Shown here: positions 1-64,000 of the stretch, piece by piece
How the letters are laid out: each line of letters opens with the position of its first letter
How positions within the stretch are numbered: the first letter of the stretch is position 1
NCBI GenBank assembly: GCA_965242555.1
Contig: CBDESO010000008.1
Location: 547,577-611,576, forward strand
Reading direction: 5' to 3'
Length of the DNA: 64,000 nt
DNA from: Dehalococcoidia bacterium
GTDB taxonomy: Bacteria; Chloroflexota; Dehalococcoidia; Lucifugimonadales; JADFKI01
Position numbers and translations under genes: made by a program
Notes under the pieces: model-generated
Seen by the model: the letters and a program-made list of their open reading frames with translations, nothing else
What the model was told of the DNA's origin: nothing
Database searches by the model: none

Positions 1-1
1 T

Positions 2-277
2 CCCGTCCGGCCTACACCCATTCCGACCAACACGCCGGCTCCCACGCACACGCCCGCGCCCACCAACACCGCCGTTCCCACCAACACGCCCGCGGCGGAC
101 ACCCCCACGCCTGAACCTCCGCCCGCCGACACCCCCACGCCCATCCCACCAACGCACACGCCCGCGCCCACTAACACCCCCATCCCGCCCACTCCCGCGC
201 CTGCTCCCACCAACACGCCCGTCCCGCCCACGCACACGCCGTCGCCCACCGATACGCCCGCGCCTACCCCCACCCAA
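2..277 (+). repeat. Low-complexity coding repeat (PTxTPxP units) forming a PT-rich linker
   Basis: Reiterated ccc acc aac acg ccc / cac acg ccc gcg ccc units are read in frame. Confidence 0.7.
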
Positions 278-784
278 GTCGCTTTTGACGACACGCCGGG
301 CAGAACTGCGGACAATCCCGTCCCAATCAGACGCCCCGGCAGACTAACAGACCCAAGCGGCCTTGTGCTAAGAGTAACTAAGGTTCATTGGGGACACGAC
401 GCGGCCGACCTGCTAGATGAGGCGAACAACCCCGACCCGCCTCTGAAAGATGGCCACCATTTCGTCCTAATCCGCATCACAATGCAGAACAACGGCAGAG
501 AAGACATCGCCTATCCCACATACGACAGGCTGGCAGTATTAGCGGACGGCGTATGGCCCAGCGTGTACCACAACGCCGAGGGCAGGAGCGGCGAGGGCTA
601 CGGGGATGACTGCCGCAAGCTCCCGTCCAGATTGCACAGCGAGCGCCCCATAGAAAGAGATGGCAACCAGCACGGCTATGTATGCTTTATCGTGCGCGCC
701 GAAGATGCGGGCAAACTGGTTCTCGCCGACAATGGCGGCAGCGAAGAAATATCCGACGCCTGGCGCTTTTTCGCGCTGCGCTAA
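2..784 (+). CDS. Secreted protein (3' part; runs off the left edge): Pro/Thr-rich linker followed by a DUF4352-like beta-sandwich domain
   Basis: The frame of listed ORF 365..784 stays open to position 2. It translates as PTNTPAPTHTPAPTNT... and then VLRVTKVHWGHD...HHFVLIRITMQNNG...GYVCFIV, which resembles DUF4352-type domains. Confidence 0.55.
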   Translation, partial: PVRPTPIPTNTPAPTHTPAPTNTAVPTNTPAADTPTPEPPPADTPTPIPPTHTPAPTNTPIPPTPAPAPTNTPVPPTHTPSPTDTPAPTPTQVAFDDTPGRTADNPVPIRRPGRLTDPSGLVLRVTKVHWGHDAADLLDEANNPDPPLKDGHHFVLIRITMQNNGREDIAYPTYDRLAVLADGVWPSVYHNAEGRSGEGYGDDCRKLPSRLHSERPIERDGNQHGYVCFIVRAEDAGKLVLADNGGSEEISDAWRFFALR

Positions 785-891
785 CCGCCCATGATGCCCT
801 GATATGTCAAGATAGACGCCAAGCGCGGCGGTTCGGACAGCTAACTTACAATGGCTTTAACCGACTTCTGATTTGCTAAAACGGAGGCGAA

Positions 892-2118
892 ATGCAGCCC
901 CTAAAAGACATTCGCGTAGTGGCGGTAACCGGATTCTTGGCAGGCCCCTACGCCTGCATGAACTTCGCGCGGCTTGGCGCTGAGGTCATCAAGGTGGAAG
1001 TGCCGGGCAAAGGCGATCCCGTGCGCGGCAACGGGCCTTTCATCGGCCCAAAAGGCAAGCATCCGCAACCCCAGACGCCCGACGACATATCCACCCGATT
1101 CCTCAAGCGCAACCAGGGCGTCAAGAGCGTTACGCTCAACCTCAAACATTCGCAGGGACGCCAAATGTTCCTGGAACTCGCCAAGCGCGCCGATGTTGTG
1201 CTGGAAAACCTAGCCCCCGGCTCGCTCACGCGCATGGGGCTGGGCTATGAGGACGTCGCCGCCGCCAATCCCGCCCTCATCTACTGCTCCATATCCGGCT
1301 ACGGCCAAACCGGCGAATACGCCGACAAGCCCGCGCACGACCCGCAGATACAAGGCATGAGCGGCTTGATGGAGATAAACGGCCATCCCGATGGCCCCCC
1401 CACGCGCGTGGGCTTTTACATCGGCGACCTCGTAACCCCGCTATTCGCCTGCTACGCGATTTTGGCGGCGCTCCGCGAAAAAGAACGCACGGGCAAAGGG
1501 CAGCGCCTTGATGTGTCTATGATGGACACCCTCACCTCGCTAATGCTGATGGACACGATAGAGGACGACATAGAGATGGGCTTGCCGCTGCGAATGGGCA
1601 ACACAACGCGCGGCGGACCCACCGGCTTGTATCGCACATCCGACGGCGAGCTGACGCTGACCGCCGCCAGCGACGACCAGTGGCGTCGCTTGGCAAACGC
1701 GCTTGACGCGCCTGAGCTGGCGGCGGACGCGCGGTTCGCCGACTTTCACAGCCGCACCGCAAACGTAGTGGCGGCGCGCGAAGAGATCCAAAAGCGCGTA
1801 ATCAAACTCACCCGCGACGAGGCGCTGGCGCGCTTTGAGCAGCACGACGTCCCCAGCGGCGCGGTTCGCAGCGTCCGCGAGGCGATAGACGACCAACACT
1901 TCTGGCAACGCGGCAGCCTGCTCCCAATGCGGCACGGCGCCATCGCCGACCCCGTCGAAGGCATAGCCGCCGGATTCCCCATCCTATTCAACGGCGACGC
2001 GCTCCCCGAACCCTACGGCGCGCCCACGCTCGGCATGCACAACGCCGAAATCTACGGCGGCTTGCTAAACCTAACCGACGACGACATAGCCGCCCTGAAA
2101 GCGGATGGCGTGGTATGA
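892..2118 (+). CDS. Family III CoA-transferase (CaiB/BaiF type)
   Basis: The N-terminus IRVVAVTGFLAGPYACMNFARLGAEVIKVE is typical of CaiB/BaiF. GGAGG lies 5 nt upstream of the ATG. Length is 408 aa. Confidence 0.85.
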   Translation: MQPLKDIRVVAVTGFLAGPYACMNFARLGAEVIKVEVPGKGDPVRGNGPFIGPKGKHPQPQTPDDISTRFLKRNQGVKSVTLNLKHSQGRQMFLELAKRADVVLENLAPGSLTRMGLGYEDVAAANPALIYCSISGYGQTGEYADKPAHDPQIQGMSGLMEINGHPDGPPTRVGFYIGDLVTPLFACYAILAALREKERTGKGQRLDVSMMDTLTSLMLMDTIEDDIEMGLPLRMGNTTRGGPTGLYRTSDGELTLTAASDDQWRRLANALDAPELAADARFADFHSRTANVVAAREEIQKRVIKLTRDEALARFEQHDVPSGAVRSVREAIDDQHFWQRGSLLPMRHGAIADPVEGIAAGFPILFNGDALPEPYGAPTLGMHNAEIYGGLLNLTDDDIAALKADGVV

Positions 2119-2197
2119 TGTGCGCGAACATCATCCTAGTCAAGCGCAGATCGCCCGTCGTCAGCGATATGTGCAATAATGGGATGTTGAAAGCAAG

Positions 2198-2443
2198 TTG
2201 GGAAGACTGGCGATGACTGCAATAACTGAAGAGCGGCAACAGCCTGAGACAACCACTACGCCCTCAATTGAGACGCGAATGGCGGTCTTGGAAACGAAAA
2301 TGCAGTTCGCAATAGATGGCTTGCGCGATAACGGGCGGCGCATAGACGGGCTATCTTGGATAATCCTCGGCAGCGCGTTTTCCACAATCCTCACGATACT
2401 TGGCGCGCTGATTACCCTGCTCGTGCGCGTCGGCGGCCCGTAG
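2198..2443 (+). CDS. Small tail-anchored coiled-coil membrane protein (XhlA-like architecture)
   Basis: 81 aa with an acidic N-terminus (TEERQQ), a helical middle (RMAVLETKMQFAIDGLRDNGRRIDGL) and one C-terminal TM (WIILGSAFSTILTILGALITLLV). The local sequence is AT-richer. Confidence 0.45.
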   Translation: MGRLAMTAITEERQQPETTTTPSIETRMAVLETKMQFAIDGLRDNGRRIDGLSWIILGSAFSTILTILGALITLLVRVGGP

Positions 2444-2509
2444 ATTTGTGGTTGCAATGGCAATCGCGCTGTTAAGAAACTCACATAGTTCTGCGAAAGG
2501 AATGTCCAT

Positions 2510-2929
2510 ATGACCACCACAAACACTGAGGAACGGCAAGAACAGCGTGAAGAGCGCGTTTCCGACGAGCGCATACTCGGCAGGCTGGAGGGACGGGTAG
2601 GCTTGCTAAACGAGAATGTCCAGGCGGCCGATCGGCGCAACGACGAGCGTTACTTGGCGCTCACTGCCAAGATTGACACTGTCAACACTAATCTGACCGA
2701 CAAGATTGACAAAACCAACAGCGACATCAGCGACAAGATCGACACCGTCAACACTAACCTGACATCCAAGATCGACACCGTCAACACCAACCTAACCGAC
2801 AAGATAGACAAAACCAGCAGCGACCTGAACGGTCGCTTCATCATGCTGCTGATTGGCGTAGTTGTGGCTATCGTTGGCGGCTATGTCGGGATGGCAATCG
2901 CGCTCTTTCAGATAGCCGCAACCCGATGA
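2510..2929 (+). CDS. Tail-anchored coiled-coil protein with five 11-residue (hendecad) repeats
   Basis: 139 aa with N-terminal TEERQEQREE, the repeats KIDTVNTNLTD / KIDKTNSDISD x5, and a C-terminal TM IMLLIGVVVAIVGGYVGMAIALF. Confidence 0.6.
   Translation: MTTTNTEERQEQREERVSDERILGRLEGRVGLLNENVQAADRRNDERYLALTAKIDTVNTNLTDKIDKTNSDISDKIDTVNTNLTSKIDTVNTNLTDKIDKTSSDLNGRFIMLLIGVVVAIVGGYVGMAIALFQIAATR
2669..2833 (+). repeat. Five tandem 33-bp in-frame repeats (aagatYgacaMMgtcaacacYaaYctRacMKMc)
   Basis: Counted directly in the sequence; each unit starts with aag at(t/c/a) gac. Confidence 0.8.
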
Positions 2930-2939
2930 GGTTTTGAAT

Positions 2940-3836
2940 ATGAAATTCGACGCAAAGCCCCTCCGCTCGGTTCTATTCGTGCCGGGCAATAAGGAAGACT
3001 GGATACGCAAAGCCCCCAAGTACGGCGCGGACGCGCTTATCCTTGACCTAGAAGACTCCGTGCCGCCGCAAGAGAAAGACGCCGCCCGCCAAATCGTCGC
3101 CAAGATGATAGACGAACTCGGCGGCGCCGGCCAAACGCTCTTCGTGCGCGTCAACCCGCTTGAAAGCGGCATAACCGGCTACGACCTAGAGGCGGTCGCA
3201 AGCCCGCATCTGTACGGCATCACCCTGCCCAAAGTGCAGTCCCCCGCCGATGTGGTAGAGGTGGATATTCTGTTGCGTTTCTTCGAGCGCAAGGCGGGCG
3301 CGGCGATAGGCGGCATATTCATTGACCCCGGCTTGGAAACCGCGCAGGGCATCCGCGCCGCCTATGAGATTGCCACCGCCTCCGACCGCGTCGCGCATAT
3401 GGGCGGCAGCGGCGGCAAGGGCGGCGACACCGCCCGCTCCATCGGCTACCAATGGACGCCGCAAGGAATGGAAACGCTCTTCATCCGCTCCAAAGTCCTC
3501 GTGGATTCGCGCGCCGCGGGCGTCCAATTCCCCATATCCGGCGGCTGGTTCGACATCCGCGACCTAGACGGCCTGCGCGCCTACGCCGGCGAACTCAAGC
3601 GGCTTGGCTACAATGGCATGAGCCTCATCCACCCCTACCATGTCCCCGTCGTCAACGAAGTGTTCACCCCCACGCCCGAAGAGATAGCCGAGTGGCGCGG
3701 CCTTGTGGACGCTATGGAACAAATGCGGCAAACGGGCGGCGCGGCGGTAACCTACGGCGGCGATATGGTGGACATCGCCCACGAACAAACCGCTCGCGCA
3801 ATGCTCCGAATGGCGGAACAACTGGGCGTGGCGTAA
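2940..3836 (+). CDS. HpcH/HpaI aldolase / citrate lyase beta subunit-like (CitE, acyl-CoA lyase)
   Basis: LRSVLFVPGNKEDWIRKAPKYGADALILDLEDSVPP is the CitE/malyl-CoA lyase N-terminal signature. ATG 2940 is preferred over TTG 2934 because GAGG lies 8 nt upstream. Confidence 0.85.
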   Translation: MKFDAKPLRSVLFVPGNKEDWIRKAPKYGADALILDLEDSVPPQEKDAARQIVAKMIDELGGAGQTLFVRVNPLESGITGYDLEAVASPHLYGITLPKVQSPADVVEVDILLRFFERKAGAAIGGIFIDPGLETAQGIRAAYEIATASDRVAHMGGSGGKGGDTARSIGYQWTPQGMETLFIRSKVLVDSRAAGVQFPISGGWFDIRDLDGLRAYAGELKRLGYNGMSLIHPYHVPVVNEVFTPTPEEIAEWRGLVDAMEQMRQTGGAAVTYGGDMVDIAHEQTARAMLRMAEQLGVA

Positions 3837-3919
3837 GCTCGATCGCCCGAAATCGCAGACATACACAAGAATACACACTTTCATACGCCCAAGCATACCC
3901 ACAATGGAGGCATCCGAAT

Positions 3920-5152
3920 ATGGCAAACGCAACATCCAACAATATATCGGCAGCGCCCGAAGAAGTAGGCTTTTCTTCCGAGCGCTTGCGGCGCGTCAAC
4001 GCCTGGATGGAGGGCTATATCGGCGGCGGCAAGCTCGCGGGCGCAATCACGATGCTCTCGCGCGGCGGCGAAACATTCCACTTCCAGCCATACGGCGTCC
4101 TGAACATTGACCACGGCGCGCCAATTCAACACGACACAATCTTTCGCATCTACTCCATGACCAAGCCCATAACCAGCGTGGCGACGATGATGCTCTACGA
4201 AGAGGGGCATTTCTCGCTGGACGACCCCGTGGGCAAATTCATACCCGCGCTCGCCCGAATGAAAGTCTATGACGGGCTGGGCGAAACCGGCATGCGGCTT
4301 GTAGAGCAGCAACGCCCCATCACCATACGCCACCTGCTCACGCACACCGCCGGGCTGAGCTACGGCTTTCACCAAGATTCCCCCGTTGAGGATATGTATC
4401 GCGCCGCCGACATAACCGACCCCGACAGCGATCTGGCGGAAATGGCGGACAAGCTGGGCAAGCTGCCGCTGATAAGCCAGCCCGGCGCCAAGTGGCGATA
4501 CAGCAACGCCACAGATGTACTCGGCTACCTGGTAGAGGTAGTCTCCGGCATGCCCTTTGACGAGTTCCTGCGCGACCGGATAATCGCGCCGCTTGGAATG
4601 AAAGACACCGCGTTCTACCTAACCGAAGACAAGCTTGACAGGCTGGCGAGCGTGTACGCGCCCGCGCAGAACGGCGGCGGCATCGCCGCGCTGGACAACT
4701 CGCTCATCAACCGCGTTCAGAGGCCGCACACCCTCTTTTCGGGCGGCGGCGGCCTTGTGTCAACCGCGTCCGACTACATGCGGTTCTGCCGCATGCTGCT
4801 CAACGGCGGCGTTCTTGACGGCGCGCGCCTGCTCGCCCCCAAGACCGTAGAGATGATGCGCTCCGATCACCTCGCCGACGACCTCAAGCCCTTCGCCGTC
4901 CGCAAAAGCACGTCGGGTGACACAAAGGGCTGCGGGTTCGGCTTAGGCTTTCGCGTGGTCACCGACATCGCCCAGCACGGCATAATCGGCTCAAACGGCA
5001 TCTACTCTTGGGGCGGCGCCGCCAGCACAGTCTTCTGGATAGACCCCGTCGAAGACCTAATCGCCATCCTGCTAACCCAATTCATGCCCAGCTCCTACTA
5101 CCCCCTCCGCCGCGAGTTCCAGGTAGCCACCTACCAGGCAATGGTAGAGTAG
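3920..5152 (+). CDS. Serine hydrolase, beta-lactamase/transpeptidase-like (class C / EstB-like)
   Basis: It has an SxxK motif (YSMTKPITS) and the text HLLTHTAGL. ATG 3920 has GGAGG upstream. The 5' part of listed ORF 3452.. is Arg/Pro-rich junk overlapping the previous gene. Confidence 0.85.
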   Translation: MANATSNNISAAPEEVGFSSERLRRVNAWMEGYIGGGKLAGAITMLSRGGETFHFQPYGVLNIDHGAPIQHDTIFRIYSMTKPITSVATMMLYEEGHFSLDDPVGKFIPALARMKVYDGLGETGMRLVEQQRPITIRHLLTHTAGLSYGFHQDSPVEDMYRAADITDPDSDLAEMADKLGKLPLISQPGAKWRYSNATDVLGYLVEVVSGMPFDEFLRDRIIAPLGMKDTAFYLTEDKLDRLASVYAPAQNGGGIAALDNSLINRVQRPHTLFSGGGGLVSTASDYMRFCRMLLNGGVLDGARLLAPKTVEMMRSDHLADDLKPFAVRKSTSGDTKGCGFGLGFRVVTDIAQHGIIGSNGIYSWGGAASTVFWIDPVEDLIAILLTQFMPSSYYPLRREFQVATYQAMVE

Positions 5153-5197
5153 CGCGACAGCCGCCGGCGCTCGCAAGCGTCGCGCGGCTACCCACAA

Positions 5198-5270
5198 GGC
5201 GTTTGGCGTAAAGCCAACTGCGGTTCACCGCCCCGTTTGCGTATTGCGCCAAACGCCGAGTCGCAGTTTT
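5198..5270 (+). terminator. Possible terminator or boundary hairpin after the hydrolase gene
   Basis: A perfect 11-bp inverted repeat, ggcgtttggcg (5198-5208) / cgccaaacgcc (5247-5257), is followed by gtttt. The loop is long (38 nt), so this is not a classic terminator. Confidence 0.3.
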
Positions 5271-5406
5271 GTATAGCAAATGTACAAAAGCGATTGTTAC
5301 GCTGAGCAAATGCACATTGTTTGAACCAATACTAGCCTCATCTGTGGGCTATAGTTGCATCTAGCGCTCAAAACTGATAGATATAGCATACGACGTTCCT
5401 ATTGGG

Positions 5407-6363
5407 ATGTTCTGCAAGTGGAGGATGCGCGCAGTGGCCACTACCCAACTGAATGTAACCTTTGAGGGGCCAGACACCGCCGATGGCGTGTCCATATCGG
5501 ACTTGAACAAAGTCCTGACTCGTGTCCAGAGAGCGATGCGCCTTATGGTGGAGCATCTGGCGGATGTTGAGTCGAAGACTGGACGTCCAAAAGGCTGGGT
5601 GCGTCGTGAGAGCGAACTTAAGATAAGTGGGACTTCACCCGGCTCTTTTAATGTGGGGTTGGAATTGGCGTCGCCATCACACAATAGCGCCTTGCTAGAG
5701 CAAAACTACGCTTTGGGAAGTGAGGCCATATCTCGCATACTCAATTGGCGCCCTGATCTGGATCAAAGCTACTCAGCGCAGCAAGAACGAGATATGGCTT
5801 ATATGTCACAGGAGTGGATTGATGAGCCATTGCTACCCGACAACGTTGCCGCTGAACTTCTGAACATTTATAAGGGGGTGTCACGAAACATCGGATCGGT
5901 GTCTTTAGGAGGGCGTCAAGACAAGCGGCGAGTAGTAATTCCACGCTCTAAGTCAGCGCGTACACTGAGAAAATCAACCCGTATTATCGATAGCGCGGTG
6001 ATATGGGGTTATCTGAGGTCGCTTGATTGGCCTAATAAGACAGGCCGTCTTGAGCGGATTATGGGCAAGCCTGTGCCTCTGAAATTCGCTGAGGGGTTGG
6101 ATGAGGATATGCGCCGCTTGGCTAATCGGTATGTGCAGATTCGGGGTAAGGGCAAACTTGACGAGGTCGCGGACGAATGGATAGACGTCAGTGTGAATAG
6201 TATCACTGGCACAAGAAACAAATTTGAGCCTTTCGACAGAAAGGAACTTCTAGATCGTCCAATTAAGCCATTCGATCCTGAATCGCTACATTCGTTGTCG
6301 CCCGACGATGATTTTGATGTAGATGAATTCATTCGAATCATCCGTGAAGGCCGTGACGTATGA
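5407..6363 (+). CDS. Hypothetical protein (no recognisable domain), upstream partner of the PIN gene
   Basis: A 318-codon ORF in an AT-richer island. Its stop TGA (6361-6363) overlaps the PIN start as ATGA. The start is uncertain: ATG 5407, ATG 5425 or GTG 5434. Confidence 0.55.
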   Translation: MFCKWRMRAVATTQLNVTFEGPDTADGVSISDLNKVLTRVQRAMRLMVEHLADVESKTGRPKGWVRRESELKISGTSPGSFNVGLELASPSHNSALLEQNYALGSEAISRILNWRPDLDQSYSAQQERDMAYMSQEWIDEPLLPDNVAAELLNIYKGVSRNIGSVSLGGRQDKRRVVIPRSKSARTLRKSTRIIDSAVIWGYLRSLDWPNKTGRLERIMGKPVPLKFAEGLDEDMRRLANRYVQIRGKGKLDEVADEWIDVSVNSITGTRNKFEPFDRKELLDRPIKPFDPESLHSLSPDDDFDVDEFIRIIREGRDV

Positions 6364-6782
6364 CATTGGAAAGATTTGAACGGGTTGTGGTGGATACAAG
6401 CGTGGTGTCTATCCTGTTTCGGGGAAGTAGCGACGATAGGCATGAATTCTATTGGCAAAGGCTTAAAGGAATTCAAACCACAATATCATTCCAGACACTG
6501 GAAGAGCTGTGGTTTGGAATATATTATGGCGGTTGGGGAAACAAAAGAACAACGGAACTAATTGACTTCATCAGCGACTTCGACGTAGTTTGGCCAGATG
6601 AAGAAGTATCCGATATTTCTGCCCGACTACGCAGCGATACCAGAAAGGCCGGACGCGAACTAAAACCCGCGGATGCTTGGATCGCCGCTACCGCAATAAG
6701 CCTAAAATGCCCATTGGCAACTGATAATGGAAACTTTGACGCGATAGCGGACAGATTAACACTAATAAAACAACCTAGATAA
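6360..6782 (+). CDS. PIN-domain ribonuclease (VapC-like toxin)
   Basis: The text VVVDTSVV, FQTLEELWFG, PADAWIAATA and LATDNGNFD supplies the four conserved acidic positions of PIN domains. Length is 140 aa. Confidence 0.8.
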   Translation: MTLERFERVVVDTSVVSILFRGSSDDRHEFYWQRLKGIQTTISFQTLEELWFGIYYGGWGNKRTTELIDFISDFDVVWPDEEVSDISARLRSDTRKAGRELKPADAWIAATAISLKCPLATDNGNFDAIADRLTLIKQPR

Positions 6783-6786
6783 CGCC

Positions 6787-7758
6787 ATGCCCCACTCCCA
6801 ACCCGCCCCCTGCTGCGCCGCCGCGCGCCCACACAGCGCCTCTCAGCCGACGGCCCCCACCGCCGCCGCCACGCGCTCGCCGGCCACCACCGACGGCGCC
6901 ACCGACGGCATGCCCCTCCTCCCCGGCGGCGAGTTCCTGATGGGCGCGGACGACGCCACCGGATTTGCCGCGGATGGCGAGGGCCCTGTGCGCCCCGCGC
7001 GCCTGGCGCCGTTCTACATCGACGCCTGCGCCGTAACCAACGCGCAGTTCGACGCCTTCGCCCGCGCCGCCGGCTACAAGACTGAGGCGGAGCGGTTCGG
7101 ATGGTCATTCGTGTTCCATATGTTCATCAGGAGCAAGAAGGCGCGCCGCCTGGCGCAGCAAGCCGCCGCCGAGGCGCCGTGGTGGTGGGTGGTCAAGGGC
7201 GCGTACTGGCGCAGGCCGGAAGGCCCCGGATCCAACCTCAAGCGCCGCTGGAACCATCCCGCAACGCACATCTCTTGGAACGACGCTATGGCATACTGCG
7301 CTTGGGCGGGAAAGCGCCTGCCCACCGAGGCCGAGTGGGAGTACGCGGCGCGCGGCGGCCTGGTTCAAAAGCGCTACGCCTGGGGCGACGAACTCACCCC
7401 CGGCGGCGAGCATCTATGCAACATCTGGCAGGGCAAGTTCCCCGACAGCAACAGCGGCGAGGACGGCTACAAGGCGACCGCCCCCGTTGACGCCTACAAG
7501 CCCAACGGCTACGGGCTGTACAATATGGCGGGCAATGTGTGGGAGTGGACGAGCGACTGGTTCAGCGCCTCATACGCCGCCGCCGCGCCGCTAGTCAACC
7601 CTAAGGGCCCACCCGCCGGCGATTCCAAAGTCATACGCGGCGGCTCATACCTATGCCACGACTCCTACTGCAACCGCTACCGCGTGGCGGCGCGCACCGC
7701 CAACACCCCCGACAGCTCCACCGGCAACCTAGGCTTTCGCTGCGCCCGCGACGCCTGA
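6787..7758 (+). CDS. Formylglycine-generating enzyme (FGE/SUMF1 family)
   Basis: It contains LPGGEFLMG, HPATHISWNDAMAYCAWAGKRLPTEAEWEYAARGG, GNVWEWTSDWF and RGGSYLCHDSYCNRYRVAAR. Confidence 0.85.
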   Translation: MPHSQPAPCCAAARPHSASQPTAPTAAATRSPATTDGATDGMPLLPGGEFLMGADDATGFAADGEGPVRPARLAPFYIDACAVTNAQFDAFARAAGYKTEAERFGWSFVFHMFIRSKKARRLAQQAAAEAPWWWVVKGAYWRRPEGPGSNLKRRWNHPATHISWNDAMAYCAWAGKRLPTEAEWEYAARGGLVQKRYAWGDELTPGGEHLCNIWQGKFPDSNSGEDGYKATAPVDAYKPNGYGLYNMAGNVWEWTSDWFSASYAAAAPLVNPKGPPAGDSKVIRGGSYLCHDSYCNRYRVAARTANTPDSSTGNLGFRCARDA

Positions 7759-7837
7759 CGCCGGGATATGCTACAATCCTGCCGACAGTAGCATTGTGTC
7801 GGCATACCGCGCCGACCGCCAAAATCCAAACCGATTG

Positions 7838-7860
7838 CGCTTGACTGTCTGCGATACAAC
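7838..7860 (+). promoter_or_regulatory. Copy A of a shared 23-nt upstream motif GCTTGAC-N3-CTGCGATACAA-YT
   Basis: gcttgactgtctgcgatacaact lies 34 nt upstream of the 7894 start. The same motif occurs at 8592-8614. Confidence 0.3.
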
Positions 7861-7893
7861 TACATCCGATAGTCATAGCGAGGTGTCCAAAAG

Positions 7894-8481
7894 ATGATCA
7901 TCCTGTTTGTGATGTTCTTTCTTGTGTTCTTCGGACTAGCTTTCATTTTGGCGCAAGGGCTTTGCCTTGCATTTGCGCCTATCGCCGGCATAATTTGCGC
8001 TTTTACGGCCCGTCGCAAGCGTTTGTCCGTACTTCGGTATTCGCTTTTGGGCATGGCAAGCGCCGCGTGTTTCATAATGCCTTGGATATATTTGATGTGG
8101 CGGATGAAAGGTTCGTCAATATCCAATCGCTCGGCTGACAACTGGCATGCTGTCTTGCACGCCTCTTGGCTTCTCTTTTTAGGAGGAGTGGCTAGTGGAT
8201 ACTCGTTTATATCCGCTGATTCGCTTAATTTTCCTTTTGGAAAGCGCGATATTGTAGTTTGGTCCTATCTGCTCGTCTGCTTGAGCATATGGATAGGAAC
8301 TTTGCTATACTTCGTCTTGGACGGAGGGTTTTCGGGGGAAAAGCGATTGCTGGATCCTAGCGAATTAACTCATCGTTCCAGGATAGTCCCGTTTGTGGGC
8401 GCATTCGTTACTATGGTGATTCTTGTGGGTCCGACTGTTGTTGGCTTTATTGTTGACCCGCCGAGCGGCATTCCGCGTTAG
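7894..8481 (+). CDS. Hypothetical integral membrane protein
   Basis: 195 aa with several hydrophobic helices (IILFVMFFLVFFGLAFILA, WLLFLGGVASG, LLVCLSIWIGTLLYFVL). The gene is AT-richer. Confidence 0.5.
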   Translation: MIILFVMFFLVFFGLAFILAQGLCLAFAPIAGIICAFTARRKRLSVLRYSLLGMASAACFIMPWIYLMWRMKGSSISNRSADNWHAVLHASWLLFLGGVASGYSFISADSLNFPFGKRDIVVWSYLLVCLSIWIGTLLYFVLDGGFSGEKRLLDPSELTHRSRIVPFVGAFVTMVILVGPTVVGFIVDPPSGIPR

Positions 8482-8591
8482 CCGGCGCTTCAGTCTATCC
8501 CACAAATTTCGGCTAAACCCGTCTTGAATTCCCTCGCCCAAAAGTAGCGCGGCGCGTCTTCCAATCCCTCACTGAAACAGACTTCCCCACC

Positions 8592-8614
8592 GCTTGACAA
8601 CCTGCGATACAATT
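8592..8614 (+). promoter_or_regulatory. Copy B of the shared 23-nt upstream motif
   Basis: gcttgacaacctgcgatacaatt lies 47 nt upstream of ATG 8661 and contains TACAAT. Confidence 0.3.
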
Positions 8615-8660
8615 CCCACCATTGATTACCCACACCCCCACACCGCTAGGAGGCATTGCA

Positions 8661-10208
8661 ATGAAATACGACTACATCGTCATAGGCGCGGGTTCGGCGG
8701 GATCCATACTCGCCACGCGCTTGACCGAAGACCCGAACACATCGGTACTGCTGCTTGAGGCGGGCCCCGACTACCCCGACCTGGACAGCCTGCCCGAAGA
8801 GGTCAAGTACGGCTACGCATCCGCGACCGACATTATGACCAGCGACCACAACTGGCAGTTCACCGCCAAGGCGACCGACGCCGCGCAGCCTATGATGGTG
8901 CCGCGCGGCAAGGTCACCGGCGGCTCCAGCGCCATCAATGGCCAAATCTTCCTGCGCGGCGTCCCCGACGACTACGACCGCTGGGCGGCCTGGGGCAATG
9001 ACGAATGGTCATTCGAGAAGTCTCTCCCCTACTTCCGCAAGCTGGAAACCGATACCACATACGCAGACGACTTCCACGGCACAGACGGCCCTATCATCTG
9101 CCACCGATTCCCGCCCGAAACCTGGCGCGGCGCGTCCAAGGCGTTCTACGAGTCCTGCCTGGCATACGGCTTCGCCGACTGCCCCGACCACAACGCGCCC
9201 GACTCCACCGGCGTCGGCCCCCTGCCCCTCAACAACCCCGAGGGCATCCGCTGGAGCACAAACCTCGGCTACCTCAGCCTATCGCGCCACCGCCTCAACC
9301 TCACCATCCGCCCCAACTGCGTCGTCCACCGCATCGTCTTTGACGGCGATCGCGCCACCGGCGTGGACGTGGAAAGCGGCGGCGAGCGGTTCGTGGTGGA
9401 GGCGGACGAAATCATACTCAGCGCCGGCGCCGTTGGCTCGCCGCAGATACTTATGCTCTCCGGCATCGGCCCCGCCGACCACCTGCGCGATGTAGGCATC
9501 CCCCTGCACAAAGACCTGCCCGGCGTGGGGCAGAACCTGCGCGACCATCCCCTCGTGTTCGTAACCTGGAATACCAAGCCCGAATACGACTTGGAGACAT
9601 TCGGCCCCCGCATCCAATTCGGGCTGCGCTACACCGCCGCCGGCTCCGATATGGAAAACGATATGATAGTCTATATGAACATCTACGCCACCGACCGCGT
9701 GGACAGGGGCGGCGACCGCATGACCCCGATAGGCGTCCGGATGATAGTCGGGCTTGACCTCGCGCTCGGCGCGGGCGAGCTAAAGCTGCAATCCGCCGAC
9801 CCCAATACGCAGCCCATCCTGGACTACAACTACTTCCAAGAGCCGTTTGACCGCGAGCGCATGCGCGAGGCAGTCCGCATCTGCTCCAATCTCGGCGAAC
9901 ACGACGCTTGGAAAGACATCATCGACCGCCGCATAGAGCCGCCCGACGAGGCGTTCGAGTCCGACGACGCGCTGGACGCCTGGATGATGCGCGAGGTCAC
10001 CACAGGACACCACATATCCTGCACCTGCAAGATGGGCGCCGCCGACGACCCGATGGCGGTTGTCGACCAGTACGGCAAGGTTCACGGCGTAGAGGGCTTG
10101 CGCGTGGTTGACGCATCCATAATGCCCGACTGCGTGCGCGCCAACATCAATGTAACCACGATGATGATAGGCGAGCGCATCGCCGACTTCGTAAAGGCGA
10201 AAGCGTAG
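8661..10208 (+). CDS. GMC family oxidoreductase (choline dehydrogenase-like flavoprotein)
   Basis: [34 protein letters not shown] is the FAD-binding signature, and AGGAGG lies upstream of ATG 8661. The C-terminal part contains [10 protein letters not shown]...VVDASIMP. Confidence 0.9.
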
Positions 10209-10414
10209 CCAAGCCGGTTAATATGCCGCGCTATAGGCCCGCCAGTGGATAACCAGAGGGCAGGGCGATCGCCGCTTACTCAGTGGCAATTGCCCTGTCC
10301 TATTGCCTTGCCCATTGCGCGGGCTGCGGCTTAATGATATGGCTTGATGACGCCGGGCTGATGCTATTTGATGAGGCAAAGCGCAACCGCGTCGGCTAAG
10401 CTGGCGTCTTTGCC

Positions 10415-11188
10415 CTAGAACGCCACATACCCGCCGTCCACGGGTATCGCCACGCCCGTCACATAGTCCGACGCCGAGCTGGCGAGGAATACCGCCGTCC
10501 CCGCCATATCGTCCGGCGTCCCCCAGCGCCCGTGCGGAATGCGCGCCGAGATCAGCTCATAGCGCTCCCGGAAACCCTCTTCGGTTCGCAGCGGCTCTGT
10601 CAGGTCGGTCTCTATCCAGCCCGGCAGGATGCTGTTCACCTGAATGTTGTCTTTCGCCCACGCGGTCGCGAGGCTCTTCGTCAGCTGCACGACGCCGCCC
10701 TTGCTCGCCGAGTACGGCATAACCAGATCATGCCCGAATATGGATGTCATTGAGCCGATGTTGATAATCTTGCCGCCGCCCGCCTGCGCCATATGCGGAT
10801 ACGCCTCGCGGCAGGGCAGGAATGTGCCGGTCAGATTGATGTCCATAATCAGATTCCAATCGTCCAGCGTATAATCCTGCGGCGCTTTGCGGATGCCGAT
10901 GCCCGCGTTGTTCACCAGAATGTCAACGCCGCCGAAAGCCTCCACCGCCGCGCCGACCATATCCACCACTTCCCGCTCCCGCTGCACATTCGCGGTAACG
11001 CCTATTGCTTTCACCCCCAGCGCCTCTATGCGCCGCACGGCGTCATCCGTCTTCCGCCGATTGCGCGCCGCCACCACCACATTCGCGCCCGCCTGCGCCA
11101 GCCCAATGGCGATGCCAAGCCCGATGCCGCCGTTCCCCCCCGTAACCACCGCCGTCTTGCCGCCCAAATCAAACATTGCGCTAGTCAT
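10415..11188 (-). CDS. SDR family oxidoreductase
   Basis: GKTAVVTGGNGGIGLGIA (TGxxxGxG), NNAG and YSASKGG (YxxxK) are present. Confidence 0.9.
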   Translation of the reverse strand: MTSAMFDLGGKTAVVTGGNGGIGLGIAIGLAQAGANVVVAARNRRKTDDAVRRIEALGVKAIGVTANVQREREVVDMVGAAVEAFGGVDILVNNAGIGIRKAPQDYTLDDWNLIMDINLTGTFLPCREAYPHMAQAGGGKIINIGSMTSIFGHDLVMPYSASKGGVVQLTKSLATAWAKDNIQVNSILPGWIETDLTEPLRTEEGFRERYELISARIPHGRWGTPDDMAGTAVFLASSASDYVTGVAIPVDGGYVAF

Positions 11189-11378
11189 ATTCGCTCCCTA
11201 ATTGACTTATTGTCCTAATATGGTAACACAACAAACCCCAGAAATCGCACTTGAATTTCTCACGAGCAACGATCGGATAAACCTATTCACAATCCCTCAC
11301 CCAAAAGTTTTGGCTACTTCTATACAAAAATTAGCGCCTCGCGTTTCCCTATCTGATACAATCGGCAATGGAATTACC

Positions 11379-12842
11379 ATGCGCCCCTATCGGAAAAGGA
11401 ACAACGCCGTCTTGAAAACCACGCTTACAGCCCTGGCTATATCCATTCTGATAGCAGCCTGCGGCCAGACTGAGCCCCAGCCCGCGCCCGATCTTGAGGC
11501 AACCGTACAAACGATGGTGCAAGCCGCGCTCCCCACCGAAACGCCCGCCAGCGCGTCCGACATAGCCGTCGCAGTCGCAACCGGCGTCGCCGCGACCGTG
11601 GCTGCCCTGCCCACAACGCCCATTGCCGCCACAACCGCCGCGCCCGAACCGCCGCCAGCGCACACCACAACGCCAACGCCGACCGCGCTCCCCACGGCAA
11701 CGCCCAATCCGCCCGCTACACCAACGCCCGCTCCCACGCATACGCCGCCCCCATCGCCCACTCCCACCCTCGCGCAAATGGTAGAGGGCATCGCCCCCGG
11801 CTTGGTGTACATAGAGACATCTACGGGTAGCGGCTCTGGCTTTATCGTTGACGCCGACGGCTTGGTAGTCACAAATGCCCACGTCGTAGAGCGCTTTGAC
11901 AGCGTGGAAGTGGCGCTTGCCGACGGCAGCGAATACACCGGCAGCGTACTAGGCGTGGACGAAATAGCCGACCTTGCCCTAGTGCGCCTGCAATCGCCCC
12001 GCCGCTTTGACGCAATGCGGCTGGGAAACTCGGAGGACACGCAGGTTGGCGACGATGTCATTGCGCTAGGATTCCCGCTGCGATACGAACTTGGCGACTC
12101 GCCCACGGTCACGCGCGGCATAATCTCGTCCAAGCGAGTAGCCAACGGCGTTGCGGAACTGCAAACCGACGCCGCCATAAACCCCGGCAACAGCGGCGGT
12201 CCCCTTGTGAACCGCCACGGCAGCGTAATCGGCGTCAACTACGCCGAACTCCCCCTGTCCGACGGCAATCCCGTGGACAACATCGGCTTTTCGGTAGCCA
12301 TAAACGAGCTCAAATCCCGTATGAACGCGCTTGCCAAAGGCGATGATGTGCTGCTGCCAACTCCAACCCCCGGCGTATGGACTGAGTACCGCAATGCCGA
12401 TTTCGGCTACGCCATACACATCCCACCCGGCTGGCATCTGGAATCTGAAACCGCCGATGGCGACGCCACATTCGGGAATGAGGACTTCACCGCGTCCCTT
12501 GATGTGTTCGTATATGACCTATCCCAAACAAACTTCACCCTCGCCGACTTCGCCGAATGGCGCAGAGACGACTTAACCCAAATCGCGCAAAGCGAAGACT
12601 GGGACGTCTTTGAGGAAGTCAACCTTGAGCAAGGCGGCGGCGCTTTCTACTGGTTAACCTATCGCTGGGTAGTATCGTCCGACGCCAACTGCGTTTCGCG
12701 CGATTTGGAACTTCTCACCCTATCCGCGCGCTATCCCGCCGCGCCCTACGGCTTCAGCGTGGCGGCGGGCATCTGCGAGGACAACATTGACGCCCACGCC
12801 GACATAGTGGGCGAAATGATTGCGAGCTTTGCGACATACTAG
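11379..12842 (+). CDS. Trypsin-like serine protease (S1C/HtrA-type catalytic domain) lipoprotein with a PT-rich linker and an unknown C-terminal domain
   Basis: Signal peptide and lipobox LIAAC; catalytic text VVTNAHVV, DLALVRL and NPGNSGGPLVN. ATG 11379 was chosen for the signal peptide. Confidence 0.8.
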   Translation: MRPYRKRNNAVLKTTLTALAISILIAACGQTEPQPAPDLEATVQTMVQAALPTETPASASDIAVAVATGVAATVAALPTTPIAATTAAPEPPPAHTTTPTPTALPTATPNPPATPTPAPTHTPPPSPTPTLAQMVEGIAPGLVYIETSTGSGSGFIVDADGLVVTNAHVVERFDSVEVALADGSEYTGSVLGVDEIADLALVRLQSPRRFDAMRLGNSEDTQVGDDVIALGFPLRYELGDSPTVTRGIISSKRVANGVAELQTDAAINPGNSGGPLVNRHGSVIGVNYAELPLSDGNPVDNIGFSVAINELKSRMNALAKGDDVLLPTPTPGVWTEYRNADFGYAIHIPPGWHLESETADGDATFGNEDFTASLDVFVYDLSQTNFTLADFAEWRRDDLTQIAQSEDWDVFEEVNLEQGGGAFYWLTYRWVVSSDANCVSRDLELLTLSARYPAAPYGFSVAAGICEDNIDAHADIVGEMIASFATY

Positions 12843-13017
12843 CCCATCAGCCCATATCGGCGGCTTATCCCTGCCCTTGTGAATAACGGCTTGCCGCCCG
12901 CGCTTAACCCGATATACGCAAGATTTATCCCCCGCGCCCGCGAATAGTGTATGATAAGGCGCAGCCACACTCGGCAATCACACACCCGCAACCACCCCCA
13001 CAAAGGAGGCACTCCCC

Positions 13018-13866
13018 ATGGCAAACATCGGCATTGCGACCGCCCTGCCCGCGTACACCGTTGACCCTGCGTACACCGCGAGGCGCGCCGAAGAGCTGGG
13101 CTTTGAGTCGCTCTGGTACGCCGAGCATCCCGTTATGCCCGTCCATTCCACAAGCCCGTTTCCCGGCTCGCCCGACGGCGTCATCCCCGATACCTACTCC
13201 CACTTCACCGACCCGTACATCGCCCTCGCCCGCGCGTCCGGCGTCACCACCACGCTCAAGCTCGGCACGGGCATAACGCTCATCACCGAGCGCAACCCGC
13301 TCGTCCTCGCCAAGACCATCGCCGCCTTGGATATGTACAGCGGCGGCAGATTCCTGTTCGGCATCGGCACGGGCTGGCACCGCGAAGAGACCGAGATGTT
13401 CGGCGGCGACTTCGACCACCGCTGGACGCAGGCGCGCGAGGCCGTGCTCGCCCTCAAAGAGCTCTGGACGCAGGACGAGGCGGAGTTTCACGGCAAATAC
13501 TACGACTTCCCGCCCGTGCGCTGCTACCCCAAGCCCGCGCAAGACCCGCATCCCCCCGTGTTGCTGGGCGGCATGGCGAAGAATGTCCTGCGCCGCGTTG
13601 CCCGCTGGGGCGACGGCTGGCTGCCCAACCGCGTTACCCCCCAGCGCGTCAGCCAGGCGCGCGCCGAACTGGACGCGCTCGCCGGCGAATACGGCCGCGA
13701 CTCCGCCGCCCTCACCATAAGCGTACACGGCCAAGAACCCAACCGCGCCCTAGCCAACTCATTCCTAGACGCCGGCGCCGACCGCGTCATCGTCCGAACC
13801 GACCTCTGCCACACCGAAGACGCGATGGGCGCCGAGCTAGAGCGCGTGGCGGAGGCCGTCCTGTAA
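13018..13866 (+). CDS. LLM-class (luciferase-like) oxidoreductase, probably F420-dependent
   Basis: It contains SLWYAEH and TIAALDMYSGGRFLFGIGTGW, has the ~280-aa size typical of the Rv2161c-like F420 subgroup, and has GGAGG upstream of the ATG. Confidence 0.75.
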   Translation: MANIGIATALPAYTVDPAYTARRAEELGFESLWYAEHPVMPVHSTSPFPGSPDGVIPDTYSHFTDPYIALARASGVTTTLKLGTGITLITERNPLVLAKTIAALDMYSGGRFLFGIGTGWHREETEMFGGDFDHRWTQAREAVLALKELWTQDEAEFHGKYYDFPPVRCYPKPAQDPHPPVLLGGMAKNVLRRVARWGDGWLPNRVTPQRVSQARAELDALAGEYGRDSAALTISVHGQEPNRALANSFLDAGADRVIVRTDLCHTEDAMGAELERVAEAVL

Positions 13867-13904
13867 GCCGACTGCCCCAACCAACCGCGCTGCCCGCCCC
13901 AAGC

Positions 13905-15377
13905 CTATGGCACGGATATGATCTCGCTTGTGTCCGTCGGGTGAAGTTCCCCTGTGTCAGGGTGAATTGTAACGCCGCCCGCAATCAAGACCCTGCCATC
14001 GGGCAGCGCGGTCGCCGAATGGTCGTAACGCGGCTCTGCCATGTCAGGCCCCCGCGTCCAGGCGTTGGTCTCAGGATCATAGATTTCGGTTGTGGACATC
14101 TGGAGTACCGCGCCATCCCCTTGGCCTACTCCGCCTGACGCAAGCGCCCTGCCATCAGGCAGCAGCGTCAGCGCGGAGAAATGAACTCGCGCCCCAACCA
14201 TATCGCCCGTGGGCGTCCAAGCGCCGGTAGCGGGGTCGTAAATCTCCGCGCTGCTCTTTACAGCCTGAACTATGTGTTCCCCCTCGCCGATTGTAGCGCC
14301 GATAACCAGCGCCTTGCCATCAGACAAAACTACCGCTTTCGGATCTCCGCGCGCGCCACGCATGCCTGACACGATAGTCCACTCGTCGGCGTCAGGATCA
14401 TAAATCTCCGCGCCTATCTTATCGTCATCGCTATGAGCATGGTGTACAAGCAACGCGCCGCCGTTTCGCAGCGCGACTATAGTTGACGCCTCGCTTATGT
14501 GATTGATAGGCGCTGCCGACTGCCACTGCCTTGCGCGTGGATCGAAAATTTCGCTTTCGCGCGCATACAGATAAGTGAACCCATCGTCTTTGATGAATTG
14601 CAGATCGCCCGCCGCAATCACCCGGCCGTCCTGCAACCGCGCAAGGAGTGGCCCTCCCCCGGCCATTACTGAGGGCGCGGGCAATGGCGTCCATAACTGC
14701 GTTGCCGGGTCCATCATAGATGCGGCAACCTCATATTCGGTCTCATCGCTGCCGATCTCTACAACCATAATTGCGCCGTCCGCCATCAAAACCACTGACG
14801 ACATAACCGCGCAGCTATCGCCCAGGTTATCACCCGCAGGGCTTATGACTGACCAGCCCCTCTCAGGGTGATAAACATCAAGGTGAGTTATGGGAATCGG
14901 ATCCGTGAAGTTAAGCTCGACTCTATCGCTCCAGCTCCAGCCGCCGCTAATTATGACGCGGCCGTCCGGCAACAACGTCCCCGTATGCTTGAGACGCGGC
15001 GCGGCGAGCCGTGTGGGATCGCCGGTATCAAGCGCGGCGGTGTGTAGCGTGTGCGGGCAAGGAACGGGATGGTTATGGCCCCGCGCGGCGGACGGAACGG
15101 CCGTTGTCGCCGCTGATGCAAATGTAGCTGTAGGCGGGATTGCTGTGGGCGCAGGCGTAGCAGTGGGCGTCGGCGTATCCGGCAGCGCGGTCGGCAACCA
15201 CTCAGGCGCCTCTGACGCGAATGTGGGCGTAGGCGGGATAGCAGTCGCAGTCGGCGCAACCGACGTAGCCGTAGGCGCAACCGCCACCGCCGCCGGCTGA
15301 ACCTGCGTATCCGATCCCATACCACACCCGCCCAACGCCACCGCCCACCCAACCGCCACCGCCGCCAGCGCCCTCAT
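13905..15377 (-). CDS. Kelch/beta-propeller repeat lipoprotein with a PT-rich linker
   Basis: Signal peptide and lipobox (MRALAAVAVGWAVALGGC). Repeated LLPDGRVIISGG / LLPDGRALASGG / ALPDGRVLIAGG blades. The start was moved to Met20 of the listed ORF. Confidence 0.65.
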   Translation of the reverse strand: MRALAAVAVGWAVALGGCGMGSDTQVQPAAVAVAPTATSVAPTATAIPPTPTFASEAPEWLPTALPDTPTPTATPAPTAIPPTATFASAATTAVPSAARGHNHPVPCPHTLHTAALDTGDPTRLAAPRLKHTGTLLPDGRVIISGGWSWSDRVELNFTDPIPITHLDVYHPERGWSVISPAGDNLGDSCAVMSSVVLMADGAIMVVEIGSDETEYEVAASMMDPATQLWTPLPAPSVMAGGGPLLARLQDGRVIAAGDLQFIKDDGFTYLYARESEIFDPRARQWQSAAPINHISEASTIVALRNGGALLVHHAHSDDDKIGAEIYDPDADEWTIVSGMRGARGDPKAVVLSDGKALVIGATIGEGEHIVQAVKSSAEIYDPATGAWTPTGDMVGARVHFSALTLLPDGRALASGGVGQGDGAVLQMSTTEIYDPETNAWTRGPDMAEPRYDHSATALPDGRVLIAGGVTIHPDTGELHPTDTSEIISVP

Positions 15378-15433
15378 CGCATACCCTCTCGTGCCTTTGT
15401 GCATCCCAGCCCCCGCGCTCTCCGAAACCGCCA

Positions 15434-16588
15434 CTACCCCCGCCTCTTGAACTCCGGTATCACATACTTCCCGAACAGCTCAATTGACTCCATCACCTGC
15501 TCGTGGGGAACCGTCTCCGTCTGCATCATTATCATCATCTGGTCTATCCCGATCGCCTCGTGCTTTTTCAGCGCCTCTATGCAGCTGTCCGGGTTGCCCG
15601 CGATGACCACGCCGCGGTCGCACAGCGTATCCGCGTCCAGGTCGCTCCAAATCCGATGCGCTATCGCCGAGCCGCCTGAGTAGTCCAGGATGTCATCCTT
15701 GACCTCCTCTTCCTCGTCCACATCCACATAGCGCGAAAAGTTCGCTTTCAAGTGGTCGGGGACGCCGCCCCACTTGTCCAGCAGCTGCGCGTACACATCT
15801 TTCTGCCCCTGCACATACGGCCTGTCGGGCCCAAAGAAGTTTTTGAGCGACTGCGCGCCCATCTCTTTCGCCTTGCGGTCGTCCTCCAAGCACACGCCCA
15901 GCGTTGAGCTCGCCCACTGCCCGTTCACAAAGCCGCCCACAGGGTTGGCGCGCTTGACCTTTTCTTTGTACGCCTTGACATACGGCTCAAGCGAACTGGG
16001 CGCGCTCGACCCGAATGAAAGCACGCCGATGCCCTTTTCGGCGGCGATGTCGTAGGTCGCCGGCTGCAGCGCCGCAACCCATATCGGCGGATGCGGATCC
16101 TGGTATGGCTTGGGCAGCACCTGCCGCTCCGGCACCTGCCAGAACTTGCCCTCATACGAGAACCAGTCCGACTGCCATATCTGCGGCACCATAGCCAGCG
16201 ACTCTTCCCACATCTCGCGGCTGTCGCGCGGGTCGATGCCCATCCCCGTCAGCTCGTAGGGCGCCGACCGTCCCGTCCCGAAATCCACCCTGCCCTCCGA
16301 CAGGTGGTCAAGCATCGCCACGCGCTCCGCCACGCGGTTGGGGTGGTGATACGGCAGGATAACCACGCCCAAGCCCAGCCGTATCCGCTTTGTGCGCTGG
16401 CTTAGCGCGGCATACACCAAGTCCGGGCAGGGCGACGCCGAAAAGCCCGTGAGGAAGTGATGCTCCACGAACCACAGGTAGTCAAACCCGACTTCGTCCG
16501 CGAGGATGCACTGCTCCATAGTTTCGGTCAGAACCAGATGGTCGTCCAGCGACGGCCGCTGCATTTCGTATTGTAGGGCGAGTTTCAT
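15434..16588 (-). CDS. LLM-class flavin-dependent oxidoreductase
   Basis: It contains GFDYLWFVEHHF and the luciferase-like TIM-barrel text LDHLSEGRVDFGTGRS. Length is 384 aa. Confidence 0.8.
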   Translation of the reverse strand: MKLALQYEMQRPSLDDHLVLTETMEQCILADEVGFDYLWFVEHHFLTGFSASPCPDLVYAALSQRTKRIRLGLGVVILPYHHPNRVAERVAMLDHLSEGRVDFGTGRSAPYELTGMGIDPRDSREMWEESLAMVPQIWQSDWFSYEGKFWQVPERQVLPKPYQDPHPPIWVAALQPATYDIAAEKGIGVLSFGSSAPSSLEPYVKAYKEKVKRANPVGGFVNGQWASSTLGVCLEDDRKAKEMGAQSLKNFFGPDRPYVQGQKDVYAQLLDKWGGVPDHLKANFSRYVDVDEEEEVKDDILDYSGGSAIAHRIWSDLDADTLCDRGVVIAGNPDSCIEALKKHEAIGIDQMMIMMQTETVPHEQVMESIELFGKYVIPEFKRRG

Positions 16589-16626
16589 TTCACTGCTCCA
16601 TAGCGCTAATGGCGTTCATAGTGTTC

Positions 16627-16704
16627 GGGGTATTCGGGATGTTTAGGTTAGGGCATTAAGATATTCGGGGTATTTAGGGTAGTCGGAGTATCAGGGTATC
16701 AGGG
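16627..16704 (+). repeat. Cluster of seven G3-4 tracts (GGG(G)TAT units) in an intergenic spacer
   Basis: G runs lie at 16627-30, 16636-38, 16651-53, 16667-70, 16677-79, 16694-96 and 16702-04. Confidence 0.6.
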
Positions 16705-16761
16705 CATCCAAAGCGTCCAATCGCCGCTTGCCCGCCGCGTTGCTCTTTGCCCATTTGCCCG

Positions 16762-17373
16762 TCAGGGATCGGACAGCGCGCGCAGAACCGCCGGCTTGGT
16801 CGCCGCGTCAAACGCCCGCTCGGTGGCGGATGTGAACAGCGATACGCACAATATCCGCGCGTCCGCGTTGATGCCGATGCCCAATGCGCGCATTGTGCTG
16901 TTGTAGATGCCCAGCGCCGCCTCAAGGCAGACCTGCGTCCGCCAGCGCTCTTCCCACGCGCCCGGATGCGCCGCCCGAATATGCGGCAGCGCTACGAACT
17001 GCGCCATAACCTCATCCGCCGCCTCGCACAGCGCCTCGAAATCCGCCGCGCGGTCATACCCGTCTATCCCCCGGTTGCGAAACAGCACGAGTTGATACAG
17101 CAGCATCCACCAGTATATCGCCGCCAGCCGCTGCCCGTTGAGCTTGCGCCGATGCCGCTGCAAATCCCAGTTCAGCGCCTTGTCCGAGTTCTTGACGAAT
17201 AGTTGGCTCACCACATCCGCCGCCGCGTTGCAGCACGCCGCCCACAGCGCCGCGCGCTTAGCGTCCGGCAGCGCCTCCGCCGCGCATCCCAGCGCGACGC
17301 GGTTCAGTTCCGCGATGTCCCCCCGCAGCCGCGCTTTGGCTACCGGCGGAAACAGCATTGGCAAAATATCCAT
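16762..17373 (-). CDS. Hypothetical protein
   Basis: A 203-codon ORF with ordinary composition and no competing ORF; no motif recognised. Confidence 0.4.
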   Translation of the reverse strand: MDILPMLFPPVAKARLRGDIAELNRVALGCAAEALPDAKRAALWAACCNAAADVVSQLFVKNSDKALNWDLQRHRRKLNGQRLAAIYWWMLLYQLVLFRNRGIDGYDRAADFEALCEAADEVMAQFVALPHIRAAHPGAWEERWRTQVCLEAALGIYNSTMRALGIGINADARILCVSLFTSATERAFDAATKPAVLRALSDP

Positions 17374-17491
17374 AGGCGGCTCGCAGATAGTTCAAGGCTA
17401 AACGCCCCATTTAAGAGGCTGCACAGCGCCGCGCGACAAATTCGCAACGCGGCGGCGCGTCAAGCGCAAGGGTAGCAATAGGCGGCGCAAA

Positions 17492-17548
17492 GGGCAAGGG
17501 GGGCAAGCGGTTTGCCGCCAACGCAATGGGGGATTGGGGATATGGGGG
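17492..17548 (+). repeat. G-tract cluster (GGG, GGGGGG, GGGGG, GGGG, GGGGG)
   Basis: G runs lie at 17492-94, 17498-503, 17528-32, 17536-39 and 17544-48. The last three are separated by 3-4 nt loops. Confidence 0.6.
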
Positions 17549-17575
17549 AGCGTTAGGCAATACGGGAAATAGCAA

Positions 17576-17649
17576 TGGCTGCCCGGCGAGGATTCGAACC
17601 TCGGTCAAAGGATCCAAAGTCCTTTGTGCTACCACTACACTACCGGGCA
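17576..17649 (-). tRNA. tRNA-Gln (anticodon TTG), CCA encoded
   Basis: Hand-folded cloverleaf: acceptor TGCCCGG/CCGGGCA (U1-A72), D stem GTGT/GCAC, anticodon arm AAGGA-CTTTGGA-TCCTT, T arm CGAGG-TTCGAAT-CCTCG, discriminator G, then CCA. Confidence 0.85.
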
Positions 17650-17831
17650 GCGTCGTAACGCGCCTATCTAATATAGCGCATTGGGCGGGTTATAGGCTAG
17701 GTTTGGGGGTAAGTTTGGCTTGGCGAATTGCTTGCCGATTTCACAAGTTAGCGGTTATGCCGCGTTTGGATTATACTTGTGCGTAATGCAGCGGCTATCG
17801 GCTTTAAGCGAATGTTACGCGGGGGAACAAA

Positions 17832-18797
17832 TTGAGCGACAGAGCGGCGGTTGGCGAAGTGCACGAATTTGCGGAGCGCGTGCGCGAAAATGTGCAGCGG
17901 GTCATCGTTGGGCGGGACGACGCCATCCGGCTCGCGGTGGTGGCTATGCTGTGCCGCGGGCATCTGCTGGTGGAAGACGCGCCCGGCATAGGCAAAACCA
18001 CCCTCGCCAAAGCCCTCGCGCAATCCCTGCGCTGCGCATTCCGGCGCATCCAATTCACCCCCGACCTTATGCCCACCGACGTCCTCGGCGTGAATTTCTA
18101 CAACCAGCGCGCGGGCGACTTCGAGTTTCGGCAGGGCCCAATCTTCAGCCAAATCGTGCTTGCCGACGAGATCAACCGCGCCACGCCGCGCACCCAGTCA
18201 GCCCTGCTCGAGGCTATGCAAGAGCGCCAAGCCACCGTGGACGGCGAAACCCGCCAACTGCCCGACCCGTTTATGGTTCTGGCAACCCAAAACCCCATAG
18301 AGATGGAAGGCACATTCCCCCTCCCTGAGGCGCAGCTGGACAGGTTTATGCTGCGCGCGCGGCTCGGCTATCCCACCCATGACGAAGAGTCCGACATCCT
18401 AGCCCGCTTTGAGCGCCAAAGCGCCCCGCCCGAAGTGGACGCCGTCACAGACGCCGCCGAACTCGCCCAAATGCAAGCCGAAGTCCTGCGCGTGTTCGTG
18501 GACGCCGCCGTGCGCGAGTACGTCGTCGCGATAGTCCAGGCAACCCGCCGCAACCAGACGCTGACCCTAGGCGCAAGCCCCCGCGCCGGCCTCGCGCTCT
18601 ACAAGGGCGCGCAAGCCCTCGCCGCCATAGAGGGCAGAGATTTCGTCGCCCCCGACGACGTCAAAGCGCTTGCCACCCCAACCCTAGCCCACCGCCTCAT
18701 AGTGGCGTCCAACGCCCGCCTGCGCGGCCGAACCGCCGAACACATCCTGCGCGAGATACTCGCCAGCATCCCCGTCCCGATAGAGCGAAACGAATAG
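17832..18797 (+). CDS. MoxR-family AAA+ ATPase
   Basis: It contains VIVGRDDAIRLAVVAMLCRGHLLVEDAPGIGKTTLAKALA (Walker A), ADEINRA and ATQNPIEMEGTFPLPEAQLDRF. Confidence 0.9.
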   Translation: MSDRAAVGEVHEFAERVRENVQRVIVGRDDAIRLAVVAMLCRGHLLVEDAPGIGKTTLAKALAQSLRCAFRRIQFTPDLMPTDVLGVNFYNQRAGDFEFRQGPIFSQIVLADEINRATPRTQSALLEAMQERQATVDGETRQLPDPFMVLATQNPIEMEGTFPLPEAQLDRFMLRARLGYPTHDEESDILARFERQSAPPEVDAVTDAAELAQMQAEVLRVFVDAAVREYVVAIVQATRRNQTLTLGASPRAGLALYKGAQALAAIEGRDFVAPDDVKALATPTLAHRLIVASNARLRGRTAEHILREILASIPVPIERNE

Positions 18798-18820
18798 CAA
18801 AGCATAGAGAGAAAAGCCTG

Positions 18821-20188
18821 ATGCTAGGCCAAATGTGGCAGGAATCCTGGATTATCCTATTCGTCGTCCTAATCGCCATCGGCGTATTCGCGGGCGAGGG
18901 AATGGTAATCGGGTTCGCCGTGATGGGCTTGCTGATAACCGGCGCCGCCCGCCTCTGGAACCGCGTCTCGCTGGAAGACGTCACATACGAGCGCGAGTTC
19001 ACCCAAAACCGCGTGTTCATCGGCGAGCGCGCCGAGCTGCGGATAACCCTCGCCAACCGCAAGCCCATCCCGCTCGGACGCCTGCGCGCCGAAGACGAGG
19101 TGCCGTCCTGCATGGAGATTGACGACGGCGAGGTAGTGGGCAGCCCCAACCCGGAGGCTAACGCGCTGCGGCACTCCACCTCAATGGCGTGGTATGAGCG
19201 CATACATTGGCGCTACTCGTTTCGCTGCGGGCGGCGCGGCTACTACCGCGTTGGCCCCGTAACCCTCCGCAGCGGCGACCTATTCGGCTTTTTCGGCAGC
19301 GAGCGCGTTATCCGCGGCCGCGATTATGTGCTTGTCTATCCCCGCGTGGCATCCCTCCCCGAAATAGGCATGCCCGCCGCGCGGCCCCTCGGCGAAACGC
19401 GCGGCGGCATCCGAATGTTCGAGGACGCCTCCCGCCCTATGGGCTTGCGCGATTACCAAGTCGGCGACGCGCTAAAATCCGTTGACTGGAAAGCCACCGC
19501 CCGCGCCGGCGATCTGCAAGTCCGCACATACGAACCCAGCTCCGCCATAACCGTCATCCTAGCCGTCGCCGTCGACACTATGGCGCACTACTGGGAGGGC
19601 TACTCCCCGCGCCACTTGGAGCGCATCATCACCGCCGCCGCGTCCATAGCCAACTACGCCCACGCGCAGCGCTACAACCTGGGCTTGTTCTCAAACGGCA
19701 CGCCCGTCCTCGCCGACCGGCCTATGCGTATCGCCCCCGGCAGATCCCCTGAGCAGCTCACAATCATCCTAGAGGCGCTCGCCTCCATCCGCCCACTGCC
19801 CGTTGGCTTAATGGCGGCGCAGCTCAGCGACCAGTGGCGAACGTTCCCGCTAGGCGCAACCGTAGTCGTCATAGTATCCCTTGTATCCGAAGATATGCCC
19901 GGCGTCCTGCTCAATATGCGCGCGCGCGGCTACAAGCCCGTCCTGATATACGTCGGCGACGGCGATTGCCCGCCCCTGCCCGAGGGCGTCCTGCTCTACG
20001 AAATAGGCGACGCGCTTGAGGGCTTGGAATTCCGCGAACAATTCGCCCAAGCGGATATGGCGGCATATCCCAACGCCAACGCCGCCGCCGCCAATGTCCC
20101 CGGCGATAATATCCCTAGCGCCAATGCCCCCGGCGTCAACGCCGCCAATGCCCGGACTAATGCCAATAGCCATAGAGAGAGCGAATAA
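18821..20188 (+). CDS. DUF58 family protein (MoxR-associated, vWA-like)
   Basis: An N-terminal TM pair is followed by GDLFGFF...RDYQVGDALKSVDWKATARAGDLQVRTYE, the DUF58 signature. Confidence 0.8.
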   Translation: MLGQMWQESWIILFVVLIAIGVFAGEGMVIGFAVMGLLITGAARLWNRVSLEDVTYEREFTQNRVFIGERAELRITLANRKPIPLGRLRAEDEVPSCMEIDDGEVVGSPNPEANALRHSTSMAWYERIHWRYSFRCGRRGYYRVGPVTLRSGDLFGFFGSERVIRGRDYVLVYPRVASLPEIGMPAARPLGETRGGIRMFEDASRPMGLRDYQVGDALKSVDWKATARAGDLQVRTYEPSSAITVILAVAVDTMAHYWEGYSPRHLERIITAAASIANYAHAQRYNLGLFSNGTPVLADRPMRIAPGRSPEQLTIILEALASIRPLPVGLMAAQLSDQWRTFPLGATVVVIVSLVSEDMPGVLLNMRARGYKPVLIYVGDGDCPPLPEGVLLYEIGDALEGLEFREQFAQADMAAYPNANAAAANVPGDNIPSANAPGVNAANARTNANSHRESE

Positions 20189-21603
20189 TGGCGGCGCGCG
20201 ACAACGTGGTAACCGCCCTATTGCTGCTCTGCGAAACCGCCTGGCTATTCGGCGCGTTTGGCGTCGCCAGCCTAGCCGTTGGCGGCGCGGGCAGCCCCCT
20301 ATCCTGGCCCGCCATTGCAGCCGTAATGGGCGCATCCCTGCTAACCGCTCGCGGCTTGGGAATGGTCGCTATGCCCGCGCTAATGGCATACGGCTTGCAG
20401 ATGGCGGCGGGCGCGATAGTCGTCTATATCGCCGTAGGCGCGCAGGCATCCCCTGAGTTCAACGGCGTGAACCTGACCTGGATAGGTATGCTATCCCAAG
20501 AAGAACCCACTGAGGCATCCCGCCTATTCACCATTCGCGCCGTTATGGGCAGCCTGGCCGCGGTCGGCTTGTGGTGGCGCGGCGGACACATAGGCGCCAC
20601 GTCGTTCCCCGCCGAAACGCTTGGCACAAGTTTCAAGATAGGCGTGGTAGCCCTGGCAATCGCCGCCGTAGTAGATATATTTCACGCCGCCGAACTCGGC
20701 ATCTACCCGGTGATGTTCGTATTCTTCGCCGCGGGCGTCGCCGGCCTCAGCATCGCCCATATGTCCCCCGCCGCCCGCGAGTCCACCGCAAGCCGCGCCT
20801 GGACGCGCGTAATCGGCGGCATAGTCGGTGCGATAGTCTTGGCGGGCTTGCTCTTCAGCCTGCTCCAAAGAGACATCCTAGCCGCAATCGCCGCGCCTCT
20901 GATGGTTGTGCTGAACCTGCTCGCCCGCGTAGTCTTCTATGTCATCATCTACCCGCTCGCCTATCTGGTGGACTTCTTTGTGCGCGGGCTGGTCTGGCTG
21001 CTGCGCCGCGTTCAAGCCGAGCCGCCGCAGGAAACCGCCTTGACAACCCCCGACGCCGTGCGCGGCTTGCAAGCGCTTGAGCGCGGCGATGGCGAACCCG
21101 CCGCCTTGCTGCTGCTCCAGATACTGCAATGGTCAATCGTAGCCGCGCTTGTGATAGGCTTGCTCGCGCTCTTGGCGCTTGCCTACCGGCGTCGTGCGAG
21201 CGGACGCGCCGCCGCCAACGAGGGCGAGCGCGAATCCCTGCGCGATGGCGCGGATATGGGCTACGACTTCGCCAACCTGCTCTTCAACCTGCTCCCCGCC
21301 CGCCTGCGCCGTCGCCGCAAGCGAACCGCCCTGCGCGTCCCGGCCGACGACGCCGACATCGCCGACGTCTTTCGCATCTACTTCGGCTTGCTAATGCTAG
21401 GCGAACAGCGCGGCGCGCCCAAACCCCCCCACGAAACCCCTACCGAATACCAACCGACCCTCGCCCAAATCGCCCACCCCAACCTAGCCCGCCGCGCCAC
21501 CCATGCCTTCATGCGCGCCTGCTACGGCCACCACGCGCCCGCCACCCGCCAAGAGATAGACGAAATGCGCCAGGAACTGGAGCGCGAGGCGGACAACAAG
21601 TAG
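20188..21603 (+). CDS. Polytopic membrane protein with a C-terminal DUF4129-like domain
   Basis: The start ATG overlaps the upstream TAA. There are many TM helices, and the C-terminus ETPTEYQPTLAQ...FMRACYGHHAPATRQEIDEM resembles DUF4129. No transglutaminase Cys-His-Asp core was seen. Confidence 0.6.
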   Translation: MAARDNVVTALLLLCETAWLFGAFGVASLAVGGAGSPLSWPAIAAVMGASLLTARGLGMVAMPALMAYGLQMAAGAIVVYIAVGAQASPEFNGVNLTWIGMLSQEEPTEASRLFTIRAVMGSLAAVGLWWRGGHIGATSFPAETLGTSFKIGVVALAIAAVVDIFHAAELGIYPVMFVFFAAGVAGLSIAHMSPAARESTASRAWTRVIGGIVGAIVLAGLLFSLLQRDILAAIAAPLMVVLNLLARVVFYVIIYPLAYLVDFFVRGLVWLLRRVQAEPPQETALTTPDAVRGLQALERGDGEPAALLLLQILQWSIVAALVIGLLALLALAYRRRASGRAAANEGERESLRDGADMGYDFANLLFNLLPARLRRRRKRTALRVPADDADIADVFRIYFGLLMLGEQRGAPKPPHETPTEYQPTLAQIAHPNLARRATHAFMRACYGHHAPATRQEIDEMRQELEREADNK

Positions 21604-21724
21604 CCGCCGGCGTCCGCCCGTTGCCAACAGGGCGGCGCTTTGCGCGAAACCTTGAGAAAGGTATTCTCATTTTGCAGCGCTAACATGATGTTTTGTCCTA
21701 AACGGATGAAAGACAGGTGGCGCT

Positions 21725-22054
21725 ATGGCGAAACCGAGAGTGTACAGACATGACGCGCTATGCCCGAAATGCGGCTCGAATTGGGTCAAGAAAGACGGTC
21801 ATTCGCGCGGCAAGCAGATATACAAGTGCAACCAGCGCCGCGGCAAACATCAAGAGGGCGCAAAGCATCGGTTCACTGACGCCCAGAAGGAACAAGCGGT
21901 AAAGATGTGCGTGGAGGGGATGAGCTTGTCGGCAACCGCCCGCGTGATGGGCGCGAGCGTAACCACTGTGAGCAAGTGGGTCAAAAAAGGGGACGTTGGC
22001 GGCAGAGCGTCTGACGCGCTTTCTAGAGTGGCGGACAAGCGGGCGGCAGGATAG
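21725..22054 (+). CDS. insA: IS1-family InsA-like protein (zinc finger + HTH)
   Basis: It has a zinc-finger pattern, CPKCGSNWVKKDGHSRGKQIYKCNQ, and an HTH, SLSATARVMGASVTTVSKWVKK. Confidence 0.75.
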   Translation: MAKPRVYRHDALCPKCGSNWVKKDGHSRGKQIYKCNQRRGKHQEGAKHRFTDAQKEQAVKMCVEGMSLSATARVMGASVTTVSKWVKKGDVGGRASDALSRVADKRAAG

Positions 22055-22493
22055 CGTCCGCGCGTCTATTGTGGCGTTTGATGAGATGTGGACATACTTG
22101 GGAGTCAGGCGCGGCGAGCGGCGCAAAGACCTATGGATATGGACTGCGGTGGTGGAAGAGCGGGACGGCGTCCGCTGGCGGATGTATGAAGTAGGGGACA
22201 GAGACGTGTCGGCGTTCTCGCGCTTGCTGGAGAGGTTGCCGGGCGCTGACAGGTACGAGACGGACGCTTATCCGGTGTACGAGTGGCTGCCGCGCGACAG
22301 GCATGCGGTGGGCAAGGGCGGAGCGGTGAACTGGAATGAAGGGCTGCACTCCAAGTTGAGGAGCAAGCTGAACCGGCTTGTGAGGAGTACAAAGGGCTAC
22401 ACAAAGAGCGTGGAGATGCTGAAACACATGCTGGCGATAGTGTTTGAGGAGTGCTTGAATCAGTCCCTCAAATCCATTGGCACTGCACTCTGA
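21996..22493 (+). CDS. insB: IS1-family InsB-like DDE transposase catalytic part (frame opens at 21972)
   Basis: FDEMWTYLG...KDLWIWTAV...YETDAYPVYEWLP...NEGLHSKLRSKLNRLVRSTKGYTKSVEML aligns from memory with E. coli IS1 InsB (DEQW, TDGWPLYE, ERHNLNLRQHLARL..SKS). Confidence 0.75.
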   Translation: MAAERLTRFLEWRTSGRQDSVRASIVAFDEMWTYLGVRRGERRKDLWIWTAVVEERDGVRWRMYEVGDRDVSAFSRLLERLPGADRYETDAYPVYEWLPRDRHAVGKGGAVNWNEGLHSKLRSKLNRLVRSTKGYTKSVEMLKHMLAIVFEECLNQSLKSIGTAL

Positions 22494-22516
22494 GAATACC
22501 CGAGAATACCCCCCAA

Positions 22517-22546
22517 TTGCCCACCCCCCACCCATTGTGTTATACT
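22517..22546 (+). promoter_or_regulatory. Candidate rpsB promoter (-35 TTGCCC, 18-nt spacer, extended -10 TGTGTTATACT)
   Basis: TTGCCC lies at 22517-22522 and TATACT at 22541-22546, 50 nt upstream of ATG 22597. Confidence 0.35.
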
Positions 22547-22596
22547 AAATCGGCTAAAAAATCATCCACATCCCAAAATAACCTAGGAAGGCATTT

Positions 22597-23577
22597 ATGC
22601 AGCAAGCCGTATCAGTCGCGCCCGAAACTAGCGCCGTCGCTCAGCGGCCGCAGATGGAGCGCGATCCCGCTATGATTACGATGAAGTCCCTGCTGGAGGC
22701 GGGCGTTCATTTCGGACACCAGAAGAGGCGGTGGAATCCTAAGATGCGGCGCTATATCTTTACGCACCGCAACGGCATCCACATCATTGACCTGCAGAAG
22801 ACCCTGCGTATGCTGGAAGAGGCGGCGGGCTTTATTAGCGACGTCGCGGCGGACGGCAAGAAGGTGCTGATGGTGGGCACCAAAAAGCAGGCGCAGGATA
22901 CCATCGTTACCGAATCCCAGCGCTCTAACGCTTTCTACATCACCACGCGCTGGCTGGGCGGCACGCTCACGAACTTTAAGACTATCCAGTCTCGCATCGA
23001 TTACCTTGTGGATCTCGAAACCCGCAAGGAAAAGGGCGAGTTCGTGAACTATCCCAAGAAAGAGGCGCTGAAGATGGAGGATTCCATCGCGCGGCTGAAC
23101 CGCTATCTGGGCGGCATCAAAGAGATGACCGAGATGCCCGGCGCGCTGTTCGTGATTGACGTGGGCAAAGAGGCTATCGCGGTCGCCGAGGCGAGGCGCG
23201 TAGGGATTCCCATCGTGGCGCTGGTGGATTCGGACTGCAATCCCGAACTCATCGACTACCCGATACCGGGCAACGACGACGCCATACGTTCTATCAGGCT
23301 CATCACCGCCCGCGTCAGCAGCGCCATCATTGACGGCGTGAATAGGGGCGCCGCCTTGGAGTACGACGAGATTGGCGAGGGCGTGGCTACGATGGACGCG
23401 CCGCCCGCGCCCGTCGCGCAATCGGCCCCGCCGGTAGCGCAAGCGCCCGCGGCTCAGCCGCCGGCGGACGCTACGCCCGCTGTTGCCGCGCCCGAACCTG
23501 CGCCCGTTGCCGCTCCCGCGCCCAACGCAACCGCGCCTGAGCAGCCCGCGCAGCCGGACGCCGCGCAATCCGAATAG
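22597..23577 (+). CDS. rpsB: 30S ribosomal protein S2 with an Ala/Pro-rich C-terminal tail
   Basis: [41 protein letters not shown] is the S2 signature. The start could be ATG 22597 (GGAAGG upstream), 22654 or 22672. Confidence 0.9.
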
Positions 23578-23676
23578 ATCATCCCGCGCATATACTTTGC
23601 GCGCGCCAAAGACACAAGACACAACACATCCCATAGACGATAGACGCGCGCAGGACGCGCAGCACTAGGAGGCGAG

Positions 23677-24180
23677 TTGGAAATCAGCGCAACCATCATA
23701 AAAGAGCTTAGAGGGCGCACAAGCGCCGGCGTTATGGACTGCAAGCGCGCCCTTGAAGAGGCGGGCGGCGATCTTGACAAGGCGCAGGATATTCTCACCC
23801 AAAAGGGCATCGCCAGCGCCGTGAAAAAAGCCGCGCGCTCTACCGAAGAGGGCGTGGTGGAGTCGTACATTCACAGCGGCGGGCGCATCGGCGTGCTGGT
23901 CGAGGTGAACTGCGAAACGGATTTTGTGGCGCGAACCGCCGACTTCCAAGAACTGGCGCACGACGTCGCTATGCAGATAGCGGCTATGGATCCGCAGTAT
24001 GTTGACGGCGAGGACGTGCCGGACGGCGAGGACGCCGACAGCCAAGAGACCGTGCTTATGAACCAGCCGTTCATCAAGGATCCCGCAAAGTCCATAAACG
24101 ACCTTGTCAAAGAGAATATCGGCAAGCTCGGCGAGAACATCCGCGTGCGGAGATTCACCAGGTTTTCGCTGGGAGAGTGA
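23677..24180 (+). CDS. tsf: Elongation factor Ts (short form)
   Basis: [37 protein letters not shown] and [19 protein letters not shown] are present. The start is TTG with AGGAGG upstream. Confidence 0.85.
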
Positions 24181-24929
24181 GCGAGCGCATGCAGCCTGGC
24201 GCAGTGAAGTATGACCGCGTACTGCTAAAGCTGAGCGGCGAGTCGTTCACCGGCGACCGGGCATCCGGCACAGACGCCAGCGCGGTGTCCTATATGGCGC
24301 GCCAGATAAAGGCGATTTGCGACCTGGGCGTGCAGATGGGCATAGTGGTGGGCGGCGGCAATATCCTGCGCGGCTGGGAGGCTGAGGCGCGCGGCATGGA
24401 TCGCGCCACCGCCGACTACGCGGGCATGCTCGCCACTATCATCAACGCGCTCGCCCTGCAGGACGCGCTTGAGCGCAATCACGGGCTGGAAGTGCGGACG
24501 CAGAGCGCGATAAGCGTGCAGCAAATCGCCGAGCCGTACATCCGGCGGCGCGCCATACGCCACCTGGAAAAGCGGCGCGTGGTCATCTTCGCGGGCGGCA
24601 CGGGCAACCCGTTTATGACCACCGACACGGCGGCTGCGCTGCGCTCGGTTGAAATAGAGGCGAGCGTTTTGCTTATGGCTAAGAACAACGTTGACGGCAT
24701 CTATGAGGCCGACCCCAACATAGAGCCGGACGCCGCCAAGATTGACTTTATCACGCATCAGCAGGCGCTGGAGCGGCGATTGGGCGTTATGGACTCCACC
24801 GCGCTTTCGCTCTGCATGGACAACGACTTGCCAATAATCGTATTTGACCTGTTCGAGGACGAAATCATCCAAAAGATAATCGCGGGCGATAGGCGAGGTT
24901 CGCTGGTGGCGTCCGCCCGCCCCAACTAA
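24177..24929 (+). CDS. pyrH: UMP kinase
   Basis: It contains [23 protein letters not shown] and [23 protein letters not shown] 24189 is an alternative start. Confidence 0.9.
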
Positions 24930-24956
24930 TCGCCCGCGTTGCCCAGGGAGATCGCT

Positions 24957-25520
24957 ATGGCTACACCGGAAGAGGTTCTTGCGAATACGGATTCACGAAT
25001 GCAAAGGTCGGTTGACGCGCTCAAGCGGGAACTGAACACAATCCGCACGGGCAGGGCGTCGCCTACCCTGGTTGAGCATCTGACGGTGGAATACTACGGC
25101 GCTCCCACGCCTATGAATCAGCTGGCATCCATATCGGTGCCTGAGGCGCGCGTGCTGATGATACAGCCGTGGGACAAGCAGTCCATCAAGGACGTGGAGC
25201 GCAGCATACTGACGTCGGACTTGGGGCTGGTTCCTAACAACGACGGGACGGCCATTCGCATCAACATCCCCGTGCTGACTGAGGAGCGCCGCCGCGAACT
25301 GGTCAGGCTGGTCGGGCGCAAGGTAGAGGACGGGCTGGTGTCGCTGCGAAACATCCGCCGCGACAGCCTTGAAAACTTCCGCGCTATGGAACGCGGCAAA
25401 GAGCTTTCCCAAGACGAAAGCCGCCGCGCACAAGACCAGTTGCAAACGCTCACCAACGCTTTCAGCGACCAGATGAACCAACTGAAGCAGGACAAGGAAG
25501 CAGAAGTAATGGAGGTATAG
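24957..25520 (+). CDS. frr: Ribosome recycling factor
   Basis: The text LNTIRTGRASPTLVEHLTVEYYGAPTPMNQLASISVPEARVLMIQPWDK is characteristic of the family. Confidence 0.9.
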   Translation: MATPEEVLANTDSRMQRSVDALKRELNTIRTGRASPTLVEHLTVEYYGAPTPMNQLASISVPEARVLMIQPWDKQSIKDVERSILTSDLGLVPNNDGTAIRINIPVLTEERRRELVRLVGRKVEDGLVSLRNIRRDSLENFRAMERGKELSQDESRRAQDQLQTLTNAFSDQMNQLKQDKEAEVMEV

Positions 25521-25525
25521 CCTCC

Positions 25526-26293
25526 GTGCGAAACGAAAGAGTTGCATTGAATACTTCTGCCGCCGCTTTCCAAGACGCAGCCGCGCGGCAGACCGACGGC
25601 CGGCCCGCAACGCCCGCCCACGTCGCGATCATTATGGACGGCAACGGCCGTTGGGCGGCGGACAAGGGCAAGGATCGCTCATTCGGGCATCGCGCCGGCA
25701 CCGCCAATCTGCGCCATGTGATTGAGGCATTCGCCAAGCGCGGCATACAATACCTGACGCTCTACGCATTCTCCACCGAAAACTGGGAGCGCCCCGGCGA
25801 AGAAGTCAGCGCGCTGCTGCAAATCATCAAAGAGGTCATTCACACTGAGGTAGCCGAACTTCACCGCAAGGGCGTGCGGCTGCTGCATCTGGGCAGGCTT
25901 GACCGGCTGTCCCCCGAACTGCGCGACGCCATATGCGAGAGCATCGATCTCACCCGCGCCAACTCGCGCATGACGCTCTGCATCGCGTTTGACTACGGCG
26001 GCAGAGATGAGATCCTTGACGCCGCGCGCGCCATAGCGGCCGACGGCGTTAAGCCCGAAGACATAGACGAGGCGCTGTTTCGCCGCTACCTGTACACCGG
26101 CGGGATGCCCGACCCCGACCTAATCATCCGCACATCGGGCGAGCAGCGCCTCAGCAACTTTCTTGTATGGCAAGCCGCCTACGCCGAGTACTACTTCACG
26201 CCCGTCTATTGGCCCGACTTTGACGAGGCGGAGGTGGTCAAGGCGCTGGACGCATACGCCAAGCGGCAGCGTCGCTTTGGCAGGCTGTCTTAA
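25526..26293 (+). CDS. uppS: Isoprenyl transferase (undecaprenyl/decaprenyl diphosphate synthase)
   Basis: It contains HVAIIMDGNGRWA, LTLYAFSTENWERP and RTSGEQRLSNFLVWQAAYAEYYF. Confidence 0.9.
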   Translation: MRNERVALNTSAAAFQDAAARQTDGRPATPAHVAIIMDGNGRWAADKGKDRSFGHRAGTANLRHVIEAFAKRGIQYLTLYAFSTENWERPGEEVSALLQIIKEVIHTEVAELHRKGVRLLHLGRLDRLSPELRDAICESIDLTRANSRMTLCIAFDYGGRDEILDAARAIAADGVKPEDIDEALFRRYLYTGGMPDPDLIIRTSGEQRLSNFLVWQAAYAEYYFTPVYWPDFDEAEVVKALDAYAKRQRRFGRLS

Positions 26294-26320
26294 GCGGCGC
26301 GGGCGCGTAGAGGCGGCGGC

Positions 26321-27190
26321 GTGAACGCGCGAATTGCCAGCGCAATCGTGGGGCTGCCCATACTGCTTGGCGCGGTGTGGCTAGGATCGCCGTGGTTCAG
26401 CGCGTTCATATTCATCGTGGCGCTGATAGCGACCGCCGAGATGACGCGGCTCGTGAATATGTGGAACCCTAGCAAGTGCCATGTCGGACTTCCGCTGATA
26501 TTCACCTCGTTTTTCATATTGAACGGCCACACTCGCGCGGCGGGCAGCCCTCCCCCCGAATTTCCCATCTTCGGGTTAATATCGCCGGAGACATATCAGG
26601 CATATACCGAAATTTCGCTGGCGTTTATGCTGCTGCTAATCTGGGGCAGCATTGTGCGGGACAGAAAAGGCGACTGGTCGAGCGCGGGATTTCTGATGGG
26701 GATTCGGATAGCCATATTCGTAGGCGGTTTTCTGTGGTACGCCTTGCGGCTGCGAGGGCTGGAGCAGGGGCTTGAATGGACGCTGGTTGTGCTGATAGGC
26801 GTGATGGCGACGGACACCGCGGCGTATTTCGCGGGGCGCGCATTCGGCAAGACGCCGCTCGCGCCCAAAATCAGCCCCGCCAAGACCTGGGAGGGCGCGG
26901 CGGCGGGCTTTCTTGCCGCGATGCTTGCCACGGGGATGGCTACCCTGATGCTGGACTTGCGCGTTATAATATGGGAGGCGCTGATACTGGGCGCGCTGAT
27001 AGGCTCGCTGTCGCAGCTGGGCGACCTCGCCGAATCGCGGATAAAGCGCAGGGCGGGCGTCAAAGACTCCGGCTGGCTCATCCCCGGACATGGCGGCATG
27101 CTAGACCGCATAGATTCAATTGTGTTCACACTGCCAGCAGTGTATTATTTCGTGATATGGGAAGTACAAAGACAGGGCTTGCTGTCCTAG
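26321..27190 (+). CDS. cdsA: Phosphatidate cytidylyltransferase
   Basis: It contains SPAKTWEGAAAGF and GDLAESRIKRRAGVKDSGWLIPGHGGMLDRIDS. Confidence 0.85.
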   Translation: MNARIASAIVGLPILLGAVWLGSPWFSAFIFIVALIATAEMTRLVNMWNPSKCHVGLPLIFTSFFILNGHTRAAGSPPPEFPIFGLISPETYQAYTEISLAFMLLLIWGSIVRDRKGDWSSAGFLMGIRIAIFVGGFLWYALRLRGLEQGLEWTLVVLIGVMATDTAAYFAGRAFGKTPLAPKISPAKTWEGAAAGFLAAMLATGMATLMLDLRVIIWEALILGALIGSLSQLGDLAESRIKRRAGVKDSGWLIPGHGGMLDRIDSIVFTLPAVYYFVIWEVQRQGLLS

Positions 27191-28311
27191 GCTCCACCGG
27201 CTCCATAGGCACGCAGACGCTTGACATAGCGCGCGCGTTTCCCCGCGAACTCGGCGTGGTCGGGCTTGCCGCAGGCAGGAGCCACGCGCTCTTGGAGCGG
27301 CAGATACGCGAGTTTCGCCCGGCTTTCGCCTATTGCGAGGGCAGCGCGGCGGAGCGCGCGTTCATCGCCGACTGCGGCTGCGCCGACCGGCCTATGGAAG
27401 TTATGGCGACCCACGAATGCGTGGACATCGTGGTAGCCGCCACTACGGGCGACGTGGCGATACCCGCCACTTTCGCCGCCATAGACGCCGGCAAGTCAAT
27501 CGCCCTGGCGAACAAAGAGAGCGTGGTCATATCGGGCGAGCTGCTAACTGATGCGGCCCGCGCAAACGGCGTTTCGCTGCTGCCCCTGGACAGCGAACCC
27601 AACGCCATATGGCAGTGCCTGCGCGGCGAAGACAAGCCGGTGTCCCGCCTAATAATCACCGCGTCGGGCGGCGCGTTCAGGGACACGCCGGTAGAGCGCC
27701 TGCCGGACGTCACCCCTCAGCAAGCGCTAAAGCATCCCACTTGGAAGATGGGCGCGAAGATAACCGTGGACTCCGCTACGATGATGAACAAGGCGTTTGA
27801 GGTGATAGAGGCGCACTGGCTTTTCGGAACGGATTGGGACGACATAGAAGTCGCAATCCACCCGCAAAGCCTTATTCATTCCATGGTGGAATTCGTTGAC
27901 GGGTCGGTCAAGGCGCAGATAAGCCCGCCCGATATGCGCTTGCCCATCCAATACGCGCTATTCTACCCGCGCCGCATCCGCAATCGCAGCATAACGCGCT
28001 TTGACCCGGTGGCGGCGGGCGCGCTGAGCTTTCAGCCGTGGGAGCCGGAGCGCTACCCCTGCTTTGAACTGGCGCTTGCCACCGCGCGGCGCGGCGGCAC
28101 ATGGCCGGCGGCGCTCTGCGGCGCGGACGAATCCGCCGTGGAACTATTCCTCGCGGGCAAGATCGGCTTTATGGAGATACCGCAGGTTATCGCGGAGGCG
28201 CTGCGCGGCCACCGCAACATCGAGCGGCCAACGCTCCAAGACACGATAGACGCCGCCGCCGCCGCAAGAGCGCGCGCGGCGAGCGCGGCGGAGGCGCAGC
28301 CCTATGTTTGA
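27157..28311 (+). CDS. dxr: 1-deoxy-D-xylulose 5-phosphate reductoisomerase
   Basis: It contains LAVLGSTGSIGTQTLD, LANKESVV and HPTWKMGAKITVDSATMMNKAFEVIEAHWLF. ATG 27157 was chosen; the upstream part of listed ORF 26776.. is out-of-frame overlap with cdsA. Confidence 0.9.
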   Translation: MGSTKTGLAVLGSTGSIGTQTLDIARAFPRELGVVGLAAGRSHALLERQIREFRPAFAYCEGSAAERAFIADCGCADRPMEVMATHECVDIVVAATTGDVAIPATFAAIDAGKSIALANKESVVISGELLTDAARANGVSLLPLDSEPNAIWQCLRGEDKPVSRLIITASGGAFRDTPVERLPDVTPQQALKHPTWKMGAKITVDSATMMNKAFEVIEAHWLFGTDWDDIEVAIHPQSLIHSMVEFVDGSVKAQISPPDMRLPIQYALFYPRRIRNRSITRFDPVAAGALSFQPWEPERYPCFELALATARRGGTWPAALCGADESAVELFLAGKIGFMEIPQVIAEALRGHRNIERPTLQDTIDAAAAARARAASAAEAQPYV

Positions 28312-30013
28312 TATTCCCTCCTGGCTGCTGGTGTTCCCTGTGCTGGGATTCCTCATATTCATTCACGAATTGGGGCATTGCCTCACCGCGAAATACTTCG
28401 GCATCACGGTGAAAGAGTTCGGCTTTGGCTTTCCCCCAAGGCTGATAGGCTTTCGGTTTTACCCCAACGGCACAATCTACTCGCTGAACTGGATACCACT
28501 GGGCGGCTTTGTGCGGATGGTGGGCGAACACGGCGAGGCGATCGAAGAGGGCGCGTATCTGCGCCAAAAGCCCGAAAAGAATGTCATCCTGCTGCGTAGC
28601 CAACCGGACTTGCCCGACCTGTACGGCATATTCGGCGTGCCGCGCGACGCCACGCAAGAAGAGATCCGCAGGTCGTACGTTGAGCTTACCCAGCTGGTCG
28701 AGCTCCGCAGCCCCGAAAGGCGGGACAGGATGCTGCACGGCTTGCAAACCGCATACGGCAGGCTGTCCAATCCCGAAGATCGCGCCAAGTACGATGAGCT
28801 TATCAAAGACGTGGAGATGGAGCGCCCTGAGCCGCCCGACTACTACGGGCTGTTCGATGTGCCGGTGGACGCCACGCAAGAGCAGATAGACGAGGGGCGC
28901 GATATGGCGCTGATGGCGCTGGAGCGGCGGCGGGACAGGTTTGAGAACCCCGCCGCGCTAAGGCGCTACATAGAGTACGCGCACGAAGAGCTTTCCGACG
29001 CCGACCGGCGCGCCGCCTACGACCGCCGCCTGCGCGCGCTTGACCCCGGCGATGTGAGTTTCTCGCAGCAAAGCGTCATCAAGCGCGTGATAGTGCTTTG
29101 CGCGGGATCGTTTGTGAACCTGCTGTTCCCGCTGATAGTGTTCGCGGTAATGTTCGCGCTGCCGCATGACGCGGTAAAAGGCACCGTGGTGGTAACGGGC
29201 GTGGCGCCCAACTCGCCCGCGCAGCAGGCGGGCATTACCTCCGGCGATATGATAGTAGCGGTGAACGGCAGCGAGCTTGACACCCACGCCGACCTGATGC
29301 AGCAAACGATGTCCAACCTGGGCGCGCCGACTGAGCTGACGCTGAGACGCGGCGTGTTCGTCAGCGACAGCGCGGCGCCGCAGCCCACGTCGGGTGGCGT
29401 GGAAGTGCTGACGCTGACGCCGCGAATGAACCCGCCCGATTTGCGCGTGGTTGACCAGGTGTCCGACCCGTCGCGCGAGGTATCGCTGGCGGAGGCGCGC
29501 CGCTATCAAGCCGATTTGCAGGTGGGGGACACGCTCACGCAGGGCGCGATAGGCGTGCTTATAGGCACGGTTGACACGCAGGTGGTAACGCGCCGCTACC
29601 CGATAACCGAGGCTATCCCGCGCTCGTTCCAACAGATGTGGGATGTGCTGGCAATCACCCGCAACGGCATAGCGCGCTGGATAGGCGGCGGGCCTGATCC
29701 GGGGCTGTCCGGCCCCGTGGGCATAGCGTATATCACGGGCGAAGTGGCTGAGCGCGGCATATCGCCGCTGCTGCAGCTGACCGCCATCATCAGCATCAGC
29801 CTCGGCATAGTGAACCTGCTGCCCATACCCGCGCTTGACGGCGGCAGGCTGATGTTCGTGCTGATAGAGTGGGCGCGCGGCGGCAAGCCCATATCGCCGC
29901 GCCGCGAGGGAATGGCGCATCTGATAGGGTTCGCCGTGCTTATCGGCCTTATCGTGGTGATAAGCTACTTTGACATAGTGCGCCTGATAAGCGGCGAGGG
30001 GTTCTTGCGGTGA
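28304..30013 (+). CDS. rseP: RIP site-2 metalloprotease RseP (M50) with an inserted pair of J-domain-like repeats
   Basis: It has HELGH (28364-28378), IPLGGFVRM, a PDZ (VTGVAPNSPAQQAGITSGDMIVAVNG) and NLLPIPALDGG. The extra ~175 aa lie between the beta-loop and TM2. Confidence 0.85.
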   Translation: MFDIPSWLLVFPVLGFLIFIHELGHCLTAKYFGITVKEFGFGFPPRLIGFRFYPNGTIYSLNWIPLGGFVRMVGEHGEAIEEGAYLRQKPEKNVILLRSQPDLPDLYGIFGVPRDATQEEIRRSYVELTQLVELRSPERRDRMLHGLQTAYGRLSNPEDRAKYDELIKDVEMERPEPPDYYGLFDVPVDATQEQIDEGRDMALMALERRRDRFENPAALRRYIEYAHEELSDADRRAAYDRRLRALDPGDVSFSQQSVIKRVIVLCAGSFVNLLFPLIVFAVMFALPHDAVKGTVVVTGVAPNSPAQQAGITSGDMIVAVNGSELDTHADLMQQTMSNLGAPTELTLRRGVFVSDSAAPQPTSGGVEVLTLTPRMNPPDLRVVDQVSDPSREVSLAEARRYQADLQVGDTLTQGAIGVLIGTVDTQVVTRRYPITEAIPRSFQQMWDVLAITRNGIARWIGGGPDPGLSGPVGIAYITGEVAERGISPLLQLTAIISISLGIVNLLPIPALDGGRLMFVLIEWARGGKPISPRREGMAHLIGFAVLIGLIVVISYFDIVRLISGEGFLR

Positions 30014-30135
30014 ACCTAACTTCTTATGCGAAAGGCGTTGTTGTCAGCCCGCATAGCGGCAACCATCTCTCATAAAGAAAGCCCATATCCAATTTCATAG
30101 CCCATACGCGCAAGTTCATTGACGGCAGGAGCGAT

Positions 30136-31287
<1,152 letters not shown>

Positions 31288-31304
31288 GCGAATTAGGCAA
31301 GGCT

Positions 31305-32168
31305 ATGGCAACGCAGGCGCATAAATCGCAAGCAAACGGCGTGGTTGCGACGCCGGATAGCGGCGCGACGCCGGTGTCTCTGCGCTACCGCGAAATCGCC
31401 GCTGAGACCGCGGCGCGGCTGTTGGCGGCGTTCCCCGATAGCATCCAAGCGATTGTGCTGTACGGATCAGTGGCGCGCGGCGACGCCAACGAACACAGCG
31501 ATATTGATCTGCTGGTAATCACGCCAGCCGACCACGAAACCCGCTATAAGATAGATGAAATAGCGTATGATGTGAGCTGTGAGCGGGATAACATTGCCCT
31601 CGTCCAACTTGTGATGATGCCAAAAGAGTGGTTTGAGACTGAGGCGATAACCTACCGCTCTTACTTCGCGTCTGACATAATGGAACAGGGGATTGCGCTG
31701 CACGACGATGGCGTCTATCTTAAAAGAACCACGACCACGCCGTTGGCGCCTACCAAAGAATTTGTGACAAGGCAAATGGAGTTGGCGCGGGAATATCTGA
31801 ACGACAGCGTCCAATCTCTTGAAATGGGAAGTTTTCGCACTGCGATTGACAGGGCGTACTACGCCATGCATCATTCGGCGGTAGCGTTGCTCTGCCACTT
31901 GGGCGTTAGGCCGCCGCGCTCACATGCAGGGTTGATGAGCGTATTCGGGCAAGAGGTGGTCAACAAGGGCGTGATGCCGCGCGAGTTCGGGCCAATGCTG
32001 AGGCTTGCGAATAGGCGTAGAATGGCGGGAACTTACTCGCCTTACGCGAACATAACCGAGAGCCTTGCCCAAGAGAATGTGAACAACGCGCGCCTGTTTG
32101 TGGACAGGGTAGCGGATGCGCTGAACGAAAGCGGCCTGAACGAAAGCGCTCCGAATGAAAGCGGGTGA
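31305..32168 (+). CDS. Fused nucleotidyltransferase (MNT-like, Pol-beta superfamily) - HEPN domain protein
   Basis: The N-terminus has LYGSVARGDANEHSDIDLLVI (GS...DxD). The C-terminus has AIDRAYYAMHHSAVALL...GVRPPRSHAGL (Rx4H, 31908-31925) and ANRRRMAGTYS. ATG 31305 was chosen. Confidence 0.75.
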   Translation: MATQAHKSQANGVVATPDSGATPVSLRYREIAAETAARLLAAFPDSIQAIVLYGSVARGDANEHSDIDLLVITPADHETRYKIDEIAYDVSCERDNIALVQLVMMPKEWFETEAITYRSYFASDIMEQGIALHDDGVYLKRTTTTPLAPTKEFVTRQMELAREYLNDSVQSLEMGSFRTAIDRAYYAMHHSAVALLCHLGVRPPRSHAGLMSVFGQEVVNKGVMPREFGPMLRLANRRRMAGTYSPYANITESLAQENVNNARLFVDRVADALNESGLNESAPNESG

Positions 32169-32171
32169 GAT

Positions 32172-32624
32172 ATGACTGCAATATCAATATCCGAAAGAAA
32201 CCGCAATATCGCCGATACGCTGACGAGCCGCCTGCTGGGCGCTATGGCCGACGAGATCTATTCCATCGTGCTGTTCGGCTCGGTGGCGCGCGGGGACGCC
32301 AACGAAAAGAGCGATATAGACCTGTACATCATCGCCAAGGACTGCACAGACACGCGGCGGCGCATGGAGGCGATATGCGTCCAGGTCCAGGACGAGTTCG
32401 AGAATGTCGCGCCCATTCACCGCTTGTTCACTTCCACCGATATGTTTGAGCTGGAGGCGTCAATATGCCGCTGCCCGCGCACTAGCAACATCATCAATCA
32501 AGGCATCCTGCTGCACGACGACGGCACGTTCGCACGCATATACGAAGAGTCCGAGTGGGAGAAGTATATGCGCGAGGAGGCGGAATTGTCGCAGGATGAC
32601 GAATTTATGGCGGAGCGAGGCTGA
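32172..32624 (+). CDS. Stand-alone nucleotidyltransferase (MNT-like), paralogue of the N-terminal half of the preceding gene
   Basis: LFGSVARGDANEKSDIDLYII and ...QGILLHDDG parallel the upstream ORF. It starts 3 nt after the upstream stop. Confidence 0.75.
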   Translation: MTAISISERNRNIADTLTSRLLGAMADEIYSIVLFGSVARGDANEKSDIDLYIIAKDCTDTRRRMEAICVQVQDEFENVAPIHRLFTSTDMFELEASICRCPRTSNIINQGILLHDDGTFARIYEESEWEKYMREEAELSQDDEFMAERG

Positions 32625-32629
32625 TACTT

Positions 32630-34330
32630 ATGCGAATGTCGCGGCTATTCGGGAAGACGCAGCGCAACGATCCGGCGGAGGCGGAATTGGCAAGCCACCG
32701 GCTTATGCTGCGCGCGGGGATGATATACCAGGCGTCGGCGGGCGTGTATAGCTACCTGCCGCTGGCGTGGCGCGCGCTGCGAAAGATAGAGCGGATCATC
32801 CGCGAAGAGATGGACGCCGCCGGCGGGCAAGAGATACGAATGTCCGCGCTGCAGCCGCAGGAAATCTGGGACGAATCCGGGCGCAGCGTGATTATGGGCA
32901 ATGAGCTCTTCAGGCTGCGCGACCGCCGCGAGCGCCCGCTTGTGCTTGCGCCCACCCACGAAGAGCTGCTCACCTATATGGTCAAGGCGAATGTGCTTAG
33001 CTACCGCGACCTGCCGCTCATCATCTACCAGATACAGACCAAGTTCCGCGACGAGCCCCGTCCGCGCGGCGGGCTTATCCGCGTGCGCGAATTCGATATG
33101 AAAGACGCCTACAGCTTTGACCCCGACCAGGCGGGCCTAGACATAAGCTACGACGCGATGGTTCAGGCGTACAAGAACATCTACCGCCGCTGCGGGCTTG
33201 ATGTCATAGCGGTAGAGGCGGACAGCGGCGCTATCGGCGGCAAGGATTCCAGCGAATTCATCCTGCTCGCGGACGGCGGGGAAGACACCGTGCTGATATG
33301 CTCCGGCTGCGACTATGCCGCCAACGCTGAGAAGGCGATCTTCGCCAAGCCGCAGCCGCCCGCCGAATCGCCGCTCACGCTAGAAGAAACGCACACGCCG
33401 GGCAAACAGACAATCGCCGACGTCGCCGAATACCTGGATGTGCCGCATAACAAGACTCTCAAAGCCGTCTTCTACGCGGCGGGCGATGAGGTGGTGTTCG
33501 TGGTCATCCGCGGCGATCTTGAGGTGAACGAAATCAAGCTCAGCAACGCGCTGGGCGGCGTTGCCGGCCTGCGGCTCGCCACGCCCGAAGAGGTTCAGGC
33601 GCGCGGGCTGGTCGCCGGCTCCGCATCCCCCGTAGGCTTGCGGGACATACGCATCATCGCCGACGACTCCATCGGCATCGGCGCGAACTTTGTGGTGGGC
33701 GCGAACAAGCCCGACTACCACCTGCTCAACGCCAACCACCCGCGCGATTTCGCGGCGGACATCATCACAGACATAGCGCTGGCGCAAGAGGGCTACGCCT
33801 GCGCTATGTGCGACGGGACGCTGTCGGCGCGGCGCGGCATTGAGGTTGGGCATGTGTTCAAGCTTGGAACGCGATACAGCGAGGCGCTGAACGCCTACTA
33901 TCCCGACGAGAACGGCGAGCAGCGGCCAATCGTTATGGGCTGCTACGGCATCGGCGTTGGGCGGCTGCTCGGAGCGGCGATTGAGCAGCATCACGACGAC
34001 AACGGGATGATATTGCCCGCCAGCATCGCGCCATACGCGGTTTCGCTTGTGGCGCTGAATGTACGAAACGCCGAAGTCGCCGCCGCCGCCGATGCACTCT
34101 ATCGCCAACTGCAAGACGCCGGCGTTGAGACGCTCTACGACGACCGCGCCGAATCCGCCGGCGTCAAGTTCAACGACGCCGACCTCATCGGCTTGCCCGT
34201 CCGCCTTGTGGTCAGCCAGCGCAACATCCGCAACAACATCGTGGAAGTCAAGCGCCGCGCCGAGTCTGACGCGGAGCAGGTTGCCGCGGATGATGTGGTG
34301 GGCAAGGTCAAGTCGCTGCTGAACGGCTAA
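32630..34330 (+). CDS. proS: Proline--tRNA ligase
   Basis: It contains MRMSRLFGKTQRNDPAEAELASHRLMLRAGMIYQ, APTHEE, YQIQTKFRDEPRPRGGLIRVREFDMKDAYSF and an anticodon-binding C-terminus. Confidence 0.9.
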   Translation: MRMSRLFGKTQRNDPAEAELASHRLMLRAGMIYQASAGVYSYLPLAWRALRKIERIIREEMDAAGGQEIRMSALQPQEIWDESGRSVIMGNELFRLRDRRERPLVLAPTHEELLTYMVKANVLSYRDLPLIIYQIQTKFRDEPRPRGGLIRVREFDMKDAYSFDPDQAGLDISYDAMVQAYKNIYRRCGLDVIAVEADSGAIGGKDSSEFILLADGGEDTVLICSGCDYAANAEKAIFAKPQPPAESPLTLEETHTPGKQTIADVAEYLDVPHNKTLKAVFYAAGDEVVFVVIRGDLEVNEIKLSNALGGVAGLRLATPEEVQARGLVAGSASPVGLRDIRIIADDSIGIGANFVVGANKPDYHLLNANHPRDFAADIITDIALAQEGYACAMCDGTLSARRGIEVGHVFKLGTRYSEALNAYYPDENGEQRPIVMGCYGIGVGRLLGAAIEQHHDDNGMILPASIAPYAVSLVALNVRNAEVAAAADALYRQLQDAGVETLYDDRAESAGVKFNDADLIGLPVRLVVSQRNIRNNIVEVKRRAESDAEQVAADDVVGKVKSLLNG

Positions 34331-35498
34331 CGCGCCGCGCCTCTGCCACTTCTTGCGCGGGCTGCAGCGAACTCAGGAATCGCCGAACCTCAGCCTCGTA
34401 GAGTTCGCTATCAGTGTTCCACAGCCGCGCGTGTTCCGCGCCCGCAAAGCCCACATACCGCGCGATGTCCGGCCGCGCGTCCGCCAGCGCACGGCTCGCG
34501 GCGGCGGGCAGCATCGTGTCCGCCTCGCCGTGCAGCGCGAGTATCGGCGCGCGCAATTCGTCCGCCCGCGCGAGATAGTTCATCCGCCGCCAGTCTATGC
34601 CGAAACGCAGCCCTGCGGCGATCTTGCCGTAGCGCGTAATCAGGCTTGGGTAGCCGAGTATATTCGCGGCGTGAGTAAGCGACGCCGCGAAATCCAGCAG
34701 CGGCGAATCCAATATCACGCCCGCGACCTTGTCTGCCAGCGCGGATTCGTACAGGAAGTTCATGCAAATCGCGCCGCCCATGCTGCAGCCGAACAGCGCC
34801 ACGCCGCTTGCGCCGTTGTCAAGCGCGTATCGCACAGCGCCCTCCAAATCGCGCCATTCGGTCAAGCCAAGCCAGTGCCGCTCGTCCGGGCTTGCGGGCG
34901 CGCCGGCGTCGTTGCGATAGGCAATGCAGAGCGTCGTATTGCCCGACGCGGCGAGCGTGGGCAGGATACGCAGCGCCTCTCTGGGATGCGCGCCGCGCCC
35001 GTGAACAAAGATTGTCCACACGCCGCTTTCTGCGCCGGCCGCGCCGTCTATCCGCCAAGCCCAGCAGTCGCCCAGTTCGGTGGGATAGCGTATCTCTTCG
35101 TAAGGGATGCTATGCGCCGTCAGCGGGTTGTCGTCGTACACGAACATATCCACCCGCGCAGGCTCGGCGGCGGCGATAGCGGCGGTCAGCGGCGTGTATT
35201 CGCGCGCGACGAAGTCCTCGCCCTCCCGGATGACGCGCCCAAGCCGCCCGTAGCCGCCCGCGCTTGCAATGCCGTATATGCCTTGCCGACGCCAATCGCC
35301 GAAACTCGCCGATGGATCGGCGGCGCGCAGGGTGACGCGCTCGTCCCCGTCGCTTTCGGCGGTGATGTCTAGCGGCGGCGGCGGGTGGCGCGCGCTCAGG
35401 CTGGCGTTGTAGATGAGGTTGGATAGGTGAACGCCATACACAAGCGCCACCGCTGCCGCCGCCATAACGCAAATCAGCGCCGCCGCCGCTAGTTCCAT
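34308..35498 (-). CDS. Membrane-anchored alpha/beta hydrolase
   Basis: An N-terminal TM, HGRGAH and the nucleophile elbow GCSMGG. The 3' end overlaps the proS 3' end by 23 nt (convergent). Confidence 0.7.
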   Translation of the reverse strand: MELAAAALICVMAAAAVALVYGVHLSNLIYNASLSARHPPPPLDITAESDGDERVTLRAADPSASFGDWRRQGIYGIASAGGYGRLGRVIREGEDFVAREYTPLTAAIAAAEPARVDMFVYDDNPLTAHSIPYEEIRYPTELGDCWAWRIDGAAGAESGVWTIFVHGRGAHPREALRILPTLAASGNTTLCIAYRNDAGAPASPDERHWLGLTEWRDLEGAVRYALDNGASGVALFGCSMGGAICMNFLYESALADKVAGVILDSPLLDFAASLTHAANILGYPSLITRYGKIAAGLRFGIDWRRMNYLARADELRAPILALHGEADTMLPAAASRALADARPDIARYVGFAGAEHARLWNTDSELYEAEVRRFLSSLQPAQEVAEARRVSRSAAT

Positions 35499-35748
35499 TC
35501 ACGCCTCCCTATCGCAGTCAATCTCGCCCGCTTTCGCGCATTTGCCGGGCGTGGGCAGTCCGCCCAAACCGCGCTTGTGTTATGCTAACCCAAAAGCGCG
35601 GCGCGATACAAATTGCGCGGCGCGGGGATTCTGACTCTTTGGGAAAAGTGGGCATTTGGAAAAGTGGGCAAACCTTTTGGGCGGGGATAATGCGTTGGCG
35701 GGCAGGAATGGCGGATAGGAATGGCAAGCCAAGAAAGGGGACGGCGAT

Positions 35749-36555
35749 ATGAGCGGAATATGGCCCGGCGATCTGCGCTGCGTTGCGATGCTGACCTTTG
35801 ATGTGGACGGCGTGTCCGGCGCAATCAACCAGAACCCGGATACGGCGCGCCTGCCGAGCTTTATGTCTATGCGCGAGTATGGGCCTAGCGTTGCCACGCC
35901 GCGCATCCTTGACCTGCTGGACAAGTATGGCGTCAAGGCGAGTTTCTACATTCCCGGCTACGTCGCCGAAACGCACGATGAGTTGGTTTTGGACATACAG
36001 GCGCGCGGCCACGAAATCGGGCATCACGGCTATATGCACGAGCCGCCCGCCACGCTCTCGCCGCCGCAAGAGGCGCAAGTCTTGGACAAGGGCAGCGCCA
36101 TCCTGGAGCGCATCACCGGCGAGCGGCCGCTGGGCTACCGCTCGCCCAGCTGGGAGCTCAGCGAGGCGTCGCTGCCGCTGCTCGCCGAGCGCGGGTTCAT
36201 CTACGACTCCAGCCTGATGGGAAACGACATCCCCTATCTGGTGGACGCCGACGGGCGCGACCTGGTAGAGATCCCCGTCCACTGGGAATTGGACGATGTG
36301 CCGTACTTCAACTACGCCCCCGCGCTCGGCGTCCGCAATGTGGCGGCGGATCCTGAGCAGGTCTATCGCGTCTGGTCGGCGGCGTTTGAGGGGCTGCACC
36401 ACTACGGGCGCTCGTTTATGCTCACGATGCACCCATACGCCATAGGCCGCCCCGGCCGCCTGCGGATGCTTGAGCGGCTGATCCAGTACATACAGGGCTT
36501 TCCCGACGTAGCGTTTATGCGCGCGATAGATGTGGCGCGGATGTTTGCGAACTGA
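35749..36555 (+). CDS. Polysaccharide deacetylase (NodB-homology / PuuE-like) family protein
   Basis: It contains AMLTFDVDG, FYIPGYVAE, HEIGHHGYMHE and GYRSPSWE. Confidence 0.75.
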   Translation: MSGIWPGDLRCVAMLTFDVDGVSGAINQNPDTARLPSFMSMREYGPSVATPRILDLLDKYGVKASFYIPGYVAETHDELVLDIQARGHEIGHHGYMHEPPATLSPPQEAQVLDKGSAILERITGERPLGYRSPSWELSEASLPLLAERGFIYDSSLMGNDIPYLVDADGRDLVEIPVHWELDDVPYFNYAPALGVRNVAADPEQVYRVWSAAFEGLHHYGRSFMLTMHPYAIGRPGRLRMLERLIQYIQGFPDVAFMRAIDVARMFAN

Positions 36556-36625
36556 GCCAAATTTCGGCGCAAATGCTAGTGGTTTAGAACGCCACAAATG
36601 ATATATGATAGGGTGAACATAAGAT

Positions 36626-37567
36626 TTGCCAGTCTTGGCGCTGGATGTTGTTTGTCAAGTCTGTCAAAATGCGGAGGATTGGGAATTGACTACGCCAATA
36701 AAATTTCCTAGCCAAATATCCGTAGCAACTTCCCAAGTTTTCCAAGGGGATTGCTTGGAGTTGATTGGCAAGTTGCCTGACGCGAGCGTAGATGTTGTGG
36801 TGACAAGTCCCCCATATTGGGGACAGCGCGAGTCCTTGGGCAATGGAAATGAGGAAGACCCGAGAGATTACATCGCATTTCTTCAATCGGTTTTCGTCGC
36901 TATTCTGCCGAAGCTAAAGCGCGAGGGAATCGTTTGGCTCAACTTTGGCGACTCATATAACACACCCGTTAATTGGGGGCCAAAGGATTACAAATACAGC
37001 TCATTGGGAGCGGATAGACAGGGATTTAAGCCTGACAACGGGGCATATACAAAACCGCGTTTCAAGCGTAAGGCGTTCATAGACAAAGCGTCCGGCTGGC
37101 TGCAGTACGGCAACTTGCTGATGTTGCCCCAACGACTTCTCATAGCGCTCACCGAATCGGGGTATTTGTACCGCGGCGAAGTGATCTGGAGCAAAAAGAA
37201 CGCAATGCCGGAGGGACGTTGCCGTCGCCCTCACCGAAAGCATGAGGCGATTTACCTACTGGCAAAGCATGAGTCTCATTCGTTCCGCGCCAAGCCGCCC
37301 GTGCCAAGCGTGTGGACGTTCGCTAATGAGAACATCAACGGCTTGCAACACCGCTCGCGCTTTCCGACGGAATTGCCCAAGCGCTGCATCGAAGCATACG
37401 GGCAGTCGGGCAACGGCGTAGTTGTGCTGGATCCCTTTTCCGGGTCAGGATCTACCGGCATAGCGGCGCTGCGGCTTGGTTGCACATATATTGGATTCGA
37501 AATTGATCCTCAACAGGTCGAGGAGTCGAAGAGGCGATTGGCATCTGCATATGTGCAAACCGCATAG
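36626..37567 (+). CDS. Beta-class DNA methyltransferase (N4-cytosine or N6-adenine; SPPY type)
   Basis: Motif IV DVVVTSPPYW (SPPY at 36806-36817) precedes motif I VLDPFSGSGSTG (order IV then I = beta class). The true start is possibly TTG 36686 (GGAGGA upstream). Confidence 0.85.
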   Translation: MPVLALDVVCQVCQNAEDWELTTPIKFPSQISVATSQVFQGDCLELIGKLPDASVDVVVTSPPYWGQRESLGNGNEEDPRDYIAFLQSVFVAILPKLKREGIVWLNFGDSYNTPVNWGPKDYKYSSLGADRQGFKPDNGAYTKPRFKRKAFIDKASGWLQYGNLLMLPQRLLIALTESGYLYRGEVIWSKKNAMPEGRCRRPHRKHEAIYLLAKHESHSFRAKPPVPSVWTFANENINGLQHRSRFPTELPKRCIEAYGQSGNGVVVLDPFSGSGSTGIAALRLGCTYIGFEIDPQQVEESKRRLASAYVQTA

Positions 37568-37571
37568 GTTG

Positions 37572-38693
37572 TTACCGAGTTAGACGCTGGCGCAAAGCGT
37601 CTAATAGAAACTGCGAGAAACGGTCGTCCGGATTTGTAAAATCGCATACGAACACGCGCGATAGCGCATCACTCACTTCAGGAGTCGGTTGCGTGTTTTG
37701 GTTATACGAAAAGCAGGCGGAGAAGTGTCCGTGCTCTTCGAAGTCTCTTCGCTTGTCGCTCATATCCTCGCGCGATGCGATACCCAATTCACCACGATTA
37801 ATAGGGTTAGTCGACGGGAAACTTTTGGAATCCATTGTCCAAAATATGGAAAGATACCCTGCCTGCATCAAGGCTTGGCTCATCGGCACATCATCAGTGC
37901 GCCTTTCAGCGAGACTAGCCTTGACATGAATGACGCCTAGCAATCGCTCTTTGCCATCCATATGATACAGAATTAGCGCATCGGCTTTATCGGGCACTAT
38001 CCTAGAATCTCGGATAACGCCCAAGTGAGCGGCTTTCTCTGCTTTGTTGCTTGTCTTGATGAATAGGCGATTCCGGCGGAGGAATTCCCCATAATGATCC
38101 ACCAAGACACGCTCCAAAGCCCACCCGCTGGCGCGTTTCCAGCTCTGTTCTAGGTTCAACCTCGCATTAGCCGCCGGATGGTTCGCGCGGTCGCAATACG
38201 CGCGACCTATCAAGAATGTCCACAGATCTGAGGGATTAGCGTTTTGCCATAGTTCAGCGACGCGAATAAAGGCGCGAGCCACCGCGCCCGACCTATCCCT
38301 GCCGGTTGCAAGTGAATTTTTGAGTACGCCTATTACTTCGTTATATTGAGCCAGAGTTGCGCCGCTTAAGAAATACTCTGCGTCATATCTGTCATACTTA
38401 AATCTGACAGTTAGGCCGTCAGGCGTCTCTGTCGCCGTTACGCCAACAGGCAATTGGGGGATAGCCCCCTCATCTTCGCCAATTCCGGTGAATAGTCTTG
38501 CGGGCGCAACTCCCAAAGCCAAAGCCAGATTTATTATCGCTGACAGAGAGGGATTGCGTTCACCTCGCTCGATGCCGCCAACATATGACCTGTCTAGTCT
38601 GGCGGCAGCCGCAAGGCTTTCCTGGCTAAGCCCTAAGGCTTCCCGAAATTGCCGAACATTTCTGCCGAATGTGAACTGCTCTGAATTATCCAT
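37572..38693 (-). CDS. XRE-type HTH fused to a putative PD-(D/E)xK restriction endonuclease
   Basis: The N-terminus has VRQFREALGLSQESLAAAARLDRSYVGGIERGERNPSLSAIINLALAL. The C-terminus has IVPD-x19-VIHVKASLAERR. It is convergent with the methyltransferase with 4 nt between the stops. Confidence 0.55.
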   Translation of the reverse strand: MDNSEQFTFGRNVRQFREALGLSQESLAAAARLDRSYVGGIERGERNPSLSAIINLALALGVAPARLFTGIGEDEGAIPQLPVGVTATETPDGLTVRFKYDRYDAEYFLSGATLAQYNEVIGVLKNSLATGRDRSGAVARAFIRVAELWQNANPSDLWTFLIGRAYCDRANHPAANARLNLEQSWKRASGWALERVLVDHYGEFLRRNRLFIKTSNKAEKAAHLGVIRDSRIVPDKADALILYHMDGKERLLGVIHVKASLAERRTDDVPMSQALMQAGYLSIFWTMDSKSFPSTNPINRGELGIASREDMSDKRRDFEEHGHFSACFSYNQNTQPTPEVSDALSRVFVCDFTNPDDRFSQFLLDALRQRLTR

Positions 38694-38799
38694 AGCAGGT
38701 ATTCTGACAACTTCGCTCAGATAAATCTACGGACTAATCGTATCATCTAGCGGATCCGGCAATGCGATAACCGAACCCGACCCGAATTAGCCCATCCCC

Positions 38800-40188
38800 C
38801 TACCCCCGCTCACCCGCGCGCCCTCGCCTCAGCGTCAGTATCAGCGGCACGGCTATCAGCGCGCTGAACGCCATTAGCGCGAATGGGTCGCGGTAGTTGC
38901 CGCGCTCGTCGGCTATCCAGCCCACCAGCACGGGCGCTATCACGCCGAATACCGCGCTTGTGGTCATCAGCGTTCCCATTATGCTGCCGTAGTGCTGCCT
39001 GCCGAATATGTCGGCTATCAGCGCGAACCGCACGGGGATGGACGCGCCGAACCCAAAGCCCCAGGTTATCACGAATATCGCCAAGTGCCATATCTCAGTG
39101 CTGTACGCGAACACTATCGTGCCAACGAACTGGAACAGCAGCGCCACCGCTATGACATGCCGCTTGTCCAGCCTGTCGCCCACTATGCCGCAGCCCAGTC
39201 GCCCGGCGACGCTGAACAGCGATACGCCCAGTATCGCCACGCCCGCTATCTCGCGGCTGAGGCCAAAGCTTGTGATGGCGGGTATCTGGTGTATGGACGC
39301 GGATATGACCAGCCCGGATATGCCCATAGCGAGCGCGAGCTGCCAGAACACGCGGCTTGTGAGCGCTTGGCGCGTTGTGTAATTGACTTCGCGGGACAAG
39401 GCGGATCTGCGCCTATCGCCGCCGCCCGACGCCTGCTCCGCGGGCTGCTCGGCGCCGTCCGGCAGCAAGCCGTATGCCTCCGGGCGGCTTTTCATTGTGA
39501 ACGACACGGGTATCCCGATTATCAGGTAGCCGATGCCTATCACAACCAAGCCCATGCGCCAGTCGGCGGTTGCGATTAGCCATACCACCACCGGCACAAG
39601 CACGCCGCCTATGCCCGAACCCGCCATTGTGATGGACAGCGCGCGCGACCGCTGCGCCACGAACCAGTTGGCGACGGTCGTGGTCACCACCAAGAAAGTG
39701 CCGAATGAAAGCCCCAGAGTCAGCACCAGAAAGGCGGCGTAGAACTGCCAGCGGTTCTGTATCAGGCTCAGCAGGATGAACCCCAGCGCCGTCAGCGCCG
39801 TGCCGAACAGCATCACATTGCGCGGGCCGAACTTGTCTATGAAATAGCCCACGAATGGCGAAATCGCGCCCGATTCGGTGCGCTGCAGGGACATCGCCGC
39901 CGCGGTGGACGCGCGGCTCCAGCCGAACTGCTCCACGATTGGGTCAAAGAACGCGCCGAAACCCTGCCAGAATGTGCCGGATGTGTAGGCTTGGCTGACC
40001 GATCCCGCGCCCACTATCCACCAGCCGTAGAACACGGGCTTTCGGCGCGCGCCGCCGCCTGCCGCCTCAGGCGCGCTAAGTGGCGGCTCGCCATCCGCCT
40101 CCGCGTCCGCCGCGCCCTTTGACCGCGAAAGAAACCTCACCCGACTATCTCCAAATGCCGGCGCCATATCCCGCGCCCGCCCAATCAT
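38800..40188 (-). CDS. MFS transporter (oxalate/formate antiporter-like)
   Basis: About 12 predicted TM helices and the text GYFIDKFGPRNVMLFG. The N-terminal ~60 aa are hydrophilic, so the start is uncertain. Confidence 0.8.
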   Translation of the reverse strand: MIGRARDMAPAFGDSRVRFLSRSKGAADAEADGEPPLSAPEAAGGGARRKPVFYGWWIVGAGSVSQAYTSGTFWQGFGAFFDPIVEQFGWSRASTAAAMSLQRTESGAISPFVGYFIDKFGPRNVMLFGTALTALGFILLSLIQNRWQFYAAFLVLTLGLSFGTFLVVTTTVANWFVAQRSRALSITMAGSGIGGVLVPVVVWLIATADWRMGLVVIGIGYLIIGIPVSFTMKSRPEAYGLLPDGAEQPAEQASGGGDRRRSALSREVNYTTRQALTSRVFWQLALAMGISGLVISASIHQIPAITSFGLSREIAGVAILGVSLFSVAGRLGCGIVGDRLDKRHVIAVALLFQFVGTIVFAYSTEIWHLAIFVITWGFGFGASIPVRFALIADIFGRQHYGSIMGTLMTTSAVFGVIAPVLVGWIADERGNYRDPFALMAFSALIAVPLILTLRRGRAGERG

Positions 40189-40481
40189 CTTATCAGGGTC
40201 GCCTATCGGAACGCTAAGTTATGAATTGCCTTGCATATTTTATAACCGGCGGCGTTGCGTGTAAATGGAATTATGGGGCTTGCCGCGCCAATCGCGGGCT
40301 GATAATGTCCGCCGCGCCGCGCTTAATCCATAGATATGCGCCCGTGTTTTGATTTATACTTGTTGCGATGCGGCGACGCTCCGCCCGCGCCGCCGCATCT
40401 CTACGCCGACATGCCGCCGCCGCCCAACCCGCGCCATGCGCCAAACCGCCATATACCGCCATACCGATACCTTGAGGGACA

Positions 40482-41390
40482 ATGCCAAAATACGCTCACC
40501 TGACCGCCACAAGCCGGCTTGACCGCGCGCTGATTGAAGACACGCTGTTCCCGCTGTGCGAGCGGCTGCGAGAGCGGCGCGACCATACCGCGCTGCTGGA
40601 GGGACGGGCGCTCTACTCGCTGTTCTACGAGCCCAGCCTGCTCACGCGCACATCGTTTGAGCGCGCTATGGGGCTGCTGGGCGGGCAGGTGTATCAGACC
40701 GAAGACGCCTCGCAGTTCTTCCCCGTCGCCAACACCGCGCATATGGATAATATCATCAACATCCTCGCAAGCATGCGGATAGACGTCGTCGTGCTGCGGA
40801 GCAGCGATCCGGGCATCGTGGAGCGGGCGGAGTTCGCGGACGCGCTGACGGTCATCAACGGCGGCAGCGCCGACGACCATCCCACGCAGGCGCTGTCCGA
40901 CCTGTACACGCTGCGGCGCGAGCTGGGCGGCGTGGACGGCGCGAACGTGGCGGTGATTGGCAGGCTGGAGCATCGCAATGTGAATGCGCTGCTGCGCGGC
41001 CTGGCGCTCTTCGACGGCGTAACCCTCACGCTTATGCCCGCCAGCGGCGGCGTGGATCCGGACACTATCGCCTACTGCGAGGCGCGCGGCGCAGCCATCC
41101 GCGTTGAGAAAGACCTAGACGCGGCGCGAGAGGCGGACGCGATATATCTCAACGCGCCCCGCACGGTCGCCCATTCGCAATTGCTGCGCTCGCGCGGCTC
41201 ATTCAACCTGCGGATCGACGCCGACTTTATGGCGGCGCTCAAGCCGCATTGCATACTGCTCGACCCGATGCAGCGCAGCGGCGATTTCGCGGTGGAAGTG
41301 CAGGACGACCGCTTGGCGTTCTATCGCCAATCCGAAAACGCGCTGGTTATGCGAATGGCGATACTGGCGCATCTGCTTGGTGGCGCATAG
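40482..41390 (+). CDS. Aspartate/ornithine carbamoyltransferase-fold protein with degenerate active-site motifs
   Basis: FYEPSLLTRTSFE stands where ATCase has FEPSTRTRFSFE. HPTQALSDL is retained. LLDPMQRSG stands where ATCase has HP(L/A)PxNRG. Confidence 0.6.
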   Translation: MPKYAHLTATSRLDRALIEDTLFPLCERLRERRDHTALLEGRALYSLFYEPSLLTRTSFERAMGLLGGQVYQTEDASQFFPVANTAHMDNIINILASMRIDVVVLRSSDPGIVERAEFADALTVINGGSADDHPTQALSDLYTLRRELGGVDGANVAVIGRLEHRNVNALLRGLALFDGVTLTLMPASGGVDPDTIAYCEARGAAIRVEKDLDAAREADAIYLNAPRTVAHSQLLRSRGSFNLRIDADFMAALKPHCILLDPMQRSGDFAVEVQDDRLAFYRQSENALVMRMAILAHLLGGA

Positions 41391-41416
41391 CGGGGGCGGT
41401 TTGGCGGGCGCTGCGC

Positions 41417-42723
41417 CTATGTCTTTGCCGTCTTTGCGCGTCTTGCGGGCGGCGTTGGCGGACGGGCGGCGGCGTTCAGCAGCGCGGCGGCGGCATAGGA
41501 CGCGAGCGCCGCGCCAAACATCGCGCCGTAGCCGCCCGTGGCGCTGAACAGCAGCGCCCCCATCGCCGGCCCCAAGCCCATCGCCCGCCGTGCGAAAAGG
41601 CCCGGTCAGCCCGGTCAGCGCTCCGAATGACGCCCTGCCGAAGTAGTTGCCCACCATCATGCTGCCGATGACGGGTATCGCGCCCGACGCTATCCCCCAC
41701 GCTATCGTAATGTAGAACCCGAACTGCCGCGCGTCCAAAAGCGTGAACGCAAGCGTCGCCGCGGCGGTGGATCCAAGCGCGATTAGCGTCAGCCGCTTGA
41801 TGCCGGACTTGTCGGACAGGTGGCCCCAGAGCGGCACAGACAGCCCGCCAAGTAGCACGCCTGCGGTTATCGCGGCGGCGGCGGCGGTCTGGGATAGGCC
41901 GGCGTCTGACAGGAACGGCGCGAGCTGAAAGCCCACGGCGGCGGTTGTGGACACCGCCAGGAACTCCGCCCAAACGATGCACCAGAACGCGGATGTGAAT
42001 ACGACCTCGCCGGCGCGCCAGTCGAACTCGGCGGGACGGGATGCGCTCGCCGCCGCGCCCGCGCCCGTTGCGCGCTCCGCCGTATCGCCATCCGGCAGCA
42101 AGCCGATGTCCTCGGGGCGCTTTCGCATTATGAGCGCGAGCGGGATAGCCAGTGGCAGCGCGACCAGCCCCAGCGCGCGATAGGCGGCGCGCCAGCCGGC
42201 TACGCCCGCTATGAGCGTGATGAGCTGGATGTTCAGCGCCTCGCCGCCGATGCGATTGAGCGCGGTTATGCCCAGCGCCAGGTTGCGCTTGCGCCGGAAG
42301 AAGTTCACCGCCACGGTTCGCGGCACTACATTTTGCAGGTTAGGCCCCGCGATTGAGCGGGGCGATTATGTACGCGAGATAGAACTGCCAGACGGACTGG
42401 ACGCCCGACAGCGCGAAGAACGCGGCGGCTACCACCAGCGCGGCGGCGAACATTATGTAGCGCGGCCCAAAGCGGTCCACGAGCTTGCCCACGAAAGGCA
42501 TTGTCAGCCCTGAGATCCATGTGGCGGCGGTGGCGGCGAATGCTAGGGTGGCGCGCTGCCAGCCCATATCTTGGGCGATGAGGTCTTGCACGGCGCCCAG
42601 CACGGTTTGGGCTACGCCGGTGGCGATGAACGCGCCCAGCGACGCCGTGCCAAGCACGAGCCAGCCATAGTAGAACTTAGGGCGCGGATGCCAGCGGGCG
42701 AGCGATCTGAGGGCGGTTTTCAC
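41417..42723 (-). pseudogene. MFS transporter gene interrupted by two frameshifts
   Basis: The N-terminal 127 aa (42340-42723) end at a stop after ...IIAPLNRGA, and the reading continues in another frame as GPNLQNVVPRTVAVNFF. After ...PFRTAG (about 41575-41590) the sensible continuation MGLGPAMGALLFSATGGYGAMFGAALASYAAAALL... is again in another frame and ends at 41417. Confidence 0.6.
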
Positions 42724-42745
42724 GCGGGAAAGTGTATGCGATTGC

Positions 42746-42796
42746 GGGGGCGGGTTGCAAGTTTAGGGGGCGCAATGGCAAGGGTTATTTTGGGGG
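42746..42796 (+). repeat. G-tract cluster in an intergenic spacer
   Basis: G runs lie at 42746-50, 42752-54, 42766-70, 42782-84 and 42792-96. Confidence 0.55.
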
Positions 42797-42885
42797 ATGG
42801 CGGCGTTTCCATTGCCGCCGTAAAAGCGGGAAATCGCGCCGAAAATTGTTCGCCGCGATTGCGCTTAATCCCAATCCGCGCCGCG

Positions 42886-43170
42886 CTACCCGTCAAGAAA
42901 GAGCTTGATGAGAATGGCGGCTAAGCCTACCACCGAGGCGCTGCCGAACCCTATTACCGCATAGAAAAGCCTGTCAATCCCGTCGTTAAGTTGATCTATT
43001 CGCGCGTTCATAGCGCGGAAATCTTCCCTTGTAGCGCGAGCATTCTCCCTTGCCTGACGACTCAGTTGCAGCAAAATCTGCAAATGCTCCTCTATTGCGG
43101 CGGGAATAGCGCCGGAAGTCGCAGATGCCTCTACGCGCCCTGGCGCATCTTCTTGCATATCAGTTGCCAT
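42886..43170 (-). CDS. Small tail-anchored coiled-coil membrane protein (same architecture as 2198 and 2510)
   Basis: 94 aa with an acidic N-terminus, a helical RAMNARIDQLNDGIDRL and a C-terminal TM FYAVIGFGSASVVGLAAILIKLF. Confidence 0.5.
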   Translation of the reverse strand: MATDMQEDAPGRVEASATSGAIPAAIEEHLQILLQLSRQARENARATREDFRAMNARIDQLNDGIDRLFYAVIGFGSASVVGLAAILIKLFLDG

Positions 43171-43314
43171 AGCCTAATCACCTCGCCGCCATTCTATCAT
43201 CTATGTCAAGCGATAGCCAAATTAGGCGGCGAGTAGGCTATAATTAGCATAGAACGCGCAAGAAATTTCGCCTAGCAACCTAGCAAGACGGCAAGCGAAG
43301 AGAGGGTTTTGGTC

Positions 43315-46300
43315 ATGGCAACCACTTATCCCCATATACGGCGGTATCACGCGGATCTGCGGCGGCTGGTCGAGGCGGGCGGATCGGCGAATGAACTGCA
43401 CACCCGGCGGGCGTTTGAGAATTGCCTGGACGCATATTGCCGCGAGCATTCGGACGGGCTGACGCTGGTGGCGGAGCAGAGGACGGCGGCGCAGGTGGTT
43501 CCGGACGGGACGGTGCGGGACGCCCTCAGGATGGCGCGCGGGTATTGGGAGGCTAAGGACATTCAAGATGACCTGGACGCGGTGATTCAGGACAAGCTCA
43601 GCAAGGGGTATCCGCGCGATAATATCATCTTTGAGAACACGGATAAGGCGGCGCTGTTTCAGAATGGCGTGGAAACGATGCGGGCGGATATGTCTAGCGA
43701 GCGCGAGCTGCATCGCCTGATCCGGCGCTTTCTGGATTATGAGCTGCCGCAGATCGAGGAGTTCAGGGCGGCGCAGCGGCAGTTCAAGGCGGATTTGCCT
43801 AGCGTGCTGGGCAATCTGCGCGAGGCGGTGGAGGAGGCGCAATTGGACAACGCGGGCTATCAAGCCGCCGCCGCGCAGTTCCTGGCGCTGTGCCAAAAGA
43901 GCATCAGCCCGGAGGTGGCGGACGCCGATGTGCGCGAGATGCTGCTGCAGCATATCCTCACCAAAGACATATTCCTGCGCGTGTTCGCGGAGGATCAGTT
44001 TCACCGCGAAAACAATATCGCCGCGCAATTGGACGCGCTGGAGCGCACATTCTTCACGGGCGATACGCGCCGCCAAGCGATTGACAGGCTGCGCGCCTAC
44101 TACGGCGTTATCGGCAGGGCGGCGGACGAAATCGCCGATTACGCCGAAAAGCAGGGGTTCCTCAAGGCGGTTTATGAGGACTTCTACAAGGCGTACAACC
44201 CCGCCGCGGCGGATAGGCTGGGCGTGGTCTATACCCCCAACGAAGTGGTGGACTTCATCATTCGCGGCGCGGACTGGCTGCTGCAGCGGCACTTCGGCAA
44301 GACGCTGGCGGATATGGGCGTGCAGATACTCGACCCCGCCACCGGCACGGGGACTTTCGTCACGAACCTGATAAACCACCTGCCGGCGGATCGGCTGGAG
44401 TACAAATATCTCAACGAAATCCACGCCAACGAAGTGGCGATTCTGCCCTACTACATCGCCAACCTGAACATAGAGTACACCTACAAAGAGCGCGCCGGGC
44501 GATACAAAGAATTCCCCAATCTGGTATTCGTGGACACGCTGGACAACCTGGACTGGGAGGGCGCAACGGGCGGCGCGGTTCAGCGGCAGGGCGCGCTTGA
44601 GCTGGGGGGGATGTCGGCGGACAACTGGGTGCGGCTGGGGCTGCAGAACGAAAAGCCGATAAGCGTGATTATCGGCAATCCGCCGTATAACGACGGCGCG
44701 ACGCTTTGGGGCGACGGCGGCGCGAACAGGGCGTATCACGAAATAGACAAGCGCATTAGGGAAACCTATGTCGCCGAAAGCTCAGCGCAAAAGACGCATC
44801 AGTACGATATGTACAAGCGATTTATCCGGTGGGCGTCGGATAGGCTTGAGGATGACGGGATCATCGCGTTTGTCAGCAACAACGCATTTTTGGATTCCCG
44901 CCAAGACGACGGGTTTCGCATGGTGGCGTCATATGAGTTCAACGAACTTTGGGCGGTGAACTTGAAAGGCAACGCGCGAACCAGCGGCGAGCGCCGCCGG
45001 CAAGAGGGCGGGAATGTCTTTGACGACAAAATCCGCGTGGGAGTGGCGGTGTACTTCCTTGTGCGGCGCAAGCGGATGCACACTTTCAAGATGTACTACA
45101 ACGCTGTTGACGATTACGCGAAAGCGGCTGACAAGCTCGCGTATCTGCGCGGGCGCAACATTACCGATCTCAAATTCACTGAGATCATTCCCGACGACAA
45201 GGGCAACTGGCTCGAAAAGTCAAACCCCGATTATGAGCGGTTGCTGCCGCTTGCAAATCAGCAAACCAAGTTTGCCAAAACGCTAGACGAAGAGCGGGCG
45301 GTATTCAAGCTCATCACACCTGGGGTAAATACAACCAGGGACGAATGGGTGTACGATTTCGACGTTTCCAATCTGCGGAACAAAGCGCTGTTCTTTGCGG
45401 ATAAATACGCCGAAATGATAGATGGCGGCGATATTTCTAGTTCCGCTATCAAGTGGAGTCACTCGCTCCAAGATAACCTTAAGCGGGGCGAGCGCATCGT
45501 CTTTAACGACGCCAAGCGCATACGGGCAAATTACCGTCCTTTCGTTTCCAAATGGCAATATGCCGAGCCGCTGATGAATGACAGGCTCACCCGCAATCAC
45601 TACGAAATGTTCGGCGCTGACTTGAAACAGCCGAACTCGGTCATCAATTTCTGCGTCAACCATAAGGCGTTCTATGCGCTGGCGTCTGACAAACTGACCG
45701 ACTTGCATTTCACGGGAGATACGCAATGCCTGCCGCTCTACCGCTACACGGCGGATGGCGAGCGGGTATGCAACATCACGGATTGGGCGGTGGAGTTCAT
45801 CAACGCGCACTACCGCAAAGATATGGGGGAGTACTTCGAAAAGGCGATTGGCGCCGACGCCATAACCGCCGAGGACATATTCGCGTATGTGTACGCCGTG
45901 CTGCACGACCCGGTGTATCACTACGATTACAAGGTTGACCTGTTGCGTGAATTCCCTCGGATACCGCTGTACAGCTACTTCGCCAGTTGGACGAAGATGG
46001 GGCGCAAACTGCTGGATCTGCATCTGGGCTTTGAGAGCGTAGAGCCGCATCCGCTGGAGCGCGTTGAGGGCGAATGCCCGGCGGGCAGGACGCTGCTGCG
46101 GGCGGATAAGGAGCGGGGGATCATTCGGATAGACGAGCGGACGACGCTGGCGGGGGTGCCGGCGAATGCCTGGCGATACAAGTTGGGCAGCCGGTCGGCG
46201 CTGGAGTGGGTGCTGGAGCAGTACAAAGAGCGCAAGGCGCGGGACGCCACGGTGGCGGCGCGGTTCAACGGGTATCGGTTCGCGGATCACAAAGAGCGGG

Positions 46301-46479
46301 TGATCGATCTGCTGGGGCGGGTGTGCGCGGTGAGCGATAGGACGATATACATCTTGGACGGGATGGCGTACTGGGATGGCAAATATCTGGTGGTGATGGC
46401 TGAGCGCGATAGGCTGGAATTGACGGGCATGGGACTGAAATCTATATTCAGTTTTCCCAAAAAGGACGTGCCGTGGTAG
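43315..46479 (+). CDS. Single-chain type IIG (MmeI-like / helicase-less type ISP-like) restriction-modification enzyme: nuclease + N6-adenine methyltransferase + target-recognition region
   Basis: D-x9-E-x-K (43519-43557), DPATGTGTF (44332-44358), NPPY (44677-44688) and a C-terminal REFPRIPLY region. Length is 1054 aa from ATG 43315. Confidence 0.8.
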   Translation: MATTYPHIRRYHADLRRLVEAGGSANELHTRRAFENCLDAYCREHSDGLTLVAEQRTAAQVVPDGTVRDALRMARGYWEAKDIQDDLDAVIQDKLSKGYPRDNIIFENTDKAALFQNGVETMRADMSSERELHRLIRRFLDYELPQIEEFRAAQRQFKADLPSVLGNLREAVEEAQLDNAGYQAAAAQFLALCQKSISPEVADADVREMLLQHILTKDIFLRVFAEDQFHRENNIAAQLDALERTFFTGDTRRQAIDRLRAYYGVIGRAADEIADYAEKQGFLKAVYEDFYKAYNPAAADRLGVVYTPNEVVDFIIRGADWLLQRHFGKTLADMGVQILDPATGTGTFVTNLINHLPADRLEYKYLNEIHANEVAILPYYIANLNIEYTYKERAGRYKEFPNLVFVDTLDNLDWEGATGGAVQRQGALELGGMSADNWVRLGLQNEKPISVIIGNPPYNDGATLWGDGGANRAYHEIDKRIRETYVAESSAQKTHQYDMYKRFIRWASDRLEDDGIIAFVSNNAFLDSRQDDGFRMVASYEFNELWAVNLKGNARTSGERRRQEGGNVFDDKIRVGVAVYFLVRRKRMHTFKMYYNAVDDYAKAADKLAYLRGRNITDLKFTEIIPDDKGNWLEKSNPDYERLLPLANQQTKFAKTLDEERAVFKLITPGVNTTRDEWVYDFDVSNLRNKALFFADKYAEMIDGGDISSSAIKWSHSLQDNLKRGERIVFNDAKRIRANYRPFVSKWQYAEPLMNDRLTRNHYEMFGADLKQPNSVINFCVNHKAFYALASDKLTDLHFTGDTQCLPLYRYTADGERVCNITDWAVEFINAHYRKDMGEYFEKAIGADAITAEDIFAYVYAVLHDPVYHYDYKVDLLREFPRIPLYSYFASWTKMGRKLLDLHLGFESVEPHPLERVEGECPAGRTLLRADKERGIIRIDERTTLAGVPANAWRYKLGSRSALEWVLEQYKERKARDATVAARFNGYRFADHKERVIDLLGRVCAVSDRTIYILDGMAYWDGKYLVVMAERDRLELTGMGLKSIFSFPKKDVPW

Positions 46480-46829
46480 GGGATGTATTTAGGGCTCCCT
46501 TTCCATTCGCGGACTCGGACGAATCCAAAATACGCCCGGTGGTTGTCGTGGCTGATGCGCGGGAAGGCGATGAGATGGATTGGGTAGTTTGCTCGGTAAC
46601 CAGTCAAGAACCAATCAGTCTTGACGTGGCGATACCCATCGTCCAAGCCCACTTTCAAGAGGGAAGTTTGCCGCTTGATAGTTGGGCGCGTCCTAATCGT
46701 CTGCAAACGATAAACGAAGAGCGGTTCATACGCCTAGAGGGAAGGCTCTCCGACGCCAAGACTGCCGAGATAATCGCCGCAGTGCGCGCGCTGTTTGACG
46801 CCGGTGACTACGCGCCGCCGGCGCTGTGA
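46473..46829 (+). CDS. MazF/PemK-family toxin-like protein with no adjacent antitoxin gene
   Basis: GDVFRAPFPFADSDESKIRPVVVVAD...WVVCSVTSQ...LPLDSWARPNRLQTINEERF fits the PemK/MazF pattern. The GTG start overlaps the upstream TAG. Confidence 0.7.
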   Translation: MVGDVFRAPFPFADSDESKIRPVVVVADAREGDEMDWVVCSVTSQEPISLDVAIPIVQAHFQEGSLPLDSWARPNRLQTINEERFIRLEGRLSDAKTAEIIAAVRALFDAGDYAPPAL

Positions 46830-46871
46830 TAGGGTAGGTTTAAGCCAATCGTTACTACACGGCAACCCCAA

Positions 46872-47618
46872 ATGGCGCAAGCCGCAAGCTCAGGGCGTAA
46901 CGCGGCGATAGAGGCGCGCGGGCTGTGGAAGGCTTACGGGCGGACGCAGGCGCTGCGCGGCGTGGATCTGCGCGTGGAATGGGGCGAGACGCTGACGATA
47001 TTGGGCGCGAATGGCTGCGGCAAGACTACGCTTATCAAGACGCTGGCGACGCTGGTCAAGCCGGACGCGGGCGATGCGCTTGTGGGCGGCGTGAGCGCGA
47101 GGCGCGAGGCGAGGCGGGTTCGGCGGCTGATAGGCGTGGTTACGCATGAGCCGCTGCTGTATGACGGGCTTACGGGCGGCGAGAACTTGCGGTTCTTCGC
47201 GCGGATGTTTGGGGTTGAGAATGTAGATGAGCGCGTGGCGGCGGTCGCGGCGCGGATGGGCGTTAGCGGGCGGCTTGACGATAAGGCGGGCGCGCTGTCG
47301 CATGGCTTGCGGCGGCGGTTCGGCATAGCGCGGGCGCTGCTGCACTCGCCGCGCGTCCTGGTGATGGACGAGCCCGAAAGCGGGCTTGACCAAGAGGCGC
47401 TTGCGCTGCTGGAGGGGGTTGTTCGGGATTACGCGGACAGCGGGCGGGCGGTTCTGCTGACCACGCACAACATAGAGCGCGGCGCGGCGCTGGCGGATAG
47501 GGTGGCTATCCTGGCTGGCGGACGCATCGCTTGGGAGGATAGGGCGGACGCGGTGAGAGTGGCTGAGCTGCGGGCGCTGTACGCGGCGCGGTTTGGGCGC
47601 TTGGAGGCGCGGGCGTGA
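46872..47618 (+). CDS. ccmA: ABC transporter ATP-binding protein, CcmA-like heme exporter
   Basis: It has a Walker A (GANGCGKTT), the ABC signature LSHGLRRR and a Walker B (LVMDEP). It is coupled (GTGA overlap) to a CcmB-like gene. Confidence 0.7.
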   Translation: MAQAASSGRNAAIEARGLWKAYGRTQALRGVDLRVEWGETLTILGANGCGKTTLIKTLATLVKPDAGDALVGGVSARREARRVRRLIGVVTHEPLLYDGLTGGENLRFFARMFGVENVDERVAAVAARMGVSGRLDDKAGALSHGLRRRFGIARALLHSPRVLVMDEPESGLDQEALALLEGVVRDYADSGRAVLLTTHNIERGAALADRVAILAGGRIAWEDRADAVRVAELRALYAARFGRLEARA

Positions 47619-48292
47619 GGGCGGCGCGCGAGTTCGCGGCGCTGGCGCTGGCGATTATGTGGAAAGACGTGGCGCTGGAGTTTCGCTCGCGGGACATCGT
47701 GGTATCGGCGCTGGTGTTCGCGCTGCTGACGATAGTTGTGTTCAACTTCGCGGTCAGCCCCACGCCGCAGACGGTGGCATTTGTGGCGCCGGGCATACTT
47801 TGGGTGGCGATCGCATTCGGCGGCGCGCTTGGGCTAAACCGCTCGCTGGCGCTGGAGAAAGAGAGCGGCGGCATGCAGGCGCTGCTGCTGGCGCCGGTGG
47901 GGCGCGATGTCATCTTCTTCGGCAAGATGCTGGGCAACCTGCTGTTCATGCTGGCAATAGAAATCGCGGCGTTCCCCGTGTTCGCCGTGCTGTACAACTT
48001 CTCGCTGCTGCAGCCGGGCCTGCTGCCGGCGGCGCTGCTTGCGACGCTGGGGATAGCGGCGGTCGGAACGCTGTTTTCGGCAATCGCCGTCAACACGCGC
48101 TCGCGCGAGGTAATGCTGCCGCTGCTATTCCTGCCCATAATCGCGCCCGCGCTGATAGCCGCGGTAGAGGCGTCCACCGCCGCGCTGCAGGGCGATAGCG
48201 GCCTGACGCGCTGGCTGCCGTTCCTTGCGGCGTATGACGCGCTGTTTTTGGTGGCGTGTCCGCTTGCGTTCCAAGCGGTGGCGGAGGAGTAG
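47615..48292 (+). CDS. ccmB: Heme exporter protein B (CcmB family)
   Basis: APGILWVAIAFGGALGLNRSLALEKESGGMQALLLAPV matches the CcmB core as I remember it. It has six TM helices. Confidence 0.7.
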   Translation: MRAAREFAALALAIMWKDVALEFRSRDIVVSALVFALLTIVVFNFAVSPTPQTVAFVAPGILWVAIAFGGALGLNRSLALEKESGGMQALLLAPVGRDVIFFGKMLGNLLFMLAIEIAAFPVFAVLYNFSLLQPGLLPAALLATLGIAAVGTLFSAIAVNTRSREVMLPLLFLPIIAPALIAAVEASTAALQGDSGLTRWLPFLAAYDALFLVACPLAFQAVAEE

Positions 48293-48336
48293 GGGGTAGG
48301 GCAAGCGGCGTCAAACGCGCAAGGCAAGCGGCGTGA

Positions 48337-49770
<1,434 letters not shown>

Positions 49771-49851
49771 TGCCCGGATAACGCCCGGATAATACCAGGG
49801 GCGACGCGCAAGCGAATAGCATACAAGCCGAAACGAAAGGAAAGCGCGTCA

Positions 49852-50361
49852 ATGGCGACATCATACGATTGCATCACGGCGGAGCAGGCTGAGCTTATTC
49901 GCAGCGCGCCGGTGTTCTTTGTGGCGACGGCGGATGTTGGGGCGCAAGACGTTGACGCGGTGAATCTCTCGCCCAAGGGGGGAACGCCGTTGCATATCAT
50001 CAGCCCGAACCTCGTGGCGTATTTGGACTACACGGGTAGCGGCAATCAGACGGCGCTGCACTCGGACGGGGGCAGCCCAATCACGATAATGGTATGCTCG
50101 TTTGAGCCGGACAACGCCGCCATCGCGCGGCTGTACGGCTACGCCACGCATATGCCGGTGGAGGATTCGCCGCACGCAGATCTGCTGTTGGCAAATCAGG
50201 CGGAGGACATCGCGCTGCCTATGCGCCAGGCGATAGAGGTGCGCGTCGAAAAGACCAGCACAAGCTGCGGCTACGGCGTTCCAGTAATGCAACTCGCGGG
50301 CGAGCGCACAATCGCCAATCGCGGGCGGCGATACAAGGGCGCGCCCGCGCCGCAAAGATAA
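49852..50361 (+). CDS. Pyridoxamine 5'-phosphate oxidase-family (FMN-binding split-barrel) protein
   Basis: The text FFVATAD...NLSPKGG...YLDYTGSGNQT...TSCGYGVP is typical of this family. Confidence 0.65.
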   Translation: MATSYDCITAEQAELIRSAPVFFVATADVGAQDVDAVNLSPKGGTPLHIISPNLVAYLDYTGSGNQTALHSDGGSPITIMVCSFEPDNAAIARLYGYATHMPVEDSPHADLLLANQAEDIALPMRQAIEVRVEKTSTSCGYGVPVMQLAGERTIANRGRRYKGAPAPQR

Positions 50362-50422
50362 CTAACGCGCGAAACGCAATCACGGGAAACGCAAGCGGGA
50401 TTTGAAAGGCGGCCAATCCGAT

Positions 50423-52102
50423 ATGTCGCAGATCTATGACATCGCCAACGAATATGTGGAAGAGTACGCGGCGCTGAACCCAATCAGCGCCACCGGCATG
50501 GGCGTTCCGGGGCATGACGCCGAGATGTCGGACTACTCGCCGCAGGGCGCGGACGCCAACGCCGCGCTGAACCGCCGCGCTATCGCCGCGCTGAACGCCG
50601 CCGCCGCCGGGGATGAGCGGGATAGGATCGCCAAAGACGCTATGCTGGACGACCTGAGCGTCAGCCTTGACACTTACGACGCCGGCGAGCATCTACGCAG
50701 CCTGCGCGTGCTGGGCAGCCCGTTCCAGGCGATGCGAATGACCTTTGACCTGATGCCGCGCGAGACGGCGGGGGATTGGCGCAATATCGCGGCGCGGCTG
50801 GCGCTTGTCCCGCAAGGGCTTGCGGGCTACCGCGATAGCCTGCGCGAGGGCTTGCGGCAGGGCAAGCCGAGCAGCAGGCGGCAAGCGGCGGAGTGCGCGA
50901 GGCAGGCGTGGACGTGGACGGGGCAAGTAGATGGCGCGAGTTCGTTTTTTAACGGGCTTGTTGACGCCTTTGACGCATCGCCGGCGGCGTCTGACGCGCT
51001 GCGGCGGGATGTGGTTGCGGGCGCGCAAGCGGCGACGGCGGCTTACGCCGATATGGGGCGCTATCTATCCGAAGAGTATCTGCCTAAGGCAAGCGAACAA
51101 GACGCGGTGGGGCATGAGCGCTACGCGCTTTCGTCGCGCGCGTTCAACGGCGCGGACATTGCGCTTGAAGAGACGTACGCCTGGGGGTGGGAGCAGCTCG
51201 CGTGGGTGGAGAGCGAAATGGCGCAAACGGCGGAGCGCATCCTACCGGGCGCGGGCGTTGACGCCGCCAAGCAGTTGCTTGAAACGGATCCCGCACGCGC
51301 GATAGAGGGCGTGGACGCCTTTCGGGAGTGGATGCAGGATATTCAGGACAGAACGGTCGCCGAACTGAACGGGACGCACTTTGACATACCTGAGCGCGTT
51401 AAGCGAATAGAGGCGATGATTGCGCCGCCGGGCGGAGCTCTGGCAATGTACTACACATCGCCGTCAGAGGACTTCAGCAGGCCGGGGCGAACGTGGTATC
51501 CCACCGGCGGTAAGACGCGCTTTCCGCTGTGGGGCGAGCCGTCTATCGCGTATCACGAGGGCGTGCCGGGGCATCACTTTGAGCGCGGGATAGCCAAGCA
51601 TCTCACTAGCGACCTGTCCCGGTTCCAGACGGCTATGGGCGGCACGTCGGGCTACATAGAGGGCTGGGCGCTGTACGCCGAGCGGCTAATGGCAGAGCTG
51701 GGCTATCTTGAAAACCCGGACTATTATCTGGGGATGCTGCGCGCCCAGGCGCTACGCAGCGTCCGCGTGATTGTTGACATCGGGATGCACCTTGAGCTGC
51801 CGATACCGCAATCGGCGGACTTTCATCCGGGCGAGGTTTGGACGCCCGCGCTTGGGCTGGAGTTCATACGCGAGCGCAGCCACTTCCCGCCGGATTTCGT
51901 GGCGAGCGAAGTGGATCGCTATCTGGGGATGCCGGGGCAGGCTATCTCATACAAGGTGGGGGAGCGCGAATGGCTGTCGGCGCGGGAAGACGCGCGGCGG
52001 CGCAAGGGGGCGGCCTTTGACCTGAAAGACTTTCATACGCGCGCGCTGAACTTGGGGCCAATGGGATTGGCGCAGATGCGGCGCGAAATGGCGCGCGTTT
52101 AG
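50423..52102 (+). CDS. DUF885 family protein (putative metallopeptidase-like)
   Basis: It contains HEGVPGHHFE and GYIEGWALYAERL. Length is ~560 aa. Confidence 0.7.
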   Translation: MSQIYDIANEYVEEYAALNPISATGMGVPGHDAEMSDYSPQGADANAALNRRAIAALNAAAAGDERDRIAKDAMLDDLSVSLDTYDAGEHLRSLRVLGSPFQAMRMTFDLMPRETAGDWRNIAARLALVPQGLAGYRDSLREGLRQGKPSSRRQAAECARQAWTWTGQVDGASSFFNGLVDAFDASPAASDALRRDVVAGAQAATAAYADMGRYLSEEYLPKASEQDAVGHERYALSSRAFNGADIALEETYAWGWEQLAWVESEMAQTAERILPGAGVDAAKQLLETDPARAIEGVDAFREWMQDIQDRTVAELNGTHFDIPERVKRIEAMIAPPGGALAMYYTSPSEDFSRPGRTWYPTGGKTRFPLWGEPSIAYHEGVPGHHFERGIAKHLTSDLSRFQTAMGGTSGYIEGWALYAERLMAELGYLENPDYYLGMLRAQALRSVRVIVDIGMHLELPIPQSADFHPGEVWTPALGLEFIRERSHFPPDFVASEVDRYLGMPGQAISYKVGEREWLSAREDARRRKGAAFDLKDFHTRALNLGPMGLAQMRREMARV

Positions 52103-52227
52103 GGCGCGGCATATGCCCGCGATAGGGTATAATTGCAAGGCATTGACTATACGACTACGCCGCGGCGCGACGGGATAGGGCGAGACAAGTTCGCGCGGCG
52201 GCGGCACGGGCAGATGAAAGGGCGCAT

Positions 52228-53241
52228 ATGACAACCAGAATTGGCATCAACGGCTTTGGGCGCATCGGCAAGCAGGCGCTGCGCGCGATTATGGAACGCC
52301 ACCCGGACACGCTTGAAGTGGTTATGGCGAACGATCCCGCCGACATCAAGACGAGCGCCCACCTGTTCAAGTACGACTCGGCTTATGGGCCTTATCCCGG
52401 CTCGGTCGAGGTCGCGGACGGCGCGATTATCATTGACGGCCATCTCGTCAAGATGACCGGACATCTGGATCCGGCGGATGTGCCATGGGGCGATGAGGGC
52501 GTGGACGTGGTGATAGAATCCACGGGGATGTTCACCGATTCCAGCCGGGCGGCGGTTCATATGGAGGGCGGCGCGAAAAAGGTTATCATATCAGCGCCCG
52601 CGCAGAACGAAGACATTACGCTTGTGCTGGGCGTCAACGAAAGCGCCTACGATCCTCAGCGGCACAACATCGTTTCCAACGCATCTTGCACAACGAACTG
52701 CATCGCGCCTATGGCGAAAGTTCTGAACGACGAGTTCGGCGTTGTGCAGGGTCTTATGACTACCATTCACGCCTACACAAACGACCAGAAAGTTCTCGAC
52801 CACTGGCACAGCGATTTGCGGCGCGCGCGGGCGGCGGCGGTGAATATCATCCCAACATCCACCGGCGCGGCGAAAGCGGTGGGACTGGTGCTGCCCGAAC
52901 TGAACGGCAAGCTGAACGGGATGGCGCTGCGCGTTCCCACGCCCGTTGGTTCGGTAACCGATTTTGTGGCGACGCTGTCACGGGCGGCGTCGGCGGACGA
53001 TGTGAACGCGGCGTTCAGCAAAGCCGCGGCGGGCGCGATGGCGGGCGCGCTGGAGTACAGCGAGGATCCGCTTGTCAGCAGCGACATCGTGGGCAACCCG
53101 CATAGTTGCATCATTGACGGGCTGTCCACTATGACCGTGGGCGATAATATGGTCAAGGTGGTGGGCTGGTATGATAACGAATGGGGCTACAGCTGCCGCA
53201 CCGCCGATCTCGCCGCGTATATGGCGGGCAAGGGATTGTAG
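52228..53241 (+). CDS. gap: Glyceraldehyde-3-phosphate dehydrogenase (type I)
   Basis: It contains [24 protein letters not shown] and WYDNEWGYS. Confidence 0.92.
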
Positions 53242-53314
53242 GCGATCGGGTGGCACTCAGGACGGCGGCACTCAGGGCGGCGCGTATGGCGCGTATGAGA
53301 TAAGGGCAGGATCT

Positions 53315-54166
53315 ATGAGCAACGCAGGCGGCAACGCGGAACAGGTTCGGGAGCGCATACAGCTTGTGCGCGACCTGTCCAACGAACTGGCGGCGCATCT
53401 GCACACGCTGCCGGACAATATCTGGCGCGAGCCGGATGTATATGCCAGCGCCTGCGAGGGCTGGAAGATAGCGGATGTGATAACGCATCTGATACTCGGC
53501 GCGAACACATTCGGGCTGAGCATCGCAAACGCGGTCAAGGGCATCACCGATCCGCCGATGGGGTTTAGCCGCGCCGCAACGCCTGAGGAGGGGCTGGCGC
53601 GCCTGGTTGACACGCGCAACGCCATTCACGAAGACCTGTTTTACGATTTCAACGCAAGCTGCAAGCGGTTCAACACGCTGCTGCTGGGCTTGGACGAGAG
53701 CTCATATTCGCTCCCGACGTGGCATCCCTATTTCGTCATCAGCGTCGATCGGCTGATAGACATTCGCGCGTCGGAGTTGGCGATTCACTCTTGGGACATA
53801 CGCTACCCGCTAGACCGCTCCGCGAAACTCAGCGCAAGGGCAGTGCCGTTTATGCTGGACTTCGTGTGGCGTTGGCTACGCACCGGCTTTCAGAAATCCG
53901 ACGCCTTGCCCGCGCCGATACGCTATCGGTTCGCGCTGACGGACGCCGATGGCGGCTACGACGTTCGCGTTTCGGGGGACAACTTTCGCCTTGCGCCCGC
54001 GGACGATTCCCCTGTAAATGTTACATTCAGTTGCGATACCGACACCTACATCCTATTCTGCATGGGGCGGCTACCCCTGCGGCGGTCGGTTCGGCGCGGG
54101 CGCATCGCGCTTGAGGGCGATGCGGCGCTGGCGGCGCAGTTTGGGGACTGGTTCAAGGGGATATAG
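53315..54166 (+). CDS. DinB/maleylpyruvate isomerase N-terminal domain family protein
   Basis: The N-terminal four-helix text (LAAHLHTLPDNIW...EGWKIADVITHL) is typical of MDMPI_N/DinB-like proteins. ATG 53315 was chosen. Confidence 0.55.
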   Translation: MSNAGGNAEQVRERIQLVRDLSNELAAHLHTLPDNIWREPDVYASACEGWKIADVITHLILGANTFGLSIANAVKGITDPPMGFSRAATPEEGLARLVDTRNAIHEDLFYDFNASCKRFNTLLLGLDESSYSLPTWHPYFVISVDRLIDIRASELAIHSWDIRYPLDRSAKLSARAVPFMLDFVWRWLRTGFQKSDALPAPIRYRFALTDADGGYDVRVSGDNFRLAPADDSPVNVTFSCDTDTYILFCMGRLPLRRSVRRGRIALEGDAALAAQFGDWFKGI

Positions 54167-54273
54167 CGGGATATAGATAGGCGGGCGCGTTCTCTTAATT
54201 AGTTCGCTGATTAAGGGAAAGATTAGCGGGCAAACTGAGATACAAATAGGCGCAAAGGGGCGGCAGGAACAAA

Positions 54274-55173
54274 ATGAGCGAATTCGCAAGCAGGCTGGCG
54301 GAGGCGTCGCGGGTAAATCGCAGCGCGGTATGCGTGGGGCTTGACCCTGATCCCTCATTGATGCCAATCGCGGATGTCCGCGCATTCAATCGCGCGATAA
54401 TTGACGCTACTCATGACCTTGTGTGCGCCTATAAGCCCAACCTCGCGTTCTATGAGGCGCTGGGGATAGAGGGGCTGGAGGCGCTGCGGGATACGCTGGC
54501 ATATGCCCGCGAGCGAGCGCCGGACGCCGTGTTGCTGGGCGACGCCAAGCGGGGGGATATTCAATCCACCAATGTCAAGCACGCGGAGGCGCTGTTTGAC
54601 TATTGGGGCTTTGACGCGATAACCGTGAACGGCTTTGCGGGCGGCGAATCGCTTGCGCCGTTCTTTGAGCGCGAAGACAAGGGCGTGTTCGTATGGTGCC
54701 GCGCGTCAAACCCCGGATCGCAGGAATTCCAGGACGCGCCGCTTGCGTATGCCAACTGGCAGATGCCGCTTGCGTTGGACGATCTGCGCGCGCCGGACGA
54801 GTTGGATGAGCTGCGGATGCCGCTGTACGAATGGATCGCGGCGCGGGCGATGACATGGACGCGCAACCGCAATCTTGGGCTGGTTGTGGGCGCGACCTAT
54901 CCCGACCAGCTCAGCGTTGTTCGCCGTCGCTGCAGCGGCGCGCCGATACTGATACCCGCGGTGGGCGCGCAGGGCGGCGAGCTGGAGGCGGCGGTGGAGA
55001 ACGGGCTTGAAAAGGGCGGCGGCGCGCCGAACATCCTCATCAACTCATCGCGCAGCATCCTGTACGCGGACAATAGCGCTGAGGGTTTCGCGGACGCGGC
55101 GCGGGCGGCCGCCGCCAATCTGCGCGAGGGCATAAACGCGGCGCTGGAGCAGGCGGGGTGGAAGTGGCGGTAG
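54274..55173 (+). CDS. pyrF: Orotidine 5'-phosphate decarboxylase (long, type 2 form)
   Basis: It contains VCVGLDPDPSLMP, CAYKPNLAFYEALG and LLGDAKRGDIQST. Confidence 0.85.
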   Translation: MSEFASRLAEASRVNRSAVCVGLDPDPSLMPIADVRAFNRAIIDATHDLVCAYKPNLAFYEALGIEGLEALRDTLAYARERAPDAVLLGDAKRGDIQSTNVKHAEALFDYWGFDAITVNGFAGGESLAPFFEREDKGVFVWCRASNPGSQEFQDAPLAYANWQMPLALDDLRAPDELDELRMPLYEWIAARAMTWTRNRNLGLVVGATYPDQLSVVRRRCSGAPILIPAVGAQGGELEAAVENGLEKGGGAPNILINSSRSILYADNSAEGFADAARAAAANLREGINAALEQAGWKWR

Positions 55174-55236
55174 GCGGGCGCCTAGGCGCACTAGATGCCC
55201 GGCGCTAAATGTCTTGAAATGATCCGCGGATTTTTC

Positions 55237-55265
55237 TTGATACGCCGCGCGTTGTCTGGTAGAAT
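55237..55265 (+). promoter_or_regulatory. Sigma70-type promoter of the tRNA-Gln/tRNA-Glu pair
   Basis: TTGATA (55237-55242), an exact 17-nt spacer and TAGAAT (55260-55265). The tRNA 5' end is 13 nt downstream. Confidence 0.5.
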
Positions 55266-55277
55266 GGCTTACTAGGT

Positions 55278-55351
55278 TGGGGATTCGTCTAGCGGTAGGA
55301 CGACAGACTCTGGATCTGTAAGCCGAGGTTCGAATCCTCGATCCCCAGCCA
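55278..55351 (+). tRNA. tRNA-Gln (anticodon CTG), CCA encoded
   Basis: Hand fold: acceptor TGGGGAT/ATCCCCA (U1-A72), anticodon arm ACAGA-CTCTGGA-TCTGT, T arm CGAGG-TTCGAAT-CCTCG, then G and CCA. Confidence 0.85.
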
Positions 55352-55367
55352 ACCGAAAGTGTTGCGT

Positions 55368-55444
55368 GGCGCATTCGTCTAGCGGCCAAGGACACCACCC
55401 TCTCAAGGTGGAGACCACGGGTTCGAATCCCGTATGCGCTACCA
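55368..55444 (+). tRNA. tRNA-Glu (anticodon CTC), CCA encoded
   Basis: Hand fold: acceptor GGCGCAT/ATGCGCT (G1 opposite T72), D arm GTCT-AGCGGCCAA-GGAC, anticodon arm CCACC-CTCTCAA-GGTGG, T arm ACGGG-TTCGAAT-CCCGT, then A and CCA. Confidence 0.8.
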
Positions 55445-55558
55445 ACATCCCCCTTGCCGCATACTCGCGCCTGCTTGCGTTGCTTGCTTGCCCTATCGCG
55501 CCGCGCGAATTTCGCCCAACGGCATCCCGTCTAGCGTTTCTAGCGTTCATACACGCGC

Positions 55559-56572
55559 CTACTCCGGGCGCGGGGCGCGCTGCAGCAGGGCGGTTATCGC
55601 TTGCTCAAGCGGGACGTCCTCAAAGATGACGCTGTGCATCGCTTGGGCTATCGGCAGCTCAACATCCAGCCTTTGCGCCAGCGTCAGGGCGCCCGCGATA
55701 GTGTCCACGCCCTCGGCTACATTCTGCATTGACGCGCGAATGGCTTGCGGCGCGTCGCCCTGCGCCAGGCGCGCGCCGAAGTAGTGGTTGCGGCTCAGGG
55801 CGCTGGAGCAGGTGGCGATTAGGTCGCCCATGCCGGACAAGCCCGCGAGCGTGAGCGGGTTGGCGCCCGCCGCCACCGCGAGCCGCGAGATCTCCGCCAG
55901 CCCGCGCGTGATGATGGCGGCTTTGGCGTTGTCGCCATAGTTCAGCCCGTCGCACACGCCCGCCGCCAGCGCGATGATGTTCTTGAGCGCGCCGCCGAAT
56001 TCCACGCCCACAATGTCGCCGTTGGTATAGACGCGAAAGCGGCTGGAGTTGATGATAGCCTGCGCGGTCGCGGCGGCATAATCGGATTGAGACGCCACCA
56101 CCGCGGATGAGGGCTTGCCCTGAATGATTTCGCGCGAGAGGTTGGGGCCCGACAGGGCGCATATGTTATCGCGCAACGTTGCGGGGAGTTCGTCCGTCAA
56201 CACCTCGCTCATACGCTTAGCGGTTCGCAGTTCCAATCCCTTGGCGGCGCTGACGATGATTGCGCTGGGCGGGAACGCCGCGCTCAGATGGCGCGCGTTT
56301 GCACGCAGCGCCTGCGAGGGGACTGCGATTATCACAAGCTCGGCGTCTTCGAAAGCCTCGTGCGCGGATGCCGACACCGACAGGGATGGGGGGAACGCCA
56401 CGCCGGGCAGAAAGCGGGCGTTTTGACGGGCGGCGGCGAGCGCGTCTGCCTCAGGCTGCGCTCGCGCCCAAAGGCGCACGTCCACGCCGCGCCGCGCGAG
56501 TATGACGGCGAGGGTGGTGCCCCATGTGGTTGTGCCTACGATGCCGACTTTGGGCATACCCCCCTCACCCAT
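55559..56572 (-). CDS. gpsA: NAD(P)H-dependent glycerol-3-phosphate dehydrogenase
   Basis: It contains KVGIVGTTTWGTTLAVILA, SGPNLSREI and GALKNIIALAAGVCDGL. ATG 56557 is an alternative start. Confidence 0.88.
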   Translation of the reverse strand: MGEGGMPKVGIVGTTTWGTTLAVILARRGVDVRLWARAQPEADALAAARQNARFLPGVAFPPSLSVSASAHEAFEDAELVIIAVPSQALRANARHLSAAFPPSAIIVSAAKGLELRTAKRMSEVLTDELPATLRDNICALSGPNLSREIIQGKPSSAVVASQSDYAAATAQAIINSSRFRVYTNGDIVGVEFGGALKNIIALAAGVCDGLNYGDNAKAAIITRGLAEISRLAVAAGANPLTLAGLSGMGDLIATCSSALSRNHYFGARLAQGDAPQAIRASMQNVAEGVDTIAGALTLAQRLDVELPIAQAMHSVIFEDVPLEQAITALLQRAPRPE

Positions 56573-57197
56573 CCACGCGAACCGACGGCTTGCCTATCTT
56601 GCGCTCCTCGCCCCTGATGAGGCGCAGGATGTTGGGTTTATGCAATCCCACGACTATGCAAGCGCCCACTACGCCGAATGAGAGGTATTCCAAGGGCGCG
56701 CGTCCCAATGCTATCAGGATTATTAGGGTGATGACGCCGGATAGCGTGCCTAGGATTGAGCCTAGCGATACGTAGCGGGTTAGGGCGACGGTCGGGACGC
56801 CAACCAGCGTGGCTACCAGGCCGGATATGGGGGATAGGATGATGAGCGCCCCCCAGCCGGCGGCGGTTCCCTTGCCGCCGCGAAAGCCCACGAACACGGG
56901 CCAGTTGTGGCCTGCGAGCGCGGCGAGGGCGGCCAACGCCTCAGCGCCGGGCGCGTCGAATAGCCAGCGCGCTATCAGCACTGCCACTACCGCTTTGCAC
57001 ATATCCAATATCAGCGTCAGCGCGGCGGCGGGGGCGCCGGCGGTTCGCATCACATTGGTCATTCCCGTGGAGCCGCTGCCGTAGTCGCGCACATCCACGC
57101 CCTTGGAGAGCTTGCCCAGTATCAAGCCAAAGGGCAGCGATCCCAGCAGGTAGCCTGCGGGCAGCATCACGATGTACGGCAGCAATGCGTCAAGCAT
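56565..57197 (-). CDS. plsY: Glycerol-3-phosphate acyltransferase PlsY
   Basis: It contains GSLPFGLILGKL, DYGSGSTGMTNVMR and GHNWPVFVGFRGGKG. Confidence 0.88.
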   Translation of the reverse strand: MLDALLPYIVMLPAGYLLGSLPFGLILGKLSKGVDVRDYGSGSTGMTNVMRTAGAPAAALTLILDMCKAVVAVLIARWLFDAPGAEALAALAALAGHNWPVFVGFRGGKGTAAGWGALIILSPISGLVATLVGVPTVALTRYVSLGSILGTLSGVITLIILIALGRAPLEYLSFGVVGACIVVGLHKPNILRLIRGEERKIGKPSVRVDG

Positions 57198-57206
57198 CTA
57201 GCGCGG

Positions 57207-58532
57207 CTACCCTCCCCTGCCCTTGAAACGCATCCGCAGCGGGCTGCCGCGAAATTCGTAGGCCGCCCGTATTGCGTTTTCCAGGTAGCGCCTGTATGAG
57301 AAGTGAACCATATCCGAATGGTTGACGTAGAATGTGAAACTGGGCGGGCCTGTGGCGTCCTGCGCCACGCTGTAGATTTTCAGCGAGCGCCTGCCCGAAA
57401 GCGCGGGCGGATGCTCGGCGACCGCGCTCATCACGCGGCGGCGCAGGTCGTATCGCGGCACGCCTTTCGTCCATTCCTGATACACCTGCCGCGCGGTGTC
57501 AAGCAAGCCCGCTATGCCGCCGCCGGTCAGCGCCGACGTAAAGCAGATAGGCGCGTATGACGCGAACTTGAATTTCTGGCGTATCCGCTCTACGGCTTGC
57601 GGCTGCGTCAAGCCTAGTTCGGGCGCTAGATCCCACTTATTCACCGCTAGGATGATGCCCTTGAACTCTTCCAGGATGTATTTGGCGATATGAGTGTCTT
57701 GGTTGCCGGCGAGTTCGGATGCGTCCATAAGCAGGATTGCGATGTCGGCGCGATCGATGGCGCGAATGGCGCGCAGCACGCTGTATCGCTCTATGCCGCG
57801 CTCGATGCGCCCGCGACGGCGTATGCCGGCGGTGTCTATGAGCAGCACAGACCAGTCGTCAAAGCGCAACAGGCTGTCCAGGGAATCGCGGGTTGTGCCG
57901 GGGATGTCGCTGACAATGGCGCGCCGCTCGCCCGCTATGGCGTTGAGCAGCATTGATTTGCCCACGTTGGGCCTGCCTATGATGGCGAGCTTGAGGTCGG
58001 CGTCCGGCTCCGGGAACGCGGGCGCGTCGGGGAAATGCGCCACTACCTCAGCCATAAGCGCGTCCACGCCTAGGTTGTGAAAGGCGCTCACCGGGATTGG
58101 CTCGCCAAGCGAGAGCGCATAGAACTCCACCGCCTCCTCGGCGCGCCAGTCATTGTCCGCCTTGTTGACGGCAAGCACAATCGGCTTTTCGGTAACGCGC
58201 AGCGCGTCCGCCACATCCATATCGGCGGGGGTTAAGCCCGCCGCGCCGTCCACCGCGAATATGATGACATCCGCCTCGCTTATCGCAAGCTCAATCTGGG
58301 ATTTGACCTGCTGCCACAAGTCGGTTTCGGGGAATAGGTCAAGCCCGCCGGTGTCAACCAGGATAAAGGCGCGCTCCGCCCACACCGTTTCGGCGATAAC
58401 GCGGTCGCGCGTGGTTCCCGCGATGTCGGACACGATGGCGGCCGGCCTGCCGATGAGCCGGTTGAATAGCGTGGACTTGCCTACGTTGGGGCGTCCAACG
58501 ATTGCCACAAGGGGCTTGACGCTGCTTGTCAT
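57207..58532 (-). CDS. der: Ribosome biogenesis GTPase Der (EngA)
   Basis: It has two G domains (VAIVGRPNVGKSTLFN and LAIIGRPNVGKSMLLN) and a KH-like C-terminus. Confidence 0.9.
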   Translation of the reverse strand: MTSSVKPLVAIVGRPNVGKSTLFNRLIGRPAAIVSDIAGTTRDRVIAETVWAERAFILVDTGGLDLFPETDLWQQVKSQIELAISEADVIIFAVDGAAGLTPADMDVADALRVTEKPIVLAVNKADNDWRAEEAVEFYALSLGEPIPVSAFHNLGVDALMAEVVAHFPDAPAFPEPDADLKLAIIGRPNVGKSMLLNAIAGERRAIVSDIPGTTRDSLDSLLRFDDWSVLLIDTAGIRRRGRIERGIERYSVLRAIRAIDRADIAILLMDASELAGNQDTHIAKYILEEFKGIILAVNKWDLAPELGLTQPQAVERIRQKFKFASYAPICFTSALTGGGIAGLLDTARQVYQEWTKGVPRYDLRRRVMSAVAEHPPALSGRRSLKIYSVAQDATGPPSFTFYVNHSDMVHFSYRRYLENAIRAAYEFRGSPLRMRFKGRGG

Positions 58533-58654
58533 GGGGCATTAGTCCCTAAGAGTGATTGATGGCGGCGGTTGATAAGAGCGTTAAGGGCGTTGGATCGCGG
58601 CGGCGGATTAGCGGGTTTGGCGATAAGCGCGGGCGGGTTGCCGCGAAAGTTGCG

Positions 58655-59581
58655 CTAGTCGGCGAATATGGACGCTAGGATGGCTTTCTGCGCGTGCATG
58701 CGGTTTTCGGCTTGGTCAAAGATGGCGGAGTTGGGATGGTCAATCATCGTTTCGGATAGTTCCTGTCCGCGATAGGCGGGCATGTCGTGCATAAACAGGA
58801 AGTCGGGCTTGGCGAGTTTCACAAGCTCTTCATTCACCTGATAATCGCCGAATACGGCTATGCGCTCAGCCTTTTCATCTTCATCGCCCATACTCACCCA
58901 TGTATCGGTATAGACGACGTCGGCGTTGCGGGCGGCGTCTTGGGGGCGCTCTGTCCAATGCACGGCGGATTCGCGGCGGGCGGCGCGGCGTTGCGCCTCT
59001 TCGAGGACGGGCGCGGGCAGCTGATACGCCTCAGGCGAGGCGAGCGTAAAGTTCGCGCCCACGGAGGCGCAGGCGAGCGCTAGGCTGGCGGCGACGTTGT
59101 TGCCATCGCCAATGAACGCCACGCTCAAGTCCGCCATAGCGCCCTTGCGCTCGTATATCGTGAGCATATCGCCCACTGCTTGGCAAGGATGCTCCAAGTC
59201 GGACAGCGCGTTGACTACGGGGATGTCGCAGTGGTTCGCCAGCAGCTCCAGGCTGCGGTGGGAAAAGACGCGCGCGATAATGCCGTCCACCCAGCGGTCA
59301 AGCACGCGGGCGATGTCCGCCTCCGGCTCGCGGACGCCAAGCCCGACGTCCTGTTGGCTGAGATATGTGCAGGATCCGCCCAGCTGCCGTATGCCCACCT
59401 CGAAACTAACGCGCGTCCGCAGAGATGGCTTTTCGAATATAAGCGCGAACTCCTTGCCCGCGAGCGGTTTCTGCGGCGCGGCGCGTTTCATATCATAGGC
59501 GCGCCTCACCATATCGCCCACGCCGTCCGGCGGCATATCCGCGATTGACAGGAAGTCTTTCCCTTTCATAATCCCTCTCAT
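58655..59581 (-). CDS. argF: Ornithine carbamoyltransferase
   Basis: It contains FEKPSLRTRVSFE, HPCQAVGD and DTWVSMG. The usual HCLP is HDMP here. Confidence 0.82.
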   Translation of the reverse strand: MRGIMKGKDFLSIADMPPDGVGDMVRRAYDMKRAAPQKPLAGKEFALIFEKPSLRTRVSFEVGIRQLGGSCTYLSQQDVGLGVREPEADIARVLDRWVDGIIARVFSHRSLELLANHCDIPVVNALSDLEHPCQAVGDMLTIYERKGAMADLSVAFIGDGNNVAASLALACASVGANFTLASPEAYQLPAPVLEEAQRRAARRESAVHWTERPQDAARNADVVYTDTWVSMGDEDEKAERIAVFGDYQVNEELVKLAKPDFLFMHDMPAYRGQELSETMIDHPNSAIFDQAENRMHAQKAILASIFAD

Positions 59582-59853
59582 AGTCCATCCGCAATGGCGC
59601 GGGGGCGATTGCCCGCTTGCGCCGCTTGCCCTATGTTTGAATGGCGATGATATATTATAGCCGATGCGGTAAGCAAGCGCAGTGGCGGCGGGTATTTATC
59701 ACGACGTATCGCGGTTTATCGCCCCCGCGCGGCTTTGGCGGCGGCGCTGAGATAGTTCGCCCGGCAACACATATCACGAACTTGTGGTAGTATTAAAGGC
59801 AAGATTGGCTGATACGCCATTGGCGGGGATACGCAAGCTGAGGAGGATGCTGA

Positions 59854-60030
59854 ATGAGCGCTATGGCTAAAATTATCGCGGGCATTGTGCTGATACTTCT
59901 AGGGGCGCTGTTTATCACGGGCATACTGCAGGCGTTGCTGACAGTTGTGGGCTGGGTGGCGATAGTGGCGGGCGCGGTGGTGTGCGTTATGGGCGTGATT
60001 GGGCTGTTCAAGAGCGATCGCGGGTACTGA
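59854..60030 (+). CDS. Small two-TM membrane protein (58 aa; below the ORF-track cutoff)
   Basis: Translated by hand: MSAMAKIIAGIVLILLGALFITGILQALLTVVGWVAIVAGAVVCVMGVIGLFKSDRGY. GAGGAGG lies upstream. It shares the MSAM start and unit architecture with the next ORF. Confidence 0.45.
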   Translation: MSAMAKIIAGIVLILLGALFITGILQALLTVVGWVAIVAGAVVCVMGVIGLFKSDRGY

Positions 60031-60076
60031 CGCGCGGCGCGGCGATGCGAATGTGAAAGGCGCAAGGGATCGTTAG

Positions 60077-60445
60077 ATGAGCGCTATGCGAACCGGGCCC
60101 CTGGTGGTGGGCGTCCTGCTTATGCTGCTGGGCTTGTTCCTGCGAATGGGCGTAGTACAGTGGCTGTTGGACGCCATTGGGCTTGTGGCGATTATCGCGG
60201 GCCTGGTTATGATTGTGCTGGGCGGCGCTACGCTGCTGTACGGCAAGCTGCTGTCCAAGGCGGGCGGCGCGGCGTTTCTGCTGGGGGGCGTCGTGCTGGC
60301 GTTTATCGGCTTTATTCTGCGCCTGTGGTTCGTGGGCTGGATTGTGGGAATGGCGGGCTGGTTCATTCTGTTTATCGGCGTGGCGCTGACCGCTATCGGG
60401 ATTATTGGCGTGATGACAGCCAAAGATAAGGGCAAGGCAACATAG
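60077..60445 (+). CDS. Four-TM membrane protein made of two copies of the unit found in the preceding small ORF
   Basis: MSAMRTGPLVVGVLLMLLGLFL...GLVAIIAGLVMIVLG is followed by a second unit FLLGGVVLAFIGFIL...GWFILFIGVALTAIGIIGVMTAKDKGK. Confidence 0.5.
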   Translation: MSAMRTGPLVVGVLLMLLGLFLRMGVVQWLLDAIGLVAIIAGLVMIVLGGATLLYGKLLSKAGGAAFLLGGVVLAFIGFILRLWFVGWIVGMAGWFILFIGVALTAIGIIGVMTAKDKGKAT

Positions 60446-60535
60446 CGCCGCCGGGCGTGAACGCAGGGATGTGAACGCGCAAGGCGCATACACGGCGGGA
60501 TGGCAATGCCCCGCGTAGCGAATAGGGAGTTTCAT

Positions 60536-61261
60536 ATGGGACTGATGTCAAGAATGTCCACGGTGGTTAAGTCAAAGATGAACCGGCTGCTGGATAACGC
60601 GGAGGATCCGCGCGAGACGCTGGATTACGCCTACGAAAAGCAGATGGAGACGCTGCGGGATGTCAAGCGCGGCGTGGTGGAGATGGTTACCGCAAAGCGG
60701 CGGCTGGAGCTGCAGGCGTCTAAGGTCAAGGACAATATCGTGAAGCTGGACGGGCAGGCGCGCAAGGCGATTTCGGCGGGACGGGAAGACCTGGCAAGGC
60801 TGGCGCTGGAGCGCAAGCAGGCGTCGCTGGTGGAACTGGAGGGGCTTGACGAGCAGATAGCCGACCTGGAACACGAGCAAGAAAAGCTCACCCACGCGGA
60901 GCAGCGGCTGCAGTCAAAGGTGGCGGCGTTTCGCACGCGCAAAGAGGTCGTCAAGGCGCAGTACAACGCGGCGCAGGCGCAGGTTCGCATCGGCTCGGCG
61001 CTGTCGGGCATATCCGAAGAGATGGGCGACGTTTCGCTCGCCATAGAGCGCGCCGAAAACAAGACCGAGACGATGCGCGCAAGGGCGGGCGCCATTGACG
61101 AGCTGGTGGAACTGGGCGTGCTGGACGACCACACCGGCAGCAACGATCCGCTCAGCCGCGAACTGGCGATGCTGACGTCGGAACAGAACGTGGAGTCTGA
61201 GCTCGCGGCGCTGCGAGCCGAGCTGCCGACCGCCGAGCGCAAAGCGATTACGGAGGGCTAA
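60536..61261 (+). CDS. pspA: PspA/IM30 family protein
   Basis: MGLMSRMSTVVKSKMNRLLDNAEDPRETLDYAYEKQMETLRDVKRGVVEMVTAKRRLELQ matches the family, and the protein is coiled-coil throughout. Confidence 0.85.
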   Translation: MGLMSRMSTVVKSKMNRLLDNAEDPRETLDYAYEKQMETLRDVKRGVVEMVTAKRRLELQASKVKDNIVKLDGQARKAISAGREDLARLALERKQASLVELEGLDEQIADLEHEQEKLTHAEQRLQSKVAAFRTRKEVVKAQYNAAQAQVRIGSALSGISEEMGDVSLAIERAENKTETMRARAGAIDELVELGVLDDHTGSNDPLSRELAMLTSEQNVESELAALRAELPTAERKAITEG

Positions 61262-61265
61262 GCCT

Positions 61266-61544
61266 GTGATTGTCCGCATACTCACCGAGGGGCAGTACAA
61301 CCTGCCCGGCGCGTACATAGACGCGCTCAATGAGATTGACAACGAACTGGTAGAGGTAGTCGCCGCCGACGATGAGCCTGAGTTCAAGATAACGCTCAAG
61401 AAGATGCTTGACCTTGTGCGCGAACACGGCAGCCCCGTGCCGGTGGACGAGCTTGTGGAATCCGACCTTGTGTTGCCGGAGCCGGACATAACCCTGCTGG
61501 AGGCGGAGGAGATGTTCGTGGGCGAGGGCTTGATGCCGAACTAG
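61266..61544 (+). CDS. PspA-associated protein PspAA-like
   Basis: MIVRILTEGQY...DDEPEF...LVREHGSPVPVDELVESDLVLPEPDITLLEAEEMF..EGLMP resembles actinobacterial PspAA sequences as I remember them. It starts 5 nt after pspA. Confidence 0.6.
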   Translation: MIVRILTEGQYNLPGAYIDALNEIDNELVEVVAADDEPEFKITLKKMLDLVREHGSPVPVDELVESDLVLPEPDITLLEAEEMFVGEGLMPN

Positions 61545-61656
61545 GCGCGGGCAAGTCTAAGCGCGGCGCAAGGGCAAGCAAGCGCGGCCGGCTAGGGCTG
61601 GAACGGGATTGCCTAAACTGAGCGCGGCGCAATCGCAACGCAAGCGCGGGCTTGAA

Positions 61657-62226
61657 CTAGAACGGGATCCCCCATAGCGCGTACCAGATTTCAAGGTTGC
61701 GCTCTACGGGGATCTTCTCCTCTTCCATCACGCTGCTCAGGCGCATTTCGGCGGCGTTGTCGCGGGTCTGCGGCGCGGTCAACACTAGCGGGTAGAAGTT
61801 GCCGCGCTTGTAGTTGTAGAGCCAGTAGGCGCTCTTGCGCTCATACTCCAAGCCGAACACCGCCGCCAGCAGCCTGTCCGCGAACCCGTGGTCTATGATG
61901 GTTTCGCTTATCAGGTGAATGGTGGTTACCAGGTCTTCAAAGTCCCTGTCATCCAGCACTACCCAGCGCGTTCCGAATGTGTCGTCTTTCACCTCAAAGC
62001 GGGTGTTGGTGGACTTTCCGCTGACTCTGAGCAGGTCGCGCAGCTCGGTCTCAAGGTTTTGGAAGAACGACGACTCCACCGGATTGAACACGATGCCCGC
62101 CTTGTGCGTGCTACGCAGGTCGATGCGCGCGCTCAGCGTGAGTTCGGCGGTGATGACTGAGAAGAACCGCTCTCGCTTGGGGGCTTTAATTTTCGTGCGC
62201 CCGAATAGCGTACTGAATAGTCCCAA
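61657..62226 (-). CDS. PspA-associated protein PspAB-like
   Basis: The N-terminus MGLFSTLFGRTKIKAPKRERFFSVITAELTL and the ~190-aa size resemble PspAB, and the gene sits between pspA/pspAA and htpX. Confidence 0.5.
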   Translation of the reverse strand: MGLFSTLFGRTKIKAPKRERFFSVITAELTLSARIDLRSTHKAGIVFNPVESSFFQNLETELRDLLRVSGKSTNTRFEVKDDTFGTRWVVLDDRDFEDLVTTIHLISETIIDHGFADRLLAAVFGLEYERKSAYWLYNYKRGNFYPLVLTAPQTRDNAAEMRLSSVMEEEKIPVERNLEIWYALWGIPF

Positions 62227-62245
62227 ATTTCACCTCTTTATCACG

Positions 62246-62302
62246 CCGCTTTGAAAGCCGCGCTATGGCGGGTAGCCGTTTGAAAGCCGCGCTATGGCGG
62301 GG
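62246..62302. repeat. Two direct copies of a ~25-bp element (ccg(c)tttgaaagccgcgctatggcggg) with 30-bp periodicity
   Basis: The copies lie at 62246-62272 and 62276-62302 and are followed by gtcttgtttgc x2 (62307-62317, 62324-62334). The region lies between the htpX stop and the pspAB-like start. Confidence 0.7.
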
Positions 62303-62374
62303 CGTCGTCTTGTTTGCCTTATGCGTCTTGTTTGCGCTGGCGGGAATGGCGTAGCCGGCTCCTCTGCTCCCCGG

Positions 62375-63319
62375 CTACCGCGCGCGAAACGGGCTTGCGC
62401 TTTCTATCTGCCGCTGCATTTCCATTAGGCGCTCGATGCGCTGCTCGGTTTTGGGGTGGCTTGAGAATAGTTCGGCGATGCTGTTGCCTTTGAGCGCCGG
62501 CACAATGAAGAATGCGTTGGCGTGTTCCACTTGGCGCATATCGGTTTCGGGTATGCGATACATATCGTCGCTGATTTTACGCAGCGCCGACGCCAGTTGC
62601 GCGGGGGCGCCGGTGATTATCGCGCCGCCCCTGTCCGCCGCGAATTCGCGGTAGCGCGAGAGCGTCATTATGAGTATCTGGCTGAGGAAGTACACGATTA
62701 TCGTGCCGACGTACACCGCGAGCATCACCAGCATCGCTTGGCCCGCATCGCGCCGGTCGCCGCCGCCCATGCCGCCGAACCCGCCGAACAGGCTTACCCA
62801 GAACAGCATCTGCAGCAGAAAGCCGGACATTATCACGATGATGCTCGCCCATGTCAGCACCATCACATCGCGGTTTTTCACATGGGCTAGTTCGTGCGCC
62901 AGAACCGCCTCCAGCTCGCGCTCGTTCAGGCGGCGCATCAGCCCGCGCGTTACGGCTATCACCGCGTTCTTGGGGTTGCGCCCGGTGGCGAATGCGTTGG
63001 GGACGTGCGTGTCCATAACCGCGATATGCTTGGGCTTGGGCATATCGGCTATCGCCGCCAGCCGCTCTATGGTGGCGTGCAGGCGCGGCTCTTCCTCCGC
63101 CGACACCACTTTCGCGCCCGTTGTGGCAAGCACAAGCTTGTCGGACATATAGTATTGGAACACCGCCATCCCCACGGCTATCGCGCCTATGAAGAACCAC
63201 GGCACTCCGGCTACGAATAGCATCCCTAGGAACACTACGTATAGCCCTATGAGCATCAGCATTGTGAAAGTCATCCGGACGGTCAGGGCGGTATCCCTGC
63301 CGTAACCTCTTTGTCGCAT
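62375..63319 (-). CDS. htpX: Zinc metalloprotease HtpX (M48)
   Basis: It has HELAHVKNRD (HExxH), four TM helices and a C-terminal SHPKTEQRIERL. Confidence 0.88.
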   Translation of the reverse strand: MRQRGYGRDTALTVRMTFTMLMLIGLYVVFLGMLFVAGVPWFFIGAIAVGMAVFQYYMSDKLVLATTGAKVVSAEEEPRLHATIERLAAIADMPKPKHIAVMDTHVPNAFATGRNPKNAVIAVTRGLMRRLNERELEAVLAHELAHVKNRDVMVLTWASIIVIMSGFLLQMLFWVSLFGGFGGMGGGDRRDAGQAMLVMLAVYVGTIIVYFLSQILIMTLSRYREFAADRGGAIITGAPAQLASALRKISDDMYRIPETDMRQVEHANAFFIVPALKGNSIAELFSSHPKTEQRIERLMEMQRQIESASPFRAR

Positions 63320-63627
63320 CTAAGTCCTCCTGTGAGCCGCGAACCCGTCTGATTTGTTTATGCGGCTGCATCTATTATACACATTGCGGCTTGCGGCGTA
63401 TTCGCGGCGGTTTCGCGGGCTTAGGCAAGCCGCCGCGCAACGCCGCAATCGGCCGCAAATGGGCGGCAATTGTGTTTTATCCGCGCCAATCGCCTGATAC
63501 TATTATCTATCATCTACCTATATCAACGCGCGGGCGACAAGAGGGTTGCCAAATACTCGTATTTGGAACACGGCGCATTAGGGAACGGGCGCATAGCGGC
63601 GGCATAGAACGCATCGGGGAAACGCGA

Positions 63628-64000
63628 ATGACATCGGCGGCTTGGCGGACATTCGGGCATACAAAGGCGATAGAGACGCTTTCGCGCGGCATAGCGTCGG
63701 GACGGACGGCGCATGCCTATCTGCTGGCGGGCGCGCCGCAGGTGGGCAAGATGACGCTGGCTATGGACATAGCGCGGATGATGAACTGCGTATCAGATGA
63801 CGTTGCCTGCATACCTTGCGGCGAATGCCGCCAGTGCGAGCGGGTGACGGCGGCGCTGCATGCCGACGTGCGCGTGGTGGGCTTGGATAGCGGCGATCCG
63901 GACGCGCCCGCCCGCACCGCCATCGGCGTGGATCAGATACGCGAGCTGCAGCGCGAGGCCGTACTCAAGCCGTATGAGGGCAAGCGGCGCGTGTTTATCA
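63628..64000 (+). CDS. holB: DNA polymerase III delta-prime subunit (5' part; runs off the right edge)
   Basis: Hand translation: MTSAAWRTFGHTKAIETLSRGIASGRTAHAYLLAGAPQVGKMTLAMDIARMMNC...CGECRQCERV...HADVRVV. This shows a Walker-A-like GxxxGK and a zinc-module CxxC. Confidence 0.7.
   Translation, partial: MTSAAWRTFGHTKAIETLSRGIASGRTAHAYLLAGAPQVGKMTLAMDIARMMNCVSDDVACIPCGECRQCERVTAALHADVRVVGLDSGDPDAPARTAIGVDQIRELQREAVLKPYEGKRRVFI

Follow-up and report, generated by a model that had tools for sequence, protein, structure and literature searches.

A probable VapBC-like cassette with an atypical three-part antitoxin in the chromosome of a Dehalococcoidia bacterium

The window analysed here, a stretch of 64,000 nucleotides from a Dehalococcoidia bacterium, contains an island of two genes (5153-6782) that lies between the stop codon of a hydrolase gene of the beta-lactamase fold (5152) and the start codon of an FGE gene (6787). 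Both genes are on the forward strand: an antitoxin-like gene (5434-6363) is followed by the gene for a 140-residue, VapC-type PIN-domain toxin (6360-6782), and the pair is preceded by a leader that carries an inverted repeat, a direct repeat and a conserved box. A first-pass annotation of the island stands as regards its drop in GC content, the inverted repeat, the ATGA overlap of the genes and the PIN domain, whereas its start codon, its count of four acidic residues and its use of the repeat as an edge have had to be revised.

Results

The change in base composition from the hydrolase stop codon to the FGE start is real. The GC content over 5153-6782 is 49.3% against a genome mean of 61.3%, a value within the lowest 0.37% of the genome's 1630-bp windows, and GC3 is 0.51 in the upstream gene and 0.41 in the PIN gene against 0.87 in FGE. 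On its right side the cassette abuts the host gene as had been described, with the PIN stop codon at 6780-6782 and the FGE ATG at 6787, a junction of 4 nt (6783-6789 with the start codon, forward strand) that is similarly tight (4-6 nt) in the other occupied variants of this site. The PIN ATG does overlap the upstream TGA as ATGA (6360-6363) and a GAAGG sequence, 9 nt before that ATG, lies within the codons for REGR (6346-6363 for the whole region, forward strand); from this overlap and from the ribosome-binding site inside the upstream gene, the two genes are predicted to be translationally coupled.

The 318-codon reading frame initially proposed for the upstream gene (5407-6363) exists and matches no profile, but translation probably begins at a GTG at 5434, to give 309 residues rather than the 318 counted from the ATG at 5407, because a Shine-Dalgarno-like GGAGG (5420-5424, forward strand) lies 9 nt upstream of the GTG, homologues start at the corresponding residue and this codon is the one that gene callers choose. 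Searches with the protein against Pfam, NCBIfam, PADLOC, PHROGs and PDB sequence profiles returned no match; its family is rare (156 clusters among 1.84 billion representatives) and a functional name or annotation is found on no member, which counts against a toxin-antitoxin (TA) reading. So does the missing canonical DNA-binding domain, as neither Pfam nor NCBIfam gave a match to an N-terminal AbrB/MazE, RHH, Phd/YefM or HTH domain in the 309-residue protein. Members of the family vary in their N-terminal part and have in common a predicted OB fold, which is conserved, followed by a disordered tail that finishes in an invariant FDVDEF.R..REGR helix. In the AF2 model of the protein from the window, a folded N-terminal domain precedes a barrel of OB type, and the chain then continues as a disordered tail that forms a helix at its end.

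The predicted OB-fold domain, the conserved core of the family, covers residues 182-259 (5977-6210, forward strand) in the order beta1-3, helix, beta4-5. In the AF2 model the strands fall at residues 182-198, 203-207 and 214-218, the helix at 223-228 and the remaining strands at 233-243 and 248-259, with block-mean pLDDT values of 80-90 across residues 181-260, and this predicted structure has the hallmarks of an OB fold, a closed barrel of five strands in which a helix separates the third strand from the fourth. In a Foldseek search with the model, the top PDB matches of the core are all OB folds (RPA14/32, SSB, IF1, PriB and the N-domains of aminoacyl-tRNA synthetases), albeit weak ones (E 3e-3 to 3e-2, with TM scores of 0.45-0.64 normalised to the target), and the assignment rests on a predicted model built with 40 sequences. 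Residues G192, L194, W199, G238, G240 and W249 of the core are invariant.

Beyond the core lies a disordered tail, residues 260-309 (6211-6360, forward strand), which ends in the helix FDVDEFIRIIREGRDV and is the putative PIN-neutralising element. Its pLDDT is below 50 at residues 272-292, AF2 predicts a helix at 296-304, and D295, D297, F299, R301 and R307 are invariant. A similar two-part tail is found on the AbrB/MazE-type VapB (PF04014, 37.7 bits) of sister PINs, and the same tail also occurs on RelB/Phd-like, Zn-ribbon and dCTP-deaminase-like partners of sister PINs; no solved structure with a similar tail was found. It has been reported that VapB tails reach into the active site of VapC with positively charged residues, and that R...R motifs are common in such tails (PMC5389673). 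Sister genomes also encode the OB fold and tail by themselves, as a protein of 141 residues, and what is conserved is the OB fold together with the tail rather than the tail alone.

The N-terminal 'type A' domain (residues 1-176, 5434-5961, forward strand) is modelled by AF2 as an alpha/beta domain (pLDDT 83, pTM 0.80). A fold search of the PDB with this model gave no credible neighbour, and its only structural neighbours are two uncharacterised phage proteins in BFVD (E 3-4e-4). Relatives lack the domain or have it replaced: the N-terminal slot of the family holds a domain of unknown fold, as here, a HEPN-like domain, DUF2442, AbrB or nothing, such that L069 reads AbrB (PF04014) + OB + tail, L065 reads DUF2442 + OB + tail, and 21 of 101 members are core-only forms without any N-terminal domain. 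The core tree implies at least 18 changes of N-terminal architecture, and within one genus a single slot holds different N-terminal domains. From these comparisons the large N-terminal domain is best described as an exchangeable accessory.

The possibility that type A is a degenerate HEPN domain related to the N-terminal domain of the type B proteins was also considered. In type B an invariant R144-N-x-x-x-H149 is present, and 6 of its 15 members give sub-threshold matches to HEPN_RiboL-PSP. In type A, H41 is conserved and an Arg is not, there is no HEPN match and the predicted fold is alpha/beta; with an hhalign probability of 0.3% between the two types, the relationship is ruled out.

The downstream reading frame (6360-6782) had correctly been recognised as a PIN domain; it matches PF01850 with an E value of 7.4e-16 (59.3 bits against a cut-off of 23.6) and among solved structures it comes closest to VapC-5 (3DBO), H. 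influenzae VapC (6NKL) and FitB (2H1C). Its scores lie below the NCBIfam VapC equivalog cut-offs (42.2 bits against 140 for NF047863, 37.7 bits against 80 for NF047959), which counts against the TA reading. The earlier assignment of all four acidic positions does not hold: three are present (D12, E48 and D105), and Asn takes the place of the family residues D123 and D125, the subfamily motif PLA[SA][HD]D[RG]DF reading ATDNGNF in the window. The Asp that precedes Phe in VapC-5 (3DBO) is the aligned counterpart of N125. Most relatives do have the four-acid feature, with D123 in 67 of 73 copies and D125 in 69 of 72 (conservation otherwise 92-96%); Asn at both positions is confined to the window and to a 99%-identical relative, L001 (2/72). 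As two family-conserved aspartates are missing, this copy of the PIN protein may be attenuated; that its toxicity is doubtful counts against the TA reading.

The two genes belong together in other genomes. A PIN gene of the same subfamily (44-66% identity) lies directly downstream of 78 of the 92 core copies, on the same strand and at a distance of -13 to +76 nt. Approached from the toxin side, among the 301 genomes of the class, an OB-core gene is upstream of all 17 PIN matches of at least 140 bits and no strong PIN without an upstream partner was found. A distant clade of 298-305 residues, approached from the antitoxin side, is also paired with a PIN gene. The pairing is thus conserved across unrelated contexts and phyla and the partners have diverged together (Mantel r 0.737 over 68 pairs, against a maximum of 0.199 in 999 permutations). 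No known function unrelated to PIN genes came to light for any homologue of the upstream protein, and these comparative tests support the first-pass proposal of a large antitoxin of a new type, paired with the PIN protein, whose acidic tail would be the toxin-binding part. Decay of the pair is asymmetric: in some 12 of the 87 pairs the PIN gene is partial or a pseudogene and the upstream reading frame is still open, and the PIN-less loci are orphans or remnants. Such loss of the PIN gene with retention of its partner is typical of TA loci.

The leader between the beta-lactamase-fold gene and the antitoxin start (5153-5433, forward strand) is 88% identical to that of L001 and has no counterpart in an empty site (L096), where the FGE gene has a spacer of its own, of 110 nt. 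The first 105 nt or so, inverted repeat included, are common to the core-only variants L005, L006, L007, L043 and L090. The perfect 11-bp inverted repeat reported earlier (5198-5208/5247-5257) is real and extends to arms of 14 nt at 93% identity (5198-5211/5244-5257; GGCGTTTGGCGTAA and TTGCGCCAAACGCC about a spacer of 32 nt), but it does not mark the left edge of the island. The pattern TTGGCGYAA-N15-45-TTGCGCCAA occurs at the genus-specific slot only, whichever variant occupies it (type A, type B or core-only), and at none of the other loci; at eight unrelated sites the module has no comparable repeat in front of it. This distribution rules out a cassette boundary or att-like site and, read from the sequences, identifies the repeat as a locus-specific backbone element rather than a cassette end. 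Relatives differ in its arms, and these differences show no covariation that would speak for an RNA structure or against one.

The remainder of the leader (5258-5433) contains AGCAAATGYACA repeats. A direct repeat, AGCAAATG(T/C)ACA, present as two copies 30 bp apart (5275-5316, forward strand), is a candidate operator-like element; it is kept in L001 and is missing from the core-only variants, which are without that stretch of approximately 110 nt. The box CAAAACTGATAGATAT (5369-5384, forward strand), a candidate promoter or leader element, is situated just upstream of the start codon in both long and short variants, and in L005 and L007 it directly follows the inverted repeat. No sigma-70 promoter or terminator within the island scored above background and no convincing operator or promoter for the cassette was identified at this locus, which again counts against the TA reading.

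The slot is occupied in 13 of the 22 genomes of the genus. Its variants in related genomes are full-length genes, genes with a HEPN-like domain, a tandem pair, and the bare core of 141 residues, which has 163 nt upstream only. For the locus as a whole, this occupancy rules out a recent acquisition; foreign composition, presence in several phyla and the empty site nevertheless favour the horizontal acquisition that had been put forward, if not a recent one at this locus. Synonymous divergence from L001 is 0.02-0.085 in the island and 0.16 in the flanking FGE gene and, since it is lower in the island, these figures suggest exchange between lineages after the first acquisition. The cassette is present in five phyla of uncultured bacteria and in 26 of the 301 genomes of the class, and the module has a GC content below that of its flanks in 72 of 85 loci and above it in low-GC hosts. 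No family match was found among curated phages, plasmids and IMG/VR contigs, a result that counts against the TA reading. The names of some records suggest that carriers are sponge symbionts.

Discussion

We regard the island as a likely case of a chromosomal, horizontally exchanged VapBC-like type II TA cassette with an atypical three-part antitoxin, and base this on the pairing and co-divergence of the two genes, the modularity of the upstream protein, the resemblance of its tail to those of VapBs, the predicted folds, and the composition and mobility of the cassette. The downstream product would be a VapC-type PIN ribonuclease and the upstream 309-residue protein its cognate inhibitor. By analogy with VapB tails, the last 50 or so residues, disordered and ending in the acidic, Arg-bearing helix, would wrap the PIN protein and place their arginines into its acidic active site. 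The tail would hang from the conserved OB fold, the two together making up the minimal antitoxin, and the OB fold would most likely be an oligomerisation and/or nucleic-acid-binding body that takes the role of AbrB, RHH or Phd in ordinary VapBs. The N-terminal domain of 176 residues would then be an exchangeable accessory on the antitoxin.

VapBC is the most abundant TA family and its antitoxins, in the textbook form, consist of a small DNA-binding domain and a disordered tail. The island resembles VapBC systems (3DBO, 6NKL, FitAB 2H1C and C. crescentus VapBC1) in having a PIN toxin downstream of an immediately adjacent antitoxin with a stop/start overlap, in the disordered, acidic and Arg-bearing C-terminal region that is also seen on the AbrB-type VapB of sister PINs, and in its chromosomal, patchy and horizontally mobile distribution. 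It differs from them in the size of the antitoxin (309 residues as opposed to 70-100) and its want of AbrB, RHH, Phd or HTH domains, in an antitoxin body made of a predicted OB fold and an extra 176-residue domain of unknown fold, and in a PIN protein that scores below the NCBIfam VapC equivalog cut-offs and is missing the fourth acidic residue. The predicted topology of the core is that of OB-fold binders of ssDNA and RNA (RPA14/RPA32, SSB, PriB, IF1 and the N-domains of class IIb aminoacyl-tRNA synthetases); unlike those domains, which are its only structural neighbours and to which it has no detectable sequence similarity, it bears a tail of the toxin-binding type in a TA-like operon.

A look-up by shared words gave no close look-alike of the upstream protein, and the literature searched yielded no description of a VapB-like tail joined to an OB fold and an interchangeable N-terminal module. 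A comparable case is the Synechocystis pair sll0406 (PIN)/sll0405, predicted to be a toxin with a large 'hypothetical' antitoxin (PMC4963859), in which the PIN toxin is also preceded by an unannotated, non-canonical partner; that catalogue is based on gene order only, without fold, tail analysis or experiments, and the likeness is one of description. With its natural allelic series at one slot, the present locus makes the role of each antitoxin part directly testable, and it is a record of one cassette being exchanged among uncultured bacteria of five phyla, with recurrent insertion immediately before hsdR.

Antitoxins with extra, variable domains are known as the fused-domain or sensor antitoxins of defence-type TA systems. 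The upstream protein is like these in its variable extra domains and in that some of its loci lie in restriction-modification (R-M) or defence neighbourhoods, and unlike them in the absence of PADLOC homology and in that forms without an N-terminal domain are common. A defence or sensor role for the cassette is possible, and one alternative makes of it an anti-phage abortive-infection system, in which the N-terminal domain and/or the OB fold senses a phage protein or ssDNA/RNA and frees the tail, whereupon the PIN protein stops translation. This explanation uses the same parts as the TA reading and differs from it in the biological role and the trigger. The most frequent immediate downstream neighbour of the module is HsdR of type I R-M systems, at 7-8 of 75 loci where chance alone would give about 0.05; insertion before hsdR is recurrent, and in two genomes a duplicated hsdR 5' end flanks the module. 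L003 adjoins an Eco57I-type R-M gene and L004 lies between HsdS/TIR and HsdR, the same slot in another genome of the genus holds an AAA_22/nSTAND1-type NTPase, and one member of the distant clade is carried as cargo in a prophage-like head module. The repeated exchange of N-terminal domains, also at a single slot, and the phage proteins that are the only structural neighbours of the type A domain point in the same direction. Against this, PADLOC-DB v2 defence models do not match the upstream protein and match the PIN protein at chance level only (GajA, E 0.042), about 90% of the loci are in ordinary housekeeping contexts, the core-only forms imply that a sensor domain is dispensable, many of the PIN genes are decaying, and ordinary TA genes are also commonly embedded in R-M loci. 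On balance we consider an abortive-infection role unlikely.

It is also doubtful, in our estimate, that the copy in the window is a domesticated or decaying remnant with a catalytically dead PIN protein (N123/N125), kept for the transcription or translation signals that it gives to FGE or for anti-addiction, in which the antitoxin would guard against related toxins that enter the cell. The double Asp-to-Asn change at well-conserved positions speaks for such a state, as do the frequent decay of PIN genes in the family and the existence of orphan antitoxins. So does the placement of every occupied variant within 4-6 nt of FGE, which at the empty site has its own leader, and the pN/pS of the antitoxin is raised relative to L001 (0.62 in the N-terminal domain and 0.51 in the core, against 0.14 in FGE). 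Both reading frames are, however, intact and the PIN protein differs from that of L001 by 1 residue in 140, with a pN/pS of 0.15 that derives from very few changes. The three strictly conserved acids are in place, D122 and D127, on either side of the changed positions, might stand in for them, and in C. crescentus VapC1 one of the active-site residues is an Asn by nature (PMC5389673).

A bolder version of the TA reading would take the upstream protein for a modular antitoxin with a 'plug-in sensor', in which the OB fold and tail are a universal PIN clamp and the N-terminal module sets its release, the whole being an undescribed abortive-infection or conflict system associated with R-M loci and spread among uncultured bacteria that live together. 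We think this distinctly improbable; if it were true, the allelic series at one slot would be a record of ongoing trigger switching.

OB folds are typically binders of single-stranded nucleic acids, and the top fold matches of the core include RPA, SSB, IF1 and the anticodon-binding domains of tRNA synthetases. That the upstream protein is a specificity or targeting subunit, whose OB fold presents RNA or ssDNA to the PIN protein in a two-subunit nuclease of RNA processing or DNA repair, is nonetheless very improbable: although an obligate heterodimeric enzyme would also show pairing and co-divergence, the patchy distribution (13/22 in the genus, 26/301 in the class), foreign composition and many insertion sites are hallmarks of selfish or accessory genes, the decay is asymmetric in favour of the partner, the tail is shared with the canonical AbrB-type VapB, and the gene order with its ATGA coupling is typical of antitoxin-toxin operons.

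Composition and gene content of the island

The first-pass annotation described an AT-richer island, and the fall in base composition between positions 5152 and 6787 is borne out: the GC fraction drops from 0.64–0.74 in the flanks to 0.44–0.53 within the island, whose GC content of 49.3%, against 61.3% genome-wide (3.41 Mb), places it in the lowest 0.37% of windows of equal size. The GC3 of its upstream and PIN genes is 0.51 and 0.41, respectively, against 0.87 for the neighbouring FGE-sulfatase gene (FGE). The island is bounded by the stop codon of a beta-lactamase-fold hydrolase gene at 5152 and by the FGE ATG at 6787, and holds two co-directional reading frames, an upstream ORF (5407-6363) of 318 codons counted from the first ATG and a PIN ORF (6360-6782) of 140 codons, which overlap as ATGA, as had been noted. 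The unrecognised 318-codon ORF exists as described; its start, however, is most likely the GTG at 5434, giving a protein of 309 aa, since a GGAGG is placed 9 nt before it, homologues start at the corresponding residue and public gene calls agree.

The PIN protein

The 140-aa product is a PIN domain (PF01850, E 7e-16) and comes closest, among solved proteins, to VapC-5, H. influenzae VapC and FitB; it falls under the cut-offs of the NCBIfam VapC equivalogs. Across 73 aligned intact members of the subfamily, D12, E48 and D105 are near-invariant. The earlier statement that all four acidic positions are present did not hold: the C-terminal motif of the subfamily, PLA[SA][HD]D[RG]DF, reads ATDNGNF here and in the closest relative, L001 (L-numbers denote loci in other genomes), such that D123 and D125, kept in 67/73 and 69/72 PINs, are both Asn. 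N125 aligns with the Asp before Phe in VapC-5, which we take to be the fourth catalytic acid, D135. This copy of the toxin may therefore be attenuated. Counting against attenuation are the acidic residues D122 and D127, which flank the changed positions, and the natural presence of Asn amongst the active-site residues of C. crescentus VapC1 (PMC5389673), and we regard a locally attenuated or domesticated copy as rather unlikely.

An unnamed family with a predicted OB fold and a VapB-like tail

Searches of Pfam, NCBIfam, PADLOC, PHROGs and PDB sequence profiles gave no match to the upstream protein. Just 156 related clusters turned up among 1.84 billion cluster representatives, and a word-indexed search and a broadened profile found 40 and 68 relatives, respectively, amongst which no name besides 'hypothetical protein' occurs; the family is real, rare and unnamed. 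Alignment reveals variable N-termini joined to a conserved C-terminal unit of some 125 residues, in which G192, L194, W199, G238, G240, W249, P266, F267, D295, D297, F299, R301 and R307 are invariant.

All structural statements on the family are drawn from prediction. In an AlphaFold2 model built from the 40-sequence alignment, residues 1-170 fold into an alpha/beta N-terminal region and residues 182-259 into a barrel of five strands, the third and fourth of which are joined by a helix (block-mean pLDDT 80-90 over 181-260); a low-confidence tail (pLDDT <50 at 272-292) follows and ends in a short helix (296-304). The top Foldseek PDB matches to the barrel are all OB folds (RPA14/32, SSB, PriB, IF1 and aaRS N-domains), with scores that are weak yet consistent (E 3e-3 to 3e-2; TM 0.45-0.64 normalised to target). 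Modelled on its own, the N-domain is confidently predicted (pLDDT 83, pTM 0.80); it has no credible neighbour in the PDB and resembles two uncharacterised phage proteins only (E 3-4e-4, TMq 0.50-0.58).

The tail recurs beyond the family. Weaker PIN matches of the same clade (77-130 bits) follow different upstream proteins that carry a comparable two-part tail at the C-terminus: an AbrB/MazE antitoxin (PF04014, 37.7 bits, over the Pfam threshold), RelB/Phd-like and zinc-ribbon proteins (both sub-threshold), a dCTP-deaminase-like protein and divergent proteins with an N-domain and OB fold. Common to the aligned tails are a first segment of aromatic and acidic residues and a terminal D-[VIF]-[DE]-[EDA]-F-[ILM]-x-x-[IV]...R helix. 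In VapBC structures, residues of positive charge from VapB enter the active site of VapC and displace the metal ions, and about 45% of VapB tails contain R...R motifs with flanking acids (PMC5389673). The tail in the window reads F-x-R301-x-x-R304-E-G-R307-D, of which R301 and R307 are invariant; no solved structure searched carries it. By these resemblances the tail is of the VapB type, and by analogy we infer that it would bind the PIN. At L132 the protein directly upstream of a sister-clade PIN (1495-1857) joins the dCTP-deaminase-like domain (PF22769, 74 bits) to a VapB-like tail, and would be antitoxin-like with an enzymatic N-terminal domain.

Pairing, co-divergence and asymmetric decay

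The pairing suspected from the window alone is conserved elsewhere. Of 92 copies of the conserved OB-and-tail core, spread over 87 loci, 78 are followed directly, on the same strand, by a same-subfamily PIN (44-66% identity) that starts at -13 to +76 nt. From the other side, a PIN profile run over 301 genomes of the class gave 17 matches of at least 140 bits, all 17 with an OB-core gene directly upstream. The PIN also overlaps in a distant clade (21-28% identity) reached from the antitoxin side. Core and PIN distance matrices are correlated (Mantel r 0.737; highest of 999 permutations 0.199).

Around 12 of 87 paired PINs are partial or have internal stops with the upstream gene still open. Loci lacking a PIN are orphans or remnants; examples are L079 and L086, in which the tail is truncated and a 'LIVDTDIII' relic persists, and L071, with a bare core ahead of hsdR. 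An antidote role of the upstream gene would predict these features of pairing and decay. L062 (5001-8812), from a Marinacidobacterium MAG, has three tandem, diverged, full-length antitoxin-like genes ahead of one PIN.

The best-supported reading, and in our judgement a probable one, is that first proposed, a large antitoxin of a new type with a VapB-like tail paired with a PIN: the island would be a VapBC-like type II module whose antitoxin combines an accessory N-domain, an OB fold and the tail. The Synechocystis pair sll0405/sll0406, a PIN with a 'hypothetical' antitoxin, is listed by prediction alone (PMC4963859).

Exchange of N-terminal domains at a variable site

The 101 copies tallied fall into five architectures: type A, the form in the window (61), core only (21), an N-terminal DUF2442 (8; PF10387, 67 bits), the HEPN-like type B (7) and others (4), one of which, L069, joins AbrB/MazE (PF04014, 27.4 bits) to the OB fold and tail. 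Architecture changes at least 18 times across the core tree. A kinship of types A and B was rejected, the domains being unrelated. R-N-x-x-x-H is invariant in type B, and 6/15 members give sub-threshold matches to HEPN_RiboL-PSP; in L002 (4001-5083), for example, this motif and weak similarity lie in the N-terminal ~220 residues. Type B could possibly represent a second domain of RNase type, joined to a PIN antitoxin.

In the window's genus the gene is found in 13/22 genomes, each time directly upstream of PIN and FGE, and the window core lies inside the genus clade (support 100/98). This slot holds type A (309 aa; window, L001), type B (337-365 aa; L002, L034, L041, L078), the core only (141 aa; L005, L006, L043) or, in L007, a tandem 141+142-aa pair before one PIN, an allelic series that makes the OB fold and tail the candidate minimal functional antitoxin. 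In L096 the slot is empty, and in L101 (267-1454) a 395-aa AAA_22/nSTAND1-type P-loop NTPase replaces the TA-like pair. With contents that differ amongst members of one genus, the slot is a hotspot for variable, conflict-type genes, marked by this NTPase.

In every occupied variant, including the window (6783-6789), 4-6 nt separate the stop of the PIN gene from the FGE start codon, against a 110-nt leader between the flanking genes of L096 (1386-1494); FGE expression may consequently depend on read-through from the cassette. The inverted repeat reported at the island's left edge is real (11 bp perfect; 14 nt at 93%). It was rejected as a cassette end because it is kept in every variant at the slot and never accompanies the module at other sites; it would be either local backbone or a locus-specific regulatory or terminator-like structure. 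Two further candidate elements are a CAAAACTGATAGATAT box ahead of the start codon in long and short variants alike and a direct repeat, AGCAAATG(T/C)ACA, with two copies 30 bp apart in the long variant only.

Directly after FGE lies a second low-GC gene (7894-8481; 48.5% GC), in which the AT skew is strongly negative; its 195-aa product is a polytopic membrane protein without a Pfam match. Relatives have a diverged copy (56% identity, L090) or none, and the gene appears to be a further variable insertion next to these host genes.

Mobility and genomic context

MAGs carrying the family belong to Chloroflexota (Dehalococcoidia, Caldilineaceae), Actinomycetota, Acidobacteriota, Latescibacterota and Spirochaetota. 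A few of these may come from sponge-symbiont consortia, as some record names suggest; enrichment of R-M and TA systems in communities of this type is amongst the subjects of, for example, PMC5649159 and PMC5099237. Module GC is below that of the flanks in 72/85 loci (mean -5.2 points) and above it in low-GC Latescibacterota. Compared with L001, the window has a synonymous divergence of 0.16 in FGE and, from small counts, of 0.085, 0.044 and 0.021 within the island, which suggests that the cassette was exchanged after the two lineages split.

The commonest immediate downstream neighbour is HsdR (7-8/75 loci). In L004 and L010 the module precedes hsdR within type I R-M operons and lies between direct repeats of the 5' end of hsdR (L004: 3742-3829 and 5223-5310, 88 nt, 90%, spacing 1481 nt; L010: 4855-4918 and 6269-6332, 64 nt, 95%, spacing 1414 nt), suggesting insertion or exchange by recombination at this conserved segment. 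The L004 operon also includes a TIR-domain gene. A defence or sensor role for the cassette would be compatible with the R-M association and the turnover of N-domains; PADLOC, however, lends it no support and the remaining neighbours are for the most part housekeeping genes, so that we hold such a role to be doubtful. That the upstream protein is a targeting subunit, rather than the antitoxin of a VapBC-like pair, is very improbable.

Curated phages, plasmids and IMG/VR contigs yielded no copy of the module. In L134 (2929-4839) a distant member whose PIN is reduced to a truncated remnant (3882-4046, 'AVVDTDVLSF') lies in a prophage-like head block, in the order portal gene, distant member, a 224-aa ORF (a prohead protease by eye, without a Pfam match) and major capsid gene, and looks like a moron-type insertion.

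Follow-up and report, generated by a model that had tools for sequence, protein, structure and literature searches.

The RNase PrrC, encoded in the operon of the type Ic restriction-modification (RM) system EcoprrI, is kept latent through association with the RM enzyme and acts as a second line of defence when restriction is defeated (PMC1484252, PMC12707154). MazF-mx of Myxococcus xanthus is a solitary toxin (PMC2701414), and CapRel-SJ46 is a fused toxin-antitoxin of phage defence, a single chain triggered by a capsid protein of the phage (PMC9712102). The type IIL enzyme DrdV functions without any MazF-like subunit (bioRxiv 10.1101/2021.01.06.425610), and no partner toxin of either DrdV or MmeI was recorded in the literature searched. 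Here, we present a comparative analysis of a locus within a 64,000-nucleotide stretch of Dehalococcoidia DNA (hereafter the window), in which a DrdV-like type IIL RM gene overlaps a MazF/PemK-like gene (Table 1). The comparison set comprised 89 related loci from Dehalococcoidia/Chloroflexota MAGs. Taken together, the two genes probably form a module in which the C-terminal tail of the RM enzyme is the cognate neutraliser of the downstream toxin. No published description of such an RM-tail-toxin design was found in the literature searched.

Table 1 Features of the RM-MazF locus, in window coordinates.
Feature	Position	Strand	Description and basis
RM gene	43315..46479	+	Single-chain type IIL/IIG, 1054 aa, DrdV homologue; Pfam, PADLOC and PDB matches
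Nuclease motif D69-x9-E79-x-K81	43519..43557	+	Sequence; aligned to DrdV N-terminal nuclease domain
AdoMet-binding motif I DPATGTGTF	44332..44358	+	Sequence; kept in 90/90 homologues
Methyltransferase catalytic motif IV NPPY	44677..44688	+	Sequence; kept in 90/90 homologues
Type_ISP_C target-recognition domain, residues 663-999	45301..46311	+	Pfam PF18135, E 7.4e-75
RM tail, residues 1017-1054, MAYWDGKYLVVMAERDRLELTGMGLKSIFSFPKKDVPW	46363..46476	+	Proposed fused antitoxin or toxin-docking element
Promoter-like TTGACG-17-TATATT	46420..46448	+	Within tail-coding region, 25 nt before toxin start; doubtful
GTGGTAG overlap, toxin start on RM stop	46473..46479	+	Translational coupling, read from sequence
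MazF/PemK-fold toxin-like gene	46473..46829	+	118 aa, GTG start; Pfam PF02452, predicted fold
Arg21 codon, MazF catalytic Arg equivalent	46533..46535	+	57/57 sequences
Thr43 codon, MazF catalytic Thr equivalent	46599..46601	+	57/57 sequences

The large ORF was present as the earlier note had described it, with 1054 codons, the D-x9-E-x-K, DPATGTGTF and NPPY motifs and the further string REFPRIPLY. It runs from ATG 43315 to TAG 46477-46479, with an alternative TTG start at 43309. Domains and motifs identify its product as a single-chain RM enzyme of type IIL/IIG, in agreement with the identity first proposed for it. In order, the chain comprises an N-terminal PD-ExK nuclease, an ISP coupler, a gamma-class N6-adenine methyltransferase, the Type_ISP_C target-recognition domain and a 38-aa extra tail. 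Profile-HMM searches of both proteins, recommended at the outset, matched PemK_toxin in the small protein and ISP_coupler, N6_Mtase, Eco57I and Type_ISP_C in the large one. PADLOC assigned the latter to REase_MTase_IIG (E 1.9e-289, model end at residue 1016) and a PDB search (phmmer) returned DrdV 7LO5 (E 1.2e-282, residues 8-1016). Residues of the nuclease motif were almost invariant among homologues (D, 89/90; E, 90/90; K, 90/90). In type ISP enzymes, the methyltransferase is preceded by an Mrr-type nuclease and an SF2 helicase/translocase. An identity of this type (LlaGI/LlaBIII) was rejected, as Pfam and PDB searches located no helicase domain in the RM protein; LlaGI and LlaBIII aligned only with query residues 188-1017, a stretch that spans the coupler, the methyltransferase and the target-recognition domain.

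The small ORF likewise stood as first read, that is, 118 aa from GTG 46473, overlapping the RM TAG and closing (TGA 46827-46829) 42 nt ahead of the ABC-transporter (ccmA-like) ATG at 46872. Its proposed MazF/PemK membership was borne out by Pfam profile, predicted fold and catalytic residues. Residues 3-108 aligned to positions 3-109 of the 109-position PemK_toxin profile (PF02452) with a score of 49.6 bits (gathering score 23.1; E 5e-13); NCBIfam and PADLOC searches of the small protein gave no match. An AlphaFold2 model (pLDDT 83.5) is predicted to adopt the SH3-like barrel of the MazF/CcdB fold. Foldseek returned 75 matches at E ≤ 0.001, and the 50 listed from the PDB were solely MazF proteins, the best being MazF-mt1, B. 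subtilis MazF and S. aureus MazF (TM ~0.7, E ~3e-6). The alignment of catalytic residues that the earlier note had called for, built on 57 family sequences, showed Arg21 and Thr43 in 57/57. These align with R29/T52 and R25/T48 of what we take to be the E. coli and B. subtilis MazF reference sequences, respectively, and the PDB search aligned the Arg21 position with M. tuberculosis MazF-mt1 also. With a dN/dS of ~0.33 for the gene, the predicted fold and the universal catalytic Arg and Thr, the MazF-like toxin looks active. No second MazF-like gene was found within the 64-kb window.

Translational coupling of the two genes, suspected from the start, is supported by the GTGGTAG overlap, and the linkage is retained in relatives. 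The RM-toxin junction lay between -19 and +6 nt in 50/56 relatives, most commonly as a 16-nt overlap. A survey of linkage among homologues, also suggested earlier, placed the toxin gene directly 3' of a DrdV-like RM gene in 12/12 loci reached from the toxin side, a count that leaves out L095, which was too short to judge. As these toxin-side loci (39-100% identity) include at least six with differing flanking genes, the RM-toxin pairing is not due to chance. The claim that the locus lacks a conventional antitoxin gene also held: the search for small ORFs found no mazE candidate of at least 20 aa between or after the RM and toxin genes, and the Rfam scan at the locus gave no match. In the window and in 12/12 toxin-side contexts, the slot upstream of the toxin is filled by the RM ORF, which reaches past the toxin start, and no small antitoxin gene of the AbrB/SpoVT or RHH type is present there. 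A TATAAT motif had been suggested as the operon promoter. The motif exists (~43238-43244), but no -35 element passed the scan and the promoter claim is therefore unsupported. The TTGACG-17-TATATT element within the tail-coding region scored 10/12; such sites were no more frequent in the region than expected by chance (3 found, 2.5 expected) and, by inspection, the element was not kept in more distant relatives. The acidic GAGGAG codons at the end of the tail may double partly as a ribosome-binding site for the toxin.

The C-terminal tail is the part of the RM protein that extends past both the end of DrdV and the end of the PADLOC model. It comprises 38 aa in the window and 40-56 aa in relatives, most of which have an acidic, Trp-containing C-terminal tail, and it is missing from DrdV and from MazF-less paralogues. 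The tail is conserved, with invariant residues and a dN/dS of 0.32. Searches of the MazF-type tail against Pfam and the PDB matched no known antitoxin family, nor did searches reveal a free-standing homologue. For the RM C-terminus, AlphaFold2 gave an uninformative model (pLDDT 48.8).

Occurrence of the tail closely followed that of the toxin. Across the 89 loci, 61 carried both the tail and a MazF-like gene and 18 carried neither, leaving three with the toxin only and seven with the tail only. The three toxin-only loci carry a shortened tail; of the tail-only loci, five are remnants, either degraded or truncated, another lies at the end of a contig and the last has an intact tail. In one subclade (L017, L038, L057 and L072) the toxin is kept with just the first 25-27 tail residues. 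Tail-less RMs were spread over at least nine positions of the RM-core NJ tree, the tail and the MazF-like gene having been lost jointly at many separate places. The two also co-varied: the tail-MazF correlation (r = 0.45) exceeded that for the adjoining 160 aa of the RM protein (r = 0.27) and persisted given the RM core (partial Mantel r = 0.41, p ≤ 0.0005; phylogeny ignored). Net charges of tail and toxin were inversely related (rho -0.47, p 3e-4; phylogeny ignored), the window pair being atypical (tail +1, toxin -9). As the tail and toxin are adjacent, co-transfer alone could yield part of this co-variation.

These patterns bear on whether the antitoxin is encoded elsewhere, either as a distant MazE-type protein or as an antisense/type III RNA, in which case the tail would merely extend the RM ORF for coupling. 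There is a precedent in the solitary MazF-mx of M. xanthus with its non-adjacent neutraliser, and the sequence examined here spans 64 kb of the genome. We nevertheless consider this highly improbable. The module occurs in at least six differing genomic contexts with nothing else conserved nearby, and the window contained no Rfam match, conserved intergenic region or other MazF-like gene. Moreover, coupling needs no conserved amino acids, yet the tail shows a dN/dS of 0.32, invariant residues and co-variation with the toxin. Most likely, the tail itself keeps the toxin of the overlapping gene switched off. The comparative evidence favours the inference drawn originally, in which the RM protein takes the place of an antitoxin.

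The tail could, in principle, act as a separate product. Three loci (L009, L091 and L092) have a disrupted RM gene but an intact tail ORF and toxin gene, which fits addiction to the tail. In L009 the disruption is a nonsense codon on a 43x circular contig; some 'broken' RM genes may instead reflect misassembly, coverage of L093 being just 7x. At these same three loci, gene callers give 45-56-aa ORFs starting at exactly the equivalent of Met1017, the residue that opens the tail and is invariant in 40/40 aligned full-length tails. Both observations would suit a nested antitoxin, i.e., a peptide of 38-56 aa translated in frame from the internal Met1017 (46363), making a three-product locus with a gene within a gene. 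This version is unlikely, since the short-tail locus L017 keeps its toxin despite having Leu at the Met position, and inspection revealed no convincing Shine-Dalgarno sequence before the Met (the window has CTGGACGGC-ATG, too close and imperfect). Furthermore, the invariant Met could equally be a structural residue, and a second type of tail, described below, has no conserved starting Met.

This second type was found in sister loci outside the window. The RMs of L036, L039, L052 and L068 end in a distinct 'DPDEGLE' tail and are followed directly by a ParE_toxin gene above the Pfam gathering score (41.6, 35.9 and 36.6 bits versus 23), that of L039 being detected with a custom HMM (110 bits). 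Three further RMs carry the 'DPDEGLE' tail without an adjacent ParE. Free-standing proteins, at least three of which lie directly upstream of ParE genes, in the antitoxin position, have a C-terminal half homologous to this tail (hhalign probability 98%, E 3.1e-13; BLASTP, 52% identity over 42 aa). MazF-type and 'DPDEGLE' tails are unrelated to each other, and the ParE-type tails lack a conserved Met at their start. Neither the discrete tail (residues 1017-1054) nor this RM-ParE version with its different tail featured in the earlier note. The RM C-terminus is best understood as an exchangeable antitoxin fused to the enzyme, or as a tether, acting on the toxin encoded downstream.

The sister loci also weigh on the proposal that the MazF-fold protein is a non-toxic accessory, an RNA-/ssDNA-binding or regulatory RM subunit docked on the tail without any toxin-antitoxin logic. 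In its favour, an obligately linked pair could be a stable holoenzyme, and Pfam and PDB searches located no autoregulatory antitoxin DNA-binding domain in the tail, the enzyme's own parts being the sole DNA-binding ones. The MazF-fold protein of the window is also more acidic than is usual for a protein that binds RNA (net charge -9). This proposal is nonetheless very unlikely. The catalytic Arg and Thr occur in 57/57 sequences, DrdV functions without such a subunit (bioRxiv 10.1101/2021.01.06.425610), and the tail and toxin are retained by RM pseudogenes. In addition, sister RMs have the unrelated classical toxin ParE in the same position, with its own antitoxin-derived tail, which points to a generic growth-arrest effector and not to a dedicated subunit. 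Both the 'non-toxic accessory' and the 'orphaned or inactive toxin' raised as alternatives in the earlier note are disfavoured by the retained catalytic residues, by the dN/dS of ~0.33 and by the exchange of the toxin family for another in sister loci.

For the favoured arrangement, in which the RM tail neutralises the toxin, we infer tail-toxin binding, toxicity, trigger and biological role from sequence. The MazF-fold endoribonuclease would be produced by coupled translation off the RM mRNA, and the tail would bind it and keep it inactive on the RM protein. When the tail-bearing protein is no longer made, or is removed, free MazF-like RNase would cleave RNA and cause growth arrest. Candidate triggers include gene loss, phage host shut-off, proteolysis and possibly an anti-restriction factor inhibiting the RM enzyme. 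The outcome would be either an addictive RM gene or an abortive back-up layer behind restriction, with the toxin as RM guardian. Dehalococcoidia DrdV-like RMs may, on an evenly balanced judgement, constitute an undescribed 'RM-anchored toxin-antitoxin' class with at least two unrelated tail cassettes (MazF and ParE), whose effector would be freed by RM loss, shut-off, proteolysis or inhibition.

If true, this would be the first antitoxin element built into a restriction enzyme, as far as the literature searched shows, and would join RM and type II toxin-antitoxin systems through a testable interface of ~40 residues. Type IIL enzymes alone lack an evident means of post-segregational killing, as their R and M activities disappear at the same time; the module would offer a general route by which such single-chain enzymes might become addictive, and would guard restriction against phage countermeasures. 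The natural cassette swap between MazF- and ParE-type tails, together with the RM pseudogenes that keep tail and toxin, would provide ready controls. The design may also account for many 'orphan' MazF or ParE annotations beside large defence genes.

Several known systems share parts of this design. DrdV (PDB 7LO5/7LVV) and MmeI-family type IIL enzymes have the same domain order and motifs as the window RM, and DrdV stops where the window tail begins. Canonical MazEF, PemIK and Kis-Kid share their toxin fold, catalytic Arg and catalytic Thr with the window protein and have the neutraliser directly upstream and translationally coupled, as proposed for the window. The acidic, Trp-containing C-terminal segment of most relatives resembles MazE C-termini. 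At the sequence level, no similarity of the tail to MazE, PemI or Kis could be detected. The window differs from these pairs in having no separate antitoxin gene, the proposed antitoxin being the end of a 1054-aa enzyme, and the missing AbrB/SpoVT or RHH DNA-binding domain implies no classical conditional-cooperativity autoregulation. MazF-mx is similarly a MazF without mazE, neutralised by a protein with another main job, the transcription factor MrpC. However, MrpC is unlinked to the toxin gene, is no defence enzyme, and has neither a dedicated fused tail nor translational coupling. As in CapRel-SJ46, the antitoxin element would be part of a larger polypeptide; in the window, the antitoxin-like part instead extends another enzyme, the RM protein, and the toxin is a separate chain. 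PrrC-EcoprrI is comparable in having an RNase in an RM operon that is silenced by RM association, which for the window module is our proposal. This likeness is one of analogy and not membership, as the effector and PrrC share no homology. An anticodon nuclease of the ABC-ATPase type, PrrC belongs to a multi-subunit type I locus, and its activation by T4 Stp has been shown experimentally; the present design pairs a MazF-type or, in sister loci, a ParE-type effector with a single-chain type IIL RM. The EcoprrI surface that silences PrrC is not a dedicated fused antitoxin-like tail, whereas the neutraliser in the window is proposed to be a discrete, swappable one. The module would point to a second 'guardian of restriction' design, one that evolved independently of PrrC and PARIS.

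The open reading frame (ORF) described in the earlier note as a single-chain type IIG restriction-modification (RM) gene carries all of the motifs listed there, and also REFPRIPLY. This class assignment was borne out by its Pfam domains (ISP_coupler, N6_Mtase, Eco57I and Type_ISP_C, E 7e-75), by PADLOC (REase_MTase_IIG, E 1.9e-289) and by the nearest solved structure, the type IIL enzyme DrdV (7LO5/7LVV, E 1.2e-282). Type ISP enzymes aligned to the RM protein from the coupler onward only, demonstrating that it lacks a helicase. The protein belongs to the DrdV/MmeI type IIL family, not to type ISP, and its catalytic motifs are kept in 89–90 of 90 sequences.

Features of the RM–toxin module and nearby sequence (window positions)
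Feature	Position	Strand	Basis or remark
RM ORF	ATG 43315 to TAG 46477-46479	+	1054 aa; alternative start TTG 43309
D69-x9-E79-x-K81 nuclease motif	43519-43557	+	sequence
DPATGTGTF motif	44332-44358	+	sequence
NPPY motif	44677-44688	+	sequence
RM tail	46363-46476	+	38 further residues: MAYWDGKYLVVMAERDRLELTGMGLKSIFSFPKKDVPW
Toxin ORF	GTG 46473 to 46829	+	118 aa; start inside GTGGTAG, which also contains the RM stop
Internal promoter-like site	46420-46448		within chance expectation
Divergent ORF	42886-43170	-	94 aa; hydrophobic C-terminus; divergent from the RM gene
Promoter-like site	43220-43191	-	faces the 94-aa divergent ORF
Second G+C dip	38000-38750		0.51-0.53 vs ~0.63-0.68 nearby; upstream of the studied region

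The small protein encoded next belongs to the MazF/PemK family, as had been proposed. It matched the Pfam profile PemK_toxin over its full length (49.6 bits against a gathering score of 23.1), and all 50 of the 50 Foldseek matches listed for its AlphaFold2 model (16 homologues, pLDDT 83.5) against the PDB were MazF toxins (best TM ~0.7; 75 matches at E ≤ 0.001). Arg21, Asp36, Cys40, Thr43, Arg73 and Lys96 were 100% conserved in 57 family members. Arg21 and Thr43 align with the catalytic R29/T52 of Escherichia coli MazF and R25/T48 of Bacillus subtilis MazF. Given the predicted MazF fold, these invariant residues and a dN/dS of ~0.33, a rough value since dS was near saturation, a decayed or inactive toxin looks unlikely. 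The window protein also has an acidic insertion, REGDEMD, ahead of Trp37 and a C-terminal extension, DAGDYAPPAL.

A survey of homologues, as the earlier note had suggested, revealed conserved RM–toxin pairing from both the toxin side and the RM side. In every toxin-side context retrieved (L001–L010 and L094, related loci sharing 39–100% identity), the toxin gene lay directly 3′ of a 935–1093-aa gene of the same RM architecture, and the two genes mostly overlapped. A metagenome scan from the toxin alignment returned two loci only, one of which (L094) repeated the pattern. Flanking genes differed in at least six toxin-side loci, suggesting the pair moves as a unit. The RM-side scan, using one genome per species, gave 80 loci, all from metagenome-assembled genomes (MAGs) of Dehalococcoidia or other Chloroflexota, and in ~55 of these the family HMM identified a toxin gene immediately downstream in the same orientation. 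The RM/toxin junction lay between -19 and +6 nt in 50/56 loci, a 16-nt overlap being the commonest. On the grounds of this conserved linkage, together with purifying selection, both chance adjacency and an orphan toxin were rejected.

The alignment to DrdV (1029 aa) spans RM residues 8–1016 and then stops, as does the PADLOC model, leaving a C-terminal tail that starts at Met1017. In relatives this tail has 40–56 residues, is mostly strongly acidic and Trp-rich, and follows the consensus MAYWxGxxLVVxGDRDKxEWxMLGLxxxFSxPEDxEWxAxWxEx, in which M1, A2, W4, L9 and R15 are invariant. Its dN/dS was 0.32 over the first 26 codons, the part not overlapping the toxin gene. For the C-terminal 100 aa of the RM protein, AlphaFold2 gave a pLDDT of 48.8 and a weak hint of a hairpin plus helix. 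The tails had no match in Pfam, and the tail profile (A4) had no significant match in the PDB. The best, non-significant PDB match (22 residues, GDReeiEW..., E 0.39) was Dmd, a phage T4 antitoxin that acts on RnlA/LsoA. A programmed frameshift yielding an RM–MazF fusion was also considered because the toxin frame is the RM frame -1 and often open upstream, and because one metagenomic protein, P0105 (123 aa), is such a fusion, in which the tail runs in frame into the first two thirds of a MazF-like sequence. No slippery site was found, and P0105 may be artefactual, may have arisen by deletion or may point to frame-shifting.

Occurrence of the tail (called present at a tail HMM score ≥20 bits) followed that of the toxin across 89 loci: 61 had both and 18 had neither, whilst seven had the tail only and three the toxin only. 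The toxin-only loci and locus L072 fall in a subclade whose tail is shortened (MAYWxxGxLxxxGDRGT...); the tail-only loci comprised five frameshifted or truncated remnants, one locus at a contig end and one intact tail. Toxin-less RM proteins typically ended a few residues past the DrdV-equivalent terminus. RM proteins lacking both tail and toxin were found at no fewer than nine positions among those possessing both (neighbour-joining tree of RM cores, no bootstrap), demonstrating that the association is not a single-clade effect. Pairwise toxin distances correlated more strongly with those of the tail (r = 0.45) than with those of the whole RM core (0.32) or the adjacent last 160 RM residues (0.27), and the tail–toxin partial correlation given the core was 0.41 (permutation p ≤ 0.0005, a statistic that ignores phylogeny). 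Mean net charge was -7 for the tail and +1.3 for the toxin, and the two were anticorrelated (rho = -0.47, p = 3e-4, n = 55, again ignoring phylogeny). The window's clade is inverted (tail +1, toxin -9), and its removal left an anticorrelation of -0.35 (p = 0.012). Adjacency alone, through co-transfer, could contribute to this co-variation.

Seven sister RM proteins (L015, L036, L039, L044, L052, L068 and L082) carry a very different tail based on DPDEGLE, which is unrelated to the MazF-type tail. In four of these (L036, L039, L052 and L068) a gene for a ParE_toxin member follows immediately and either adjoins or overlaps the RM stop; three scored 36–42 bits against a Pfam gathering score of 23, and that of L039 was detected by a custom HMM. 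Two unrelated toxins thus pair with two unrelated RM tails. The genomes encoding DPDEGLE-tailed RM proteins also encode free-standing proteins of 71–83 aa, whose C-terminal half has the motif DPDEGLE...P..EV.R..GL. At least three of these lie directly upstream of ParE paralogues, i.e. in the antitoxin position (3′ of the module at L044 8802-9908, L048 7539-8530 and L068 7502-7999). Profile–profile comparison matched the free-standing proteins to the ParE-type RM tails (probability 98%, E 3.1e-13, 45 columns), one pair sharing 52% identity over 42 residues. At the sequence level, the ParE-type tail demonstrably either descends from a putative stand-alone partner protein of a ParE toxin or is held in common with it. 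The best case for reading the RM C-terminus as a possible fused antitoxin module comes from the two toxin/tail pairings and this stand-alone homologue. The parallel also argues that the small protein would be a generic growth-arrest effector rather than a specialised RM subunit. For the window, the probable reading is therefore an RM C-terminus that acts as a fused antitoxin, or tether, for the downstream toxin.

No genuine free-standing gene for the MazF-type tail was found in the contexts of 4 of the 33 small ORFs returned by a word-index search with the tail profile. All four inspected contexts were parts of disrupted RM genes, and matches in an exhaustive tail-profile search were dominated by the conserved RM segment preceding the tail, which is present in the profile. 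The RM gene has a GAG to TAG nonsense codon at L009 (43x circular contig), several frameshifts at L091 (24x coverage), a frameshift at L092 and a disruption at L093, where 7x coverage makes assembly errors possible. In all four, the toxin gene was intact, and so was the ORF that opens at the conserved Met and spans the tail. Broken RM genes that keep tail and toxin are what addiction to the tail predicts. This retention also keeps alive an improbable variant, in which the real antitoxin is a peptide initiated at Met1017 and not the RM protein itself.

In agreement with the earlier note, no conventional antitoxin gene was identified at the locus, as neither an antitoxin-like small ORF nor an Rfam family was found on either strand of 46300-46900. 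No further MazF-like gene was found elsewhere within the 64-kb window. The TATAAT put forward as the operon promoter is in the sequence but lacks an acceptable -35 element, and promoter-like sites in the region were no more frequent than expected by chance. No terminator was found 3′ of the toxin gene, which ends 42 nt before the next gene. The module is flanked on one side by an MFS transporter gene and a small divergent ORF and on the other by an ABC-transporter (ccmA/ccmB-like) pair, then enolase. Its G+C content (0.51–0.62, versus 0.64–0.70 in the flanks) fits horizontal acquisition. Locus L004 shares synteny with the window to either side of the module and has an 87-aa ORF (2430-2693) at the position equivalent to the 94-aa divergent ORF, which had no match in Pfam.

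Other small genes accumulate immediately 3′ of RM–toxin modules (L016, L044, L048, L068 and L091). A DPDEGLE protein was found at L016 (7470-7856), with no ParE gene found there, and an 87-aa ORF without a Pfam match precedes a ParE-like gene at L091 (5578-6102). Just downstream of the module at L001 lies a tandem array of six PaREP1-family genes of 118 aa each (6616-8979); PaREP1 is described as a HEPN-domain subfamily (PMC2701414). The 3′ position of tail-less RM genes is occupied by an SLFN_AlbA_2 protein (78.7 bits) overlapping the RM stop by 28 nt (L030 7105-7536), a weak ThsB-TIR-like ORF at 19.5 bits, below the gathering score (L033 7214-7615), and a PDDEXK_3 nuclease (L045 7524-7889). 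Accessory effectors in general may use the RM 3′ end as a place to dock or insert. PIN-domain (VapC-like) genes lie just upstream of RM–MazF modules at L005 (2093-2814), L009 (1439-2271) and L091 (1-267), two of the three with a small adjacent ORF, adding to the clustering of toxin–antitoxin genes around RM genes.

If the RM C-terminus is indeed the antitoxin or tether, both genes would be expressed from one transcript with coupled translation, and we infer that the toxin would dock on the tail and be kept inactive there. Once the tail-bearing protein was no longer supplied, or was removed, the MazF-like RNase would be freed and growth arrested. Two non-exclusive roles may follow: addiction, which would hinder the loss of a single-chain RM gene, and a second layer of guardian or abortive type that backs up restriction, as in PrrC-EcoprrI and PARIS (PMC1484252, PMC12707154). 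A full-text literature search turned up neither a type IIG/IIL enzyme described as coupled to a MazF/PemK or ParE toxin nor an RM enzyme described as carrying a fused antitoxin. The module differs from a canonical MazEF operon in having neither a separate antitoxin nor a DNA-binding antitoxin domain, and would resemble the PrrC-EcoprrI guardian in its working, by analogy and not by homology.
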